A DNA stretch of 64,000 nt, taken from contig JAVJQW010000070.1 in assembly GCA_040218735.1 (NCBI GenBank), forward strand, positions 425,370-489,369. The letters run 5' to 3'. The notes under the pieces were generated by a model. That model was not told the origin of the DNA. It ran no database searches and saw only the letters and a list, made by a program, of their open reading frames with translations. Made by a program: the position numbers and the translations under genes. This DNA is from Deltaproteobacteria bacterium (GTDB lineage Bacteria; Myxococcota; Kuafuiibacteriia; Kuafuiibacteriales; Kuafuiibacteriaceae). Below, one piece after another: positions 1 to 64,000 of the stretch (within the stretch, counting starts at the first letter, position 1; each line of letters opens with the position of its first letter).

Positions 1-1359
1 GTCGTCGCAATTCGGGTTGCCGTTGCGGACACACGTCATGCCCGTGGGGGAGACCGTGACCTGCGTCCACGTGTCGGACGTGAGGTCGAGGATCCACGTG
101 TCGTTGGCGAGGCCGCAGTCGGTGCGCCCGCCGTAGAGAACCACGCGATCGTCCCCGGCCTTCACGAACAGGTGGGACTCGCGGCGCTCCGGCACGGCCG
201 GGTTCGCCGCGGCGAAGTTGCCGTAGAACTCGCAGAACGCGACCGAGTTGGTGCGCCCGGGCGCGTCGCCTTCGTCCACGAGGGACCAGGTCTGCGTGTC
301 GAGGTCGAAGGCCCACAGGTCGTTGTTGTTGCCGAGGCCGAGGTCGTCGTGGCCGCCGAACAGGAGGATGCGATCGCGGACCTGGTCGGTGATCATCTTG
401 CCCTTGATGCGCGGGCGCGGGCGGTTGGCGTCGTAGCCGTTGCCGAGCGGCCCCTGATCGATCTCCGACCAGGCCAACGTGGTCAGATCGAGGACCCACA
501 TGTTGCCGTCGCCGAAGGAGACGAACGCGTCCTCGCCGGCCCCGGCGAAGACGTAGAGGCGCTGCCGCTCCGCGTCGTACGCGGACGAGTGGAACAGACG
601 CGCCGGCGGCGTCGATGACACGGGTACCATCGTCCAGTCGTTGGTGCTGACGTTGAAGACCCACGTCTGCGAGTCCGGGTAGAACTGCGAGAACGCCGGG
701 TTCGTCTGGCCGCCGGCGTGGATGAACACCGCGCTGCTGTTCGGGTCCGCGACCATCGAGAAGTTCATGCGCCCCTTCGGCACGCCGTTCGGCGGCGCGT
801 CGTTGAAGAGCCCGCCGCGCTGTGCCGACAGCTCCGCCCACGAGCGATCCACCGGGTTGAAGGCCCAGACGTCGTTGAGGAACGTGTACTCGCCGCTGCT
901 GCCGGGGCGCCAGCGTCCGCCGAAGAGGACGAAGCGATCGTTCTGCGCGTCCCACACCGCCTGGCTGCGCGCACGCTGGCGCGGCGCCTCGGTGCTGACC
1001 GTCGAAAGGGTGTGCCAGGTCCCGGCGTCGACGTCGAAGGCGTGGAGGTCATCGATGAAGTCGGACCCCGCGAACGAGCACATCTCCGGCTCGGACTTGT
1101 CGCCGAAGGCCATGTACACGACGCCGCACTTGTCGTCGTAGGCGGCCGCCATGTCGCCGCGACGCAGCGGAGCGACCTCGGCGCCGCTCAGCGCCGGACC
1201 GAGATCGGGGCAGCCGTCCTCGACGACGCCGCCGTCGCGGATGCTGCTGGTGGTGCCCCCGTCACGGGGCGGGATGTTCGTGTCGTCGCTGCCGTCGTCG
1301 CCGCCGCTGCAGGCGAAGGTGAGCACGGGGAGCAGGAGGAGTGCGGTGCGTGTGTTCAT
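1..1359 (-). CDS. Kelch-repeat beta-propeller lipoprotein (3' end runs off the window)
   Basis: Not in the ORF track because the stop is outside the window. Manual translation from ATG 1359 gives MNTRTALLLLPVLTFAC (lipobox), then repeated Kelch blades: 'FVLFGG..NDVWAFNP..W', 'ILLFGG..NDLWAFDL..TW', 'VLYGG..NDTWILDL..TW'. Confidence 0.85.
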   Translation of the reverse strand, partial: MNTRTALLLLPVLTFACSGGDDGSDDTNIPPRDGGTTSSIRDGGVVEDGCPDLGPALSGAEVAPLRRGDMAAAYDDKCGVVYMAFGDKSEPEMCSFAGSDFIDDLHAFDVDAGTWHTLSTVSTEAPRQRARSQAVWDAQNDRFVLFGGRWRPGSSGEYTFLNDVWAFNPVDRSWAELSAQRGGLFNDAPPNGVPKGRMNFSMVADPNSSAVFIHAGGQTNPAFSQFYPDSQTWVFNVSTNDWTMVPVSSTPPARLFHSSAYDAERQRLYVFAGAGEDAFVSFGDGNMWVLDLTTLAWSEIDQGPLGNGYDANRPRPRIKGKMITDQVRDRILLFGGHDDLGLGNNNDLWAFDLDTQTWSLVDEGDAPGRTNSVAFCEFYGNFAAANPAVPERRESHLFVKAGDDRVVLYGGRTDCGLANDTWILDLTSDTWTQVTVSPTGMTCVRNGNPNCDD

Positions 1360-1401
1360 GGGTGGCTCCAAGGGGATGGAACGCCTTCGAGGCGTCCGAG
1401 A

Positions 1402-1974
1402 TCAATCGCAGAAGTTGTCGTTCCCGGGCTCGCTCGGTCCCGGACACACGGACACGTCGACGGTGACCGCGTCCTCGTAGGTCAGCCCCGACTTCATCTC
1501 CACCACGACGCGCATCGTGGCCTGCTGCTCCGCGACGAGGCAGCAGTCGTCGATGATGTTCGGGATCGCGATGAGCTGAAGGGCGCCGGTCTCGGTGTCC
1601 ATCTGGATCGGCGCGGCGCCGGTGCGCTGGACCGTCGAGCGCACGCCGCCGTCGGTGGACGTCACGGTGAAGGTGAGGAGCTGGATGTCGGCCTTCGCGA
1701 TGCCCATCATCCGCGCGCCGGACCACAGGTGCAGCCCGCCGTCGCGGCCGCCGCCCTGCGGGCCGGCGATCAGCTCGATGTCGTCGCCGTCCATCAGGAC
1801 TTCGAACCGGTCCTCGCCGGTGCCGATCTGCACGCTCGGCATTACGGGGCCCGCGTCGCGGGTGCTGACGGGGCCGCCGTCGCGGTTCACCACGTCGTCG
1901 TCGTTCCCGTCGTCGTCTCCGCTCGTGCCGCACGCGGCGACGAGGAGGAGCGCGTAGAGCGCACGCCGGACCAT
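1402..1974 (-). CDS. Hypothetical lipoprotein
   Basis: MVRRALYALLLVAAC lipobox, acidic DDD/RDGG linker, 'GPQGG..HLW' motif. Co-oriented with the Kelch lipoprotein. Confidence 0.75.
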   Translation of the reverse strand: MVRRALYALLLVAACGTSGDDDGNDDDVVNRDGGPVSTRDAGPVMPSVQIGTGEDRFEVLMDGDDIELIAGPQGGGRDGGLHLWSGARMMGIAKADIQLLTFTVTSTDGGVRSTVQRTGAAPIQMDTETGALQLIAIPNIIDDCCLVAEQQATMRVVVEMKSGLTYEDAVTVDVSVCPGPSEPGNDNFCD

Positions 1975-2109
1975 CGCCCCTTTGCATACCGCGCTGCCGT
2001 CGATTCCGGCAATCCGATTTTGCGAACGATTCTCAATTAGCTGGCTTCGAGCGGAGACCGCGCGGTACGTCCGCGCGCTCGCGATCGCGGCGGTCTACCA
2101 TCGGCCGCG

Positions 2110-3297
2110 GTGCGTCGCGCGGTTGTGCTCCTCGCCGTGTGCTCGGGCGGCTGCCTGGGGACGCTCAAACACGGTTTCGTCGACACGATCATGGTCGCCG
2201 CGGATCGTCCGCGCCCCGGACGGGTGTTCGTGCGACGCGGTGACGAGACGTTGCGGCTCCTCGCGGGTGACTTCCACTGCCACGTCACCCCGCCGGACGG
2301 TCGGCCGCATGTGGTGCGCGAGCTCGACGCGACGGTGGAGCTCGCGCGTCAGGAGGGGCTCGACTTCCTCGTGCTGACGCCGCACGTCCGCGCGCGAACG
2401 CTTCACCTCCCGGCGGTGCAACGCCGCTTGCTCGACGCGATGGCCAACGTGCGCGCGGTGCGCGGCGGTCCGGTGCTCATCTTCGGGTTCGAGTACACCG
2501 ACTTTTCGTACGGGCACGCGGGGATGGCGTTCGGCGATCTTCCGCGGGCGCTCGAACGTGCGTCCGACGAAGACCCGGCGGCGTTCGTGCGGACCTACCT
2601 GGCGAGCGGCGGCATCGCGACGATCAACCACCCGCTCCTGCTCCCGGTCGACACGCCGATCGCGGTGTCGACGTGGGATCTTTCGTGGCTGCCGCTGGTG
2701 GAGCCGGCGCGGTACCCGCCGGATCTGGAGCTGATCGATCGGCGCGCGGCGACGTTCGAAGCGTTCAACCTCGCGATCGCGGATCTGCGCGACCGCTTCC
2801 TGTTCTTCGATCCCGAGCGATCGATCCGGCGCGTGCTCGCGGCGTTCGACGACAAGATCCTCCGCGAGCGACGTCGCCTGACCCCGGTCGGCGGGAGCGA
2901 CACCCACGGTCACCACCTGCGCGCGACGACGTTCGTCCTCGCGACCTCGAACACCCGCGCGGCGATCGCCGAGGGCGTGCGTCGCGGCCGGACTTGCGTA
3001 CGGGCGCCGGAGGCGTGTCGCACGATGATACGGGTCGATCGGGGCTCCTGGGCGATCGTCGGCGAAGCGCGGTTCGGTCGTGACGTCGAGGTCCGCGCGC
3101 CGCGCGGCGCAGAAGTGCTCGTGAACGGCGAGATCGTGGGCGCGCGGTTCACGGTCGATCCAAAGATCTGTTCGATCGTTCGGACGCAGATCGGGCGCGG
3201 CTTCTCGGCGCCGATCTACGTCAACTGCCCGTTCGCAGCGCGCCGGCCGCGCGCGGGTCTTTTGCCGACAGCTGTCGTACCATCGCCGACGCCCTGA
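2110..3297 (+). CDS. PHP-family (CehA/McbA-like) metallohydrolase, probably an exported lipoprotein
   Basis: GDFHCH, LTPH, GFEY..GH, INHP and GGSDTH metal-binding motifs. N-terminal hydrophobic signal with Cys. Confidence 0.8.
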   Translation: MRRAVVLLAVCSGGCLGTLKHGFVDTIMVAADRPRPGRVFVRRGDETLRLLAGDFHCHVTPPDGRPHVVRELDATVELARQEGLDFLVLTPHVRARTLHLPAVQRRLLDAMANVRAVRGGPVLIFGFEYTDFSYGHAGMAFGDLPRALERASDEDPAAFVRTYLASGGIATINHPLLLPVDTPIAVSTWDLSWLPLVEPARYPPDLELIDRRAATFEAFNLAIADLRDRFLFFDPERSIRRVLAAFDDKILRERRRLTPVGGSDTHGHHLRATTFVLATSNTRAAIAEGVRRGRTCVRAPEACRTMIRVDRGSWAIVGEARFGRDVEVRAPRGAEVLVNGEIVGARFTVDPKICSIVRTQIGRGFSAPIYVNCPFAARRPRAGLLPTAVVPSPTP

Positions 3298-6194
3298 CGA
3301 ACGCCACCGACAAGTACGAGCTCGGGGAGCGCCTCGGCGGAGGCGGCATGGCGGAGGTGTACCGCGGTACCCAGCGCGGCGCCGAGGGCTTCTCGAAGAC
3401 GGTCGCGGTGAAGCGCGTGCTCCCGGGGTACTCGAACGATCCGCAGTTCGCGGAGATGTTCGTGTCGGAGGCGACGATCGCGTCGCGGCTGATGCATCCA
3501 AACGTCGTCGCGGTGACGGACTTCGATCGCGACACCGCGGGGCGGCTGTTCCTCGTGATGGAGCTCGTCGAGGGGCGCGACCTACGCGCGCTGATGACGA
3601 CCGGGCGGCTCCCGCCGACGATCGTCGTGTACATCGTGTCGGAGCTGTTGCGCGCGCTGGGGTACGCGCACGCGCTGCACCACGACGGGCGCCCCATGCA
3701 GATCGTCCACCGCGACGTGTCTCCGCACAACGTGCTCGTGTCGTGGGACGGCGCGGTGAAGCTGTCGGACTTCGGCATCGCGAAGGCCGCGGAGGCGAGC
3801 CCGGCCACGCGCACCGGCGTGGTGAAGGGCAAGGCGGCGTACCTGAGCCCGGAGCAGGCGCGCGCGGAGTCGCTCGATCATCGTTCGGATCTGTTCGCGG
3901 CTGGGGTGGTGCTCTACGAGCTGCTGACGGACAAACGTTTGTTCGCGGTGTCGGGTGGCGCGCGCGAGGCGGTGATCATTCACCGCGTGCTGAACCTCCA
4001 GTACCCGTCGCCAGGTGAGATCCACGAAGACATCAGCGAAGCGCTGGACGGTGTGTGCCGATGGTTGCTCGCGCGCGATCGCGACCAGCGCCCGGCGGAC
4101 GCATTCGAAGCGCTCGACGCGCTGCTCGCGTGCCCCGAAGCCTCCGCCCGCGGCGCGCGCGGTCTGGCCGAGGTGATGCGCGAGCGCTTCCCGCGCGAGG
4201 CCCCGTCGCTCACGACGCCCGCGCACAGCGGCCCGGTCTACGAGACCCCGTCGAAGCCCCCCGTGGGTGACTTCACGGACAGCGAGATCGACGCGCGCGA
4301 GGCGGCTTACAACCTGCGGAGCATCGCCGTGGATCCCGTGGCGCGCGTGCCGACGAAGACGGAGCCAACGCCCGGCGCGCCGGCGCGGGATGCAGCCGCG
4401 GGGTCGTGGGCGCCCAGCCCCGACGCGGGCGGAGCGGATTCGGGATCAGCCGGCGACCGCGGAGGCGACGCGGTAGAGGCCGGTCGACGAGGGCCGGCAT
4501 CGGGCTGGGCCGCCGACCGCGGAGGTGATTCGGTACAGGCCGGTCGACGAGGGCCGGCATCGGGCTGGGCCGCCGACCATGGAGGTGATCCGGTTCAGGC
4601 CGGGCGACGAGGGCCAGCATCGGCATCGGCCGCCGACCGCGGAGGTGATCCGGTAGAGGCCGGGCGACGCGGGCCGGCGCTCGGCCACGCCCCCGGGGCA
4701 CCGATCGCTGCGGATCACGCGGGCGCCGCGCCCGCGGACGGCCGAGCCGCTCCAAGGCCCGGCCGCCGAGGGCCTGCGGGCTCGGCCCCCGACGGAGCAC
4801 AGCGGGCTTTTGGCGACGCGCGCGGTGCGGTCGCGGAAGGCCAGGCAGCTCCGAACTCCGGCCGCCGAGCGCCTGCGCCGGGCTCGGCCCCTGCCCCCGG
4901 CGACACGCACGGAGCGCCGGTGCTGGGCTCGTCCGCCGGTGCGTCCGGTGCGCCAGGTTACGGCGTGATCGAGAGCGCTTCCGATCCCGGCCGACGGAGT
5001 CCGGGGTCGGGCGCCGCCGCACCCGGTTCTGGTCATGCGCACGGAGCGATGGGACGAGGCCCCGCGGCTCCGAGTCCGGGCCTACGCGGGCCGAGCTCGC
5101 CCGCCGATCACCACGGAGCGCCGCCGGCTTCCGGCGACGCCCACGGCTCGCCCTCCGACCCGCCGGGTGCACGGGCTCTGGGCCCGTCCGATTACGTCGC
5201 AGGCGTTCCGGGTCAACGTGCGCAAGCGCCGGGATCGGCCGCAGGCCCCAACACGCCGTCGTCCGGCGACGCACGCGAGGCGCGCACGCCGAGCTCACCC
5301 GCCGACCACGACGGCGCCTCGCCCCTTGGACACGGCGGAGGGTCGCCCCACGACCAAGCGGCGTGGCCCGATCCCGGGGCGGCCGCGCAGAAGGATCGGC
5401 ACGCCATCGCGAACCTCGCTCCCCCCGCCGGCGAGCGCGGCGACTCCACGACCACGCCCGTACCAGGCGCTTCCGCCGCGCCGGAGTCGACGGCGGGCGG
5501 GCGTCGGTCGGATCGCATCAGCGGGCCGACGGTGGTCCGCGACGCGTCGCCCGCTTCGCGTTGGCCCGACTCCGCCACGCGCCCGACGGCGCCCGGCTCA
5601 CTGGTGCCGGGGACCCTCGTCGACTCCGCGCCGACCCGGCACACGCCGGCACCGATCTCTTCGCCGCCGCGCCGGGCCTGGTGGGCCGCGTTTGTGTTGC
5701 TCGCGACCGCGGCCGTCGGGCTCGGGTACCTGAACTGGCGCACGAACGCGGACGAGCGCACCGCGCCGCAAGCCGACGAGGCCGCCCTGGAACGTGAGGC
5801 GCCGAGCCTCGGCGCTGCGCCCGGCCGACGCGACACATCCGAGGCGCCGAGCGGCCGGGACGAAGCCTCGCCGCGCCCCGCTGCGATCGAGGAAGCCGCG
5901 CGCGACGCAGATCGAGACGTGAGCGACGGAGCGTCCCGCCAACGCGGCACCGCGTCGGGCGGCCGGGATCAGGACCGCTCAGCGAAGGCCGCCGACGCGG
6001 CGCAGGACTCGGACGCGACGAAGCGCCCGTCCTCGGTCACGACGACGAAGAAGCGACCCCATGATGCCGCCTCGTCCACGCGCACGACGCGTCGACGACG
6101 ACGGACGGAACCGCCGCCCCCGCCCCCGCCGGAGCCCGCGCCGCCGACGAAGCCGAAGAAAGTCGGTGACGACCTGCTGTCGCCTGACCTTTGA
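3294..6194 (+). CDS. Membrane Ser/Thr protein kinase with long low-complexity linker
   Basis: KYELGERLGGGGMAEVY, VAVK, HRDVSPHN, DFGIAK, YLSPE. TM segment WWAAFVLLATAAVGLGYL. The first ATG (3348) lies inside the Gly-loop, so the start is placed tentatively at CTG 3294. Confidence 0.9.
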   Translation: MTNATDKYELGERLGGGGMAEVYRGTQRGAEGFSKTVAVKRVLPGYSNDPQFAEMFVSEATIASRLMHPNVVAVTDFDRDTAGRLFLVMELVEGRDLRALMTTGRLPPTIVVYIVSELLRALGYAHALHHDGRPMQIVHRDVSPHNVLVSWDGAVKLSDFGIAKAAEASPATRTGVVKGKAAYLSPEQARAESLDHRSDLFAAGVVLYELLTDKRLFAVSGGAREAVIIHRVLNLQYPSPGEIHEDISEALDGVCRWLLARDRDQRPADAFEALDALLACPEASARGARGLAEVMRERFPREAPSLTTPAHSGPVYETPSKPPVGDFTDSEIDAREAAYNLRSIAVDPVARVPTKTEPTPGAPARDAAAGSWAPSPDAGGADSGSAGDRGGDAVEAGRRGPASGWAADRGGDSVQAGRRGPASGWAADHGGDPVQAGRRGPASASAADRGGDPVEAGRRGPALGHAPGAPIAADHAGAAPADGRAAPRPGRRGPAGSAPDGAQRAFGDARGAVAEGQAAPNSGRRAPAPGSAPAPGDTHGAPVLGSSAGASGAPGYGVIESASDPGRRSPGSGAAAPGSGHAHGAMGRGPAAPSPGLRGPSSPADHHGAPPASGDAHGSPSDPPGARALGPSDYVAGVPGQRAQAPGSAAGPNTPSSGDAREARTPSSPADHDGASPLGHGGGSPHDQAAWPDPGAAAQKDRHAIANLAPPAGERGDSTTTPVPGASAAPESTAGGRRSDRISGPTVVRDASPASRWPDSATRPTAPGSLVPGTLVDSAPTRHTPAPISSPPRRAWWAAFVLLATAAVGLGYLNWRTNADERTAPQADEAALEREAPSLGAAPGRRDTSEAPSGRDEASPRPAAIEEAARDADRDVSDGASRQRGTASGGRDQDRSAKAADAAQDSDATKRPSSVTTTKKRPHDAASSTRTTRRRRRTEPPPPPPPEPAPPTKPKKVGDDLLSPDL
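4451..4680 (+). repeat. About 4 tandem 60-bp coding repeats (ADRGGDxVxAGRRGPASGWA)
   Basis: Consecutive 60-nt lines are near-identical: 'gccgaccgcggaggtgat.cggt.caggccgg.cgacgagggccggcatcgg'. Confidence 0.9.
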
Positions 6195-7180
6195 TGCCGC
6201 GCGCGATGCGCCGCTTGGTCACCATCGTCGCGTTCGCGCTCGTGTTCACCGCAGGCCCCGCTCACGCCGACAAGAGCGCGGCGAAGGACCACTACGAGCG
6301 CGGGACCCGCGCCTACAACCTCGGCCGCTTCGACCAGGCCATCGACCACTTCGCGCGCGCCTACGAGGCGCACCCCTCGCCCGTGTTCCTCTTCAACATC
6401 GCGCAGGCGCACCGGCTCGCCGGGCACTGCGAAAAGGCCGCGTTCTTCTACCGACGCTACCTCTCGGAGGAGCCGGATTCACCGGCGCGCGCGGAGATCG
6501 ACGGTCACCTCCGCACCCTCGCCGACTGCGCCCAGGAGGAACCGAAGGCTCCGCCCCCCGCGCCACCACCGCCTCCGCCCGAGTCCACGTCGCCCAAGGC
6601 TGCTTCGCCCGTGTCCACGTCGACGCGCCCTGCGCCACCGCCCACACCGCCGCCCGCAGCGCCCTGGATCGAGCTGCGGCTCGAGGGCGGCGCGGCGTTC
6701 CTCTCGCTCGGCGACGTCGACGTTCCGGTCCAGGCCGCCGCCGCGGTCGCGGTCGGGCACCCCTTCCGGTTCGACGCGCTCAGCGTCACGCCCGCTGTGT
6801 TCGCGCAGTTCACCTCCGTGCCGTACGAAGGCGGGTCCTCCGGCACCGCGCTGCTCTTCGGGGTGGGGGCCGGCGCTGACGTTCGTTACCACCTCGGCGA
6901 GCGTGTCGCGTTACGCGGCGGCGTCGGGCTCGGCGTGTTGCTGTTGTCCGGCCTCGAAGAAGGCAACCCGATCACGCGCGACGGCAACCCCGCGACCGGC
7001 GCGCTGTCCTTGATCACCGCGCGCGGCCAGCTCGGGCTCGACGTGTTCTTCAACGAGCGCGTCGCGCTCGCGATCACTCCGGTGTCGGTGGGGTTCAGCC
7101 CTCGCCGCGAAGACTTCGCCGACGGCGTGAAGCGCGTCCTCCGCTTCGAGCTGTTGGGCGGCCTCGTCGTGTTCCTGTGA
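6194..7180 (+). CDS. Exported TPR protein with Pro-rich linker and C-terminal outer-membrane beta-barrel-like domain
   Basis: Signal peptide ending AHA, TPR 'AKDHYERG..YNLGRF..A..F..AY...FLFNIAQAHR', alternating amphipathic strands at the C-terminus. Start overlaps the kinase stop, a common myxobacterial kinase-TPR pairing. Confidence 0.8.
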   Translation: MPRAMRRLVTIVAFALVFTAGPAHADKSAAKDHYERGTRAYNLGRFDQAIDHFARAYEAHPSPVFLFNIAQAHRLAGHCEKAAFFYRRYLSEEPDSPARAEIDGHLRTLADCAQEEPKAPPPAPPPPPPESTSPKAASPVSTSTRPAPPPTPPPAAPWIELRLEGGAAFLSLGDVDVPVQAAAAVAVGHPFRFDALSVTPAVFAQFTSVPYEGGSSGTALLFGVGAGADVRYHLGERVALRGGVGLGVLLLSGLEEGNPITRDGNPATGALSLITARGQLGLDVFFNERVALAITPVSVGFSPRREDFADGVKRVLRFELLGGLVVFL

Positions 7181-7198
7181 ACCGACGCGAACCGTGGG

Positions 7199-7762
7199 CT
7201 ACCTCGACGACAGCGGTCCGACCGTCGAAGTCTGCGTCACGGCGAGTGTGTAGAAACGGACGACGCGCTCGCGCTCCTCGACGCGGCCCGTCGGGAACTG
7301 CGCCGCGAACAGCGCGTTCTTGAGGCACTCCCCAGCGAGCTCGATGGCGCCGTTGGCGCTCGGGTCGATCGGTTCCGGCACCTTCCGCACGACGATCGCG
7401 CAGACCAGCCCCGCTGGATCCACGCCGTACCCGACGCGGTAGCCGAGCGGCTCGAAGGCGACGCCTGCGTCCGCGAGGCTCGAGCGGTAGACCTCACGGC
7501 ACGTGTTGGCGCCCTTCCCCATCGCGGCCTCGACCTCGGCGTCCGTGATCCGATCACCGAACGTCTTGCGCTCCGCTTCGTAGGCCGGCTCGGTGAGGCG
7601 CGTCGTCACGCCAACGCAGGGGTCGCGCCCCTTCGGCGGCATGTGCACGGCCTCGGCCCGCATGATGCGCTGCGCTTCGGCGGCGCGTGCGTCGAGGTCG
7701 GCCTGGCTCGGGCCAGCGCACGACGCGGCGAGCAGGCAGAGGATCAGTCCGCGGCGTCCCAT
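7199..7762 (-). CDS. Hypothetical lipoprotein, possibly with a TonB-C/AgmX-PglI-like C-terminal domain
   Basis: 3' part of the 7199..9376 ORF. MGRRGLILCLLAASC lipobox and 'C..VY...ECLKNALFAAQFP'. Overlaps the cysS stop. Confidence 0.65.
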   Translation of the reverse strand: MGRRGLILCLLAASCAGPSQADLDARAAEAQRIMRAEAVHMPPKGRDPCVGVTTRLTEPAYEAERKTFGDRITDAEVEAAMGKGANTCREVYRSSLADAGVAFEPLGYRVGYGVDPAGLVCAIVVRKVPEPIDPSANGAIELAGECLKNALFAAQFPTGRVEERERVVRFYTLAVTQTSTVGPLSSR

Positions 7763-9309
7763 GTCGTTCCGTCCTTCCCGTCCTTGAGGATGATGCCCTT
7801 CGCCTTCAGCTCGTCGCGGATCTCGTCGGCGCGCTTGAAGTCTTTCTTCGCGCGCGCCTCCTTCCGCTCCTCGATGAACGCCTCGATCTGCGCGGGTGTC
7901 AGCTGCAGCGACGACGACCGCGCGAGCTTTCGGCGCTCGAGGTAGGCCTTCGGTTCGGCCTGCCACAGACCGAGCACGTCCCCCATCTGTCGAAGGATGA
8001 CGCGCGCCTCCGCGAGGAGCCGGCTGGTGTTCTCCGGCGACAGCACTTCGCCAATCCGCGCCTTCTCCTGGCCGTGGATGAGCTCGTTCGCGATGTGAAA
8101 GACCTCGGCCGCCTCCGCGAGCGCGCGCGGCGTGTTGAAGTCGTCGTTCATCGCGTCGGTGAAGCGCGCCCACGGGTCCACGTCGAACGTGGCCGCGAGG
8201 TTCTTGCCGGGCACGAACGTCTGCTCGTTCGTGAACGCGTCCATCGCTTCGAGCGTCTCGTAGTTCTTGTCGAGGCGCTTCTCGGCGGCGTCGAGCAGGT
8301 CGTGGGAGAACGCGATCGGCGAACGGTACTGGCTCGTGAGGAAGAGCATCCGCAGCGCTTCGCCCTCGTACTGCGCGAGCATCTCGCGCACGGGGTAGAA
8401 GTTGCCGCGGGACTTCGACATCTTGAAGTCCATCTCCGTGAACGTGTAGCCGCACGCGCAGTGGTGCCCGGACTCCGGGATCTTCTCGAGCTCCTTGTCG
8501 CACCCGGGGCACTTCTCGGGCATCAGGTTCACGAAGCCGTTGTGCATCCAGATGTTCGCCATCAGCTCCGTGCCGTTGGCGGCGCAGGACTGGGCGAGCT
8601 CGTTTTCGTGGTGCGGGAAGACGAGGTCCTTGCCGCCCGCGTGGATGTCGAAGACCTCGCCGAGGTACTTGCCGCTCATGGCCGAGCACTCGATGTGCCA
8701 GCCGGGACGGCCCTTGCCCCACGGTGAGTCCCACGACGGCTCGCCCGGCTTGGCCGACTTCCACAGCGCGAAGTCGGCGGCGGCGCGTTTGCGGGTGTCC
8801 ACCGCGACGCGGGCGCCCTCTTCCTGCTCGTCGAGCTTGCGCCCGGAGAGCGCGCCGTAGGCTTCGTACTTCGCGACTTCGAAGTAGACGTCGCCGTCGA
8901 CGTCGTACGCGAAGCCCTTTGCGATCAGCGTCTCGATCATCGCGACGATCTCGGCGATGTGGGTCGTGACTCGCGGCTCGATGTTGGGCTCGAGGCAGCC
9001 GAGCTCCGACATGTCCGAAGAGAACTGCGCGATGAAGCGGTTCGTGACCTCGTCGGTCGTCTCGCCGTTGGCGTTCGCGGCCTTGATGATCTTGTCGTCG
9101 ACGTCCGTGAAGTTGCGGACGTAGGTGACGAGATACTGGGTCTTGAGCCAGCGATAGACGACGTCGAAGGCGACGTAACAGCGGCCGTGGCCGATGTGCG
9201 TCGGGGCGTAGACGGTGACGCCACAGACGTACATGCGAACCTTGCCCGGTTCGAGCGGGTTGAAGTCGACTTTCTCCCGAGTGCGGGTATCGAAGACTCT
9301 CAGGCCCAT
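7744..9309 (-). CDS. cysS: Cysteine--tRNA ligase
   Basis: MYVCGVTVY..HIGH, RNFTDVDDKII, DFALWK, GRPGWHIECSAM, DLVFPHHENE, KMSKS, MNDDFNTP. Confidence 0.98.
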   Translation of the reverse strand: MGLRVFDTRTREKVDFNPLEPGKVRMYVCGVTVYAPTHIGHGRCYVAFDVVYRWLKTQYLVTYVRNFTDVDDKIIKAANANGETTDEVTNRFIAQFSSDMSELGCLEPNIEPRVTTHIAEIVAMIETLIAKGFAYDVDGDVYFEVAKYEAYGALSGRKLDEQEEGARVAVDTRKRAAADFALWKSAKPGEPSWDSPWGKGRPGWHIECSAMSGKYLGEVFDIHAGGKDLVFPHHENELAQSCAANGTELMANIWMHNGFVNLMPEKCPGCDKELEKIPESGHHCACGYTFTEMDFKMSKSRGNFYPVREMLAQYEGEALRMLFLTSQYRSPIAFSHDLLDAAEKRLDKNYETLEAMDAFTNEQTFVPGKNLAATFDVDPWARFTDAMNDDFNTPRALAEAAEVFHIANELIHGQEKARIGEVLSPENTSRLLAEARVILRQMGDVLGLWQAEPKAYLERRKLARSSSLQLTPAQIEAFIEERKEARAKKDFKRADEIRDELKAKGIILKDGKDGTTWDAAD

Positions 9310-9383
9310 CGCCGCCCCCGTATGTCACGGGCGCAGGTGATTGTCCGCAGTGATTTCGCGCGGTGCCGAAGGGCACAAACGCG

Positions 9384-9416
9384 AAAACGCGGGCGCCCCG
9401 TCCGGAGCACCCGCGT
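9384..9416 (-). terminator. Intrinsic terminator downstream of carD/cdnL
   Basis: Minus strand ACGCGGGTGCTCC-GGAC-GGGGCGCCCGCGT followed by TTTCG: a 13-bp stem with G-U pairs and a short U run. Confidence 0.7.
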
Positions 9417-9452
9417 CATCGGCGATTCACTTTCGATCCGTGGCGCAGCGTT

Positions 9453-9938
9453 CTACGCGTGGAAGATCTGTGTGAACTCCGCTTCGACTTCTTCTTCGCC
9501 CATGTCGCGCGCGATGGAGAGCTCCTTCACGAGGAGCGACTTGGCCGTGTCGAGCATCTTGCGCTCGCCGAACGACAGGTCCTTGTCGTTCTTGAGCAGG
9601 TACAGGTCACGAAGGACCTCGGCGATCTGCTTCGGATCTCCGCTGTCGATCTTGTCCTTGTACTCGCGGTAGCGGCGGTTCCACGTGGTCGACTCGACGG
9701 AAATCTCCTTCTCTCGAAGGACGTCGAAGACCTCGTCGACTTCGCCGGGGCTCATGATCTCTCGGAGCCCATTGGCACCCGTCGGGATCATCACCTTCAC
9801 GCCGTTGTCGAGGATGCGCAGGATGTAAAACGTCTGCTTGTCTCCTCCGACCTCGTGGCTTTCGATCCCCGTGACTTCCGCCACGCCGTGTGCCGGATAA
9901 ACGGCTTTGTCACCAACCTGGAAAGGCAAACTCTGCAT
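9453..9938 (-). CDS. cdnL: CarD/CdnL family RNA polymerase-binding transcription factor
   Basis: FQVGDKAVYPAHGVAEV, TWNRRYREY, IAEVLRDL, LSFGERKML. 161 aa with no HMGA tail. GGAGG RBS. Confidence 0.93.
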   Translation of the reverse strand: MQSLPFQVGDKAVYPAHGVAEVTGIESHEVGGDKQTFYILRILDNGVKVMIPTGANGLREIMSPGEVDEVFDVLREKEISVESTTWNRRYREYKDKIDSGDPKQIAEVLRDLYLLKNDKDLSFGERKMLDTAKSLLVKELSIARDMGEEEVEAEFTQIFHA

Positions 9939-10125
9939 TCAATGCCTCCGTGAACGCCGAGCCTGTGCAGGATGCATGAAAGCACCCCAAACGTACGGCT
10001 GACGTCCGAATCGAGCGGTGGGCCAACGCTCTGGAACTATTGCGAAAACTACGCTTTTTAGGGCGTCCCTTGCCTCGATAGCGTTCTTGGGATTCCGTGC
10101 TCGACATCACCCAAGAAGCGGCGGC

Positions 10126-10154
10126 ACCGTAACACGCTGCGTTGGATCTGTAAA
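10126..10154 (-). promoter_or_regulatory. Candidate sigma70/sigmaA promoter for cdnL
   Basis: Minus strand TTTACA-N17-TACGGT in an AT-richer intergenic region. Confidence 0.55.
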
Positions 10155-10173
10155 GCAAATCGGGGGCAGCGAC

Positions 10174-10202
10174 TTGACACAGGATCGGACATTCGATAGG
10201 GT
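10174..10202 (+). promoter_or_regulatory. Candidate sigma70/sigmaA promoter for the TolC-family gene
   Basis: TTGACA-N17-TAGGGT, divergent from the cdnL promoter. Confidence 0.55.
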
Positions 10203-10356
10203 CCGCGACCTTTTGCGATTCACGCTTTAAGCGTCCGGAAACATTGGTGTTTTCCTGTCACCAGTTTCTTGCGGTTGCGGTGTGACATGCCAACATCAGC
10301 GGGTGGTGCCCCATCATCCAGCTGACCGACAGCGGCGCCAAGCGCCGTGTGGGTGG

Positions 10357-11817
10357 GTGACCGCGCGACATTCTGCCCTCGTCCCCGCCCTCCCCGGCGT
10401 GCTCGTCGCCCTGATCGGGATCCTGGACGCTCCGAGCGCCCTCGCCGATCCCGGCCCGGTGACGATCCGCCTCGAAGAGGCGTACCAGCGCGCCGAAGCC
10501 CGATCCCCCGAGGTTCGGATCCTGGCCGTGCGGGTGGAGGAGGCCGAGGTCCAGGTGAAGAAGGCTTGGGCGATCCTCAAGCCGCAGTGGACCGCGTCCT
10601 ACACGTTCACGCACCTCGAGCCGGGGCCACCCGCGATCACGTTCCCCGAGCCGCTGAACTTCAACACACCCGCGATCCGGGACAACTGCGTCCAGGGCGC
10701 CAACTCGCAGATGCTGGACGGCTGCCTCGCGGGGCTCGTCGACGAGCTCAACCGTGTCGCCAACGCCCCGCCGCGACAGCTCGACTTCGCGCGACAGAAC
10801 ACCCACCAGTTCAGCACCCGCGTCGTCTGGAATCCACTGAATGGAAGCGCGATTCCGATCCTGAAGAACGCCAACGCCAACGTGGAGCGCGAAGCGCAGC
10901 AGCGCTCGGCGCGGATCGCCGAGCTCCGGCTCGTCGTCGCCCGTACCTACTACGCGGCGCTCGCCACGCAGGAGGCGCTGCACGCCGCCGAGCGTGCGGA
11001 GGCCCGCGCGGCGGAGGAGCTCGCTCTGACACAGGCGCGCGAGGAGCTCGGTGACCGTCCGCCGCTGCTCGCCGAGGGCATTCGCATCGCGGCGACGCAG
11101 GCGAGGATCGACACCCGCCGTGCGAAGAACGCCCACGCGCAGGCGCTGCTCGCGCTCGCGCTCGTGACCTTCTCCGACGACCGCCCCGACGTCGTGTGGC
11201 CCGACGCCCTCCCCGAGCGACCGCCCGGATCGGGCGAGGCGCTCCTCACGCGCGCGCGCCGTCGCCCCGACGTCGCGGCGGCGCTGACGACCGTGCAGAT
11301 CGCGGAGCGCGCCGAGTCGGAGGTGTGGTGGCGGTTCGTCCCGACGGTCGGCGTGTTCGGGGGCTATCGACTGTCGAACGTCCCCGGGATCACGGGCCAG
11401 CGGGATCAGTGGTCGGTCGGTCTCGCGGCGACGGTGACGCTCTACGACGGTGGGCTTCGCTACGCGGACCTCGACCTCGCGCGGAAGCGCCGCGAGAGCG
11501 CGCAGCTCGCGCTGGAGGCCATTCGGCTGCGCGCGGCCGCCGACGTCGAGCGGGCCGAGCTCGATCTGGAAGCCGCCGACCTCGCCTTCGATCGCGCCGA
11601 GCAGGCGGTCCGACTCGCACGCCAGAACCTGGAGCTGTCGCGAGCGCGCTTCGAAGTGGGCGCCCTACGCCCAGCGGAGCTGCAAGCCGCGAACGACGGC
11701 GTGCTCGACGCGGAGATCGCCGTCGCCCGGGCCCGCGCGGAACGCGCCCTCGCGATCCTCGGCATGCGGCACGCGGTGGGCCTCGACGCCTCAGGTGTCG
11801 GCGAAGACGTCGAGTGA
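10357..11817 (+). CDS. TolC-family outer membrane efflux protein (start uncertain)
   Basis: Signal ending ALA, 'IRLEEAYQRAEARSPEV', 'VARTYY', 'VTLYDGG', 'RFEVG..EL..A' two-repeat OEP pattern. Confidence 0.88.
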   Translation: MTARHSALVPALPGVLVALIGILDAPSALADPGPVTIRLEEAYQRAEARSPEVRILAVRVEEAEVQVKKAWAILKPQWTASYTFTHLEPGPPAITFPEPLNFNTPAIRDNCVQGANSQMLDGCLAGLVDELNRVANAPPRQLDFARQNTHQFSTRVVWNPLNGSAIPILKNANANVEREAQQRSARIAELRLVVARTYYAALATQEALHAAERAEARAAEELALTQAREELGDRPPLLAEGIRIAATQARIDTRRAKNAHAQALLALALVTFSDDRPDVVWPDALPERPPGSGEALLTRARRRPDVAAALTTVQIAERAESEVWWRFVPTVGVFGGYRLSNVPGITGQRDQWSVGLAATVTLYDGGLRYADLDLARKRRESAQLALEAIRLRAAADVERAELDLEAADLAFDRAEQAVRLARQNLELSRARFEVGALRPAELQAANDGVLDAEIAVARARAERALAILGMRHAVGLDASGVGEDVE

Positions 11818-11827
11818 CGAACCCGCG

Positions 11828-14170
11828 TCAGTAGAAGAACCAGCGCAGCCCGCCCACGAAGGTCAGGTCGCCGATCGTCTCGCGGAACGCGAGCTCCTTC
11901 AGCGCGAGCTTGCCGTAGTTGCCTTCCGCGAACGCCTCGAAGTTCCCCGCGCCGAAGCCGATGCCGAGGATGCCGTTCACGCCGAACTGCACCTGGTCGA
12001 GGCCGAGGGACTCCGCGGTCACGCCCGAGACGCTCACGAGCCGCGCGCCCACCGCGATGCCGCCGTAGGGCCGCACCGGCCCCAGCACGAACGCCACCGT
12101 CACGCGCCCGTAGAGCGGGATGACCGTCAGGTCCGCGACCTCGGCGTCGCCGTTGAAGAGCTGCGTCGGCATGAACGCCGCCTGGGCGCCCATCGTCACG
12201 CGCAGCCGATCCATCGAGAGCGCCGCGAAGCCCGCCTCGAGCGAGAACCACGGCGACACCGACGGGTTCTTGCGCAGCTGCACACCGCCCATCGCGCCGA
12301 CGTACGGCCCGAAGCGAAGCGTCGGGACCTCGTCGGCCGGGCGCGTCCACACTGGCAACTTCACGATCGCGGAAGCCCGCGCCGTCGGGAAGACAAACGC
12401 CAGCGACTCGTCCACCACGTTGGCGTCCACGGGGTGCACGCGCGTGATGCGGTAACGGCCGACCCCGACGAGTGACATCGGCAGCTCGTCCGCGAACGGC
12501 GGGTCCGTGTACGTCGCGACCTTCACCTTGTCGCCTTCGTTCGAGATCTCGGGCGCCCCCTCGAGCATTCCCTCGCCGCGCACGAACACCACCGGGCGCG
12601 GCTCCTCGAGCGGCGTCCCGTCCAGCGTCGTCACGGTCACCTCGACCGAGGTCTCCACGAAGTCCTCGCGTTTCGTCGGCCCGTCGATGCGATCGATCTG
12701 AATCGCGACCGCCGACAGCCGGAACTTCCAGGACCGCGTCAGGACCCGCTTGCCGTCCGCCCCCACGATCTCCAGGCCGAGCACATCACCACCGGACACG
12801 GGCACCGAGCTGCCCTCGACGCGCTCACCGTTCTTCGTCCAGCGCACGTCCACGCCGCCGACCAACGGCAGCGACACCGACGTCGGCCGCGACATCGGCA
12901 ACGACGCGCCGTCCACGGGCAGCGCCGCGCCGCTCGCGTCGGTCGGCGCCTTCATCACGATCACGTGCTGCTGCCCGCTCGGCTGACCGAGGATCTCGCG
13001 CTCGTCGAACGTGCTCACGCGCGCGCGGTAGGCCCCCTCGCCGATGCCCTCCAGCGTCAGCGCGTTCGCCTCGGTGTACTCCATACGCGAAGGCCGCTCG
13101 AACTCCGCGTCGGCGTGTTTCGTCACGTCGACCATCGCGCCGTTCGCGCCCGTCGCCGGCTTCCACGCCAGCTTCACGGGCTCGCCGCGCCACACCAGCA
13201 CCGGCGCGTCGGGATCCCAGGTCGGCCCCGGCATCAGCGGCGTCGGCTCCTCGGGTGCCTCGCCGTTCTTCACGCGCGTGCCGTAACCCCGGTCCACCTC
13301 GACCGTCTGGCCCTGCGCCGCGATCTCCGCCTTGCCGTCGTACACCGAGTACGTCGAGCGCTTCTTCTCTTCGTTGTGCTCGACGCGCACGCCGCCCTTC
13401 GTCTCGACCCACGCGTTCGCCGCCGGCGTCTCGACGAGCACCGGCGTGCCCTCCTTCTTCTTGAGCCGCGCGAAGATCGCGCCCTCCTCGAGCGTCACGT
13501 CCCGCGTCCGCGGCCGCTGGTTCACCTGCGACTGCGTCCGCCCGTAGATCACCACGAGCGCCTCCGGCCCGAGGTAGATGCGGTGCCCGGAGGTGAAGGT
13601 GACCTCACCCGCCGACTGGCCGACCGTGCGCACGCGGAACAGGCGATCGAGCGCCTGCCGCAGCTCCGCCGCGTCCCACTCCGTCTTCGGCTTCTTCGAT
13701 TCGACCGTCTGGAAGATCCAGCTCACCCACGCCAGCGGGTTCCGCACGCCGACCCACAGCTCGACGCGCCGGTTCATCTGATCGGCCTGGTCCGTCTTGT
13801 CGAGCGAGAGCGGCTCCGCAAAGCCGGCGCCGATCGTCGTCATGCGCGCCGCCGGGACGCCGCGCTTCACGAGCGCGCCCTTCACGACCTCCGCACGTTT
13901 GCGCGACAGCTTCCGATTCAACGCCGCGCTGCCGTGCCGGTCCGTGTGACCGACGATCAACAAACGCTCCGTCCCCCGACGCTCGAGCGTCTTCACGACG
14001 CGGTCCATGATGCGCTCGGACTCGGGCGTCATCGCGCTGCTCCCGGACACAAATCGGACGACGCCGTCCGCGAGGCGCGATAGGTCCTCGTCGTCCTGGG
14101 CGAAAGCCGGTGAACTCCACGCCAGCGCGAGTGCCGTCACCCACGCCGCTCGTCGACTGTAGCTACCCAT
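11828..14170 (-). CDS. OmpA-like peptidoglycan-binding + FecR-like + C-terminal beta-barrel protein
   Basis: Signal peptide ending AFA. OmpA-C motifs GHTD..GS..LN..LS..RAE.V and NRRVE. FecR-like 'VRTVGQSAGEVTF..L.P.A', 'VETPAA', 'SVYDG.AEI...V.V..GYG'. Terminal strand GGLRWFFY. ATG 14170 overlaps the upstream stop. Confidence 0.85.
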   Translation of the reverse strand: MGSYSRRAAWVTALALAWSSPAFAQDDEDLSRLADGVVRFVSGSSAMTPESERIMDRVVKTLERRGTERLLIVGHTDRHGSAALNRKLSRKRAEVVKGALVKRGVPAARMTTIGAGFAEPLSLDKTDQADQMNRRVELWVGVRNPLAWVSWIFQTVESKKPKTEWDAAELRQALDRLFRVRTVGQSAGEVTFTSGHRIYLGPEALVVIYGRTQSQVNQRPRTRDVTLEEGAIFARLKKKEGTPVLVETPAANAWVETKGGVRVEHNEEKKRSTYSVYDGKAEIAAQGQTVEVDRGYGTRVKNGEAPEEPTPLMPGPTWDPDAPVLVWRGEPVKLAWKPATGANGAMVDVTKHADAEFERPSRMEYTEANALTLEGIGEGAYRARVSTFDEREILGQPSGQQHVIVMKAPTDASGAALPVDGASLPMSRPTSVSLPLVGGVDVRWTKNGERVEGSSVPVSGGDVLGLEIVGADGKRVLTRSWKFRLSAVAIQIDRIDGPTKREDFVETSVEVTVTTLDGTPLEEPRPVVFVRGEGMLEGAPEISNEGDKVKVATYTDPPFADELPMSLVGVGRYRITRVHPVDANVVDESLAFVFPTARASAIVKLPVWTRPADEVPTLRFGPYVGAMGGVQLRKNPSVSPWFSLEAGFAALSMDRLRVTMGAQAAFMPTQLFNGDAEVADLTVIPLYGRVTVAFVLGPVRPYGGIAVGARLVSVSGVTAESLGLDQVQFGVNGILGIGFGAGNFEAFAEGNYGKLALKELAFRETIGDLTFVGGLRWFFY

Positions 14171-15888
14171 CAGCTCGCCCCCTCCATCCCACTGACGTCG
14201 CGTGCATTCAACACAAAGACTCGCTGGGCCGCCGTCGTCTGGCTCGCCCGCTCCGAAATCGGGACATCCGCCGCCAGCAGCCCGCGCGTCGCCGGGTCCA
14301 TGACCACCGTCCCGGGCGCCGCCTCGCGCTCCAGCGCAGCCGCCCGCTCGACCAGGTCGCCCGCGACCGAAATCTCCTGCTGAGACTCCGGCGCCGCCGA
14401 CAGGATGCCCTCCCCCGAGACCAACCCCACTGACGCCGCCAGGACCGCTTGGTACCGCGCGGCGATGGCCTCGGCGTCGCGCGCGACGGCCAGCGCGGCG
14501 TCCAGCGCCGCCCGCGCCCGCCCCGGCTCGTCCGGGCCGAGGAACACGCCGATCACCGCGTCGCCCGAGTACCGGTCGATCCGCCCGCCGTACCGTTCGA
14601 TCGAGGCGCACGCGGCCGCGAAGAAGTCCGACAGCATCGTCAGCAAGTGCGCCTGCGCGACGAGGTCGACGAGCGGTTCAGCCCCCTTCAGGTCCGCATA
14701 CACGACGCTCACCACGGCGCGCTCGCCCCGCTCGGAGGTCAGCTCCGCCGCGAACACCTCGTGCAGCGCGCTCGGCGGCAGGTAGCGGCTCAGGCGGAGC
14801 CGCAGGTTCGTCGTCGCCCGCTCCTCGTCCCGGTGACGCGCGAGCTCGCCGAGCACCTCGTTGAAGGCGTCCGCGAGCTGACCGACCTCTCGGTATCCCG
14901 TCGCTCGGATCGGATCGAAGAACCCGCGCTGCGCCGACGCCCGCACCGCGAGCGCGAGCCGGCGGACGGGCTCGCTGAGGAACCGCGCCAACAACAGCCC
15001 GACCAACCCCGCCGCGAGCGCCGCGACGATCGCGAGCGCGAGGACCCGTTTCTTCACCGCGCCGATCGACGCCAACGCGATCGCCTCCGGACGCGACGTC
15101 CCCACGACCCACCCGACCGTCGGCGCCGACAGCACCGTCCCGAGCCGGACCGCCCCGTCGGCGTCGGCGTACCGCATGGACCGCCCCAGCTCGACGGTCG
15201 TCAGCCCGTCCGGCGCCCCGAACCCTTCGATGCGCGCGAACGGCGAGTGCGCGTCGAGGATCCGGTGGACCCGCTCCGCGTTCGACGCCGCGAGGCACCG
15301 ACGCTCGCCGTCGACGAGCACGACTTCACCCTCCTCGAGGTGACGCGCGACGAGCGCCTCCGCGATGGCGTCGAGCGTCGTCAGATCGAACTGGGTCACG
15401 AGGTACCCCATCGTGTCGCCGTCGCGTGCCCAACGCACCGCGAGGCGCACCGTGCGGCCCTCCTGGATGGGCCCCACCGCGAGCCCCTTCGCCGCGCGCT
15501 GCCGGGTCGCGAGCGCAAGATCGCTCCGGTCGACCTCCGCCGCGTCCGTCGACAGCACGGTGTCCACCTTGCCCTCCGGCCCGTGCACGGCGAGGTACGG
15601 GAGCTTCCGGCTCGCGACGAGCGCGCGCAGCATCGTGGTGCGCGCCGCGAACGGGACCTCGTCGCTGTCGAGGATGCGCTCGGCCTGGTCGAGCACGAAC
15701 TGCCGTTCGTCGAACGCTCGCACCAGCTCGGTGCGCATCTGCTCCGCGACGGCGAGGTGAAGCTGCTCGGCGTCCAGCGTGAGCGCCTCGCGGTTCACCG
15801 CCATGACGACGAACCCCAGGACCAGCGCGGGCAGCACAGCGACCACGAGGTGCGATCCGATCGTGCGGTACAGGAGCCTCGTCTTCAT
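14170..15888 (-). CDS. Membrane sensor: Cache-like domain, HAMP and class III nucleotidyl-cyclase-like domain (degenerate)
   Basis: Starts MKTRLLYR (ATG 15888). Two TM helices, HAMP 'EPVRRLA..EVGQLADAFN', cyclase-like 'VVYADLKG', 'GGRIDRYSGDA', 'VAGDLV'. Confidence 0.82.
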   Translation of the reverse strand: MKTRLLYRTIGSHLVVAVLPALVLGFVVMAVNREALTLDAEQLHLAVAEQMRTELVRAFDERQFVLDQAERILDSDEVPFAARTTMLRALVASRKLPYLAVHGPEGKVDTVLSTDAAEVDRSDLALATRQRAAKGLAVGPIQEGRTVRLAVRWARDGDTMGYLVTQFDLTTLDAIAEALVARHLEEGEVVLVDGERRCLAASNAERVHRILDAHSPFARIEGFGAPDGLTTVELGRSMRYADADGAVRLGTVLSAPTVGWVVGTSRPEAIALASIGAVKKRVLALAIVAALAAGLVGLLLARFLSEPVRRLALAVRASAQRGFFDPIRATGYREVGQLADAFNEVLGELARHRDEERATTNLRLRLSRYLPPSALHEVFAAELTSERGERAVVSVVYADLKGAEPLVDLVAQAHLLTMLSDFFAAACASIERYGGRIDRYSGDAVIGVFLGPDEPGRARAALDAALAVARDAEAIAARYQAVLAASVGLVSGEGILSAAPESQQEISVAGDLVERAAALEREAAPGTVVMDPATRGLLAADVPISERASQTTAAQRVFVLNARDVSGMEGAS

Positions 15889-16967
15889 GTGGCGCTGAAG
15901 GCGTACCAGGCGGCGAGCCCGAGCCCCGCGGCGAACGCTACCACGAGCGCGAGCCACACGACGGGACCCAGGTCGCGGTCCGTACGTGTGCTGCCGAGGT
16001 CCGTCGAACGTCCGACGTCGTCCGTCAGACCCGCCGCCTTGTCGAGCGCGAGGCGGGCGGCGCGCGCGCGCGCCCAGTCGATCCGCCGGGCGGCGATCTG
16101 CGCGGTGTCGACGACCTGCTCGCCCCCGGTGGGCGCGTCGGCAAAGCGGCCGAGGAGGAACGCCTCCACCGCCGCTCCGAGCTCCAACGCCGACTGGAAC
16201 CGGTGCGACGGCTCCGACGCGAGCGCCTTGTCGACGATCTGCCTGAGCGCCTTCTCTCGGCGCTCGTCGAGCCCGAAGTCCCAGTGGTCGAACGTCAACG
16301 GCTCGTGTGGGCGCGTCGCGATCGAGAACATCACGTGCGCCGCGGTGTCGCCGCTCCACGGGAAGCGGTTCGACAGCATCCGGTACAACACGACGCCCAA
16401 CGCAAACACGTCGGAGCGCGCGTCGACGGTGCCGGAGGAGAGCTGCTCGGGTGACATGTAGTGCGGCGTCCCCATCAACATGCCGGTCTGCGTGAGGCGG
16501 TGGTCGCGCAACAGCGCGATGCCGAAGTCGAGGAGCCGTACGCCACCGTCCTTCGTGATGAAGACGTTCGACGGCTTCACGTCGCGGTGCACGAGGTTGT
16601 GCCCGTGGACGTGGTGCAGCGCCGCCGCGACGCGCACGACGACCGAGAGCCGCGCCTCGAGATCGAACGACGCGTCGTGCATGACCTGCTCGAGCTCGAA
16701 GCCCCGCAGCAGGTCCATCGTCATCCACGCGCGCCCGGCTTCGACGCCGTGGTCGCGGACGTGGACGATGTCGGGGTGGTCGAGCTTCTCGCCGACGTCG
16801 GCCTCGCGCAGGAACCGTTCGAACAGAGAGGGGTCGGCGGTGCGTTCCAGCACCTTCAGCGCGAAGCGTTCGCCGTTGTCGTCCTCGGCGAGGTACACGA
16901 CGCCCATGCCGCCGCGGCCGAGCTCCGAGAGGACGCGGTAGCGCCCGTATCGCGCGCCCTCGCTCAA
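15885..16967 (-). CDS. Ser/Thr protein kinase with C-terminal TM anchor
   Basis: GRGGMGVVY, ALK, HRDVKPSN, DFG, GTPHYMSPE. TTG start at 16967 just after the PMM stop. Confidence 0.93.
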   Translation of the reverse strand: MSEGARYGRYRVLSELGRGGMGVVYLAEDDNGERFALKVLERTADPSLFERFLREADVGEKLDHPDIVHVRDHGVEAGRAWMTMDLLRGFELEQVMHDASFDLEARLSVVVRVAAALHHVHGHNLVHRDVKPSNVFITKDGGVRLLDFGIALLRDHRLTQTGMLMGTPHYMSPEQLSSGTVDARSDVFALGVVLYRMLSNRFPWSGDTAAHVMFSIATRPHEPLTFDHWDFGLDERREKALRQIVDKALASEPSHRFQSALELGAAVEAFLLGRFADAPTGGEQVVDTAQIAARRIDWARARAARLALDKAAGLTDDVGRSTDLGSTRTDRDLGPVVWLALVVAFAAGLGLAAWYAFSAT

Positions 16968-16971
16968 CGCG

Positions 16972-18345
16972 CTACTCGAGCGTGGCGCGCACCTTCGCGA
17001 GCTCACCTTCGACGTAGCCGCGAATCTCGGCGAGGCGCGCCTCGGTGTCGGCCTCGAAGCGCAGCACGAGGATCGGCTGCGTGTTCGAGGAGCGGATGAG
17101 CCCCCAGCCGTCGTCGAACAGGACCCGCACGCCGTCGATGTCGATCACGTCGTGCGACTTCTTGAAGTGCTCCGTCACCGCGGACACCAGCCGGAACTTC
17201 AGCGACTCCGGGCAGTCCACGCGCAGCTCGGGCGTGGTGTACGTCTTCGGGACGTCCGCCAACAGCTCGCTCAGCGGCGCCGTGGTGCGCGAGAGGATCT
17301 CGAGCAGACGCAGCCCCGAGTAGATGCCGTCGTCGAACCCGAAGAAGCGGTGCTTGAAGAAGATGTGCCCGCTCATCTCGCCCGCGAGCTCGGCGCCGGT
17401 CTCCTTCATCTTGTCCTTGATGAGGCTGTGCCCGGTTCGCCACATGATCCCGTTGCCGCCGTGTTTTTCGATGTCGTCGTACAGCGTCTTGCTGCACTTG
17501 ACCTCGCCGACGATCGTCGCGCCCGGCACCTCCGCGAGCACCGCGCGCGAGAACAGGATCATCATCTGGTCGCCCCACAGGACGGTGCCCTGCTCGTCGA
17601 CCGCTCCCAGGCGATCGGCGTCGCCGTCGAACGCGATGCCGACGTCCGCCTTCCCGTCGAGCACGGCCTTCTTGAGGTCTTCGAGGTTCTTCTCGACGGT
17701 CGGATCCGGGTGGTGGTTCGGGAACGTCGAGTCCATGTCGCAGTACAGCGGCACGACCTCGACCCCGAGCTTCTCGAGGATCGGCACCACGAACGGCCCC
17801 GCCGTCCCGTTGCCCGCGTCCGCGACGACCTTCAGCTTCCGGTCACCGAGCTGAATGTTGTTCACGCACCAGTCGATGTAGTCCGGCGCGACGTCCTGCT
17901 CGCTCGACGTCCCGGTGCGCCCGGCGTCGCCGTAGTCGTTCGACTCGATGATCTTCCGGAACGCCTGCACGTCCGGGCCGTGCACGCTGCGCGTCCCGAT
18001 CGAGATCTTCAGCCCGTTGTACTCGGGCGGGTTGTGCGAGCCGGTGATCATGATCCCGCCGTCCGCCTTCAGGTGGAACAGCGAGAAATAGAGGATCGGC
18101 GATGTGCACGTCCCGATGTCGACGACGTCCACGCCGCCGGCGTTCAGCCCCGCGATCAGCCGCTTCGCGAGGCGCGGCGAGTGCTCGCGGCAGTCGCGCC
18201 CGACGGTGATCTTGCGAACGCCTTGCTCGCGCGTGAACGCGGCGTAGGCGCGGCCGATCTTCTCGACGGCGTCCTCGGTGAGCTGCTCGTCGACGAGCCC
18301 GCGAATGTCGTACTCGCGAAAGATGGTCGGATCGACTCCGGTCAT
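16972..18345 (-). CDS. algC: Phosphomannomutase/phosphoglucomutase (AlgC/ManB type)
   Basis: IFREYDIRG, TGSHNP, FPNHHPDP, DGDADR, GEMSGH, RSSNTQP. Confidence 0.93.
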   Translation of the reverse strand: MTGVDPTIFREYDIRGLVDEQLTEDAVEKIGRAYAAFTREQGVRKITVGRDCREHSPRLAKRLIAGLNAGGVDVVDIGTCTSPILYFSLFHLKADGGIMITGSHNPPEYNGLKISIGTRSVHGPDVQAFRKIIESNDYGDAGRTGTSSEQDVAPDYIDWCVNNIQLGDRKLKVVADAGNGTAGPFVVPILEKLGVEVVPLYCDMDSTFPNHHPDPTVEKNLEDLKKAVLDGKADVGIAFDGDADRLGAVDEQGTVLWGDQMMILFSRAVLAEVPGATIVGEVKCSKTLYDDIEKHGGNGIMWRTGHSLIKDKMKETGAELAGEMSGHIFFKHRFFGFDDGIYSGLRLLEILSRTTAPLSELLADVPKTYTTPELRVDCPESLKFRLVSAVTEHFKKSHDVIDIDGVRVLFDDGWGLIRSSNTQPILVLRFEADTEARLAEIRGYVEGELAKVRATLE

Positions 18346-19394
18346 AGCAGGTCCTTCTCCTCGTTCTTCTCGAGCCGCGCGACGACGGTCTTCACGTCCT
18401 GCGACTGTCCACGCTTCATCACCAGGATCGCGTCGGGGGTGTCGACCACGACGACGTCCTCGAGCCCCACCACCGCGACCTTCCGTCCGGCGCGGGCATC
18501 GACGTAGCTGTTCTTCGCGCCCTCGAGCAGCGTGTCGCCGAGCGCGACGTTGCCGTCCGCGTCCGCCTCGTACACGTCCATCGCGGCGTCCCAGGAGCCG
18601 ACGTCCGACCACCCGAACTCCGCCGGCATCACCGACGTGCGCGACGACGGCTCCATCACCGCGGTGTCGATCGGCGCCTTGGGGAGCGTCGGGTAGATCG
18701 TGTCGATCGCACCCGGGTCGGCGTCGAGGGCGTCGAGCCCCTTCGCGAGCTCGGGCACGTGCGCCGAGATCTCCTCGTTCATCACGCGCGCCGGGAACAC
18801 GAACATGCCGGCGTTCCACAGGAAGTCGCCGGACGCGAGGTACTGCTCGGCCGTCGCGGCGTCGGGCTTTTCGACGAACCGTTGGACCGCGTGCACCGGC
18901 TCGCCCCGCACCTCGCCGGTCTTCGCGCCCCGCTGGATGTAGCCGTAGCCGGTCTCGGGGCGGTCCGGGATGATGCCGAAGAGGACGATGCGCTCCTCGG
19001 CGGCTTCAAACGCCGCGTTCAGGTACGCGGCGAAGCGCGCCGTCTTCCGAATGTAGTGATCCGCGGGCAGGACCGCGATGCGAGCGTCCGGATCCTTCGC
19101 GAGGATGTGGCGTGTCGCCCAACCGATGCACGGCGCGGTGTTCCGGCCCGTCGGCTCCACGAGCACGTTGGCCTTGGGCACGCCGGCGAGATCGTCGAGC
19201 GCGTGCTCCGCGTGCGCCGCGCCCGTCACCACGTACAGGTTCTCGAGCGGCACGACGCCTTCGAGACGCGCCGCCGTCTCCGCGAGCAGCGACTTGTCGG
19301 AGCCGATCGAGAGGAACTGCTTCGGCCGCGCCCTCCGGCTCGCCGGCCAGAACCGGGTCCCCGACCCGCCCGCCATGATCACGACGTACCGCAC
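18342..19394 (-). CDS. manC: Mannose-1-phosphate guanylyltransferase
   Basis: VIMAGGSGTRFWPASR..PKQF, EPTGRNTAPCI, PETGYGYI, FVEKP, WNAGMF, WSDVGSW. Start at GTG 19394 or ATG 19424. Confidence 0.95.
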   Translation of the reverse strand: MRYVVIMAGGSGTRFWPASRRARPKQFLSIGSDKSLLAETAARLEGVVPLENLYVVTGAAHAEHALDDLAGVPKANVLVEPTGRNTAPCIGWATRHILAKDPDARIAVLPADHYIRKTARFAAYLNAAFEAAEERIVLFGIIPDRPETGYGYIQRGAKTGEVRGEPVHAVQRFVEKPDAATAEQYLASGDFLWNAGMFVFPARVMNEEISAHVPELAKGLDALDADPGAIDTIYPTLPKAPIDTAVMEPSSRTSVMPAEFGWSDVGSWDAAMDVYEADADGNVALGDTLLEGAKNSYVDARAGRKVAVVGLEDVVVVDTPDAILVMKRGQSQDVKTVVARLEKNEEKDLL

Positions 19395-19424
19395 GCGGGA
19401 GCCGTTAACACGCGGCGCTCCCAT

Positions 19425-19479
19425 TTGCACACGATGTGCAACCGCGTTGCGCGACTCGGGAAACCCACTGCGCAACGCG
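19425..19479. promoter_or_regulatory. Two palindromes, candidate enhancer/operator sites
   Basis: TTGCACA-cga-TGTGCAA (19425-19441) and CGCGTTGCGC-N17-GCGCAACGCG (19443-19479). Confidence 0.5.
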
Positions 19480-19503
19480 CCGGGCGCGCCCAAGGTGCGA
19501 CGT

Positions 19504-19519
19504 TGGCACGACGAGTGCG
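19504..19519 (+). promoter_or_regulatory. sigma54 (-24/-12) promoter
   Basis: TGGCACG-ACGA-GTGC with exact GG-N10-GC spacing, upstream of a GGAGG RBS and ATG 19554. Confidence 0.75.
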
Positions 19520-19553
19520 AAGGCGACGGAGCATGGGAGGGACTTCAATACTC

Positions 19554-21146
19554 ATGAACTTCGACTCGAAAACCACCATCCTCGCCTGCCTCGCCCTCAC
19601 CGCCTGTCAGGTCGCTTCCGAACCGTCCGCGACGACCGCGGACGAGCTGTCCAACGTCGTGGCCCAGTGCCGCACACCCCCGCCGGTCGACGCGCGTCGA
19701 TCGCTGTACGTCACCGATCAGTTCATCCTCGACGGCTCCGCCGGGAGGAACTTCACGCTGCGCAAGACACTCGCGCAGCTCGCCAAACAGAGCGGCGACG
19801 ACAGCCTCAACGCAAACATCCTCTTCCGGCAGTGGTGGGACACCCAGAACCTCGCGCCGGGCTTCGGCGACGGTCCCCACTGCGAGAGTCCATTCAATGG
19901 ATACGACCACCAGTGCCCGCGCTCCGAGGGCAGCCAGGCCGACCCCGCGAATTCGGCGGCGCAGATGGACAGCTACGAGCCCATCGCGCTGGTGAACCGG
20001 TTCGACCTCGCGCCGCCCGACGGCAGCAACTGCGGCGAGTACCGGATCGTCTACGGCAAGACGAGCCTCGGCACGCGCAACCTCCTCATCTTCGAGGCCA
20101 AGCTCCCCAACCCGAACCCCGGCTGCGGTCTGCAAGCCTGCTTGCCAGTGCAGCAGTGGTGGGAGCGCCTGTCGCGCATCGACGACCCGACGGTCCGCGC
20201 GCGGCGCCTGCACCGCTTCTTCTACGCCGGCCTGAAGGGCTTCGCGCCGGTCGTTCACATCGACCACTACGCGGGTGAGAGCGGCGGCGTGTACGGCGGC
20301 GGCGCGAGCGGGCAGATCCGCAGCAACCAGTTCATGCAGGGCCCGTGGAACCTCCGCGAGTTCCGCCTCGAGCGCGGCGGCGTCCCGGGCAACGGCATGG
20401 TGGATCCCAACGACCCGACCGGCGCCGCGCCGATCGCGACCGTCGGCGTGCGCTTCGTGCCCGAGACGGTGAAGGCCAACCCGTTCGGCCGCCTCTTCGA
20501 CGGCTCGCTCCCGCGGAGCAACGACCCGCTCGCCGAGCGCGCCGCCGAGTTCCAGGCGCACTTCCTCACGCAAGTCGAGTCGCTCGCCATCAACGACCTC
20601 AACCGCTTCACGTACGCGGTGCCGGATCAGTTCAACCCCGGCGAGAGCCAGATGTTCGGCTCGGGCCCGACCGACTACCTCGCGCAGTTCAACGGCGACG
20701 GCGGGAACTCCCCGTTCCGTTCGCGCCTCGACGCGGCCGCGGCCGAGCACGGTCTGACGTCCGACGACATCGTGAACCGCGCGATGGCGCTGTCCTGCGG
20801 CGGCTGTCACCAGGAGTCGGTCGGCCGCAACCTCGGCGGCGGCCTCAACTGGCCCGGCACGCTCGGGTTCGTGCACGGCAGTGAGTTCTCGACCGAGGCG
20901 GGCCCCGACGGCCCGCGCTTCGTCATCTCGCAGGCGCTCACCGACGTCTTCCTGCCGCACCGCCAGACCGTGATGGAGGCGTTCCTCAATCGCGCGTCGT
21001 GCGCGACCTGCGCGCAGCCGATCGACGTCGACGGCGTCGTCGCCCGGCCCGCCGGCGACGCGAACGGCGCAGACGGTACGGACGGCGCGAACGCCCCCGC
21101 GGAGCGCGACGCGAACCTGACGATCGGCGGCCGCACGGTCCACTGA
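19554..21146 (+). CDS. Hypothetical lipoprotein with a single CxxCH heme-c motif
   Basis: MNFDSKTTILACLALTAC lipobox, 'NRFDLAP.DG.NCGEYRIVY', SCGGCH and several additional Cys pairs. Confidence 0.8.
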   Translation: MNFDSKTTILACLALTACQVASEPSATTADELSNVVAQCRTPPPVDARRSLYVTDQFILDGSAGRNFTLRKTLAQLAKQSGDDSLNANILFRQWWDTQNLAPGFGDGPHCESPFNGYDHQCPRSEGSQADPANSAAQMDSYEPIALVNRFDLAPPDGSNCGEYRIVYGKTSLGTRNLLIFEAKLPNPNPGCGLQACLPVQQWWERLSRIDDPTVRARRLHRFFYAGLKGFAPVVHIDHYAGESGGVYGGGASGQIRSNQFMQGPWNLREFRLERGGVPGNGMVDPNDPTGAAPIATVGVRFVPETVKANPFGRLFDGSLPRSNDPLAERAAEFQAHFLTQVESLAINDLNRFTYAVPDQFNPGESQMFGSGPTDYLAQFNGDGGNSPFRSRLDAAAAEHGLTSDDIVNRAMALSCGGCHQESVGRNLGGGLNWPGTLGFVHGSEFSTEAGPDGPRFVISQALTDVFLPHRQTVMEAFLNRASCATCAQPIDVDGVVARPAGDANGADGTDGANAPAERDANLTIGGRTVH

Positions 21147-21170
21147 GCGACCGAAGCGCGGGGAGGAGCC

Positions 21171-22946
21171 GTGGTAGTCTCCCCGCGCTTGGCTTCCGAC
21201 TTTCAGGACGCGCCGACGATCACCCGTCACCAGCAGACGCAGGCGCCGGTGCGCCTCTGTCTGGTCGTCGTCGGGGAGAGCACGTTCTGCACCCAGCCGC
21301 TGCCCGAGTCCGGCCACGTGACCATCGGGCGCGCGGAGACCAACGACGTCCGCATCGATGACCCGTCGGTCTCCCGCGAGCATGCGATCCTCCACGTCGA
21401 AGACGGCCTGTGGATCGAAGACCTCGGCAGCGCCAACGGCACGCACGTCGACAAGGCGCGCATCGGATCCAAGCGCCGCATCGAGGTCCAAGCCGACCAC
21501 GTGATCGAGATCGGTTCGTCGATGGTGATCGTGCAGCGCACGTCGTCCGTGCGACCGCGCCGCCTCTGGACCCACGACTACTTCGAGGCCCGCATCGAGG
21601 ACGAGTGCGAGCGGGCCCGTCGCTCGCGCGCGCACTTCTCGGTGTTACGCCTGCACGTCGACGGCGCGAAGCCACGGCGCGTCCAGAGCACCCTCGCCGC
21701 GGAGCTCTCCTCGGCGGACGTCATCGCCGCCTACGGCCCGGACGAATACGAGGCGCTCCTCGTCGACGCGAACCACGAACGCGCGACGGAGGCGGCCCAA
21801 CGCATCGTGATGGCGCTCGACGAAGTCGACGCCCGCTTCGGCCTCGCGACCTACCCCCTCGACGGCTCTACGCCCGAAGCGCTGATCGCCCACGCGTGTG
21901 AGGCCGTACGCGCCCCGTCGTCGCCCGCGCCGAGCTCGGGCCCGCCGCTGGTGATGAAAGACGACGCGATGTGCGAGCTGTACCGCGTCGTCGATCGCGT
22001 CGCGGCCGGCACGATCAGCGTGATGCTCCTCGGCGAGACCGGCGTCGGCAAAGAGGTCGTCGCGGAGGCGGTCCACCGCCGCTCCCCCCGGCGCAACGCT
22101 CCGTTCGTCCGCCTCAACTGCGCCGCGCTCTCGGAGTCGCTCCTGGAAAGCGAGCTGTTCGGCCACGAGAAGGGCGCGTTCACCGGCGCCGACGCAACGA
22201 AACCCGGGCTCCTCGAGACCGCGTCCGGAGGCACGGTGTTCCTCGACGAGGTCGGCGAGCTCCCCGTGGCGTTGCAAGCCAAGTTGCTCCGGGTGATCGA
22301 CGAGAGGAAGGTGCTGCGGGTCGGCGGGCTACAGCCCCGCCCGATCGACGTTCGCATCCTCTCCGCCACGAACCGCGACCTCGAGCAGGAGGTGCTCCGA
22401 CGCGCCTTCCGCGCGGATCTATTCTTTCGCTTGAATGGAATCTCCCTAATCATCCCGCCGTTGAGGCAGCGCCCGGCGGAGATCGTGCCGTTGGTCGAGG
22501 CCTACGTCGCGCACCTGTCCTCGGCGATCGGCGTCGCCGCGCCCGAGGTGAGCGACGACGCGATCGCGATGTTGGAGCGGTACAGCTGGCCCGGGAACAT
22601 CCGCGAGCTGAAGAACTTCATCGAGCGCGCGATCCTGTTGTGCACGGACGGCACGATCCGCCCCGAACACCTCCCCGTGGAGAAGATGCGCGCGACGCTC
22701 CTCGCCACGGCGCCCGAGGACCTCCCGCGCCCGCCTGCCCCGGACGCCGACCTCTTCCTCGCCGACGGACCGGAGGCGGACCTCACCGACGCCGAACGCC
22801 GAGAGCGCCGCGCGATCGTCGAAGCCCTCGAAGCGTGCGGCGGCAATCAGACCGCCGCCGCGAAGAAGATCGGCGTCTCCCGGCGCACGCTGGTGTCGCG
22901 CCTCGACAAGTACGCCATCCCCCGCCCGCGCAAGTCCGTGAGCTGA
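21171..22946 (+). CDS. FHA-domain sigma54 enhancer-binding protein (FHA, degenerate GGDEF-like domain, AAA+, Fis HTH)
   Basis: FHA 'IGR...SVSREHA...DLGSANGT', [53 protein letters not shown]. Confidence 0.95.
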
Positions 22947-23053
22947 AGCCGTCCGGGCTGAGGCCGTCCGGAGGCGCCGAGGCATTTCTCCACACTCCGC
23001 GCACGGTTCCTCACCCGCGCCCCGCTGGCGCGGAGTCTGCACATGTCGCACGT

Positions 23054-26000
23054 GTGTCCGCCGGGACTCGCGCACGCCGTCTCCTCATCGCCCTCGCCGC
23101 CGCGCTCGCGGCCCTGGTCGTCTGCGCGATCGGCGTGGTCGGCGCGCTGCACGTGCCGTCGGTGCAGCGCCGCGTGCTCGACGAGATCGAAGCCGCCGTC
23201 ACCGCTTCGATCCACGGGCGGCTGGAGCTCGGGGACCTGTCCGGCGCGCTGCTCTTCGGACACGTCGAGGTCGGACCGTCGCGGCTCGAAGACGAGCGAG
23301 GGCGCGCGCTCGTCTCGGTGGAGCGGGCGTCGGTGAACGTCGAGTGGCTGGACTCCCTGCTCGCGGGCGGGCTCGTCGCCGAGGCGATCGTAGTCGCGTC
23401 TCCGCGTGTCTGGATGGAGGTCGACGCCCACGGCAACAGCTTCTCGCGCCTCCCCAAGAACACCGCCACCGACACCAGCACGAGCCCCACGTTCTCACCG
23501 GTCGACATCGTCGTCCGCGACGCGACGCTGCAGGACGGTTCGTTCGAGCTCGTCGCTCCGGATCGGCGTCTGTACTTCGCGGACGTCGAGGCGACGCTCT
23601 CGGGCGCCGTCGGCGCCGAGCGCATCGACGCGACCGTCGCGCACCTCGGCGCGTCGTCCGCGCTCCTCCCCGAAGGCGCACATGTCCGCGGCGCGGTCGC
23701 GCTGCACCCGGACCACCTCACCGGTCACGCCACGGTCGAAGACGCCGCGGGAAGCGTGGTCACGCTCGCCGACGCACGCCTCGACTACACCGGCGTTCGG
23801 ATCCGCACCGACTTCGACGCCCGCATCGAACCCCCCACCGTCGCGCGCTACGCACCCGGGCCGACGATCCAGGGGGCGCTCGCCGGGACGTTCGAGCACG
23901 AAGCGGACGGTGCCTGGAAGCTCGCCGCCGAAGGACACACGCTCGGCGCCGACGTCGACATCGACGCCACCGCGGACGACGCGTTCGACGCCATCACCGC
24001 GAAGCTCGACACCGAGCCCGGCGTCGACCTGTCTCGGCTTCATGCCGCCCTCCCCGCCTCCGCGCTCGCCGTGCACGCAATCGTCGCGCTGACCGATCTC
24101 CCCGCGCTCACAGGGACCGCGAAGGCCTCGATCGAGGGACGCGTCAACGCGGTCGACATGCACCCGCTCCTGATTCGTAGCCTCGAAGCCAACGCCCGCG
24201 TCGACGACGGTGCGTTCGTCGCCTCCGCGCACCTCGACGCCGACGGCGCCGAGCTCGACGCCGACGCCGAGGGCCGCCTCGATCGCTTCGAGCTCGACCG
24301 GGCGGACCTGAGCTTCACCGTCCCCCGCCTCGCGCGGCTACTCGGACGACCCCGGATCGACGGGCACGTCCGCGGACACGCGACCCTCCGCGATGCGAAG
24401 GTCGCGGCTCGGCTCCGCGGGCGACACGTCCTCTTCGACGGTGTGAAGGCCGGGCGCGTCGACGTCCGCGCCGACCTCGAAGCCCCCTTCGAAGCGCCCC
24501 GCGGGACGGCGAAGGTCGACGTCGAAGGCCTCGCCGTCGAGGCGCAGCACCTCGGCGACGTCCGTCTGCGTGTGAAGCGCGAGGGCACCGGCCCATACGA
24601 CGTGACCGTGCGTTCCCGCGGCGGCGCGCCCGCGCTCGAACGTGTCGACGCCGCGCTCGCGGTCGACCTCACCGAGGACCGAGTCGTCGCCGAGATCCGA
24701 CGGCTCCGCGCCCGGGCGATCGGTTCACGGTGGCGCGTCGGTCGCGGCGCCCGCGTCGCGCTCGCGGACGACTTTCGCGTCCTCACCGTCGACGCGCTGA
24801 GCGTCTCCACGGAGGACACCCGCGTCTCCGCGAAGGCCACGATCGACCTCGGCGCGCAACGAATCGAAGCGCTCCGCGTCGACGTCCCCGAGCTCCACGT
24901 GAACACGTTGCGCCGCGCCGGGTGGCTGCCGCGCGGTGAGGTGGACGGCGCATGGTCCGCGAAGGTGCGAACGCGGGACGGCATCCTCCACGCGGACGTC
25001 GCCGTGTTCGGCGACGACGTCGGCCGCGGGCGCGCCGCCGCGCGCGTCACGCTCCCGAGGCGCCCGTTCGACGTCGGAGCTTGGCGTCGCCTCACGGCGG
25101 ACGACGTCCGACGCCTGAAGCTCGACCTCGCGCGGCTCGACGTCGGCGCGGTGCAGCGCATGTTCGGCGTGCGGCCCGTCGTGACCGGCGCTGCGTCCGG
25201 CGGCATCACGTTTGCGCGCGGCCAGCTCCGTCGGGGCGCCATCGATCTCGACGACGGCCGCATCGAGGGCCTCTCCCGAGATGTCGCCGTCTACGTGAGC
25301 GTCGAAGCCCCCGAGCGCCCGTGGGTGCGCGTCCGCGTCACCGGCGTGCTCGACGGCACCCCCGTGCTCGCGAGCCGGATCGAGGTGAACGCGGATCCGA
25401 TCCGGCTCCGTCGTGACGGTCTCGAAGCGCTGCGCGCGGCAAACTTCACCGCGAACACGCACCTCACCGACTTCCCGCTGTCGGCGATCGAAGGGCCCCG
25501 TCGAATGGCCGGCGTCGTGACCGGCACCGTCGCCGTCGCACGTCGCCATGAGGCGCTGGATCTCGTGGTCGACGCCGAAGCGACACGAGTACGACTCGGC
25601 GAGCGCTGGCCGCTCTTCGACCTCACCGTCGACGGCCGCTCGGAGCGCGGACGCGTCGAGGTCGACGCTCGACTTCGAACCAACGACGCGGGCCACCTCA
25701 CCCTGGCGGCGCGCGGACGTGCCCCCGCCGACGCCACGAACGTCACCGCGTGGACGCAGATGCGCCTCGACGACCTCGAGACCATCGAGGTCCACGCCGA
25801 CGGCGCGCGCCTCGAAGCCTGGGGACGTGCGTTCGACCTCGACGGACTGCGCGGCGTGCTCGGCCTCGACGCCCTCGTCCGAGCCCGCGGCCGCACCGGT
25901 GAAGCCTCGGTGCGCCTCGACGGGTTCTCGATGGGCGACCGCGCCGCGATCGACGCACAGGTCTACGTCGACGGGCGCCCCGACCGCACCACGCTGGAGG

Positions 26001-27715
26001 CCACGGCGTTTGCGAACGAACGCCCCATCCTCGAAGCCCACGCCACCTCCCCGCTCAGCCTCGGGCGCCTCACTTCGACTTCCACGCGGGCCGTACCGGA
26101 CCTCCCGGTCGACGCGACGATCGCGGCGGAGCAGATCCCCCTCGCCCTCGTCGCGGCGCTGCTCGATCTCGACGACCCGCTCGCGGGCCACGTCGCGATC
26201 GACGGGGAGCTCTCGGGTCGGCTCGGCGACCCCCAGCTCGCCGTGCACGTGGTCTCCGAAGACCTCGGCGTCGGCGACACGCGGTTCGAGACGTTCGACG
26301 TCGACGTGAACCTCGACGCGCAACGGTTCGCCGCGGACGTCAGCGTGCGCCAGGTCGGCGGCGGGCGCCTCGAGCTCGACGGGACGCTCGGGCTCGGCGG
26401 CGACGACACCCTCGACCTCGACCTCGACGCCAGCGAGCTACAGCTCGACTTCCTCTCCCCGCTCATCGGAGCAAACGGCGCCTTCGGCGGGGTGGCGGGA
26501 CGTATCGACGGCAACGTCTCGATGGACGGCACCCGGCGCCGCCCCCTCGTCGCCGGCGCGCTCCGGCTCGAAGACGTGCGCGCCGTCCTCGTTCACCCGG
26601 TTCCGCCGATGGAGCACGTCGACGGCGAGCTCTTGTTCGAAGACGACCGCTTGCGGTTCGCCCTCCGCGGCGCCTCCGGCGACGGGCGGTTCACGTACGA
26701 AGGCGAAGCCCACGCAGACCGAGCCGGGCGCCTCGAGATGAGCTCCGAGCTCGAGGTCGCCGACGTCGCCGTCGCGGCCGGCCCCAAGATCCTCGAGACG
26801 GATCTGTCCGCGAAGATCGAGCTGCTGTTCGCCGAACAGCTCGACGTCGACGTGCTCGTCACGGACGGCAACGTGAAGCTCCCGTCCCGCGGAGCCTCCG
26901 AGCGGCTCCCCGTCGAACGGCTCGAACACGTCGTCGTCGTCGACGAGCTCGGCGCCGCCCCCCCCGCGATCGAGAGTGCCAACGCCGACGACGGCTCGGC
27001 CCTGGCCTACCGCGTCCAGGTCCGCACCGCCGGACAGGTGCCGATCCGCAGCGCCGACCTCAACGCCAACCTCGTCGCCGACCTCACCGTCGCCCAGGCC
27101 GACGGGCCCCCGACGACGAGCGGGTTCGTCGAGGTCACCTCCGGCACGGTGAACCTGTTCGGGCGCCAGTGGACGATCGACAACGCCGACGTCCGCTTCG
27201 CGGCGGGCCGCGACCGGCGCCCGCGGCTCGACGTACGCGTCCGCCACGACTTCCCGAACGTCACCGTCTACGTCGCGGTCTCCGGCTCACCCGAGGATCC
27301 GCGCGTCCGCTTCAGCTCGGACCCCGCGATCTTTTCCCAGGACCAGCTGATCGGCTTCGTCCTGGGCGGCACACCGAGCTCCTCAGAAGAGGACGCCCCC
27401 CTCGCGGACCAGGCCGTCGGCGCCGCGACCGGATTCCTGCTCGGCGAGGTACAGTCGCGCCTGCAAGACAAGTTGCCGATCGACACCATCTCGGTCGACC
27501 TCGACGACACCGCGTCCGCGGAGGCGGTCAGCGTCGGCAAGTGGATCAGCAGCCGCATTTTCGTCGCGTACAACCTGAGGCTCGCGCCCGAATCCGACGA
27601 GAACGCCAACGCGGGCCTCGTGCAGTTCCGCCTCGGGCGCGGCTGGATGCTCGAGACGACCTACGGCGACCGCGGCAACGGCAGCGCCGACATCCTCTAC
27701 CGGAAGAGGTTCTAG
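23054..27715 (+). CDS. tamB: Translocation and assembly module TamB (AsmA-like)
   Basis: N-terminal TM anchor after GTG 23054, long beta-rich body, C-terminal DUF490-like 'P.V.FSSDP..SQDQL', 'VGKWIS.RIFV.Y', 'DILYRKRF'. Confidence 0.85.
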   Translation: MSAGTRARRLLIALAAALAALVVCAIGVVGALHVPSVQRRVLDEIEAAVTASIHGRLELGDLSGALLFGHVEVGPSRLEDERGRALVSVERASVNVEWLDSLLAGGLVAEAIVVASPRVWMEVDAHGNSFSRLPKNTATDTSTSPTFSPVDIVVRDATLQDGSFELVAPDRRLYFADVEATLSGAVGAERIDATVAHLGASSALLPEGAHVRGAVALHPDHLTGHATVEDAAGSVVTLADARLDYTGVRIRTDFDARIEPPTVARYAPGPTIQGALAGTFEHEADGAWKLAAEGHTLGADVDIDATADDAFDAITAKLDTEPGVDLSRLHAALPASALAVHAIVALTDLPALTGTAKASIEGRVNAVDMHPLLIRSLEANARVDDGAFVASAHLDADGAELDADAEGRLDRFELDRADLSFTVPRLARLLGRPRIDGHVRGHATLRDAKVAARLRGRHVLFDGVKAGRVDVRADLEAPFEAPRGTAKVDVEGLAVEAQHLGDVRLRVKREGTGPYDVTVRSRGGAPALERVDAALAVDLTEDRVVAEIRRLRARAIGSRWRVGRGARVALADDFRVLTVDALSVSTEDTRVSAKATIDLGAQRIEALRVDVPELHVNTLRRAGWLPRGEVDGAWSAKVRTRDGILHADVAVFGDDVGRGRAAARVTLPRRPFDVGAWRRLTADDVRRLKLDLARLDVGAVQRMFGVRPVVTGAASGGITFARGQLRRGAIDLDDGRIEGLSRDVAVYVSVEAPERPWVRVRVTGVLDGTPVLASRIEVNADPIRLRRDGLEALRAANFTANTHLTDFPLSAIEGPRRMAGVVTGTVAVARRHEALDLVVDAEATRVRLGERWPLFDLTVDGRSERGRVEVDARLRTNDAGHLTLAARGRAPADATNVTAWTQMRLDDLETIEVHADGARLEAWGRAFDLDGLRGVLGLDALVRARGRTGEASVRLDGFSMGDRAAIDAQVYVDGRPDRTTLEATAFANERPILEAHATSPLSLGRLTSTSTRAVPDLPVDATIAAEQIPLALVAALLDLDDPLAGHVAIDGELSGRLGDPQLAVHVVSEDLGVGDTRFETFDVDVNLDAQRFAADVSVRQVGGGRLELDGTLGLGGDDTLDLDLDASELQLDFLSPLIGANGAFGGVAGRIDGNVSMDGTRRRPLVAGALRLEDVRAVLVHPVPPMEHVDGELLFEDDRLRFALRGASGDGRFTYEGEAHADRAGRLEMSSELEVADVAVAAGPKILETDLSAKIELLFAEQLDVDVLVTDGNVKLPSRGASERLPVERLEHVVVVDELGAAPPAIESANADDGSALAYRVQVRTAGQVPIRSADLNANLVADLTVAQADGPPTTSGFVEVTSGTVNLFGRQWTIDNADVRFAAGRDRRPRLDVRVRHDFPNVTVYVAVSGSPEDPRVRFSSDPAIFSQDQLIGFVLGGTPSSSEEDAPLADQAVGAATGFLLGEVQSRLQDKLPIDTISVDLDDTASAEAVSVGKWISSRIFVAYNLRLAPESDENANAGLVQFRLGRGWMLETTYGDRGNGSADILYRKRF

Positions 27716-29611
27716 GTGCGCCGCCTTGGCCTTGCTCCGCTCCTCTTCGCGGCCGCGTGTGCCTCCGGACCGCAGAGCCCACCCGGCGTCGGCGCGGTCG
27801 AGATCCACACGGCCGCGCCGACCGACGTCGACGTCGACGCCCTGAAGGACGGCCTGGAGAACCACCCGCCGCGCGGCGTCGTGTTCCGCGAAGTCGCCGA
27901 CTACGAGCCGCTCGCCCTCGAGTTCGACAAGACCCGCATCGAGACCTTCTTCGCGCGCCGCGGCTACTACACGGCGAAGGTCACGGACATCACGGTGAAG
28001 GAGCGCGGGGAGGAAGCGCTGATTCACTTCGAGGTCGAGCCGGGCCCACGCTCGGCGTTGAAGTCGATCGACATCGACGGCGCCCCGGACGCCGCGCTCA
28101 TGAACGCCGAGGCGCTCCGTTTGTGCTCGCTGTTGGAGGTCGGCGAGCGCGTCGACTACGACCGCATCGTCGAAGCCGAACAACGCATGACCGCGCGCCT
28201 CAACCACCAGGGCTACGCATCCGCGAAGGTCGTGCCCCGGCTCCAGGTCGAGCGCGGCACCGGCGATGCGATCGCGCACTTCCTGGTCGACACGGGCCCC
28301 CTCACCTACTTCGGCGACGCGCTCACGAGCACGGCGTCCGAGCTCCCGGACACGTTCGTCTACAACCGCGTCGCGTGGCGCAGCGGCGACGTCTTCAACC
28401 CGCCGGACCTCGAACAGACCCGCGCGCGCCTCCTGAAGACGGGACTGGTCGACGACGTGCGCTTCGTCGAGCGCGAAGGTCAGCGCGACGACATCCTCGA
28501 CGTGAAGATCGAGGTCGCGCGCGGTGAGCCCCGTGAGTTCACGGTGGGCGCCGGCGTCGGTCTGCAGCAGTCCTTCTACGAGCTACGCGGGCGCATCGGG
28601 TACCGGCACAAGAGCTTCCTCGACCCGCTGACCACGGTGCGCCTCGAGGCCCGCCCCGCCTACGCGATCTTCAACAACGTCTCCACGGGCTCCGGCGCGG
28701 GCGGCAAGTTCAACTGGGAAGCCCGCGCGGCGCTCGACCGCGAGGACTTCGTGTTCCCGCGGCTCCGCGGCACCGTCGGCGCCGACTTCGAGCGCATCCA
28801 GCTCGACGGGTACACGGCGACCGGACCCGGCGCGAAGGTCGCGCTCGGCCGTGAGTTCCTCGACGACCGCCTGCAGATCGCGTTGGGCCTCCACGTCGAC
28901 CAGCGCAACTTCTCCAACGTGACGTACCAGCTCGACGACGCGGAGCGCGGGGACGTCGGGCTGATCGATCCGCTCCTCGTCGGCTACGCGGCGCCGTCCA
29001 TCACCTACGACGGACGCGACAACCCCCTCGCGCCGCGCGCCGGCTTCTACGCCTCCGTGCGTACCGAGGTCGGCTACGTGTTCTCGGCGGACACTTCGAC
29101 GTTCCTCATCGTCACACCCGAGCTGCGCGGCTACCTGCCCCTCGGGGACCGCGTCGTGCTCGCGGGGCGCTCACGCTTCGGGGTCGCGGCGCTCGGACTC
29201 CGCCCGCTCCCGATCACCCACCGCTTCTTCGGCGGCGGCGCCGACGGCCACCGCGGGTTCGGCCGACGACGCCTCGCTCCGCACGTCCCCTCCACCGACG
29301 ACGACGCCGGGTTGCCGGTCGGTGGAGAGGCGATGCTGCTCACCAGCGCGGAGGTGCGCGTCGATCTGTTCGAGGTGCTCGAGCAGATGTTCGGGCTCGT
29401 CGCGTTCGTCGACGTCGGTGACGTGGTGCTCGACCTGTCCGAGCTGGACCCGAAGCGCCTGCACGTCGCCGTCGGTCCGGGCGCCCGGCTCGACACGCCG
29501 GTCGGTGCGGTGCGGTTGGACGTGGGCTTTCGCGTGAACCGCAACACCGCCGGCAACCCGGATCCGGGAGCGCCGTTTGCGTTCCACCTCAGCCTCGGGG
29601 AGGCCTTCTGA
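27716..29611 (+). CDS. tamA: TamA/Omp85-family outer membrane protein, lipoprotein type
   Basis: Lipobox FAAAC, POTRA 'RGYY.AKV', 'RFFGGG...RGF', 'TPVGAVRLD', terminal HLSLGEAF. Adjacent to tamB. Confidence 0.88.
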   Translation: MRRLGLAPLLFAAACASGPQSPPGVGAVEIHTAAPTDVDVDALKDGLENHPPRGVVFREVADYEPLALEFDKTRIETFFARRGYYTAKVTDITVKERGEEALIHFEVEPGPRSALKSIDIDGAPDAALMNAEALRLCSLLEVGERVDYDRIVEAEQRMTARLNHQGYASAKVVPRLQVERGTGDAIAHFLVDTGPLTYFGDALTSTASELPDTFVYNRVAWRSGDVFNPPDLEQTRARLLKTGLVDDVRFVEREGQRDDILDVKIEVARGEPREFTVGAGVGLQQSFYELRGRIGYRHKSFLDPLTTVRLEARPAYAIFNNVSTGSGAGGKFNWEARAALDREDFVFPRLRGTVGADFERIQLDGYTATGPGAKVALGREFLDDRLQIALGLHVDQRNFSNVTYQLDDAERGDVGLIDPLLVGYAAPSITYDGRDNPLAPRAGFYASVRTEVGYVFSADTSTFLIVTPELRGYLPLGDRVVLAGRSRFGVAALGLRPLPITHRFFGGGADGHRGFGRRRLAPHVPSTDDDAGLPVGGEAMLLTSAEVRVDLFEVLEQMFGLVAFVDVGDVVLDLSELDPKRLHVAVGPGARLDTPVGAVRLDVGFRVNRNTAGNPDPGAPFAFHLSLGEAF

Positions 29612-29676
29612 ACCCCGGACCCAAGACCGACGGTCGCTGCCTTTCGCGCCGTCGGTTCTTGCCCTATAGAAGCGGC

Positions 29677-30312
29677 ATGAAAGTGGAAGATCTGCAGGCT
29701 GCCCTCGTTGGACGAGGTTGGACTGTCGAAGTGAAGAAACCCAAAGACCTGGACCCACCGCACAAGCTGGTGAAGGTCCTGAAGGGGGGCCTCTTCAAGT
29801 GCGTCGATGGTCGCTTCTCCGACCAGGCCGCCATGCGAGGTCCGAAAGCCCTGGGTGGCGTGTACGCCATCGCGTCCATGCGAGGCGCACGCACGGTGGC
29901 TGAGCTCCAGAAGATCGTCCAGGACATGAACAAGGCCGGCAAGTACACGCCGTGCGTGCACGGGGACACCCACGGGGGCCCGCTCGGCTGCGGTTACTTC
30001 AAGCTCTGGAAGACGGGGCAGCTGCCTGGCCTGACTCCGCCGAAGTACGACGGCGACTTCGGACGCGCGGCCGTGCTCGCGGCGGGCGGGGTCTACGAGG
30101 GCCTCGTCGGTTCGCACGAGGAGTCGTTCACGGTGATCAACCTGAAGCCGAACACGACGCTCGAGCCGAACTACGAGAACCAGCGCTTCGTCCTCGACGC
30201 ATGGGTCGCCAAGGAGTTCCGCATCGATCTCGCCAAGTACGCAGTGACGGCGGCGGAGACGGTCGAGCGGCTACGCCCCGCGGCGATGCACGCGGTCATC
30301 GTCGTGCCCTGA
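29677..30312 (+). CDS. Zeta-class (cadmium-type, CDCA1-like) carbonic anhydrase, single repeat
   Basis: AL.GRGW, KCVDGR, GPK.LGGVYAIA, P.VHGD, LGCGYFKLW.TG, GSHEE, INL..N.TLEP, QRF.LD.W, A.A.TVE.L: colinear with the diatom CDCA1 repeat as I recall it. Confidence 0.9.
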   Translation: MKVEDLQAALVGRGWTVEVKKPKDLDPPHKLVKVLKGGLFKCVDGRFSDQAAMRGPKALGGVYAIASMRGARTVAELQKIVQDMNKAGKYTPCVHGDTHGGPLGCGYFKLWKTGQLPGLTPPKYDGDFGRAAVLAAGGVYEGLVGSHEESFTVINLKPNTTLEPNYENQRFVLDAWVAKEFRIDLAKYAVTAAETVERLRPAAMHAVIVVP

Positions 30313-30346
30313 ACCGAGCCTGTACGGATCGCTCGCGCACGTTCGA

Positions 30347-31297
30347 TCAAAGATCGTTCGTGCGCTCGAGCTCGTCGTCTTCTTCTTCGTCACCGCCGAC
30401 AACCTGATTTCGGCCGCCGTCCTTCGCGGCGTACAGGCGCTCGTCCGCAGCTTTGATGAACGAGTTCGGGTCGCGGTGCGGCCCCATCTCGGCGATGCCG
30501 ATCGACACGGTCACGTCGATGTCCCGGTCCTCGTAGACGAAGGGCGACGACTCGACCATGCGCCGGATCTTCTCCGCGAAGATACGCGCGCGCGCTCCGT
30601 TGGTCTCGGGCATGAGGATGGCGAACTCCTCGCCACCGTAACGTGCAAACGCCTCCTCCTTGCGGATGTGTTTGCTGACCATCTCGGCGAGCCGACGAAG
30701 GACGAAGTCACCCGCGAGGTGCCCGTGCACGTCGTTCACCTGCTTGAAGTGGTCGATGTCGAACAACAGCAACGACAGCGGGCGATCGTAACGTGCACAA
30801 CGCGCCATCTCGCGGTCGATGAACTCCATGAAGTAGCGCTTGTTGTTCACCTGCGTCAGACCATCGACGATGGTCATCCGGTAGATCTCTTCGTGGAACA
30901 GCGCCTCGATGTTCCCGCCCTGGAGGAACTTCAGGATCGCGCCGCCGATCTTGATCAGGTCGCCGTTGCGGAGCCGATCGAACTTCACCTCGATGTCGTT
31001 GACGTACGAGCCGTTCGTCGACTTGAGGTCCTCGATGTAGAAGCCGTCCTTCTTCGAGAGCACGCGCGCATGGCGGCGCGACACGTTGTCCATGTCGAGG
31101 ACGATGTGGCTCTCGGCGCCGCGGCCGATCACGATCTCCTCCTGGTCCAGCGTGTACTGCTTCCCGAGGTCGCGACCGTAGATGGTCACGAGGCACGACT
31201 CCGTGGAGATGGCCTTGTCGATGATCCGCGAGACGGAAGAGACGCGAGTCTCCTCGTCCTGTCCGGCCATCTCGGCAAATTCCATCACGCCGTTCAT
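30347..31297 (-). CDS. FHA-domain diguanylate cyclase
   Basis: FHA 'IGR...NVSRRHA...DLKSTNG', DGLTQVNN, DIDHFKQVND.HGH.AGD, RYGGEEF. Start is one of several nearby ATGs. Confidence 0.95.
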   Translation of the reverse strand: MNGVMEFAEMAGQDEETRVSSVSRIIDKAISTESCLVTIYGRDLGKQYTLDQEEIVIGRGAESHIVLDMDNVSRRHARVLSKKDGFYIEDLKSTNGSYVNDIEVKFDRLRNGDLIKIGGAILKFLQGGNIEALFHEEIYRMTIVDGLTQVNNKRYFMEFIDREMARCARYDRPLSLLLFDIDHFKQVNDVHGHLAGDFVLRRLAEMVSKHIRKEEAFARYGGEEFAILMPETNGARARIFAEKIRRMVESSPFVYEDRDIDVTVSIGIAEMGPHRDPNSFIKAADERLYAAKDGGRNQVVGGDEEEDDELERTNDL

Positions 31298-31372
31298 ACT
31301 ACGACCTCCCGTGGCCTCGAAGGTATCGGGGTCGATGTAGCGCGTGCGGCGCCCGAGTACGCGCGAGTGGGA

Positions 31373-32803
31373 TCACTGCGGTGCAGGGTCGCTCGTCTCG
31401 TCCGTCGGCACGTCGCCGATGGCACCGGGCGCGCTCGCCGAAGACTTCGGCGGCGACGAAGGCGGCGTGGACTGGGATGATTCGGGCGGCGCATCGGCGT
31501 TTTCGACCTCGGAGGTCCCCAGTCGACTCACCTCGCGCCGGATGTTGTCCAGCTCCGCGAAGGGCGGCATCGCCGCGGCTTCGCTTCGGGCGTCGGAGAG
31601 GGCCTCGTTCGTCGCACGCAACCGGTGAGACAAGACCTGCACGAAGCTCCACAGGAGCTTCGAAGACAGGACCGGCTCCGTGCGCACCAGCCCGTAGAAC
31701 GCTTTTCGAGAAAGCGACATCAGTCGAGTGTCGTTCCGCGCTCGGACGGTGGCCGATCGCGGCGAACGGTCCACCAGCGCCATCTCTCCGAAGTGCACCC
31801 CGGGTCCCAACACGGTGAGCGGACGCCCACCCTTGGTCACCTCCACCTCCCCGGAAAGGATGATGTAGAACTCGTCGCCGTCCGACTGCTCCTCGATGAC
31901 GATCTGTCCGTCCTCGTAGGCGCGCTGCTGGGTCTGGTTCAGGACCTTCACCAGCTCCTTGTAGTTGAGGTGCCGAAACAGCGGGATGCGGCGGAGGATG
32001 TCGAGCTTCTCGATGACATCGACCGCCGACGGGTCGCCCGCGTCCCCCGGGACGCGCAGCACCACGACCGTGATGTTGTCCTTACCGCCGCGCGCGTTCG
32101 CCAGGCCGACGAGCCGCCGCGGGATCTCTTCGCCGTCCTCCTGGAAGAGGATCTGGGCGAGCTCGGCCTCGCTCTCGACGTAGCCGTGCATCCCGTCCGA
32201 GCACGCGAGGTACGTGTCGCCGGGGAGGATGTCGAAGACGAGGGTGTCGACCTGCACCGTCTCGGTGATGCCGACGGCGCGGGTGATGACGTTCGAAAAC
32301 GGCGACCGCTTCGCCTCCTCGACGGTGATCGCGCCCTTCTTGATCTGCTCCCACAGGTACGAGTGGTCCTCGGAGAGCTGGTGAATCTGGTTCGCCCGCG
32401 CCAGGTACACACGCGAGTCGCCGACGTGCGCCATGAAGGCCTTGTTCCCCACGAGGAGGATCATGGAGAGCGTCGTCCCCATGCCGTGGCGCTTCTTGTC
32501 GCGCTGGGCCATGTGGTAGATGGCGCTCGACGCGACGTTGATCGCGAGCTCCACCTCCCGAAGGATCTTGGCGCGTTTCTCCGGCGTCGGGTTCTGCGCG
32601 AAGTCGTCGAGCAGGGCCTTCTTCTTGACCAGCTGCTCCTGGACGCACCGCAGCCCGTAGGCCGAAGCGACCTCACCGGCCGCGTGACCGCCCATGCCGT
32701 CCGCGACGGCGTACAGCCCCAGCTGGTCGTCGATCAGCCAGCCGTCTTCGTTGTGTTTTCGGGCTCGGCCGACATCGGTGAGGGCCCAGGAATCAACACG
32801 CAT
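31373..32803 (-). CDS. PP2C Ser/Thr phosphatase fused to a cyclic-nucleotide-binding domain
   Basis: TDVGR.R.HNED, VADGMGG, HVGDSR, CSDG, GGKDNIT. cNMP motif 'G.HFGEMAL....RSATV'. Confidence 0.94.
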   Translation of the reverse strand: MRVDSWALTDVGRARKHNEDGWLIDDQLGLYAVADGMGGHAAGEVASAYGLRCVQEQLVKKKALLDDFAQNPTPEKRAKILREVELAINVASSAIYHMAQRDKKRHGMGTTLSMILLVGNKAFMAHVGDSRVYLARANQIHQLSEDHSYLWEQIKKGAITVEEAKRSPFSNVITRAVGITETVQVDTLVFDILPGDTYLACSDGMHGYVESEAELAQILFQEDGEEIPRRLVGLANARGGKDNITVVVLRVPGDAGDPSAVDVIEKLDILRRIPLFRHLNYKELVKVLNQTQQRAYEDGQIVIEEQSDGDEFYIILSGEVEVTKGGRPLTVLGPGVHFGEMALVDRSPRSATVRARNDTRLMSLSRKAFYGLVRTEPVLSSKLLWSFVQVLSHRLRATNEALSDARSEAAAMPPFAELDNIRREVSRLGTSEVENADAPPESSQSTPPSSPPKSSASAPGAIGDVPTDETSDPAPQ

Positions 32804-32857
32804 CGGTTAGGGACGGCCTTTCAGTCCCCGGCACGCTAGCAACACCCGATCATGGGG

Positions 32858-33829
32858 TCAAATTAGCGAGGCGAGCGCCGTCTCGGGCCGCGCACCGTAG
32901 TGCTGGATGACCTCGGCGGCCGCGATCGAGGCGATGCGACCGGCCTCCGCGAGCCCCTTGCCGTGTGTGTAGCCGTACAAAAAGCCCGCCGCGTACAGGT
33001 CCCCCGCGCCGGTGGTGTCGATCAGCTGGTCGATCGGCGCCGCCGGCACCTCGACGATCTCGCTGCCGGACACGATGACGCTGCCCTTCTCGCTGCGCGT
33101 CAGCGCGGCGATCTCGCAGTGACCCTTCACGTGTTTCACGGCCTCGTCGAACGACTCGACCTCGTACAGCGACGTGATCTCCGACTCGTTCGCGAAGAGC
33201 AGATCGATGTGCCCCTCGACCAGATCGAGGAACGCCGCACGGTGGCGCCCCACGCAGAAGCCGTCCGACAGCGTGAGCGCGACCTTCTGCCCTGCCTCGT
33301 GCGCGACCTTCGCGGCCTTGTAGAACGCCTCCTTCGCCTGCGGCGGGTCGAAGAGGTACCCCTCGAGGTACGTCACCTTGCTCGCCGCGACGAGCGCCTC
33401 GTCGATGTCGTCCGGCCCCAGCTCCACACACGCCCCGAGGAACGTGTTCATCGTGCGCTGCGCGTCGGGCGTCACGAGGATCAGGCAGCGCGCGGTGGGC
33501 GCCCCGCCGTCGAGCGGCTTCGTCGTGAACGCGAGCCCGCCCGCGCGGATGTCGTGGGAGAACACGGCGCCGAGCTGGTCGTTCGCGACCTTCCCGATGT
33601 ACGCGCCCGTCCCGCCCAGCGAGGCGACGCCGGCCATCGTGTTCGCCGCCGACCCGCCCGAGACCTCGACCCCCGCCGCCATCTTCGCGTACAGCGCGTC
33701 GGCTTGGGCGGCGTCGATGAGCGTCATCGCGCCCTTCTCGATGCTGTTCGTGGTGAGGAAGTCGTCGTCCGCCTTGGCGAGGACGTCGACGATGGCGTTT
33801 CCGATTCCGAGTACGTCGTATTGGGTCAT
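32858..33829 (-). CDS. PfkB-family adenosine kinase
   Basis: YDVLGIGNAIVD, SGGSAANT, RTMNTFLGAC, FANE.E, DTTGAGD. Confidence 0.92.
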   Translation of the reverse strand: MTQYDVLGIGNAIVDVLAKADDDFLTTNSIEKGAMTLIDAAQADALYAKMAAGVEVSGGSAANTMAGVASLGGTGAYIGKVANDQLGAVFSHDIRAGGLAFTTKPLDGGAPTARCLILVTPDAQRTMNTFLGACVELGPDDIDEALVAASKVTYLEGYLFDPPQAKEAFYKAAKVAHEAGQKVALTLSDGFCVGRHRAAFLDLVEGHIDLLFANESEITSLYEVESFDEAVKHVKGHCEIAALTRSEKGSVIVSGSEIVEVPAAPIDQLIDTTGAGDLYAAGFLYGYTHGKGLAEAGRIASIAAAEVIQHYGARPETALASLI

Positions 33830-34716
33830 GCGTTGGGCTTTCCGTCGAAGTGACGAAGGATGGGTTCGAGGTCTGCCTTGCGCGACGCCGAGATGGCGTC
33901 GAGGGGCGTCATGATGCTGGTCCGTGCGGCGGTGCCGCACAGCGCGCAGGTGGAGCGCTCCGCCGCGTCCGCGACGGTGGCGCGGATGAGCGTCTTTGCG
34001 TTGTTCACGTTCTTGCGGAGCGTCTCGAGGACCGCCTCCACGGTGACCGACTCCTCCTCCTCGTGCCAGCAGTCGTAGTCGGTCGCGAGCGCGATCGTCG
34101 CGTAACAAATCTCCGCCTCGCGGGCGAGCTTGGCCTCCGGCATGTTGGTCATGCCGATGACGCTCACCCCCCACGAGCGGTAGAGGAACGACTCCGCACG
34201 CGTGGAGAACTGCGGGCCCTCCATGCAGATGTACGTGCCGCGGTGGTGCACGTCGACCGGCACGGCGCTCGCGTGGTCGTTCAGCGACTCGCGCAGCGCC
34301 GGACAGATCGGATCCGCGAGCGGCACGTGCGCGACGACGCCGTCCCCGTAGAACGTGGCGGCGCGCTGACGGGTGCGGTCGATGAACTGGTCGACGAGGA
34401 CCAGGTGCCCCGGGACGATCGCCTCCTTCATCGACCCCACCGCGGACACGGAGAGGAGCCGGTCGACGCCGAGCTTCTTCATGCCCCAGATGTTCGCGCG
34501 GAAGTTGATCTCGTGCGGGAGGACCGAGTGGCTCGCCCCGTGGCGCGGGAGGAACACCATCCGGTGCCCGTCGAGCATGCCCGTGATGTAGGCGTCGGAG
34601 GGCGCGCCGTAGGGGGTCTCGAGGGCGACGCGCTCGATGTTCTCGAGCCCGTCCATCTCGTAGAGGCCACTGCCGCCGATCACCCCGATCGCGCCGGGCT
34701 CATGGACGTCGTTCAC
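33826..34716 (-). CDS. mtnP: S-methyl-5'-thioadenosine phosphorylase
   Basis: IGVIGGSGLY, FLPRHG, NFRANI, EGPQFSTRAES, GMTNMPEAKLAREAE, TDYDCW. Confidence 0.96.
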   Translation of the reverse strand: MNDVHEPGAIGVIGGSGLYEMDGLENIERVALETPYGAPSDAYITGMLDGHRMVFLPRHGASHSVLPHEINFRANIWGMKKLGVDRLLSVSAVGSMKEAIVPGHLVLVDQFIDRTRQRAATFYGDGVVAHVPLADPICPALRESLNDHASAVPVDVHHRGTYICMEGPQFSTRAESFLYRSWGVSVIGMTNMPEAKLAREAEICYATIALATDYDCWHEEEESVTVEAVLETLRKNVNNAKTLIRATVADAAERSTCALCGTAARTSIMTPLDAISASRKADLEPILRHFDGKPNA

Positions 34717-34784
34717 GGCGGCGCGAGTAGCATCCCCCCTTCGGCAGGGTCAACCGAGCCGGCGCGTTGGTGTATGTTGGCGAG

Positions 34785-35135
34785 GTGCGACGAGCGTTGT
34801 GGTTCCTCGTTCTTCTGGGCGCGTCCTGCGCGGGCGACGACGTCGACCCGTGCCTGGACACGCCGACCTACGAACGCGGGGTTCGGGACGTCCTCGACGA
34901 AAAGTGCACGGACTGCCACCACACCTCGAAGATGGGGCTGGACCGAAACGGCGCGCCCGACGCGCTGAACTTCGACGACTACGCCACGCTCGCGAACGAC
35001 GTGCAGGCGATCGCCGAGGCGATCACCTCGGGGCGCATGCCCCCGCGCGGGGATCCCGAGGCCCCGCCCGGCACCTCCGACGTCGAGCGCGACCTCGTGC
35101 AGGACTGGCGACGCTGCGGTTTCCCAGAAGACTGA
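34785..35135 (+). CDS. Small c-type cytochrome-like lipoprotein
   Basis: Lipobox LGASC, KCTDCH heme motif and distal 'MPP' Met ligand. Confidence 0.78.
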   Translation: MRRALWFLVLLGASCAGDDVDPCLDTPTYERGVRDVLDEKCTDCHHTSKMGLDRNGAPDALNFDDYATLANDVQAIAEAITSGRMPPRGDPEAPPGTSDVERDLVQDWRRCGFPED

Positions 35136-35215
35136 GCCGCGCGTCCCACCTCGAACGCACACGAACCATCGTTACGTTCGTCACATCCGCTTACTGTAGG
35201 GCACCAGGAGTCTAG

Positions 35216-38200
35216 GTGCGCGTCGGATCCAGACCACTCGAGACGCTCCGTACGGGCGACGACGATCCCGCGACACCGCGCGCCGCGGAACCGCTGCGTC
35301 TCCCCGACGCGCCCCGCACGACCGGCGCGGCGAAGTCGAACACGAAGCCGCGCTCCACGAGCGGGGTCGCCGCGTTCATGACGAATGCGCTGCGGCGCTT
35401 CGACAAGGCGGCCGCCGCGGTGATGATCGGCGCCCTGCCGCTCCCCGCGCTCGCGGGCGGACCGCTCCTCGCGGAGGACCACGCCCGGTTCGATCCCGAG
35501 GTCCGCATCGAGGCCCACGTCCTGCCGTGGCGCGCCGCGGGGGGCCTTGCCGGATCGGTCGACGCGCGCGACGTGTTCCAGGCGCACCTCACGGATCGCC
35601 TGCGCGACATCGAGGCCCAGCGCGCGCAGTTCCTCGCGACCGCGCCGCCCGACCCGGTGGTGCGGACGGATCTGCTGCGCCTGTCGGAGGTCGTGCGGCG
35701 CTTCGATCGAATGGTCGACGGCGCCCGGCTCCCCCCGAACCTCCTCGCCGACATGGACCGTGTCCTCGACGCGATCGAGGCGGCCCGGCCGGGGGTCTAC
35801 ACGCCGGCGATCGATCTCGCGTTGCTCGACCTTCCCTCGGTGTCGCGCGTCGAGGTCGGTGCACCGACGATCCCCGCGGCCGACCTGACCGCGATCCTCG
35901 ACGCCTCGCCGACCGACCTCCCCGACCAGATGGCGGCGGTCCTCGCCAGTTACTCGGCGATCATGTCGAACGCCGACGCTGCGCTGAACGTGCTGCCGGG
36001 CTTCACGTACGTCAGCCCCGTCCCGCTGTTCTACGACTCGGGCGATGGTGTGCTGCTCGTCCCGCCCGGCGCGACGGTCGAGAGCCAAAACGGTCAGTTC
36101 TCGATCCACGCGCCGCAGATGTTCTGGCGGCAGGACGGTCTGCTCGTCGCCGCCGAAGAAGGCACCGTCCACCTCGGTTCCGAGCTCGACGGCCTCACCG
36201 CGAGCACCGCCTCCGCGCAGGGGGACGACTGGTCCGCGGTCACCGAGGACTTCGTCGCCGGCGTGCGACGCGACGACGGCTACGGCGTGATCGCCGCGCG
36301 GCGCATGGACCTCGATTTAGCGTCCGGCTCGGCGCACCTCGAAGACGCCGAGCTCGTCGTGGCCGACACCGGCGACGCGGAGCTGTTCGCCGGGGCGCTC
36401 GACTTCTCGGCCGGCAACCGAACGCTCTCGGCCGACACCCTCACCGCGACGCAGACCCGCGACGGGACGACGGCGTCCGCGGCGCACATCGCGTTCGGCG
36501 ACGGCGTCACTTCGATCTCGGGTTCCGCGGTCGACCTCCACTTCGGACCGAACGGCGCGACGCTGAGCGGCGAACGGCTCGACATCACGAACGGCACGAC
36601 CCGCGGCACGCTCGAAGGCGCTCGGGCGTCGCTCCGTCCGACCGACGACGGGCACGACCTCGCGTTCGTCGCGGACCGCGCCCACTTCGAGGACGGCGTT
36701 CAGACGATCGATCTGTCGGGCGCCGACGCAAACGCGAGCTTCGACGCCGACGGCCACCTCACCGCGCTCGATGGTCGGGCGAGCAGCACGAACGTCACCA
36801 CGGGCGCCGGCGCGTTCATCGGCACCAACGGCGCGATCGCGGCGCGCTTCGACCGGGGCACCCTCACCGCGATCGACGCGAGCACCGCGACCGGTCAGTG
36901 GACCGGGACGGACGGGACCGTCGTCGCCGCGAGCGACGCGGGCCTCGCCCTCGCCTTCGATGACGGTCGCCTCCGCCAGGCGACGCTCGCGTCCGGTGCG
37001 CTCCACGTCGTGCAGGGCGACCACGACGCCGCCCTCCAGGGCCTCGACCTGAACGTCGCGTTCGACGAAGCGGGTCACCTCGACGAGGCCACCGGCCGCG
37101 CCGCGCGCCTCGACTACCGAAACACCGACGGCACCCTCGTCGGCGCGGGCGACGTTCGGTTGAACGTCGACGCGACCGGCGGCGTGCTGGATCGTGTGCA
37201 GCTCGCGGCCGGGCAGCTCGACTACCAACGCGGAGCGGAGTCCCTCGCGGTCACGAACGGCACCCTGGTCCTCGACGCGGAGGGCGGTCGTGTGACCCAC
37301 GCCGTCGCGACGTTCGACGCCGCGACCTACGAGGCCGGCTTCGGGCGCCTCGCACTCGCGGGGACGTCGCTGTCGATCGACTACACCGACGACGGCACGA
37401 CCTTCCACGGCTTCGCCGAGCACCTCGACCTCGCGAACGACGGCGGGCGCCTCCTCGTCGACGGCGGCGCGGTGAACGGCTCGCTCCGCCCGGACGGTAC
37501 GCTGGAGGCGTTGGGTCTGTCCGGCGACCACCTCGCGTACACGGGCACGACCGAGGGCGACCACCCGCTCGTCGTCGACCTCGCGAGCCCGTCCGCCGTG
37601 CTCACCGCGCTCGACGGCGGCGGGCAGCGGCTCGACTTCACGACCGGCGCCGGTCACTTCGAGGTCGACGGTCACCGGGTCGCGCTCGAAGGCCTCGAAC
37701 TGCTCACGCTCACCACCACCCCCGACGGCGAGGTCGACACCTTCGCGGCGGACTTCGACGGGCAGCTCGACTTCGTCCAGCGCGGCGGCGACCTCACCGT
37801 CCTCACACGTGACGTCGAGACGACCTACGACCGTGCGACCTCCACGCTCACGCTGGACTTCGCGGAGGCCGACGTCGCCCTCCGCAGCGCGGGGCTGCAG
37901 GCCCGCATCGAGGGGGCGCACGGCGAGCTCGACGATTCGCGCGTCTTCATCTCCGTCGACCGCGCCGAGGTGCTCCGCGATCTCGGCGAGCAGCTGAACG
38001 TCGAGGTCGAGTCCCTCACCGTCGAAGCCACGCGCACCGCGACGGGCGCGCTGCAGACGCTCGACCTGTCGCTCGCGAGCCTCGACGCCGACATCGCCGG
38101 CATCCACGCGATCGTCCGGACGCCGGACGGGGAGCGCCTGCGGCTGCACATCGGCACCGACGAGAGCGGCCAGACGGTGCAGCACGCCTACCTCCTCATC

Positions 38201-39406
38201 CCGGAGGGCGGCGAGGTGCGGCTCACGCAGGACGACGACAGCGTTCGGCTCGGCGGCCAGCTCATCAGCTACACCCTCGGCGACGATGGCATCTACCGCC
38301 TCCGCGGCGAGAGCCTCGACCTCGAAGCGAGGACGAAGGACTTCGGCGTGCGGGTCGAGGGCGGCGACGCGCAGGTCTCGCTCGACCCCGCGACGGGGCG
38401 GCTCACGATCGACGAGATCACCGGCACCCGCATCGACGTGAATCACGACGATCTCGCGTTCACGATCGACGTCGAAGCGATGAACGACTTCATGGTCCGC
38501 GCGACGCGCCTGAGCGGCGGCGCCACGGGCCTCGCCTTCCACCTCGAGCCCACCCGCGACGGCTCGAGCCTGACCGCGTTCACCACGGGCGAGGTCGGCG
38601 GGCTCCCGTTCACGCTGGGCTTCTCGAACGTGCACGAGCTGGAGGGGCTCGGCGCCATCTCCGAGAACCAAGTGCATGCCTACTTGCGCGACCCGAGCGG
38701 GCGCGGCCACATCGAGCTCGGCTTCGGGCCGCTCGAGATGTCGGGGTCCGCGCTGGAGTTCGTGGGGCGTTACCACCCCTACGACGCCGGGCGAATGCTC
38801 GAGACGGTGCAGCGCTACACGACGCTCGCCGGCACCGAGGTGTTCAGCGGCCTCTCCTTCGACCACGACGGCGTGGTCCGCCTCGGCACCGACCGCGAGG
38901 GCCTCAACGCCGAGCTCGCCGTGGTCCTCCCGCGCCAGTACGCCCTCCCCGGCTACCGCTTCGCGGTCACGGACCAACCGGCCGCGGCGCCGGGCGTGAT
39001 CGGCAGCGTCGGCTGGCGCCACGAGGACTTCACGTTCAGCGTCTTCGGCGGCCTCGTCCCCGGCGCACACGCGACCGGCTACGTGAAGGAAGGCGACGCG
39101 TCGTTGTTCGGCGTCGGCGTCCCGGACCGCTTCGACCTCCCCGCCACCGTCATCGGCGGCGGCCGCGTCGACCTGGGCAACTTCGCGAACGGCGACCTGT
39201 CCGTCGTCGCCGGCGGCTACTACAACCCTGCGAGCGCCGTCGACAGCCCGTTCCTCAACGAGCCCACGGCCTTCGGCGCCTTCGGCGGCCTCGAGTACCG
39301 CGACGACGACGGCTGGTTCGTCAACGGCAGCGCCGTCGCGGACTTCGACCGAGGCGGCACGGTCCAGGGCGGCGCCGTGATGCTGATGCTCGGCGCGAAG
39401 TTCTGA
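35216..39406 (+). CDS. Large acidic beta-strand-rich hypothetical protein with a possible C-terminal outer-membrane barrel
   Basis: 1396-aa ORF with host-like codon use and repeated short beta hairpins ('FD.DG.L'). Ends MLMLGAKF. Confidence 0.7.
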   Translation: MRVGSRPLETLRTGDDDPATPRAAEPLRLPDAPRTTGAAKSNTKPRSTSGVAAFMTNALRRFDKAAAAVMIGALPLPALAGGPLLAEDHARFDPEVRIEAHVLPWRAAGGLAGSVDARDVFQAHLTDRLRDIEAQRAQFLATAPPDPVVRTDLLRLSEVVRRFDRMVDGARLPPNLLADMDRVLDAIEAARPGVYTPAIDLALLDLPSVSRVEVGAPTIPAADLTAILDASPTDLPDQMAAVLASYSAIMSNADAALNVLPGFTYVSPVPLFYDSGDGVLLVPPGATVESQNGQFSIHAPQMFWRQDGLLVAAEEGTVHLGSELDGLTASTASAQGDDWSAVTEDFVAGVRRDDGYGVIAARRMDLDLASGSAHLEDAELVVADTGDAELFAGALDFSAGNRTLSADTLTATQTRDGTTASAAHIAFGDGVTSISGSAVDLHFGPNGATLSGERLDITNGTTRGTLEGARASLRPTDDGHDLAFVADRAHFEDGVQTIDLSGADANASFDADGHLTALDGRASSTNVTTGAGAFIGTNGAIAARFDRGTLTAIDASTATGQWTGTDGTVVAASDAGLALAFDDGRLRQATLASGALHVVQGDHDAALQGLDLNVAFDEAGHLDEATGRAARLDYRNTDGTLVGAGDVRLNVDATGGVLDRVQLAAGQLDYQRGAESLAVTNGTLVLDAEGGRVTHAVATFDAATYEAGFGRLALAGTSLSIDYTDDGTTFHGFAEHLDLANDGGRLLVDGGAVNGSLRPDGTLEALGLSGDHLAYTGTTEGDHPLVVDLASPSAVLTALDGGGQRLDFTTGAGHFEVDGHRVALEGLELLTLTTTPDGEVDTFAADFDGQLDFVQRGGDLTVLTRDVETTYDRATSTLTLDFAEADVALRSAGLQARIEGAHGELDDSRVFISVDRAEVLRDLGEQLNVEVESLTVEATRTATGALQTLDLSLASLDADIAGIHAIVRTPDGERLRLHIGTDESGQTVQHAYLLIPEGGEVRLTQDDDSVRLGGQLISYTLGDDGIYRLRGESLDLEARTKDFGVRVEGGDAQVSLDPATGRLTIDEITGTRIDVNHDDLAFTIDVEAMNDFMVRATRLSGGATGLAFHLEPTRDGSSLTAFTTGEVGGLPFTLGFSNVHELEGLGAISENQVHAYLRDPSGRGHIELGFGPLEMSGSALEFVGRYHPYDAGRMLETVQRYTTLAGTEVFSGLSFDHDGVVRLGTDREGLNAELAVVLPRQYALPGYRFAVTDQPAAAPGVIGSVGWRHEDFTFSVFGGLVPGAHATGYVKEGDASLFGVGVPDRFDLPATVIGGGRVDLGNFANGDLSVVAGGYYNPASAVDSPFLNEPTAFGAFGGLEYRDDDGWFVNGSAVADFDRGGTVQGGAVMLMLGAKF

Positions 39407-39430
39407 ACGGCTCGGGACGCCGCGTGAGGT

Positions 39431-40744
39431 CTACGCCGCTCCCTCCAACGCGCTGATGATCTCGGCGGTCCACGAAATTGCTTCGCCCCGACTGCGACGG
39501 GACTCCTCGAGCAGTTCGAGGTTTCGCGCGGTCGACTCTGGCTCCCACGGTTCACGCACGAGGCTCAAGGCTCGCTTTAGAGCCTCGCGCGCCCCCGCCT
39601 CATCCCCGCCGATAATGGCCAGCTCGAGCATCGTCGCAAAGTCCCAGTAGTCCTCGCGCCCCGACGCAATTCTGCGTGCTGCGGCATATCGAACGACTGG
39701 CAGGAGTCGTCCTCGGTCGGGAACCCCTGCGATCTCCATGAGCGTGAGCGCGTTGATCCCCGGGTAGGCATCACGCCAGTCAGACTCGAATCCGAGCGTG
39801 TACGCCTCGATGGCCCGATGCAGATAAGCCGACGACGACGGTGTCCCGCGTGCGTCGGCCCATCGGTCCTTGAGCACGCGCCCGAGCAGTCCACACGATT
39901 CGCTACTCGGACCTCGCTCCGCGATGATTGCCCGGAGGATCCTCTCGGCGTCCTCGCCGTGCCCCATTCGGTTGAGGGCAAGCGCCCGCTGCTCGCGCAC
40001 TAGAGTCGTTGCTTCGAGGTGAGTGGGCATCTCATCGCAGAGCGCGACCATCTCTGACCAGCCGCGGACAGCACGAAACGACAGCAGAAGGTCCACAAGC
40101 ACTGCGGTCGACACCGCAGCTACGGAGCCGTGCGTCGTGATCAGACCTGCCCGAACTGCTGCGACCGACTCGAGCTTCATCGTACGGCGCGCGTCGGCCA
40201 ACTGCTCCTTGACCTCGACCGCGTACACGACGAGATCGCGAAACGCGTCAGTCTTGAGGCGCTCGATCGGAGCAGGCGGCGGGGCGTCCAACAAGTCTAC
40301 GAGGGCACGGTCTGAAGCGCCTCCGTCAGAACGCGTCATCGCCTTGGCCAAGCTCCCCACAAGAGAGCCGTCGGACGCCGGAACACCCGATGCTCCGAGC
40401 TCATATCGAAGGACTGGCCATCCAAATCCATCGCCTTCGACACGTGTGCCTTCCGCGGCGATGACCGTCGTTTCTCTCCAGCGGAGGGCGTGTCGGACTC
40501 CAAGCGCGTAGTACGCATCCGGCGCAGCCAAGGAGAGATCCACGATTAGGTGCCCGGCCAAGAGGACCGCCTCGAGGTCGGACCCGTGAATCGAAGTCAG
40601 GCGGTAGAGCTCGAAGCCGCCCTGCGTCGCGGCGGGTCTCAGCAGGTTCTCGTATACGCCATCCATGTCAATGTGGCGGCCTACTGCGTCTTGTCGAATC
40701 CCGGTGGGAACGAGCGCACAGCACAGACGACGAACGTCAGTCAT
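39431..40744 (-). CDS. NDT-like + MAP3K TRAF-binding (DUF4071/TPR-S) domain protein
   Basis: 'IDMDGVY..L.RPA', 'VDLS....AYYALGVRHA', 'LLLSFRAV..W..MV', 'EQRALALNR', 'SESCGLLGRVLKD.W', 'AY..GF......YPGINA', 'DYWDFAT'. ATG 40744 overlaps the upstream stop. Confidence 0.85.
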   Translation of the reverse strand: MTDVRRLCCALVPTGIRQDAVGRHIDMDGVYENLLRPAATQGGFELYRLTSIHGSDLEAVLLAGHLIVDLSLAAPDAYYALGVRHALRWRETTVIAAEGTRVEGDGFGWPVLRYELGASGVPASDGSLVGSLAKAMTRSDGGASDRALVDLLDAPPPAPIERLKTDAFRDLVVYAVEVKEQLADARRTMKLESVAAVRAGLITTHGSVAAVSTAVLVDLLLSFRAVRGWSEMVALCDEMPTHLEATTLVREQRALALNRMGHGEDAERILRAIIAERGPSSESCGLLGRVLKDRWADARGTPSSSAYLHRAIEAYTLGFESDWRDAYPGINALTLMEIAGVPDRGRLLPVVRYAAARRIASGREDYWDFATMLELAIIGGDEAGAREALKRALSLVREPWEPESTARNLELLEESRRSRGEAISWTAEIISALEGAA

Positions 40745-43517
40745 GGAACGGGACGTCCACCGACGAAAAGAGTCGTTCGCGAGTCGGGTACTGGCCAATC
40801 AACAACGGCGTTGCCCATCCGGGGCTGTCCAAAGACTGACTGCGGCGGGCAACCATCAGCGCCCGCCCCGCATCGAAGTCTGTCTTGACGAGCTCCTCGT
40901 AGAAATCCGAAGCAAGTCGCGGTGCGACGTCATCCGCGATCGGCCATACGTGCGCGACGACCTCCGTGACACCTCCCTCAACCAGATCAGAGGCAAGCGT
41001 TTGAACGCCCACGCGTTCGTCTGTAGAGATATCAGGAAGCGCACTCGTGCATACATTCAGGAAAACGAACCTCACATCGTGACCGCTGACCCACCGGCGT
41101 AGGTCGGCTCCGTAAACTCGTCCCTTCGGATCGTCGGTAGGATTCAGCTGAAGGTAGGGGACCCCACTCTCGAACCCAGCGTGACCAGCGAAATGAACCA
41201 TCTGGAACTGGTTTTCTCGAAGCTGATTCTCTAGCTCATCTGGCGTCGCCGTCATGGCCGATAGGACCCGCACATTGGATACCGGCCATCCGAGGACCTC
41301 GAATCGAGCCGCTAGAATGTCTCGGACTTCCGCCAGCTCGTCATCGACATTCGGAAGCCCAGGCGCCCGCGAGCCCACAACGAGAACACGCGGAGGCGGC
41401 ATCTCGCCTCTGGCGAGCGCTTCGTCTATCGGGAGTGGAAAGGAATCGATGCTCAGGTCGGTGAGGTAGCGTCGGACCGGACGCCGACGTCCGAGCGGGT
41501 CACCTGCACCACTCATATGCATCCATTCCCACGGCATCGATAGGCTCTTTCGATCCCCGCGAATGCAGAGCCTTGCGTTCGACTCGATGAGCGGAGTGCA
41601 GCCGTCCTCGTCCGTCCTCTGTTCGCTCGCGAGCAGAGCGCCTGTCTTCCACGTCACATCGCGCCACTTCGCGCTGTCACCCGCGAGCGGTACGACCATC
41701 TCGAACACCTTCTGAACGGGACCCGTGGCGGGTTCCCATTGGCTCTCACTCGTTGAAGCAAACCTCGCCCATCGTACAAAGCTCTGAAGATTCGGATAGA
41801 GGCGCTCTCGCGTGAGAATCTTACGTAACCATTGTCGGTCCTTGTCATGACTCACATATCGTAGCGCCGCCGAAAGCAGAGCCGCGAGTGCCGCATTACC
41901 CGCCGCATCGACCTCGGCCAGCGAAATCAGGGTGGGGAGCAAGTTCTTCGCGTCGACATCCTCGACTTCCTTGAGCAGCCGATCGACCTCATCCGGCGCC
42001 AAGCGGGCGTCGCCCTCCACAATTCGTCTCAGATCGTTCGTGTCGCTCAGTTGCGGCTCGACGAGCTCACGTATCCGCGTCGCGCTCGCCTCGTCGATCG
42101 GTCGCGGAGCGTCCTTTCCAAGGATCGATGTCACGTGCTCCACAACCGCGGGGGACTTGGCTTTCTCGAGCTCGAAATAGCGGTCGACGGTCAAGAAGTC
42201 CGGCAGTCGCCTCCGATCGCTCCCATTGAAGATGAGAAATCGTAACTCGCGACGGGTCCACTTCTCGACGGCGAGCTCGAGCTCCAATCGGCAGAACTCG
42301 CTCTCCCAATAGTCGTCATCGATGATTGCGAGAAACAAACTCGCAGCGCCGACCTCCTTCTTGAGGTTCTCGATGAGCTCCCCCGTCTTCTGATTGCTCT
42401 CCTCCATGTACTGGAAGCAGGGGAAGCCAGCGGCCTTCAATCCCGTTGCGATCGCCACGGCGCGATCGTTCTGGCTATTGGCATTGCTCACGAAGACGCG
42501 TCTGCCGCCAATGCTGAGCAGGTACTCGATAACGTCCTTGACGTAATGGAGGTCGCGCCCCCGATCTTGGTGTTCTTTGAGCTTGTCTACAATGTAGTCA
42601 GCGACGCTGCCTTGGTCAGCGTCACTCCAGAAGTGCACCGGCTCCATTCTTTCATCGAGTTGGTATCCCGCCAGGAGAGGAGGCGCACTTCGCGCCGCGG
42701 CGGCCTCGCTCAACAGGAGCCCAAGTCGCTGTCGCGCCTGATTTTCATCTTCGTCCGGACTCAGCCGGCAAATGCGAAGGCACGCAACGGATGAAGCATG
42801 AATGAGCGCAAGGATGTGTTCCGGAGTGGAATCGGACCCGAAGTCAGCGACAACGACATCGATGGACTCCATACGTCCCAGGACCTCGATATCGAGATTC
42901 GAGCTTTGGCCACTGAGCTCGAATCGATCGACTTTGAAGAAGTCGCCGTTCTTCTTCTTTCCGCGTAGCTCCACTTCCCGGCGAACCGCCTCGAGAGGGC
43001 TGCTCGTGTCTGTCAGAAGGAAGGCCGGAGCGGACTCGTGCTGGGCCGGACGAACGTGCTCCCGAGCTCGACTGACGAAGCTGGAGATCTGACGATCGAT
43101 GGTGGAGGGGTCGCCGTGGTCGGCGAAGTCATTCGATTCTCGATCGAAGTACAACATGCGCGTTCGATCGGAGCCGACAAGCGGCCCCGCTGGAATGCGG
43201 TTCTCCGCTATAATCAGTCGGGGCTTGCGAGACCGAATCGCGAGGCCGTACTCGAAGGCTTGGTACGGCGACCAAGCCGGCGTGTCTACAGTTGACCGGT
43301 CGGGAACAATCGCGACGAAACCACCAGTACGTCGCATCATGTGTTCGAGGAAGGTCACGTCCATGGGAGCTTCATTGCCGTTCCACTTGCCGCCATCGAC
43401 GGTGAAGTGAATTCCGTGGTCAGCGAGCCGGCGAAGCAGCGCCATCTGGATGCGCCTGTCTCCCGGACGATAGCTATGGCTTAGGTAGACAAGGACCTTA
43501 CTGGTATCCGCTGTCAT
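40737..43517 (-). CDS. Multi-TIR + CHAT (caspase-family protease) protein
   Basis: TIR1 'VYLSHSY...SPYQAFEYGLA'. TIR2 'VFVSNA...DYWESEFCRLELELA'. CHAT 'PWE', 'LPNVDDE', 'VHFAGHA', 'VFLNVC', 'W.I.D', 'WATP'. Confidence 0.85.
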   Translation of the reverse strand: MTADTSKVLVYLSHSYRPGDRRIQMALLRRLADHGIHFTVDGGKWNGNEAPMDVTFLEHMMRRTGGFVAIVPDRSTVDTPAWSPYQAFEYGLAIRSRKPRLIIAENRIPAGPLVGSDRTRMLYFDRESNDFADHGDPSTIDRQISSFVSRAREHVRPAQHESAPAFLLTDTSSPLEAVRREVELRGKKKNGDFFKVDRFELSGQSSNLDIEVLGRMESIDVVVADFGSDSTPEHILALIHASSVACLRICRLSPDEDENQARQRLGLLLSEAAAARSAPPLLAGYQLDERMEPVHFWSDADQGSVADYIVDKLKEHQDRGRDLHYVKDVIEYLLSIGGRRVFVSNANSQNDRAVAIATGLKAAGFPCFQYMEESNQKTGELIENLKKEVGAASLFLAIIDDDYWESEFCRLELELAVEKWTRRELRFLIFNGSDRRRLPDFLTVDRYFELEKAKSPAVVEHVTSILGKDAPRPIDEASATRIRELVEPQLSDTNDLRRIVEGDARLAPDEVDRLLKEVEDVDAKNLLPTLISLAEVDAAGNAALAALLSAALRYVSHDKDRQWLRKILTRERLYPNLQSFVRWARFASTSESQWEPATGPVQKVFEMVVPLAGDSAKWRDVTWKTGALLASEQRTDEDGCTPLIESNARLCIRGDRKSLSMPWEWMHMSGAGDPLGRRRPVRRYLTDLSIDSFPLPIDEALARGEMPPPRVLVVGSRAPGLPNVDDELAEVRDILAARFEVLGWPVSNVRVLSAMTATPDELENQLRENQFQMVHFAGHAGFESGVPYLQLNPTDDPKGRVYGADLRRWVSGHDVRFVFLNVCTSALPDISTDERVGVQTLASDLVEGGVTEVVAHVWPIADDVAPRLASDFYEELVKTDFDAGRALMVARRSQSLDSPGWATPLLIGQYPTRERLFSSVDVPFHD

Positions 43518-43530
43518 CGAGCACCAGAGG

Positions 43531-44088
43531 TCAGACGTTCCCGATACGCCAGCGGCCGTTTTCACTCTGTTCCAGCAGCGTCACTTCAGAGGGCGCCGCC
43601 CGGCTCTTTCGAAGAAGGCCTTCCAGGATGTTCCGGACCTCGTCCTGCGTGAGCTCGCGCTGCCCCGAGATCGCCGCAGCAAGCTCCACCACGGTCTGGC
43701 CCGGTTTGCCGAGCGTCTTGGCGCGCTTGAGAGCCCGCAAGACCAATACCTCGTCACCGTTCACTTCGACCTTCAACTGCTGGTAGCGAAGGAACAGCGT
43801 GACCAATCCCGGCAGTGCGGCAGCAGGGCTGGTGATGAAGAAACTTAGTGATGAAGCGACGATGGACTCGACCAGCTTCAACGACGCATCGGGCACTGCG
43901 AAGTGCCTGTCCTTCGAGAAAAGGTCTGCATCGAGCCGCCGTTGCTCGGCCTGCGGATGGTGATGAATGATGACGTCAATGGCCGCTTCTTGGATGACGG
44001 CGGCGCGTCGTTCACCCTTCAATGACTCATCGAGTCGGCGGTCCAGCTCGAGACGAACCTCATCGAGCGTGTATTCCTTGACTGTCAT
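43531..44088 (-). CDS. Hypothetical protein with central hydrophobic segment and C-terminal winged-helix-like region
   Basis: ATG 44088 with GGAGGAGG RBS. 'IVASSLSFFITSPAAALPGLVTLFL', 'TVVELA...TQDEVRNIL..L...LEQ..NGRWRI'. Confidence 0.7.
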   Translation of the reverse strand: MTVKEYTLDEVRLELDRRLDESLKGERRAAVIQEAAIDVIIHHHPQAEQRRLDADLFSKDRHFAVPDASLKLVESIVASSLSFFITSPAAALPGLVTLFLRYQQLKVEVNGDEVLVLRALKRAKTLGKPGQTVVELAAAISGQRELTQDEVRNILEGLLRKSRAAPSEVTLLEQSENGRWRIGNV

Positions 44089-44113
44089 TGGCCCTCCTCC
44101 TGCTTGCGACTGC

Positions 44114-44142
44114 ACCGTAGGTCTCCCCAGAGAAACGGTCAA
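44114..44142 (-). promoter_or_regulatory. Candidate sigma70 promoter of the island operon
   Basis: Minus strand TTGACC-N17-TACGGT, 25 nt upstream of ATG 44088. Confidence 0.6.
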
Positions 44143-44176
44143 CGTGGCGGAAGGACTCCAAGTCAGCGTTTGGGGG

Positions 44177-45355
44177 TCACGGCGACGGGACGTCGTCCAT
44201 GCGCTCCGACGCGAGCTGTGCGGCGTGTTTCATGAGCGCCGGGAAGTCGCGCGCCACCGTCTGGAACTCGTCGGCCGCGAGCGTGAGGAGCAGGCACTTC
44301 TTCGAGGCCACGACCGACGCCGTCGCCGGGAGGCCGGTCATCACGGAGATCTCGCCGAAGAGCGAGCCCGAGCCGAGCTCGGCGACGATCTCTTCGTTGC
44401 GGCGGATCTCGACCTCGCCGTGGATCAGGATGAACAGCCCCGCCGCGGTGGTGCCCTGCGAGATCAGGCTCGCGCCCTTCTTTACGTTGGTCGGGTGGAA
44501 GCGTTTGCCGAGCGCCGCGCGCTCCTCCTCCGAGAGCGCGTCGAACGGCTTCGCCTTGCGCAGCACGTTTGCGATCAGGCGCTCGCCGAACACCCGCAGG
44601 ACCTCCGACAGGATCGACGGGTCCTCCTGGATGAGGCGCGTGAGCACCTCCAGCCTCAGCTCCAACAGCTGCGACGGCATCGTGGTCCGCACCGTCGCGC
44701 CGCGCTTCGCGCCGTCCTTGCCGCGCGCGAAGAGCGACATCTCGCCGAAGAACTCACCCGAGCCGAGCTTCGCCACCGGCGGCGCGTCGACCTCCAGCAG
44801 CACCTCGACCTCACCTTCGGCCACCACGTACATCGAGGACGCGGCGTCCCCCTTCTCGAACACGACCTCGCCCGCCGGGAGCTCGTGCAGCGTCGAGCTC
44901 TCCAGCAGCTCCTCGAACGCGGCCGGGCCGAGGCTCGAGAACAGCGCGATCGGCGGGAGGATGCTCACGCTGATCTGCAGGTCCTCCGACTCCGGCTCGG
45001 ACGGGGGCGGCGCGTCCGTCACCGGCACCGCGGGCGCCGGCAGCTCACCGCTGTTGAGCGCTTCGATGACCGCCTTGGTGTGCGGGTTGTTCTTGTCGAG
45101 CGCGAGGGCGAGCTTCGCCATCGCGATCCCCTTCATCGGCACACCGGACTGCGCAAACGCGAGCGCCGCGCGGCAGAGGCCCTGGATGCGCCCGGGGCGA
45201 TCCTTCTTCGCGCGACAGACCTCCGCGATCCGGCTCGGCCAGGTGGGGTCCGTCGGCTCGCGGCGTTCGAGATCCTCGTAGCGTCGGATCGCTTCGTCGT
45301 GATCACCCCGGTCGAAGGCCGCCTCGGCCACCGCGATCATCTCGGCGCGCGTCAT
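44177..45355 (-). CDS. TPR + tandem cyclic-nucleotide-binding domain protein
   Basis: N-terminal TPR-like helices. Two cNMP domains 'GEFFGEMSL...RGATV' and 'GSLFGEISV...ATASV'. Confidence 0.88.
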   Translation of the reverse strand: MTRAEMIAVAEAAFDRGDHDEAIRRYEDLERREPTDPTWPSRIAEVCRAKKDRPGRIQGLCRAALAFAQSGVPMKGIAMAKLALALDKNNPHTKAVIEALNSGELPAPAVPVTDAPPPSEPESEDLQISVSILPPIALFSSLGPAAFEELLESSTLHELPAGEVVFEKGDAASSMYVVAEGEVEVLLEVDAPPVAKLGSGEFFGEMSLFARGKDGAKRGATVRTTMPSQLLELRLEVLTRLIQEDPSILSEVLRVFGERLIANVLRKAKPFDALSEEERAALGKRFHPTNVKKGASLISQGTTAAGLFILIHGEVEIRRNEEIVAELGSGSLFGEISVMTGLPATASVVASKKCLLLTLAADEFQTVARDFPALMKHAAQLASERMDDVPSP

Positions 45356-46449
45356 CAATCGACGATCTTCAACATCTTGCGCGGCGCGTCCACCTCCGCG
45401 CCGAGCTGACCGCACGCCGCGCTGATATCGTCACCGCGCGGGGTCCGCACGAACACCGGGACGCCCGAGTCCGACACGATCCGCTGGAACGCGTCGATGC
45501 GCTCCTGAGGCGGCCGCTTGAACGGACTGTAGGGGTGCTCGTTGAAAGGGATCACGTTCACTTTGGCCGGTATCCCGCGGAGCAGCTTCACCAATCGGCG
45601 CGCGTCGTCATCCGAGTCGTTCTCGTCCGCGAGCAGCACGTACTCGAACGTGATCCGCTGCCGGTGTTTCATCGGGAACTTCCGACACGCGTCGAGCACC
45701 GCCTCGATGTTGTACTTCTTGTTGATCGGCATGATCCGATCGCGCACCGCGTCGGTCGTCGCGTTCAGCGACACCGCGAGGTTCACGGCCACGTCGTTCC
45801 CCAGCCGCGGGATCCGAGGCGCCAGCCCCGAGGTGCTCACCGTGATCCGCCGCGCCGAGATGTTGTGGCACTCCTCGGAGGAGATCATCTGCAGCGCCGA
45901 CACGACGTTCGCGTAGTTCTGCAGCGGCTCGCCCATCCCCATCATCACGATGTTCTGGATCGGCGGCCCCGCTTCGGGATCCACGAGCGTCCCGAGGTCC
46001 TCTTTGACCCGGGTGATCTGCTCCGCGATCTCGTGCGCCTCGAGGTTCCGCAGCAACCCGAGCGACGCCGTCAGACAGAACTTGCAGTCGATCGCACACC
46101 CCACCTGCGAGGAGATGCACAGGGTGTTGCGCCCCTCCGCCGAGGCGTCCGGGATGAACACCGCCTCCACGACGTCGCCCTTCTTCGTCTTCAGGGCGTA
46201 CTTCCGCGTCCCGTCCGCGGCCTTTTCGACGCGGGCGATCGACATCGCGCCCACGAACGCACGGTCCGTGAGCTTCTCGCGGAGCTTCTTGGAGAGGTCG
46301 GTCATCTGCGCAACGTCGGTGACGCCGCGCCGGTGGATCCACCGGTAGATCTGCCCCGCCCGATACTTGGGCTCACCGAGCTCCGCGAGGAGCGCCTCGA
46401 GCCCGGCGCGATCGAGCGCGGCCAGATCGGTTTTGGTGGAGTCGCTCAA
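45355..46449 (-). CDS. rlmN: 23S rRNA (A2503-C2)/tRNA methyltransferase
   Basis: CISSQVGCAIDCKFC, MGMGEP, TVSTSG, EYVLL, ISAACGQL. Confidence 0.97.
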   Translation of the reverse strand: MSDSTKTDLAALDRAGLEALLAELGEPKYRAGQIYRWIHRRGVTDVAQMTDLSKKLREKLTDRAFVGAMSIARVEKAADGTRKYALKTKKGDVVEAVFIPDASAEGRNTLCISSQVGCAIDCKFCLTASLGLLRNLEAHEIAEQITRVKEDLGTLVDPEAGPPIQNIVMMGMGEPLQNYANVVSALQMISSEECHNISARRITVSTSGLAPRIPRLGNDVAVNLAVSLNATTDAVRDRIMPINKKYNIEAVLDACRKFPMKHRQRITFEYVLLADENDSDDDARRLVKLLRGIPAKVNVIPFNEHPYSPFKRPPQERIDAFQRIVSDSGVPVFVRTPRGDDISAACGQLGAEVDAPRKMLKIVD

Positions 46450-46462
46450 CTAGGCGAAGAGC

Positions 46463-46885
<423 letters not shown>

Positions 46886-46951
46886 TCGTTCGTACTTCCT
46901 GATTTTCGTGAAAAGGGGGTTGAGAGTTGAGGCGAGTGAAGCGACGTCCGC

Positions 46952-47497
46952 TCAGGAGGCGGAAGACTTCGCCAGCTCGTAGCCGACTTCCAGGGCCTTG
47001 AGGTGCCCCTCTTCGCCGCCGCGCGGGACGTGGTCCTTCACGGCCGCTTCGATCGCGGGCTTGCTGACGACGCCGGACAGCTCCACCACCACCCCGAGCG
47101 CGACGATGTGCACGAGGTTCGGGCGCTGCAGCGTCTTCTCCGCGGTCGCGAGGAGCGGGACGCGGTGCACCGTGTAGTCCGACACCGCCGTCGCATCGAC
47201 GTCCTCGTCGACCACGAGGATCGCGGTCTTCTTGAGGTCCCGGCCGTACCGCTCGAGCGCTTCCTGCGTCGTCACGAGCAGGACGTCGAGCTGCGTCGCC
47301 TTCGGGTAGTCGATGTCCCCGTCCGAGATGATCACCTCGGAGCGCGCCGCGTTGCTGCGCGCCTCGGGACCGTAGCTCTGAACGTGGTGTGCGTTCAGAT
47401 CGTCGTAGATCGCCGCGGCCTCCTGGAGGATCAAGCCGGCCTCGATCATCCCGTGGTTCCCGGCGCCAGCGAGTCGCACTTCTTTCCGATCCGCCAC
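46952..47497 (-). CDS. 2-oxoacid:acceptor oxidoreductase gamma-subunit family protein (orphan, divergent)
   Basis: EVRLAG.G..G...AG.IL, QSYGPEAR....RSEVIISD..IDYP, IVALG, AL..G. Confidence 0.82.
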   Translation of the reverse strand: MADRKEVRLAGAGNHGMIEAGLILQEAAAIYDDLNAHHVQSYGPEARSNAARSEVIISDGDIDYPKATQLDVLLVTTQEALERYGRDLKKTAILVVDEDVDATAVSDYTVHRVPLLATAEKTLQRPNLVHIVALGVVVELSGVVSKPAIEAAVKDHVPRGGEEGHLKALEVGYELAKSSAS

Positions 47498-47557
47498 TTC
47501 GGACGCAGCTATGGATTCAGTCGAGGGTCAGAGTCAACCAAATGTCGCGACCTTCGA

Positions 47558-48691
47558 TCACGGGAGCGCCCTTAGGACCGTCGCCGACACCGCGTCCGGG
47601 TCCGACCGGATCGACAGCGGCAGCTCCAGATGCAGGAACCGGTCGCGCGCAGACGCGGCCTCGACCGTGCACGCCATCGGCGAGCCGTTGGCGTGCCGCC
47701 CCTGAACGTTCGTCGTCCCGCAGAGCTGGCCGGCGACCTGCCCCCCGGGGAAGCGGTTACACGTGAGCACCGCGTCCGCCGGGCGCTCGGCCTGGAGGGC
47801 CTGCACGGCGCGGGCGACCAGCGCGTCCTCCGTCGTGACGTCCATCGTGCCGTTCGAGAGCACCGCCCCGTTGCCCCCCTTGCCGTGGAGGCTGATCGCC
47901 GTCGAAGTCGCGACGCCGTCCAGCAGCGCCTCGTGCGCCAGGTGGAACGCGGAGACGACGTTGTGGGCCGTGTCGGACTCGACGTACGGCATCGACTGCG
48001 CAGAACACGCCGTCGTCTCCCCGGAGCACCCCGAGGCCCGCTGGTTCGCGCACCGGTGCGCGGCGCTCACCACCAAAGCGAGGGCGTCGACCTCGTCGTA
48101 GACCGCGCGCGCGACCGTCGCCGTGTCGATCTCGTACATCGCGTGCGGCGCGCCGACGATCACCGCCCGGGTCGCCCGGGGGCGGATCACGATCAGCGCC
48201 CGCCCCGTCCCGGGCGCGGGATCGAGCTGGACGGCGTCCGTGCCCCGTCGGCAGGCGCCGTACTCGGCGTCGGGCAAGACGGCGAGGAGCGCCGCCTCGT
48301 CCTCGGCGAGCACCTCGGCGATCGCCGTCCGCAGGGGTGTCCGCGCCGCAGCGGGCAGCGGGACGTACCCCTCGGAGTCCCGCCCCGGGGCTTCGTCGAG
48401 GAGGTCCTGGATGCGCTGACCGAGCGAGGTCGGGCAGGCCTGGAGCGTCGTCGGGGTGCCGCCGTCGCGCCGCGGCTGGGGGCCGCCGTCACGGTGCCCA
48501 CCGTCCCGCGTCCCGCCGTCGATCACGCCCCCGTCGCGGTGCCCGGCGTCCGCGGGCGTCCCGCCGTCGCGGGCGCCGCCGTCCGGGTCCTCGACGCCGG
48601 CGTCGGAGACGACGCGGATCGGGACGATCGGATCGATCGTCCCCTCACAGGCGGCGGCCACGACGACCAGAGCGATCGCGAGCTGGCGCAC
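47558..48691 (-). CDS. Lipoprotein, possible Zn-dependent hydrolase (PghP/formylglutamate amidohydrolase-like)
   Basis: Lipobox VAAAC, RDGG-repeat linker, 'APH...E..T', 'SLHG', 'FLHLE'. Confidence 0.6.
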   Translation of the reverse strand: MRQLAIALVVVAAACEGTIDPIVPIRVVSDAGVEDPDGGARDGGTPADAGHRDGGVIDGGTRDGGHRDGGPQPRRDGGTPTTLQACPTSLGQRIQDLLDEAPGRDSEGYVPLPAAARTPLRTAIAEVLAEDEAALLAVLPDAEYGACRRGTDAVQLDPAPGTGRALIVIRPRATRAVIVGAPHAMYEIDTATVARAVYDEVDALALVVSAAHRCANQRASGCSGETTACSAQSMPYVESDTAHNVVSAFHLAHEALLDGVATSTAISLHGKGGNGAVLSNGTMDVTTEDALVARAVQALQAERPADAVLTCNRFPGGQVAGQLCGTTNVQGRHANGSPMACTVEAASARDRFLHLELPLSIRSDPDAVSATVLRALP

Positions 48692-48695
48692 GGCT

Positions 48696-49754
48696 TCAGT
48701 GGACGACGTGTCCGAAGCGATCCCACCGCACCCCGCTGCGGGGGCCGTGGGAGAACCACACGAACATCGCCTTACCCTTCACGTAGTTGGTGGGCACGCC
48801 GCCCCACTCCCGGCCGTCCGCGGAGTTGTCGCGGTTGTCACCCATGGCGAACAAGTAGCCCTCCTCGACGATGCACTCCCCGACGCGGGTGGGGGTGTCA
48901 CGGGTGCAGGTCAGGCCGTCGAGGACGTTCTTCCCGACGGTCGATCCGCTGCGGTAGCCGTGCCGGTTGTAGATGACGTCGTAGCTGACCTCGCCGCCGA
49001 AGCTCGACTCCTCGTACAGCGTGGTGTCCTGGGTCAGGTCCTCGTCGGTCGCGGTGGGGAAGTCGCGGCCCTCGCCCTCTTCGACGTAGCTGAAGGACTG
49101 GGCCGCGCCGCGCTCGAGCTTCTTGCCGTTCACGAACACGTCGCGGTCGGCCCAGCGCACCCGATCCCCCGCCACCGCGATGACCCGCTTGATGTAGTCC
49201 TTCGAGGTGTCGCGCGGGAACCGGAACACGATGACGTCGCCGCGGCTCGGGGTGCCCCACTCCACGAACCACTTGTTCGTGAAGGGCACGCGCAGCCCGT
49301 AGATGAACTTGTTGACGAAGATGTGGTCGCCGACCGCGAGGGTCGGGATCATCGAGCCCGTGGGGATCTTGAAGGCCTCCACCACGAACGCCCGCAGGAC
49401 CACCGCGATGAGGATCGCGATGATGATCGACTCGGCGTACTCGCGGGTGGTGCTCTTCTTCGCGAAGCCGAGGGTCTGCTCGGTGCGGCTGTCGAGCTCC
49501 TTGAGGGCCGTCGAGAGGCGCTTGGCGTCCGGGCTCCCGTCGAGGGCCGAGCGCACGCCGTCCATCGCCTGGCGCAGCTTCTCCTGATCCTTTTCGCCGA
49601 CCTTCGCGCTGTGTTTCTTCAGCATGCGCTCGACGTCCTTGAGGAATCGCTGCGCCTTCTTCTTGGTCGCGCGGCTCGGCGGCCCGCTCGATTCGCTCGG
49701 GCTCCGCTCGGCGGAGCGCTGGCCGGACTTGGCCTTGGCGCGGGTCTTACTCAC
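48696..49754 (-). CDS. lepB: Signal peptidase I
   Basis: [33 protein letters not shown]. Follows lepA. Confidence 0.96.
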
Positions 49755-51571
49755 TCGTCCACCTTGAGGATCGAAAGGAAGGCCTCCTGGGGGACCTCCA
49801 CGGCGCCGACCTGCTTCATCCGGCGCTTTCCTTCCTTCTGCCGCTCGATCAGCTTGCGCTTACGGGAGATGTCCCCGCCGTAGCACTTCGCCGTCACGTC
49901 CTTACGGTACGCCTTCACGGTCTCCCGCGAAATCACCTTGTTGCCGATCGCCGCCTGGATGGCCACATCGAACTGCTGACGCGGGATGATCTCCTTGAGC
50001 TTCGTCACGAGCAACTTCCCACGCTCGTACGCCCGCTCGCGGTGGACGATGATCGACAGGGCGTCGACGCGCTCCCCGTTGAGCAGCACGTCGAGCCGCA
50101 CGAGCGGCGCGGCGCGATACCCCGACAGCTCGTAATCGAGCGATGCGTAGCCACGGCTGACCGACTTCATCTTGTCGAAGAAGTCATAGACGACCTCCGC
50201 GAAAGGCAGCGCGTACGTGAGCATCACGCGCGACTTCGTCACGTACTCCATCCCGAGCTGCGTGCCGCGGCGATCCTCGCAGAGCTTCATCAGGCTCCCG
50301 ACGTAGTCCGACGGGGTGTGGATCTTCACCTTCACCACCGGCTCCTCGAGCAGCTCGACCTCGTCGGACGGCGGGAGGAGGGACGGGTTGTCGATGGACA
50401 CGACCTCCCCACCCTTGCGGGTCACGCGGTACACGGTCGTCGGCGAGGTGGTGATCAGCTCCGCGCCGAACTCCCGCTCGAGCCGCTCCTGCACGATGTT
50501 CATGTGGAGCAACCCGAGGAACCCGCAGCGGAACCCGAACCCGAGCGCCTGCGAGGACTCCGGCTCGAACGAAAACGCCGCGTCGTTGAGGCGGAGCTTG
50601 TCGAGCGCGTCGCGGAGCGCCTCGTACCCGGAGTTGAGGATCGGGAAGAAGCCGGCGAACACCATCGGCTTCACGTCGCGGAAGCCCGGCAGGCGCGAGG
50701 TCTTCGGCGCGTCGGCGGCGATGACGGTGTCACCGACCTTCGCGTTGCGGACCTCCTTGATGCTCGCGGAGAAGAAGCCGACCTCCCCCGCGACGAGCTG
50801 GTCGAGCTTCGCGGGGTGCGGCGCGAAGCAGCCGATCTCCATGACCTCGAAGGATCGCGAGGGGTTCTGCCCGAAAGCGATCCTCTCCCTCAGCTTCAAC
50901 CGCCCCTGCTTCACCCGCACCAGGCAGATGACGCCGCGGTAGGGATCGAACCACGAGTCGACGAGGAGCGCCTGCAGCGGCGCTTCGCGATCACCGTCCG
51001 GCGGGAGCATCCCCTCCACGACGGCCTCGAGGATGTCGTCGATCCCCACGCCGGTCTTGGCGCTGGCGAGGATCGCGTTCGAGGCGTCGAGGCCGACGAC
51101 GTCCTCGATCTCCTCCTTCACCTCGTCGGGGCGCGCCGCGGGGAGGTCGATCTTGTTGATGACCGGGATGATCTCCAGGTCCTGGTCGAGCGCCAGGTAG
51201 ACGTTCGCGAGGGTCTGCGCCTCGACGCCCTGCGCCGCGTCGACGACGAGCAGGGCCCCCTCACACGCCGCGAGCGACCGCGAGACCTCATAGGTGAAGT
51301 CGACGTGGCCGGGGGTGTCGATCAGGTTCAGCTGGTAGAGGTGCCCGTCCTTGGCGCGGTACGGCAGCCGTACCGCCTGGGCCTTGATGGTGATGCCCCG
51401 CTCCCGCTCCAGGTCCATCTTGTCGAGCCACTGGTCGGACTTTTCGCGGTCCGACAGGGCGCCCGTCCGCTCGAGGATCCGGTCGGCGAGCGTCGACTTG
51501 CCGTGATCGATGTGGGCGATGATCGAGAAGTTGCGGATTCGATCGATCGGGAAGTCGGATTCGCTGGCCAT
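49751..51571 (-). CDS. lepA: Elongation factor 4
   Basis: [63 protein letters not shown] 51571. Confidence 0.98.
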
Positions 51572-51588
51572 GCAGGCTGCGCGGGAGG

Positions 51589-52518
51589 TTAGGGAGCCCT
51601 CGGCGCGAAAGACAAGCCAAAGATACGACGGGCGGCCTCGGCCACCGACGGGTCCGCGGTGTCGGTCTCGGCGAGGTGTTTCAGCGTGCGGCCCGTCGCC
51701 GCGGGGAGGAGCGGGAGGACGATCGACGGGGGCGTGAAGGGGTTCGTCAGCACGGCGTGCTGCACACGGTCGGAGACGATCCAGCGATCCGCTTCGAGGA
51801 TCGCGTGCACCACGGGCGGGCGGATCGGACGGCGCGTCGCGATCCTCAGGACGTCCTCCTCGTTCACCCAGTCCAGCGCGAGCAGCGCGCGGACCCGCGC
51901 CGGGTCCGTGAGGAGGACGTACGCGTCGAGGCGTCGGCCGTTGAGGAAGCGACGCTGCGCCGGGGTCCAGCGCTCGAGCTCCCGCCGCGGAGGCGGCACG
52001 GCCCACCGCTCGAGCTCCTCGGCGTCCATCGCGGCGATCGCGTCGGCGTCGTAGTGAGCGCACCACGGCACCGGGCCCTCGTGCGGCACACGATCCGCGT
52101 CGCGCCAGACCACGGCGCGCGACGCGAAGCGCCGGGTCGACCGACCGAAGTCCGCCGGGCGCGCGTGCCGCGACACCAAGCGATGCGCCGCGGGCCGCGC
52201 GAGGAGCATCGCGGCGAGCGCGAGCTGCTCGGCCTGCGCGAATGCCAACGCGGCGTCGACCGCGTCTTCGCCCGCTTCGGCGCGGCGCTCTGCGATCGCG
52301 AGCCCCAACGCAAACGACGTCTGCTGCGCGCGCCCGTCGCGACGCGCGGCGAGGCGCGCGATCCGCTCGACGACGATCGCCAGCTCGGCGGGCGACCACG
52401 TCCGCAGGTGCCGCCGCATCACACCCCGCCGCAGGCCGAGCCCGCGGAGGCTGGGGATGGATTGGAGCAACGCGCGGACCCGCGAAGGCTCTTGCACCGT
52501 TGCGGCCAACATCGTCAT
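51589..52518 (-). CDS. Hypothetical helical protein
   Basis: Fills the lepA-serA gap. Helical C-terminal part '[12 protein letters not shown]...W....V..AVL.NPFTP'. Confidence 0.6.
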
Positions 52519-52619
52519 TTCAGCCTACGCGAAGACGGCGGGAGGGGTCACCTACGGACTCATGACGCACCGCAGAAACAGGTGACGAATCCGGGCGCCG
52601 CCGCTACGGTCCGCGTCCC

Positions 52620-54221
52620 ATGAGTGACGCACCGTTTCGAGTACTCGTCAGCGACAAACTCGCGCCCGAAGGCATCCAGATCTTCGAGGGCGCCGAGGGG
52701 GTGGAGGTCGACAACCGCCCTGGCCTCTCCGCGGAGGACCTGTTGGGGGTCATCCACCAGTACGACGGCCTCGCGATCCGCAGCGCCACCAAGGTGACGC
52801 GCGAGGTGCTCGACAAGGCCACGAAGCTCAAGGTCGTGGGCCGCGCCGGGATCGGGACGGACAACGTCGACAAACCCGCCGCCTCCGAAAAGGGCGTGCT
52901 GGTGATGAACACGCCCGACGGCAACGTGGTGACCACCGCCGAGCACGCGATCTCGCTGATGTGCTCGCTCATGCGGAACATCCCCCAGGCGACGGCGTCG
53001 ATGAAGGCCGGCAAGTGGGAGAAGTCGAAGTTCGGCGGCAAGGAGCTGTACGACAAGACGCTGGGCGTCGTCGGGCTCGGCAACATCGGCACGATCGTGG
53101 CAAACCGGGCGCGGGGGCTGTCGATGAAGGTGGTCGCCTACGATCCCTTCGTCACGAAGGAGCGGGCCGCGAACCTCGGCGTGGAGCTCGCGGACCTCGA
53201 CACCCTCCTCGCGCGCGCCGACATCGTCACGCTGCACGTCCCGCTCGTGGACGGGACGAAGAACATCATCTCGAAGGACGCCATCGCGAAGATGAAGAAG
53301 GGTGCGTTCCTGGTGAACGCGGCGCGTGGGGGGCTCGTCGATGAAGCCGCGGTGGTCGCAGCGCTGGAGTCCGGGCACCTCGCGGGGGCAGCGTTCGACG
53401 TCTTCGAGAAGGAGCCGCCGCCCGCCGATCACCCCCTCCTGCACCGCGACGACGTCATCCTCACGCCCCACCTCGGCGCGTCGACGACGGAAGCGCAGGT
53501 CAACGTCGCGGTCGCGGTCGCGCAGCAGATCGTCGCGTACCTGACCGAGGGCGTGATTCAGAATGCGGTGAACGCGCCGGCGGTGTCGCCGGAGCTGATG
53601 AAGGTCGTCGGCCCGTACCTCGACCTGTCGCGAAAGATGGGCCGCATGGCGGGGCAGCTGCACGCCGGGGGCGTCGAGAAGGTGCGCGCGGTGTTCGCCG
53701 GGAAGAGCACCGAGCTCCCCGAGGCGCCCGTGACGGCGGCGCTGCTGACGGGGCTCCTCGAGTCCGCGTTCGGCCGCGACGTGAACCCGGTGAGCGCGCC
53801 GTACCTCGCGAAGGAGCGCGGCATCGAGGTCGTGGTCGAGCGCACCACGAAGGCGAAGGCGTTCTCGAACGGGATCTCGCTGGAGGTGTCGGGCGCGAAG
53901 ACGACGAAGATCGTCGGCGCGATGTTCGGCGACGAGACGCCGCGCATCGTCTCGGTGAACGGCTTTTCGGTGGAGGTCGTGCCGGAGGGGCGGCTGCTCC
54001 TCACGCACCACCACGACCGGCCGGGCATGCTCGGGCGCATCGGGACGATCCTCGGAGACAACGACGTCAACATCTCGCGCCTCGCGCTCGCGCGCTCCTC
54101 GGCGGACTCGGACGTCGCGGAGGCGGTGTTCTCGATCGACGGCGCGGTGCCGGAGGCGGTGCTGAAGACGATCACCGAGATCGACGGGATCGATTGGGCC
54201 AAACCGATCGACCTCGGCTGA
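52620..54221 (+). CDS. serA: D-3-phosphoglycerate dehydrogenase
   Basis: IRSATKVT, GRAGIG.DNVD, TTAEHA, GLGNIG, NAARGG, TPHLGAST. C-terminal ASB and ACT domains (DRPGMLG). Confidence 0.97.
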   Translation: MSDAPFRVLVSDKLAPEGIQIFEGAEGVEVDNRPGLSAEDLLGVIHQYDGLAIRSATKVTREVLDKATKLKVVGRAGIGTDNVDKPAASEKGVLVMNTPDGNVVTTAEHAISLMCSLMRNIPQATASMKAGKWEKSKFGGKELYDKTLGVVGLGNIGTIVANRARGLSMKVVAYDPFVTKERAANLGVELADLDTLLARADIVTLHVPLVDGTKNIISKDAIAKMKKGAFLVNAARGGLVDEAAVVAALESGHLAGAAFDVFEKEPPPADHPLLHRDDVILTPHLGASTTEAQVNVAVAVAQQIVAYLTEGVIQNAVNAPAVSPELMKVVGPYLDLSRKMGRMAGQLHAGGVEKVRAVFAGKSTELPEAPVTAALLTGLLESAFGRDVNPVSAPYLAKERGIEVVVERTTKAKAFSNGISLEVSGAKTTKIVGAMFGDETPRIVSVNGFSVEVVPEGRLLLTHHHDRPGMLGRIGTILGDNDVNISRLALARSSADSDVAEAVFSIDGAVPEAVLKTITEIDGIDWAKPIDLG

Positions 54222-54240
54222 TCGAGTCGAGAGACAAGCC

Positions 54241-54261
54241 AAAAAGTCTGTTTGACTCTTT
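54241..54261. promoter_or_regulatory. Candidate NrtR operator overlapping a TTGACT -35 element
   Basis: AT-rich 21-bp imperfect palindrome AAAAAGTC-TGTTT-GACTCTTT with a GT-N7-AC core, directly upstream of the NADAR gene. Confidence 0.6.
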
Positions 54262-54287
54262 TAGCATTGGTGCTCAGGTTGAGGGGT

Positions 54288-54842
54288 ATGTTGCCGCTCG
54301 ATCTGGACACCCTCCGCTCGGCCGTCGCGGCCGGCGCGAAGTTCGACTACCTCCCCTTCTACGGCCACCGCCCCTCCGAGGACGGCACGGTCACGCGCGC
54401 CTGCTTGTCGCAGTGGTACGTGTTCCCGTTCGACGTCGACGGGGTCACCTACGTGACCGCCGAGCACTGGATGATGGCGGGCAAGGCGCGCCTGTTCGGT
54501 GACGAAGCGATGCTCGCCGCGATCCTCGCGGCCCCCTCCCCGGCCGACGCCAAGAAGCTCGGCCGTCGGGTACGCGGCTTCGACGACGCCGCCTGGAAGG
54601 CGGCGCGCTTCGACCTCGTGACCGAGGGCAACGTCGCCAAGTTCACATCCGACGAAGCGCTACGCGACTTCCTCCTCGGCACGGGCGATACGATCCTCGT
54701 CGAGGCCGCCCCCCGCGACCGCATCTGGGGCATCGGCATGGGCGTCAACAACCCCGACGTCCACGACCCCGCGAAGTGGCGCGGCGCGAACCTCCTCGGC
54801 TTCGCGCTGGTCCGCGCCCGCCAGCGCCTCCGCGATCGGTGA
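54288..54842 (+). CDS. NADAR (YbiA-like) family protein
   Basis: CLSQWY, TAEHWMMA.KA.LF.D, AKKLGR.V, GN.AKF, LVEAAP.DRIWGIG, G.NLLG.AL..AR. Confidence 0.94.
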   Translation: MLPLDLDTLRSAVAAGAKFDYLPFYGHRPSEDGTVTRACLSQWYVFPFDVDGVTYVTAEHWMMAGKARLFGDEAMLAAILAAPSPADAKKLGRRVRGFDDAAWKAARFDLVTEGNVAKFTSDEALRDFLLGTGDTILVEAAPRDRIWGIGMGVNNPDVHDPAKWRGANLLGFALVRARQRLRDR

Positions 54843-54980
54843 TCCCGCGCAACTGCGGACACGTTCAGCGTCGCGCGAACGCATCACGAAGCACCGCGTC
54901 AACGTGGCGCCCCGGATGCATGGTCACGCATCTGGGGCGCTGTCGGCGGTTCGGAACGAAGCCTGCAGAAGGCAGGCGCG

Positions 54981-55664
54981 ATGCCCTTCGACTTCGAAAC
55001 GCAGTACCGCCGTGGAGCCCTCGCCGAATCCGTCCTCGATTCGATGTTCTCTCGGATGCTGCGCGTCGAACCCGTCAGCCGCGATGACCAACGCGACGGC
55101 ATCGACCGCGTCTTCCACTTCCGCGGACGTCGGTGGACGGTCGAGTACAAGACCGACTTTCGAGCCGCTCAGACCGGGCGTGTCTTCATCGAAACCGTCT
55201 CGAACGACCGCACGAAGAAGGCGGGGTGGTTGTACACGTCGCGCGCCGACTACCTACTGTATTTCGTGAGCGGCGCGGACTCCGTCTACGTCGTCCGGAT
55301 GGAGCGCCTCCGACACGCCGCGGTGTCGCGATGGATTGGGCGCTTCGAAGACCGTGCGGTCCCGAACCGAACGTACCGCACGCACGGGATGGCCGTCCCG
55401 ATCGACGAGCTCGATGCGATCGCGGACGGGGTCATCTGCACCTCAGATCCGTCGCGGACACGCATCGTGTGGACGCGCCGGCCTGATGAACTTCCGCCCC
55501 GGCACTGTGCCTTCTGGACGCCCGACGAGGACTCCCGCCTCCGCGGGCTCGTCGAGCGACGGTACCCGTACGAGGTGATCGCGCGCCGACTCGGCCGGAG
55601 CGTCGCTGCCGTCCGCACGCGGGCGATGCGACTTGGAGGCGGCTGGGGCTCCGATCGTCACTGA
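54981..55664 (+). CDS. PD-(D/E)XK nuclease-fold protein with C-terminal Myb/SANT-like HTH
   Basis: 'Q..GID', 'VEYKTD', 'TG.VFIET', 'GWLYTS.AD.L.Y'. Tail 'WTPDED..L..L......IA..LGRS..AV..RA.RL'. Confidence 0.72.
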   Translation: MPFDFETQYRRGALAESVLDSMFSRMLRVEPVSRDDQRDGIDRVFHFRGRRWTVEYKTDFRAAQTGRVFIETVSNDRTKKAGWLYTSRADYLLYFVSGADSVYVVRMERLRHAAVSRWIGRFEDRAVPNRTYRTHGMAVPIDELDAIADGVICTSDPSRTRIVWTRRPDELPPRHCAFWTPDEDSRLRGLVERRYPYEVIARRLGRSVAAVRTRAMRLGGGWGSDRH

Positions 55665-55683
55665 CACTCGGCCGCCTGAACCG

Positions 55684-58527
55684 TCAGAAGCTCCCGCCGA
55701 GGACGAGGTAGACGTTGTCGATCCCCGACGACGAGACCCCGCGCCCGTACCCCAGGCGCAGGGTGTAGGGCCGCACGTACGCGACGGCGAGATCCATGCG
55801 CAGCTCGGCGCCGACGCCCACGCTCGGCGACGCGATGGTGTTCCCCGCGTGGCCGGCGTCGACGAAGACCTCGGCGTGGATGCGATCGAAGTACAGCGGC
55901 AGCGTGAACCACCCCGTCGTGAGCGACGTGAGCGGGAGTCGGTACGCCAGCGACCCGAGGTAATACGTGCTCCCGCGCAGCGCCGTGCGCTCGTAGCCGC
56001 GGAGGTTGTCGACGCCGAAGCCGACCCCGTCGAGGGCGTCGGTCACGACGTTCCGAATCGGCAGGCCCCCCAGCACGAAGAACGCGCGCCCCGCCGTGTC
56101 GCCCGACGCCGCGCCGAGCGCGAGCCGCGCCGCGAGCACGTGGTGACGAGCCCACGGCATCGGCCAGTACCCGGTGGCCGCTGCGGTGACGTCGAAGACG
56201 CGAAGGTCCGAGCCGAGCGTCGGGGAGTGCATCCGCATCGCGACCGCGAGCGCCGTCCCGTTCACGGAGGACACCGACTCCGCGAACCCGCGGACGTTCG
56301 AGAAGGACCACGACGCGGCCACCGACGACAGCGTCAGGTCGCCGAGCGAGCGAGGCGCAGGTGCAAACGGGTCGTCGTCGAAGAGCGTCACGCCGCGCCG
56401 GGTCTCGACGCCGTAAGAAAGCCCGACCGCGTGTCCCGAATCCCAGAACGACATCGGGAACGACACCGAAGCGTTCAGGCGGAAGATCGTCTCCAGCCGG
56501 TCCTCGAACGTCGTGTCCGCGGCGAGGCGACCGGGGCGGTTCGTGGTGGTGAGCGCGGTCGAGATCGACAGCGGATACGGCGTCTGCCGGTTCGTGTAGT
56601 CGAACGCATAACCGAGGCGCTCCGAGCTCAGGCCATACCGCAGCGTGAGCGACCAGAGGTGCTGCTTCAACGCGTCCTCACCGGAGAGGATCAGGCCCAC
56701 CGCATCGCCGACCCCGTCCTGCGCGATCGCCGGGAGCCAGGCCTTCGGGAGCAACGCCTCCCACGCGTCGTAGGCGACGTCCGGATAGACCGCGGGGGAC
56801 ACGGTCGCCGTCACCGCGAACCGCGGGATGTCCGGCAGCGGCGCGCGCGGTTCGTCCAAGAGATCGATGGACCTCAGCTCCCAGCCCGTCGCGACGCCGT
56901 GCACGTAGAGGAGGCGTCGGCCGTCAGGGTGTGCGGCCGGCATGAGCGCGCCGCTCACGACGTTCGTCAGGCGTTCGATGACGCCGCTCCGGACGTCGAC
57001 CGCGTGGATGTTGAACACCCCGCCGCGATCACTCGCGAAGAAGATCCGGCGCCCGTCGGCGGACCAGCACGGGAAGCTGTCGCGCGTCGGACCGTCGGTG
57101 AGCTGCCGCCTCCGGCCGCCTTCGAAGACGACGAGGTTTCGTCCGCCGTCGTCGTCCGTCCGCACCGAGGCCACCACCGCGGACCCGTCGGGCGACCACC
57201 GCGGGTCGTAGACCTGCTCGCCCTCCTCGAGCCAACCGAGCGTCGCCGGGTCGTCCTCACCGTCCACGGACAACGTGACGAGCCGCGTCCGGCCCGCCTC
57301 CTGCGCGACGGCGACGATCGTCCCGTCGGGCGCGACGTCCGGCTCCTGCAGGCGCCATCCGAAGGTGCGGCGACGACGGCGCCCGGTCGCGACGTCGATG
57401 ATCTCCAGGTCGCGGTGTGAGTAGACCTGATCGACGGTGTCGCGGATCGTCGCGACGTAGCGCGCGCCGTCCGCCGTGAAGGCGCCTCGCCCGTCCGACG
57501 TCCGCAGGCGGAGTCGCGCCGTGACGAGATCGGGCGCGAGGACGACGAGGTCTTCGTCGTCGTGGCGCGGCGACGCCACCACCGCGAGCCGTCCGTCGCG
57601 CGCGAAGCGTGGGAACCGCACCAGCGGCGACTCGTTGGGCACGTGTGAACCGAGCCGCGGGCCCTCCGCCGCCACCCGCGCCGCGACGGCGTGCGCGCGC
57701 GCGACCTCCTCGGCGCGCCACAGGTCGAACAGCTCGACGAACGTCTCCCCCGTCGCACGCTCCGCCACGAGGTTGATCGCGTACGGGATCGGCCGCGCGC
57801 CGTAGCCGAGGGAGATCTCGCGCAGCGCCTCGACGCCGTGTCGGCGCGCGATGAAGTCGACGAAGCGCCCACCGAGGAACCACGCGTAGCTCGAACCCGG
57901 GAACGTGCGCGTGTAGTGCGTGAGGCGATCGATCTCGGGGAAGCCGTCCGCGAGCACCTGCGTCCGCACGAGCAGGTCGATGTACGTCGACTTCACGCGC
58001 CCGCCGCTCGTCAGGCGCGACTCCAGGAACGTCGCGAGCCCCTCGATGAACCAACGCGGCTGCACGCCGTTCGGCACGAGCGTCTTGCCGAGCACCGCGT
58101 TCACCCAGCTCGGGACCCCGAGGACCGTGTCGATGTGGACGATGTGCACGAGCTCGTGGGTGACGAGCAGGTCCATGAAGTCGTCGTAGTCGCCGAGCGT
58201 CTCGTGCGCGCGCGGCACCCCCGCGAACACCGTGACCACGTTCTGCGGGAGCGTCTGCGCGAAGCCGTTCGGGTCGTCGGTCTCGTCCGTGACCACGATG
58301 TGCACCGGCACGTTCGGCGCGTGCCCGAGCATCGTCGACAGCTCGGACAACGCGCGCTCCGCGATCCGGCTCACCCGCGCGGCGAGCGCGCCGGTGCCCT
58401 CGTGGTAGTGGACGCGACAGCGCGGCGTGACGATCGTTCGCCACACCCGTCGCGGCGCGGCGGCGTCAGCGGTGGGGGGTAGCTGGGAGAACGCGAGGAG
58501 CGCGACGACGAGAGCGAAGCGCCTCAC
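55684..58527 (-). CDS. Omp85-family protein with N-terminal zincin peptidase and TolB-like propeller
   Basis: Signal peptide from GTG 58527. HELVH...WFIEGLA, PD40 repeats 'P.WSPDG', barrel 'LRGY', 'FVDAG', terminal LGGSF. Confidence 0.85.
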   Translation of the reverse strand: MRRFALVVALLAFSQLPPTADAAAPRRVWRTIVTPRCRVHYHEGTGALAARVSRIAERALSELSTMLGHAPNVPVHIVVTDETDDPNGFAQTLPQNVVTVFAGVPRAHETLGDYDDFMDLLVTHELVHIVHIDTVLGVPSWVNAVLGKTLVPNGVQPRWFIEGLATFLESRLTSGGRVKSTYIDLLVRTQVLADGFPEIDRLTHYTRTFPGSSYAWFLGGRFVDFIARRHGVEALREISLGYGARPIPYAINLVAERATGETFVELFDLWRAEEVARAHAVAARVAAEGPRLGSHVPNESPLVRFPRFARDGRLAVVASPRHDDEDLVVLAPDLVTARLRLRTSDGRGAFTADGARYVATIRDTVDQVYSHRDLEIIDVATGRRRRRTFGWRLQEPDVAPDGTIVAVAQEAGRTRLVTLSVDGEDDPATLGWLEEGEQVYDPRWSPDGSAVVASVRTDDDGGRNLVVFEGGRRRQLTDGPTRDSFPCWSADGRRIFFASDRGGVFNIHAVDVRSGVIERLTNVVSGALMPAAHPDGRRLLYVHGVATGWELRSIDLLDEPRAPLPDIPRFAVTATVSPAVYPDVAYDAWEALLPKAWLPAIAQDGVGDAVGLILSGEDALKQHLWSLTLRYGLSSERLGYAFDYTNRQTPYPLSISTALTTTNRPGRLAADTTFEDRLETIFRLNASVSFPMSFWDSGHAVGLSYGVETRRGVTLFDDDPFAPAPRSLGDLTLSSVAASWSFSNVRGFAESVSSVNGTALAVAMRMHSPTLGSDLRVFDVTAAATGYWPMPWARHHVLAARLALGAASGDTAGRAFFVLGGLPIRNVVTDALDGVGFGVDNLRGYERTALRGSTYYLGSLAYRLPLTSLTTGWFTLPLYFDRIHAEVFVDAGHAGNTIASPSVGVGAELRMDLAVAYVRPYTLRLGYGRGVSSSGIDNVYLVLGGSF

Positions 58528-58538
58528 CGACGGGCATC

Positions 58539-59036
<498 letters not shown>

Positions 59037-59057
59037 GGGTCGGGGCTCCTGAGGGGG

Positions 59058-59603
59058 CTACTTCACGACCGGCAGCAGCGCGCGGCGCTCCTGCTTGACC
59101 TTGTCCTGAAGCATCATGATGGCGTCGAGCACGGCCTCGGGGCGCGGCGGGCAGCCCGGGATGTACACGTCGACCGGGATGATCGTGTCGATCCCCTGCA
59201 CCGTGGCGTAGTTGCGGTAGAACCCACCGCTCGACGCGCACACGCCGAAGCTGATCACCCACTTCGGTTCCGCCATCTGCTCGTAGACGGTGCGCAGCAC
59301 GGGCGCCTGTTTGTGGGTGATGGTCCCGACGACCATCAGCAGGTCCGCCTGGCGCGGCGAGAACCGCGGCAGCTCCGCGCCGAAGCGCGCGTAGTCATAG
59401 CGCGGGCCGGCGGTCGCCATGTACTCCATGCCGCAGCACGCGGTCACGAAGGGGTACTGGAAGAACGACCAACGCCGCCCCCAGTTCACGACCTCTTGGA
59501 CCGTGTCGTTCTTGTTCAGCAGGCGACGGAAGAACCCTTCGGCCGCCTCGACCGTGGTGGTCGTGGCCTCGTTCTGCAGGAGGTTGGCCTGGCTGTCGGA
59601 CAT
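59058..59603 (-). CDS. nuoB: NADH-quinone oxidoreductase subunit B
   Basis: [32 protein letters not shown]. Confidence 0.97.
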
Positions 59604-59625
59604 CGTTTCGACCGTAGCCCCTTCG

Positions 59626-59976
59626 TCACTCCCAGTCGAGCGCGCCCTTCTTCCACACGTAGACGAGCCCCAGGGTCAGGATGAACACGAAGCTGAGCAT
59701 GCTCCAGAACCCGAGCCACCCCAGGTCCTTGTAGATGACCGCCCACGGGAACAGGAAGACCGTCTCCATGTCGAAGAGGATGAACAGCAGCGCCACCACG
59801 TAGAACTTCACCGAGACACGCTTGGTGAGGTTCTTCGGGATGTTGCCGCACTCGAACGGCTCCGACTTGAGCGGGTTCGGCGCGCGCGGACCGAGGGTCG
59901 ACGTCAAGAAGTGCAGCGTCGACGCGATGCCGCCGGCGATCACGAACAAGACGAGGATGGTCCCGTAGCCGCCCAC
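59626..59976 (-). CDS. nuoA: NADH-quinone oxidoreductase subunit A
   Basis: [35 protein letters not shown] 59976. Confidence 0.95.
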
Positions 59977-60010
59977 TCGACGGGCCTTGTAGCCGTCCGG
60001 CGCCGACCAA

Positions 60011-61987
60011 TCAAGGCCTCGAAACGCCCAGATCCGCGTGGGGCTCCACCGCCGGCCGCTCGGTGACCGAAACCCGCGCAAAGACCGCCGTCCCGGTCTC
60101 GGAGAACACCAGGCGCCACGCCTGGTCCCGGCTGAGCTGCCGCGCCAGGCGCTGCGGGAGGCCCGCGTCGTAGGGCCACGCGCTCTCGCCGACGGAGAGC
60201 ACCACCCAGTCCGCCTTCTTCCACTCACCCAGCCGATACACGACCGGACGATCCGCGAGGTGCGGGAGGATCCGATTCTGCACCGCGACGCGCGCTTCGC
60301 GCCCCTCGGACGCGACCAGCGCCACCGCGTGGGCGTTCGCGGTCCGACGCGCCGGCTTCGAGAAGTAACCCTCGCGCCACCGGTAGTAGTTGGCGGGGTG
60401 CCGATAGCCGTACTGCGTCACGAGGATCGCGGCGGTCAGCACATACGCCGTCGCGACCGTCGACCCGCGGCCCGCCAGACGAACCCGGTCCAACGCGGCG
60501 TCGAACATCGGGACGATCCGCGGCCACGCCACCGCCGTCGCCCACCCCGCGTACAGACACAGCGGCGCGGCGTAGTGGTAGCCCATCTCCCACATCGTGC
60601 CCTTCGACGAGAGGAACCGCTCCGCGAACAACGGCAGCGCGGCGATCCCGATCTCGGGCGCGAGCAGCGCGAGCCACCCCACCCCGCCGAACGTCACCGC
60701 GTGGCTCGCGAGCTTCTCCGCCGGAACGAACAGCGCCAGGAACGCCTTCATCGGGTGCGTCACGATCCCGATCGCCGCGGCGAACACCGTGGGCCCGAAG
60801 TCGCCGAACGTCTCGTGCGGCTCGGGCGCGTTCGCGCGGGCGATCAGCGTCGGCATGAACACCCGGTTCACCAGCACGAACCACACCGCGCCGAAGACGA
60901 TCCACCCCGCACCGAACTTCGCGGGGCGCCACCGCCTCGACCTCGCGGCGCGCCACAACATCAACAGGCCGAGCGCGACCACGTAAGCGCCGAGTGACTC
61001 CTTGAAGGTCGCGAAGAGCACCAGGAACAACGTCGCGAGCCGGTAGCGCTCCGTCTCGATCGCCCACAGCCCGAACGCGAGGAACCCGATGCCCACGGTG
61101 ATCTCGTGGCTGTCGAAGAACGACGCCGACTGCAGCCCGAACGACAGCCCCGTCACGACGCCGATCACCACGGCGGACAGCGGCCTCGCACCGTGGTGGC
61201 GCGCGATCAGGTAGATCGCCGGCGCGGCGGCGCCGACGTTGATCGCCTGCACCGCGAGGACCATATATCCAGAAGAATCCATCCAAACGATCGGCGCGTA
61301 GAGATAGATGCCGAGCATGAAGTGGTCGCCCAGGAAGTCGACGTCGCCGAGGACCGTGGACGTCGTGTCGAGGAAGTGCGCGGCTCGGTAGAAGTTGTGG
61401 ACCATGCAGCCGTGATCCCAGCTCCCGCTCCCGAACGCCCAGTGCCGGTGCATGGAGAAGATCGCGTGGACGACCGCGACGAGCAGCCACAGCACCCACC
61501 AGGTGTGGCGGGAGCTTCGACCGTTCGTGGCGTCGACGTCGGCCTGCGCGCCGACCGCCACGCCGACGACGAGCGCCACCGCGACGATCGCGCCGTGGTG
61601 CCCGATGTGCGAAGCGAACGCGGTGAGCGCGGAGAACAGCAGCAGCCCGACGCAGGCCGCAGCGGCGCGCGGGCTCCGCAGACCGCGGTGTCTCGCGCCC
61701 GCCATGAGCACCAGGACGCCGAGGGTCACGAGCCAGGGGATCGCGACGTCCTTCAGCTTCAGCGTGTCGAGCGCGGCGACCGCACCGTAGGCGGCGAGCG
61801 ACGCGCGACGCGGCAGCATCGACGCCGCGAGCACCCCGAGGAAGCCGAGCGCGACGAGCCCGACGGAGGCGCCGAACAACTGCTCGATCCACCGCGGACG
61901 CGCGGCGTCATCCGGCTCGCCGGACGGTGCGTCGACGGAGGACATCGGCCCAGTGGGACGTGTTGCGTCGCGCGAGGTTTGGGTCAA
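60011..61987 (-). CDS. DUF2079-type polytopic membrane protein (GT-C glycosyltransferase-like)
   Basis: Many TM helices, 'WD.G', 'FLGDHF', 'FD.HE', 'KE', 'YHY.APL'. Confidence 0.8.
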   Translation of the reverse strand: MTQTSRDATRPTGPMSSVDAPSGEPDDAARPRWIEQLFGASVGLVALGFLGVLAASMLPRRASLAAYGAVAALDTLKLKDVAIPWLVTLGVLVLMAGARHRGLRSPRAAAACVGLLLFSALTAFASHIGHHGAIVAVALVVGVAVGAQADVDATNGRSSRHTWWVLWLLVAVVHAIFSMHRHWAFGSGSWDHGCMVHNFYRAAHFLDTTSTVLGDVDFLGDHFMLGIYLYAPIVWMDSSGYMVLAVQAINVGAAAPAIYLIARHHGARPLSAVVIGVVTGLSFGLQSASFFDSHEITVGIGFLAFGLWAIETERYRLATLFLVLFATFKESLGAYVVALGLLMLWRAARSRRWRPAKFGAGWIVFGAVWFVLVNRVFMPTLIARANAPEPHETFGDFGPTVFAAAIGIVTHPMKAFLALFVPAEKLASHAVTFGGVGWLALLAPEIGIAALPLFAERFLSSKGTMWEMGYHYAAPLCLYAGWATAVAWPRIVPMFDAALDRVRLAGRGSTVATAYVLTAAILVTQYGYRHPANYYRWREGYFSKPARRTANAHAVALVASEGREARVAVQNRILPHLADRPVVYRLGEWKKADWVVLSVGESAWPYDAGLPQRLARQLSRDQAWRLVFSETGTAVFARVSVTERPAVEPHADLGVSRP

Positions 61988-61997
61988 GGCCTCGCGC

Positions 61998-64000
61998 CTA
62001 TTCGAGCATGCGCCGGATCGTCGAGGCGTCGGAGGCGTTCGGCTTCAGGCGCAGGTACTCGAGGTAGTACTTCTTCGCGAGCTGCGGGTTCCGCAGGCGA
62101 CGGTAGAGGGTCCCGAGCTCGCGGTGACACTCGGCGAGCCGGGCGTCGTACTTGAGGCAGGAGCGGAGCTTGGCGCGCGCCGGTTTCGTCTTGCCGGCGA
62201 CGAGGTCACGTGTGCCGGCGTCGAGCAGCTCGCGCGCCTTCGCGCGGCGCTGGCGCTTCGACATTCGACGGCGGCGACGCCGCGGCGGCGCGCTGTCCTC
62301 TTCGACGGTGTCGTCGTCGGTCGAGTCGTCGACCTCGTCCTGGGGCGGGGGCGCGACGGGCGGCCCCGCGGAGGGCGTAGGCGCGTTGTCCGGCACCACG
62401 AGGATCGGGAGCTTGCGCGCCTTCGGCGTGGGCATCCGGACCTCGATCGATCCGTGCGTGGGGACCCAGCGCTCCTCGCTCATCCCGGACGCGTCGTCGA
62501 CGCGCATGTGCACGAACGCGGTCTGCGCACGGGCGAGCGTGGGCACGCGGCCGATCGGATCGCCGTTCATGTACGCCGCGGTGCCGGCGGGCTCGGTCAG
62601 CCGCACCGCGACCGTCTGCGGGACGGGCTCGAGCGCGACCTGCTGCGTCGCCCCGCCGCCGATCTCGGGGCACCGCACGACGCGCGCACCTCGCACGCGC
62701 TGCCCCTCGGCGGCGCGAACGACGCCGGCGCCCGGCACGGTGACCTGGTCGGTGGCGCCCGCGTCGAAGCCGATCCCCTCGAGGCGCGCGCCGTCGGTGG
62801 CGCGGAGGGTGACCTCGCAGGGCTGCGCCTTCAACGGCGTCAGCTCCGCGACGATCTTGCCGCGCCGGACGAGGTCGATCTCGAGCGGCTCGTGACCGGG
62901 CGCCGCGAGGATGATCGGGGAGCGCGTCGCGTTCGGGACCAGGAACGACAGGGGTGTCTTCCCGAGCACGCGCCCGTCGGCCGCGGCGATCACCGTCGCG
63001 GCGGAGGGCCGCGAGTCGAGGTGGAACGCGTTCATCGAGTGCGCGACCGTGAACTCACCCGTTTCGTCGTCGCCGCCGGAGCGCGCGATGAGCGCGAACA
63101 GGCCGAAGATCACGAGCACCGCGACGACGCCGGAGACGACCTTCTTCCAGTTGAACCCGCTGATCGCGTCGACGATCTCGGGCTCGACCTCCTCATCGAT
63201 CTCCAACGGCGTCGGCGAGGGCGAAGGCGAAGGCGCGCGCGGCTTGGTGTTCTGGACCGGGAGCTCCCACTCGATCCCGGGGAACGTCGCGTGCGAACGG
63301 TGATGCGCGCCGCGCGTGGAGACGACCTCGCTCCACGGGCTCTCCCCCGCCGGCAACACCGGCTGCCGCCACGACGCCGCGAGCGCGTCGATCGCGGCCT
63401 CGTCCTCGTCGGCGGGCGCCGTCGGGCGCGGGTCGAACGGATCGATGGGCGCCGGCCCCACCAGCGTCGGCCCGCTCTGCGGGCTGTCGCGGAGCGTGGC
63501 GGGCTCCTCGTCGGCGGGCGACGTGGTGGTCTGGAGCGTGGCCGCCGCGAAGTCGGGATCGGCCGCGAGCGCGGCGGCCGCGGCCGCCGCGTCCTCGGGG
63601 TCGGCGTCGGGCGGCGCGGCGCGATCGGGAGGGCTCGCGTCGGGCACCGACGCCTCGGGCCCGGAGACGGGCGCGAGGGACGCGGAGGCGTCGGACGCCG
63701 ACGGGGATTCGGGATCGGACGCGGATTCGGAGGCGGACGCGGATTCGGCGACCGACTCGGGATCGGACGCGGACGCCGGATCGGATGCGGACGCCGGACC
63801 GGATGCGGACGCCGGACCGGATGCGGACGCCGGACCGGATGCGGACGCCGGACCGGATGCGGATGCCGGATCGGATGCGGACGCCGGATCGGATGCGGAC
63901 GCCGGATCGGATGCGGACGCCGGATCGGATGCGGACGCCGGATCGGATGCGGACGCCGGATCGGATGCGGACGCCGGATCGGATGCGGACGCCGGATCGG
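61998..64000 (-). CDS. Membrane protein with low-complexity linker, PEGA-like domains and C-terminal TPR (5' end outside the window)
   Basis: The frame continues upstream through the DPASAS repeat. TM '[18 protein letters not shown]', PEGA 'SRP.AA.V....LGKTP', TPR 'CHRELG.LY...A...Y..YL.L.P.A.DA'. Confidence 0.8.
63761..64000 (-). repeat. 18-bp coding tandem repeat, about 13 copies, encoding (D/G)PASAS
   Basis: Plus strand (gga(t/c)cggatgcggacgcc)n continuing to the window edge, with degenerate copies from about 63700. Confidence 0.95.

Follow-up and report, generated by a model that had tools for sequence, protein, structure and literature searches.

A horizontally acquired TIR-CHAT gene block with a ThsI-like partner, a possible composite anti-phage operon

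Organisation of the locus

Three co-oriented genes, which we name A, B and C, lie on the minus strand of the window (the whole stretch of 64,000 nucleotides that we analysed). The block has the following features:

44114..44142, minus strand: promoter-like TTGACC-N17-TACGGT upstream of A, a candidate below the promoter-scan threshold
44092..44101, minus strand: Shine-Dalgarno sequence AGGAGGAGG ahead of the ATG of A, read directly
43531..44088, minus strand: gene A, 185 aa counted from the ATG, translation read
40737..43517, minus strand: gene B, 926 aa, multidomain TIR-CHAT protein
39431..40744, minus strand: gene C, 437 aa, ThsI-like protein

The ORF coordinates agree with the layout given in the earlier note: A and B are spaced by 13 nt, and B and C overlap by 8 nt. 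The overlap, read from the sequence, is ATGACTGA, which implies coupled translation of B and C. The ribosome-binding site proposed before A was also found; AGGAGGAGG stands 4-7 nt from the ATG. The promoter proposed at the same place fared less well. Its letters are present, but the signal is not above chance: TACGGT agrees with TATAAT at three of six positions, and a promoter scan of positions 39000-44600 returned no site (mean of 0.9 in shuffled sequences).

The flanking genes are ordinary and encode a cNMP-binding protein, RlmN, NDK, POR and a 1396-aa protein. The surroundings of the block thus consist of housekeeping and signalling genes, with no defence island. The absence of such an island counts against an anti-phage reading.

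Foreign origin of the block

The block had been described as a region of lower GC between ordinary host genes, with GC and codon profiles proposed as a check, and both profiles bear this out. The GC content is 0.58-0.66 over positions 39500-44000 vs 0.70-0.73 in the flanks, and the GC3 values of A, B and C (0.73, 0.68 and 0.71, respectively) are atypical compared with those of five neighbouring genes (0.82-0.96). We found no full-length homologue of B among 40 relatives. In a genome of the same genus (G001), a single 460-aa gene of native composition (GC3 of 0.94) stands between the orthologous flanks in place of the three genes. Hence, the block is not conserved core, the alternative raised earlier, and its atypical GC3, the lack of full-length B in relatives and the different gene in G001 show that it was horizontally acquired. 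A, B and C were probably acquired as one unit.

A multidomain TIR-CHAT protein

The earlier reading of B as a TIR and CHAT protein is upheld by Pfam matches and by the presence of the catalytic residues. All of its domains are on the minus strand:

43038..43517, minus strand: residues 1-160, TIR/NDT-like Rossmannoid domain with an invariant E89; a lead only
42513..43037, minus strand: residues 161-335, alpha/beta domain, labelled NDT earlier; no Pfam match
42108..42512, minus strand: residues 336-470, TIR domain with an invariant E412 within a C..EL motif
41760..42107, minus strand: residues 471-586, linker, helical in the model, with a sub-threshold EAD8 match
40782..41759, minus strand: residues 587-912, CHAT (caspase-like) protease with invariant H775, H779 and C823

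The TIR domain matches TIR_2 of Pfam at residues 341-430 (E 1.2e-10), and residues 336-470 have the fold of the TIR domains of MAL, RPP1 and RPS4 (Z 13.7). In profile alignments to Cat1, L6 and Roq1 the C..EL motif is in register, and the catalytic glutamate, E412, is invariant in 10/10 sequences. Judging from the sequence, this TIR may be a signal maker or a plain consumer of NAD+, as both fit. The CHAT match covers residues 648-893 (Pfam, E 7.7e-23, 81.8 bits vs a cut-off of 24). Its fold is matched by Csx29 (Z 20.8), separase (Z 18.2), DdvA (Z 17.4) and SAVED-CHAT (Z 15.2), and the His/Cys dyad is kept, with H775, H779 and C823 invariant in 10/10 sequences. We found nine full-length homologues of B.

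The first domain of B had been called TIR; it has no Pfam match, its alignment to the other TIR of B by hhalign is not significant (P 0.13), and it is TIR/NDT-like by features and Atlas model only. Its language-model features point to TIR_2 clusters (0.92, Atlas), strands and helices alternate in its model, and the Atlas model has a TM of 0.61-0.77 to TIR, NDT and DUF4062 proteins. The pLDDT of the alpha/beta domain is 45-86 per 10-residue block, with minima at 161-210 and 271-280. The EAD8 match in the linker (E 0.018) reaches 16.2 bits vs a cut-off of 27.

Gene A and its linkage to gene B

The N-terminal half of A is helical, with an amphipathic hairpin at about residues 67-105, and the protein ends in a winged helix (105-185). 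The latter had been predicted, and residues 105-185 indeed match a winged-helix fold (Z 9.9, rmsd of 1.3 over 72 residues; pLDDT of the model 88.9). The label "hydrophobic" is borderline, the maximum Kyte-Doolittle score being only 1.64 (1.17-1.81 in four homologues). A has no match in Pfam, PADLOC or NCBIfam, and belongs to no known family. We found 92 representatives of its homologues at E<=1e-3 among 1.84 billion. In L056, a further A-family gene and the gene of a different CHAT protein (919 aa) converge tail to tail.

A homologue of A (35-38% identity) ends 3-13 nt ahead of the homologue of B in L010, L011 and L012. A is thus directly upstream of B in all three metagenome loci having upstream DNA, a count that rests on only four loci, possibly related to one another, and that leaves out L009, with its 140 nt of upstream sequence. 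C follows B in neither of the two other loci with downstream DNA (L009 and L010), and the cooperation of B and C consequently rests on a single locus. A small conserved gene D (about 135-147 aa, 58% identity between these loci), absent from the window, takes the place of C after B. The co-occurrence of the three genes, put forward earlier as a test, hence holds for A and B and fails for C. A and B form a rare two-gene core module that is apparently undescribed.

This module might act outside phage defence, in regulatory proteolysis for development or stress signalling, with CHAT cleaving A to alter transcription, cf. DdvA, an anti-sigma factor that contains CHAT, and HetF. Such a role would agree with the fold match to DdvA, with a weak NCBIfam match to HetF (E 1.7e-5, far below the cut-off), with the DNA-binding type of the winged helix of A, and with surroundings made of signalling and housekeeping genes lacking a defence island. 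We nevertheless consider it very unlikely. The distribution is sporadic (full-length B in 0/40 relatives, the A family in 4/401 genomes of the phylum), codon usage is foreign, and a different gene occupies the same site within the genus. Furthermore, the kept TIR glutamate and the ThsI-like partner are traits tied to anti-phage signalling in the accessible text of Yirmiya et al. (bioRxiv 10.64898/2025.12.03.692087).

Gene C and its family

C has two regions:

40220-40744, minus strand: residues 1-175, N-terminal domain, diverged DNPH1/NDT-like, without the Glu
39470-40210, minus strand: residues 179-425, TPR-S/MAP3K_TRAF_bd, Pfam matches

The matches to MAP3K_TRAF_bd (179-425, E 1.3e-36) and TPR-S (229-336, E 4.4e-24) bear out the label of TRAF-binding TPR protein first given to C. 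The NDT label given with it is valid for the family, of which a typical member points to NDT clusters by its Atlas features (0.91, 193 shared features), but the N-terminal domain of C itself has no Pfam match. The family profile matches human ASK1 (8qgy, E 1.2e-17) over the hydrolase-like domain and the TPR, and Rcl/DNPH1 (E 0.04) with YELG in register. The hydrolase Glu is kept in 114 of 120 family members and missing in C (YYALG). Given this loss, C could be decaying. Yet its two closest relatives (50% identity) likewise lack the Glu, having H and A instead, which points to a maintained Glu-less subclade (P0019, P0020) and not to fresh decay.

In the accessible text of Yirmiya et al. (bioRxiv 10.64898/2025.12.03.692087), type VIII Thoeris is made of ThsB (TIR) and the effector ThsI ("CMP hydrolase" and TPR), with canonical cADPR as the signal; ThsH accompanies ThsI in some operons, and cADPR supplied alone poisons cells with type VIII systems. 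The C family matches the description of ThsI, a likeness by description and not by validated ThsI sequences. The family is huge (1723 matches). Annotated TIR genes were within 5 kb of the C-family gene in 5/6 plasmid loci examined, and small TIR genes directly flank it on plasmids of Pseudomonas, Vibrio and Acinetobacter. SLATT accompanies the C-family gene on Agrobacterium and Rhizobium plasmids, and adjoins it in L049. Across the phylum, C homologues neighbour TIR (CAP12-type), DUF4062, caspase and patatin genes, whereas those of L030 and L032 have no obvious partner alongside.

These data can be read as two unrelated neighbouring modules: a self-contained A-B pair, whose TIR would be an NADase effector or an internal activator of CHAT, and a C that would be the leftover, dead ThsI of a type VIII Thoeris minus ThsB, not working with B. 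We judge this somewhat unlikely. The replacement of C by D in both other loci argues for it, as do the missing Glu (only 6/120 family members), the C homologues lacking an obvious partner, and a C family that is mostly independent of B (1723 matches vs nine full-length B homologues). On the other side, the ATGACTGA overlap implies coupled translation with B, C is a full-length open frame in which the invariant TPR-S columns of the family also hold, its Glu-less relatives indicate a maintained subclade, and its GC3 (0.71) fits A and B, not the host.

The varied effectors found beside TPR-S proteins of the phylum (CAP12-type TIR, caspase, patatin, DUF4062), and the very name of the Pfam domain ("Tetratricopeptide Repeats-Sensor"), would suit a C that senses infection by binding a phage protein with its repeats and switches on B. 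TIR and CHAT would then both be effectors, by NAD+ depletion and proteolysis, with no diffusible signal, and C, lacking a working hydrolase residue, could not itself be one. This is distinctly unlikely, because homologues of B operate elsewhere without C, and because the toxicity of cADPR alone to type VIII cells, in the accessible text cited above, implies that ThsI receives a signal rather than sensing phage.

A possible anti-phage mechanism

The three genes are best explained by a role in conflict or immunity, because the TIR has its Glu, CHAT has its dyad, the partner is ThsI-like, GC3 is atypical and the block is absent from relatives. Specifically, we tentatively favour, at a little under an even chance, a composite anti-phage operon that uses TIR signalling and was horizontally acquired, in which the rare and apparently undescribed A-B core is joined by C as a sensor-only ThsI-like partner. 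The core would comprise A (small and helical, with a winged-helix end) and B (TIR-like, alpha/beta, TIR, helical linker, CHAT), with C at the third operon position that D takes elsewhere. Infection would activate the TIR of B, turning NAD+ into an ADP-ribose-derived signal, which in type VIII Thoeris is canonical cADPR. The TPR-S/degenerate hydrolase module of C would read this signal, perhaps along with the degenerate TIR-like domains of B itself. The killing or arresting output would most likely be the CHAT protease and not nucleotide hydrolysis, since the hydrolase domain of C no longer has its nucleophile Glu. A might be a transcriptional regulator of the operon, or a substrate or inhibitor of CHAT. 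The coupling of NAD-derived signalling to proteolysis suggested earlier is still a viable proposal.

Comparison with known systems

As the earlier note expected, no system model of PADLOC v2 fits the block: A and C have no match, and B has only weak single-domain matches (E 6e-5 or worse), among them SAVED_CHAT (E 6.7e-5). The absence of a fitting model counts against reading the block as an anti-phage operon.

The broader claim that the block matches no named system did not stand, as type VIII Thoeris is defined in the accessible text of Yirmiya et al. by a TIR gene with a "CMP hydrolase + TPR" gene beside it. As in that system, the TIR-bearing gene of the window is directly coupled to a DNPH1/NDT-like and TPR-S (ASK-type) gene, and the C family is found on plasmids beside small TIR genes or with SLATT. 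Unlike type VIII as described there, the TIR forms part of a 926-aa protein together with a protease, there is a third conserved gene (A), C, likened to ThsI by description, lacks the hydrolase Glu, and the B family normally occurs without ThsI. Type IV Thoeris pairs a TIR with the caspase-like protease effector ThsE, with N7-cADPR as the signal (same text). Compared by description, it resembles the block in having a caspase-like cysteine protease as the output of TIR signalling, but in the window the two are fused in one polypeptide, with a protease from the CHAT family.

B resembles SAVED-CHAT (PDB 8tl0, 24% identity) and the TPR-CHAT/Csx29 of type III-E CRISPR (PDB 7y9x) in its CHAT fold, and in all of them the protease comes after a helical region. 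In contrast to SAVED-CHAT, B has no SAVED domain match in Pfam or PADLOC, and, unlike in nucleotide-activated CHAT proteases, the candidate sensor domains of its operon are of the TIR/NDT class. One protein family unites C with the regulatory region at the N-terminus of animal ASK1/MAP3K5 (MAP3K_TRAF_bd, TPR-S), which also misses the Glu in the alignment (FYHLG in ASK1, YYALG in C). However, C is bacterial and stands alone: it has no kinase domain, and it is coupled to a gene for a TIR-CHAT protein.

Finally, the conflict systems of multicellular prokaryotes with effector swapping (Kaur et al. 2020, eLife, PMC7159879) also join TIR/DRHyd and caspase-like peptidases to adaptor or regulator parts, and the sub-threshold EAD8 match in the linker of B recalls them. 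The core NTPase, vWA-MoxR and GTPase components described in that paper, which does not use the terms TPR-S and DUF4071, are absent from the block. Overall, the three genes look like an unusual form of already known bacterial immunity, and not a wholly new one.

Organisation and genomic context of the block

The gene coordinates bear out the earlier note's three co-oriented genes, with 13 nt between A and B and an 8-nt overlap (ATGACTGA) between B and C:

44088..43531, minus strand, gene A, 185 aa, protein with a winged helix
43517..40737, minus strand, gene B, 926 aa, protein with TIR and CHAT protease domains
40744..39431, minus strand, gene C, 437 aa, ThsI-like protein of the TPR-S/MAP3K_TRAF_bd kind

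The ATG of A is preceded by AGGAGGAGG. The promoter previously proposed for the block (TTGACC-N17-TACGGT) lies at 44142-44114, but its -10 element agrees with the consensus at three of six positions and we gave it no weight. Scanning positions 39000-44600 returned no promoter-like sites (0.9 in shuffled sequences). A search of sequencing runs found a single matching DNA dataset, possibly that of the source sample, and none of RNA; it is uninformative on expression.

The block was expected to be poorer in GC than its surroundings and to be set among ordinary host genes, and both hold. Its GC content is 0.58-0.66, versus 0.70-0.73 alongside, and GC3 is 0.73 in A, 0.68 in B and 0.71 in C, versus 0.82-0.96 in five neighbouring genes. 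Upstream are genes for a cNMP-binding protein, RlmN, NDK and a POR subunit. Downstream, 24 nt away, is a convergent gene of 1396 aa (window 35216-39406, GC3 0.93, no Pfam match), an orthologue of which is present in a genome of the same genus (G001). Genes for TamB, Omp85, GGDEF, PP2C, PfkB, signal peptidase and LepA are found farther away. The surroundings of the block are no defence island, and its flanks contain no convincing direct repeats or att-like sites. Also encoded in the window (29659-30312) is a 217-aa protein that strongly matches CDCA, the repeat of cadmium carbonic anhydrase (E 2.2e-57).

The block is an insertion and not part of a conserved core. None of 40 relatives has a full-length homologue of B; its CHAT part alone was matched in five of them and at a second place in its own genome (E 1.9e-7 to 8e-4). 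Scanning the contigs of the relatives' genomes with the single B protein found it in no relative, scanning with the B alignment gave one weak match restricted to the N-domain (L008), and a scan of viral contigs found none. Among genomes of the phylum, and counting the block's own, 4 of 401 have A and 7 of 301 have C (E<=1e-20). G001 carries orthologues of both flanking genes, the cNMP gene (its protein is 86% identical) and the 1396-aa gene, and between them is one different gene instead of A-B-C (L048:6453-7835), which encodes 460 aa, has a native GC3 of 0.94 and a signal-peptide-like start. The spot between these conserved genes is variable, being occupied by A-B-C in the window and by the 460-aa gene in G001.

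Gene B encodes a TIR domain and a CHAT protease

The presence of a TIR domain and a CHAT protease in B, also predicted earlier, was confirmed by protein profiles and by fold searches. Pfam matched TIR_2 at residues 341-430 (E 1.2e-10) and CHAT (PF12770) at residues 648-893 (81.8 bits, cut-off 24). The AlphaFold model of B was built from 10 sequences (mean pLDDT 72.7), and the fold search with the whole model covered residues 337-469 and 587-912. The first of these regions matched TIR domains (Z 13.7) and deoxyribosyltransferases (Z 12.6-12.9). The second matched Csx29 (Z 20.8, rmsd 3.7, 277 aligned residues), and also separase and gingipain (Z 18.2), DdvA, and SAVED-CHAT (Z 15.2, 24% identity). 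The alignments of the CHAT domain with Csx29, separase and gingipain span 260-287 residues and correspond to a caspase-like (clan CD) fold.

The residues expected of both domains are conserved. E412 is invariant in 10 out of 10 sequences and sits within a C..EL motif that aligns with Cat1, L6 and Roq1, at the position that we take to be that of the catalytic Glu of TIR. In the CHAT domain H775, H779 and C823 are invariant, and the HxAGH stretches of B and SAVED-CHAT (8tl0) align. These residues include the His/Cys dyad expected of CHAT, with H775 or H779 as the putative catalytic His. Five regions make up the 926-aa protein; the TIR is one of them and shares one open frame with CHAT. The family is rare: candidates drawn from 5.8 billion protein clusters and scored included nine full-length homologues of B, at 30-33% identity.

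The N-terminal part of B is less clear-cut. The first domain (residues 1-160) is Rossmannoid, built of strands and helices, and has an invariant Glu (E89); the ESM Atlas likens it to TIR, NDT and DUF4062 (features 0.92; TM 0.61-0.77). This likeness is a lead towards the second, N-terminal TIR claimed in the earlier note, but neither Pfam nor hhalign supported it. Residues 161-335, the putative NDT domain of the earlier note, match no Pfam family. No hhalign comparison among the domains of B, or of these with the N-domain of C, was significant (best P 0.007, probability 5%), and sequence profiles therefore do not show the first two domains of B as TIR/NDT. In the helical linker at residues 471-586 (window 42108-41760), Effector-associated domain 8 (EAD8) was matched below threshold (E 0.018, 16.2 bits, cut-off 27), which hints at a possible adaptor-type helical domain. 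In other proteins (L013; P0016 and P0017) the N-terminal three-domain module of B is joined to a PNP_UDP_1 phosphorylase domain: in L013, a 792-aa protein (L013:1362-3740) carries the module (profile positions 3-432) with PNP_UDP_1 in place of CHAT. This 4.6 kb contig showed no A-like gene.

A and B form a conserved core with a variable third gene

Gene A had no match in Pfam, PADLOC or NCBIfam, and a word-based search retrieved only A itself. Searching 1.84 billion representatives with a profile identified 92 proteins at E<=1e-3, 16 of them at E<=1e-30; members of the family mostly have 170-200 aa. The model of A (pLDDT 88.9) has a winged helix at the C-terminal end (residues 105-185), similar to YceH (Z 9.9) and to Fur and MecI (Z 9.1-9.8), whereas the N-terminal half is helical, with a hairpin of borderline hydropathy. 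The earlier description of A as a wHTH/hydrophobic protein is accurate for its first term and borderline for its second. We did not adopt a transmembrane topology, given this borderline hydropathy and the charged residues that homologues carry in the same stretch. Predicting a complex of A with residues 161-926 of B gave scores of 0.00, 0.39 and 0.00, from which we draw no reading.

A homologue of A lies directly upstream of the B homologue in all three informative metagenome loci (L010, L011 and L012); L009 has no DNA upstream of B and hence falls outside this count. C follows B in neither of two loci (L009 and L010), where its place is taken by a small conserved gene, D (L009:2888-3331 and L010:4822-5265), which overlaps or abuts B and encodes about 135-147 aa, with 58% identity between the two copies. 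D matches no family in Pfam or NCBIfam and does not occur in the window; it may act with A-B as a further effector or signal-binding partner. The co-occurrence that the earlier note set as a test for the three genes thus holds for A with B and fails for C, leaving A-B as the conserved core and the third gene as the variable part. Another genome of the phylum (G354) has an A-family gene in tail-to-tail orientation with the gene of a 919-aa CHAT protein (L056:6542-9301 and L056:9456-10001). This protein has no TIR match, and its N-terminal 635 residues have neither a Pfam match nor likeness to B, which hints that A goes with the protease.

Gene C belongs to a large family and has lost a conserved Glu

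The family of C is very large (1723 matches, about 45% identity over the full length). C matches the Pfam families TPR-S (E 4.4e-24) and MAP3K_TRAF_bd (E 1.3e-36, 126.9 bits, cut-off 24.1). The family profile matches human ASK1 (8qgy, E 1.2e-17) and, weakly, Rcl/DNPH1 (E 0.04) with YELG in register, and the Atlas features of a typical member (P0021) point to NDT clusters (0.91). The N-domain of C itself has no Pfam match, yet it aligns throughout with the family. In C this motif reads YYALG, with Ala replacing the Glu of YELG, which we take to be the nucleophile in DNPH1/Rcl. The Glu is kept in 114 of 120 sequences; the six others have A (three), H, Q or D (one each). The two nearest relatives of C (50% identity) likewise lack it.

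In five out of six plasmid loci examined there is an annotated TIR gene within 5 kb, directly beside the C-family gene in three, and pairs of TIR and TRAFs-binding genes are found on gammaproteobacterial plasmids. A SLATT gene adjoins the C-family gene in L049. Within the phylum, neighbours of C homologues include CAP12-type TIR, TIR-FGE-sulfatase, TIR-nSTAND, DUF4062, TIR-WD40, caspase and patatin genes. One locus resembles a defence island, with four genes encoding TIR-nSTAND1-FGE-sulfatase, a reverse transcriptase, TIR-FGE-sulfatase and a ThsI-like protein (L033:2751-10487). In another (L031:9174-12867), a Peptidase_C14 caspase gene, with a metalloprotease-like gene upstream, overlaps the start of a gene for a 906-aa protein of which the C-terminal half is ThsI-like and the N-terminal ~500 residues are of no assigned family.

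The main rival to a functional link between B and C is that C is a bystander remnant. The loss of its hydrolase Glu and the B loci that do without C are what one would expect of such a remnant, but C overlaps B by 8 nt, shares its foreign GC3 with A and B, and belongs to a Glu-less subclade that appears to have been maintained.

Comparison with known systems

As anticipated, PADLOC found no full system. PADLOC-DB v2.0, which dates from 2023 and predates the naming of Thoeris types V-XI, matched A and C to no family and gave only weak domain matches for B (SAVED_TIR 6.2e-5, SAVED_CHAT 6.7e-5, BovA 2.2e-3). The claim that the block matches no named system did not survive comparison with a recent preprint (Yirmiya et al., bioRxiv, Dec 2025, 10.64898/2025.12.03.692087). 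There, type VIII Thoeris, named in 2025, consists of a TIR protein and ThsI (a 'CMP hydrolase' domain plus TPR), uses canonical cADPR as signal, is especially abundant in Pseudomonadota and sometimes has ThsI together with the SLATT effector ThsH; TIR genes with ThsI-like partners had, by its citation, been predicted in 2020. The likeness of the C family to ASK1, Rcl/DNPH1 and NDT, and its TIR and SLATT neighbours, fit ThsI as described there. The preprint's wording, together with its reference 39, leads us to infer that the TPR of ThsI is the TPR-S/MAP3K_TRAF_bd family of Pfam.

To judge from the sequences, the pairing of B with C resembles type VIII Thoeris in outline: a TIR gene adjoins an effector-like gene, the TIR Glu is kept, and C, likened to ThsI by description, has the TPR. 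It differs in that C lacks the hydrolase Glu, homologues of B are found elsewhere without ThsI, and a two-gene operon is replaced by three genes, with the TIR inside a multidomain protein. B alone recalls the TIR plus caspase-like protease of type IV Thoeris, where these are separate genes and not a single open frame. Given this outline and this echo, but also the fusion of TIR and protease, the added winged-helix partner and the enzyme-dead ThsI-like C, we tentatively read the block, with a little less than even confidence, as a composite TIR-signalling defence operon. The CHAT protease would probably be its output, with C as the putative receiver of the signal; we infer every step beyond the domains and their linkage.

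A bolder proposal, which we consider unlikely, is that the block represents a new Thoeris-like type. The catalytically dead, ASK1-like ThsI homologue would then be a pure receiver that relays a cADPR-type signal made by the TIR to the CHAT domain of the same polypeptide, which would cleave A or be released from it, and the cell would be killed or reprogrammed.

The block is not a new kind of system. The literature searched yielded no description of a TIR-CHAT or CHAT-TIR protein, and no paper on bacterial proteins that combine TPR-S, CHAT and TIR or are of the DUF4071 or PF13281/PF20308/TRAFs-binding kinds; neither the A-B(-D) module nor the coupling of that module to a Glu-less ThsI-like gene appears to have been described. 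B would unite a signal-making TIR with a caspase-like executioner, next to a conserved small winged-helix partner, and the third gene is swapped, D for a ThsI-like gene, on a fixed A-B core. The block is a natural test of where in ThsI the TIR signal is perceived, and of whether a TPR-S module can serve as sensor for another effector. Animal ASK1 has lost the enzyme residue, as has C. If the bolder proposal were true, a bacterial chain from TIR through an ASK-like module to a caspase-like protease would parallel the animal one from SARM1/TIR-1 to ASK1.
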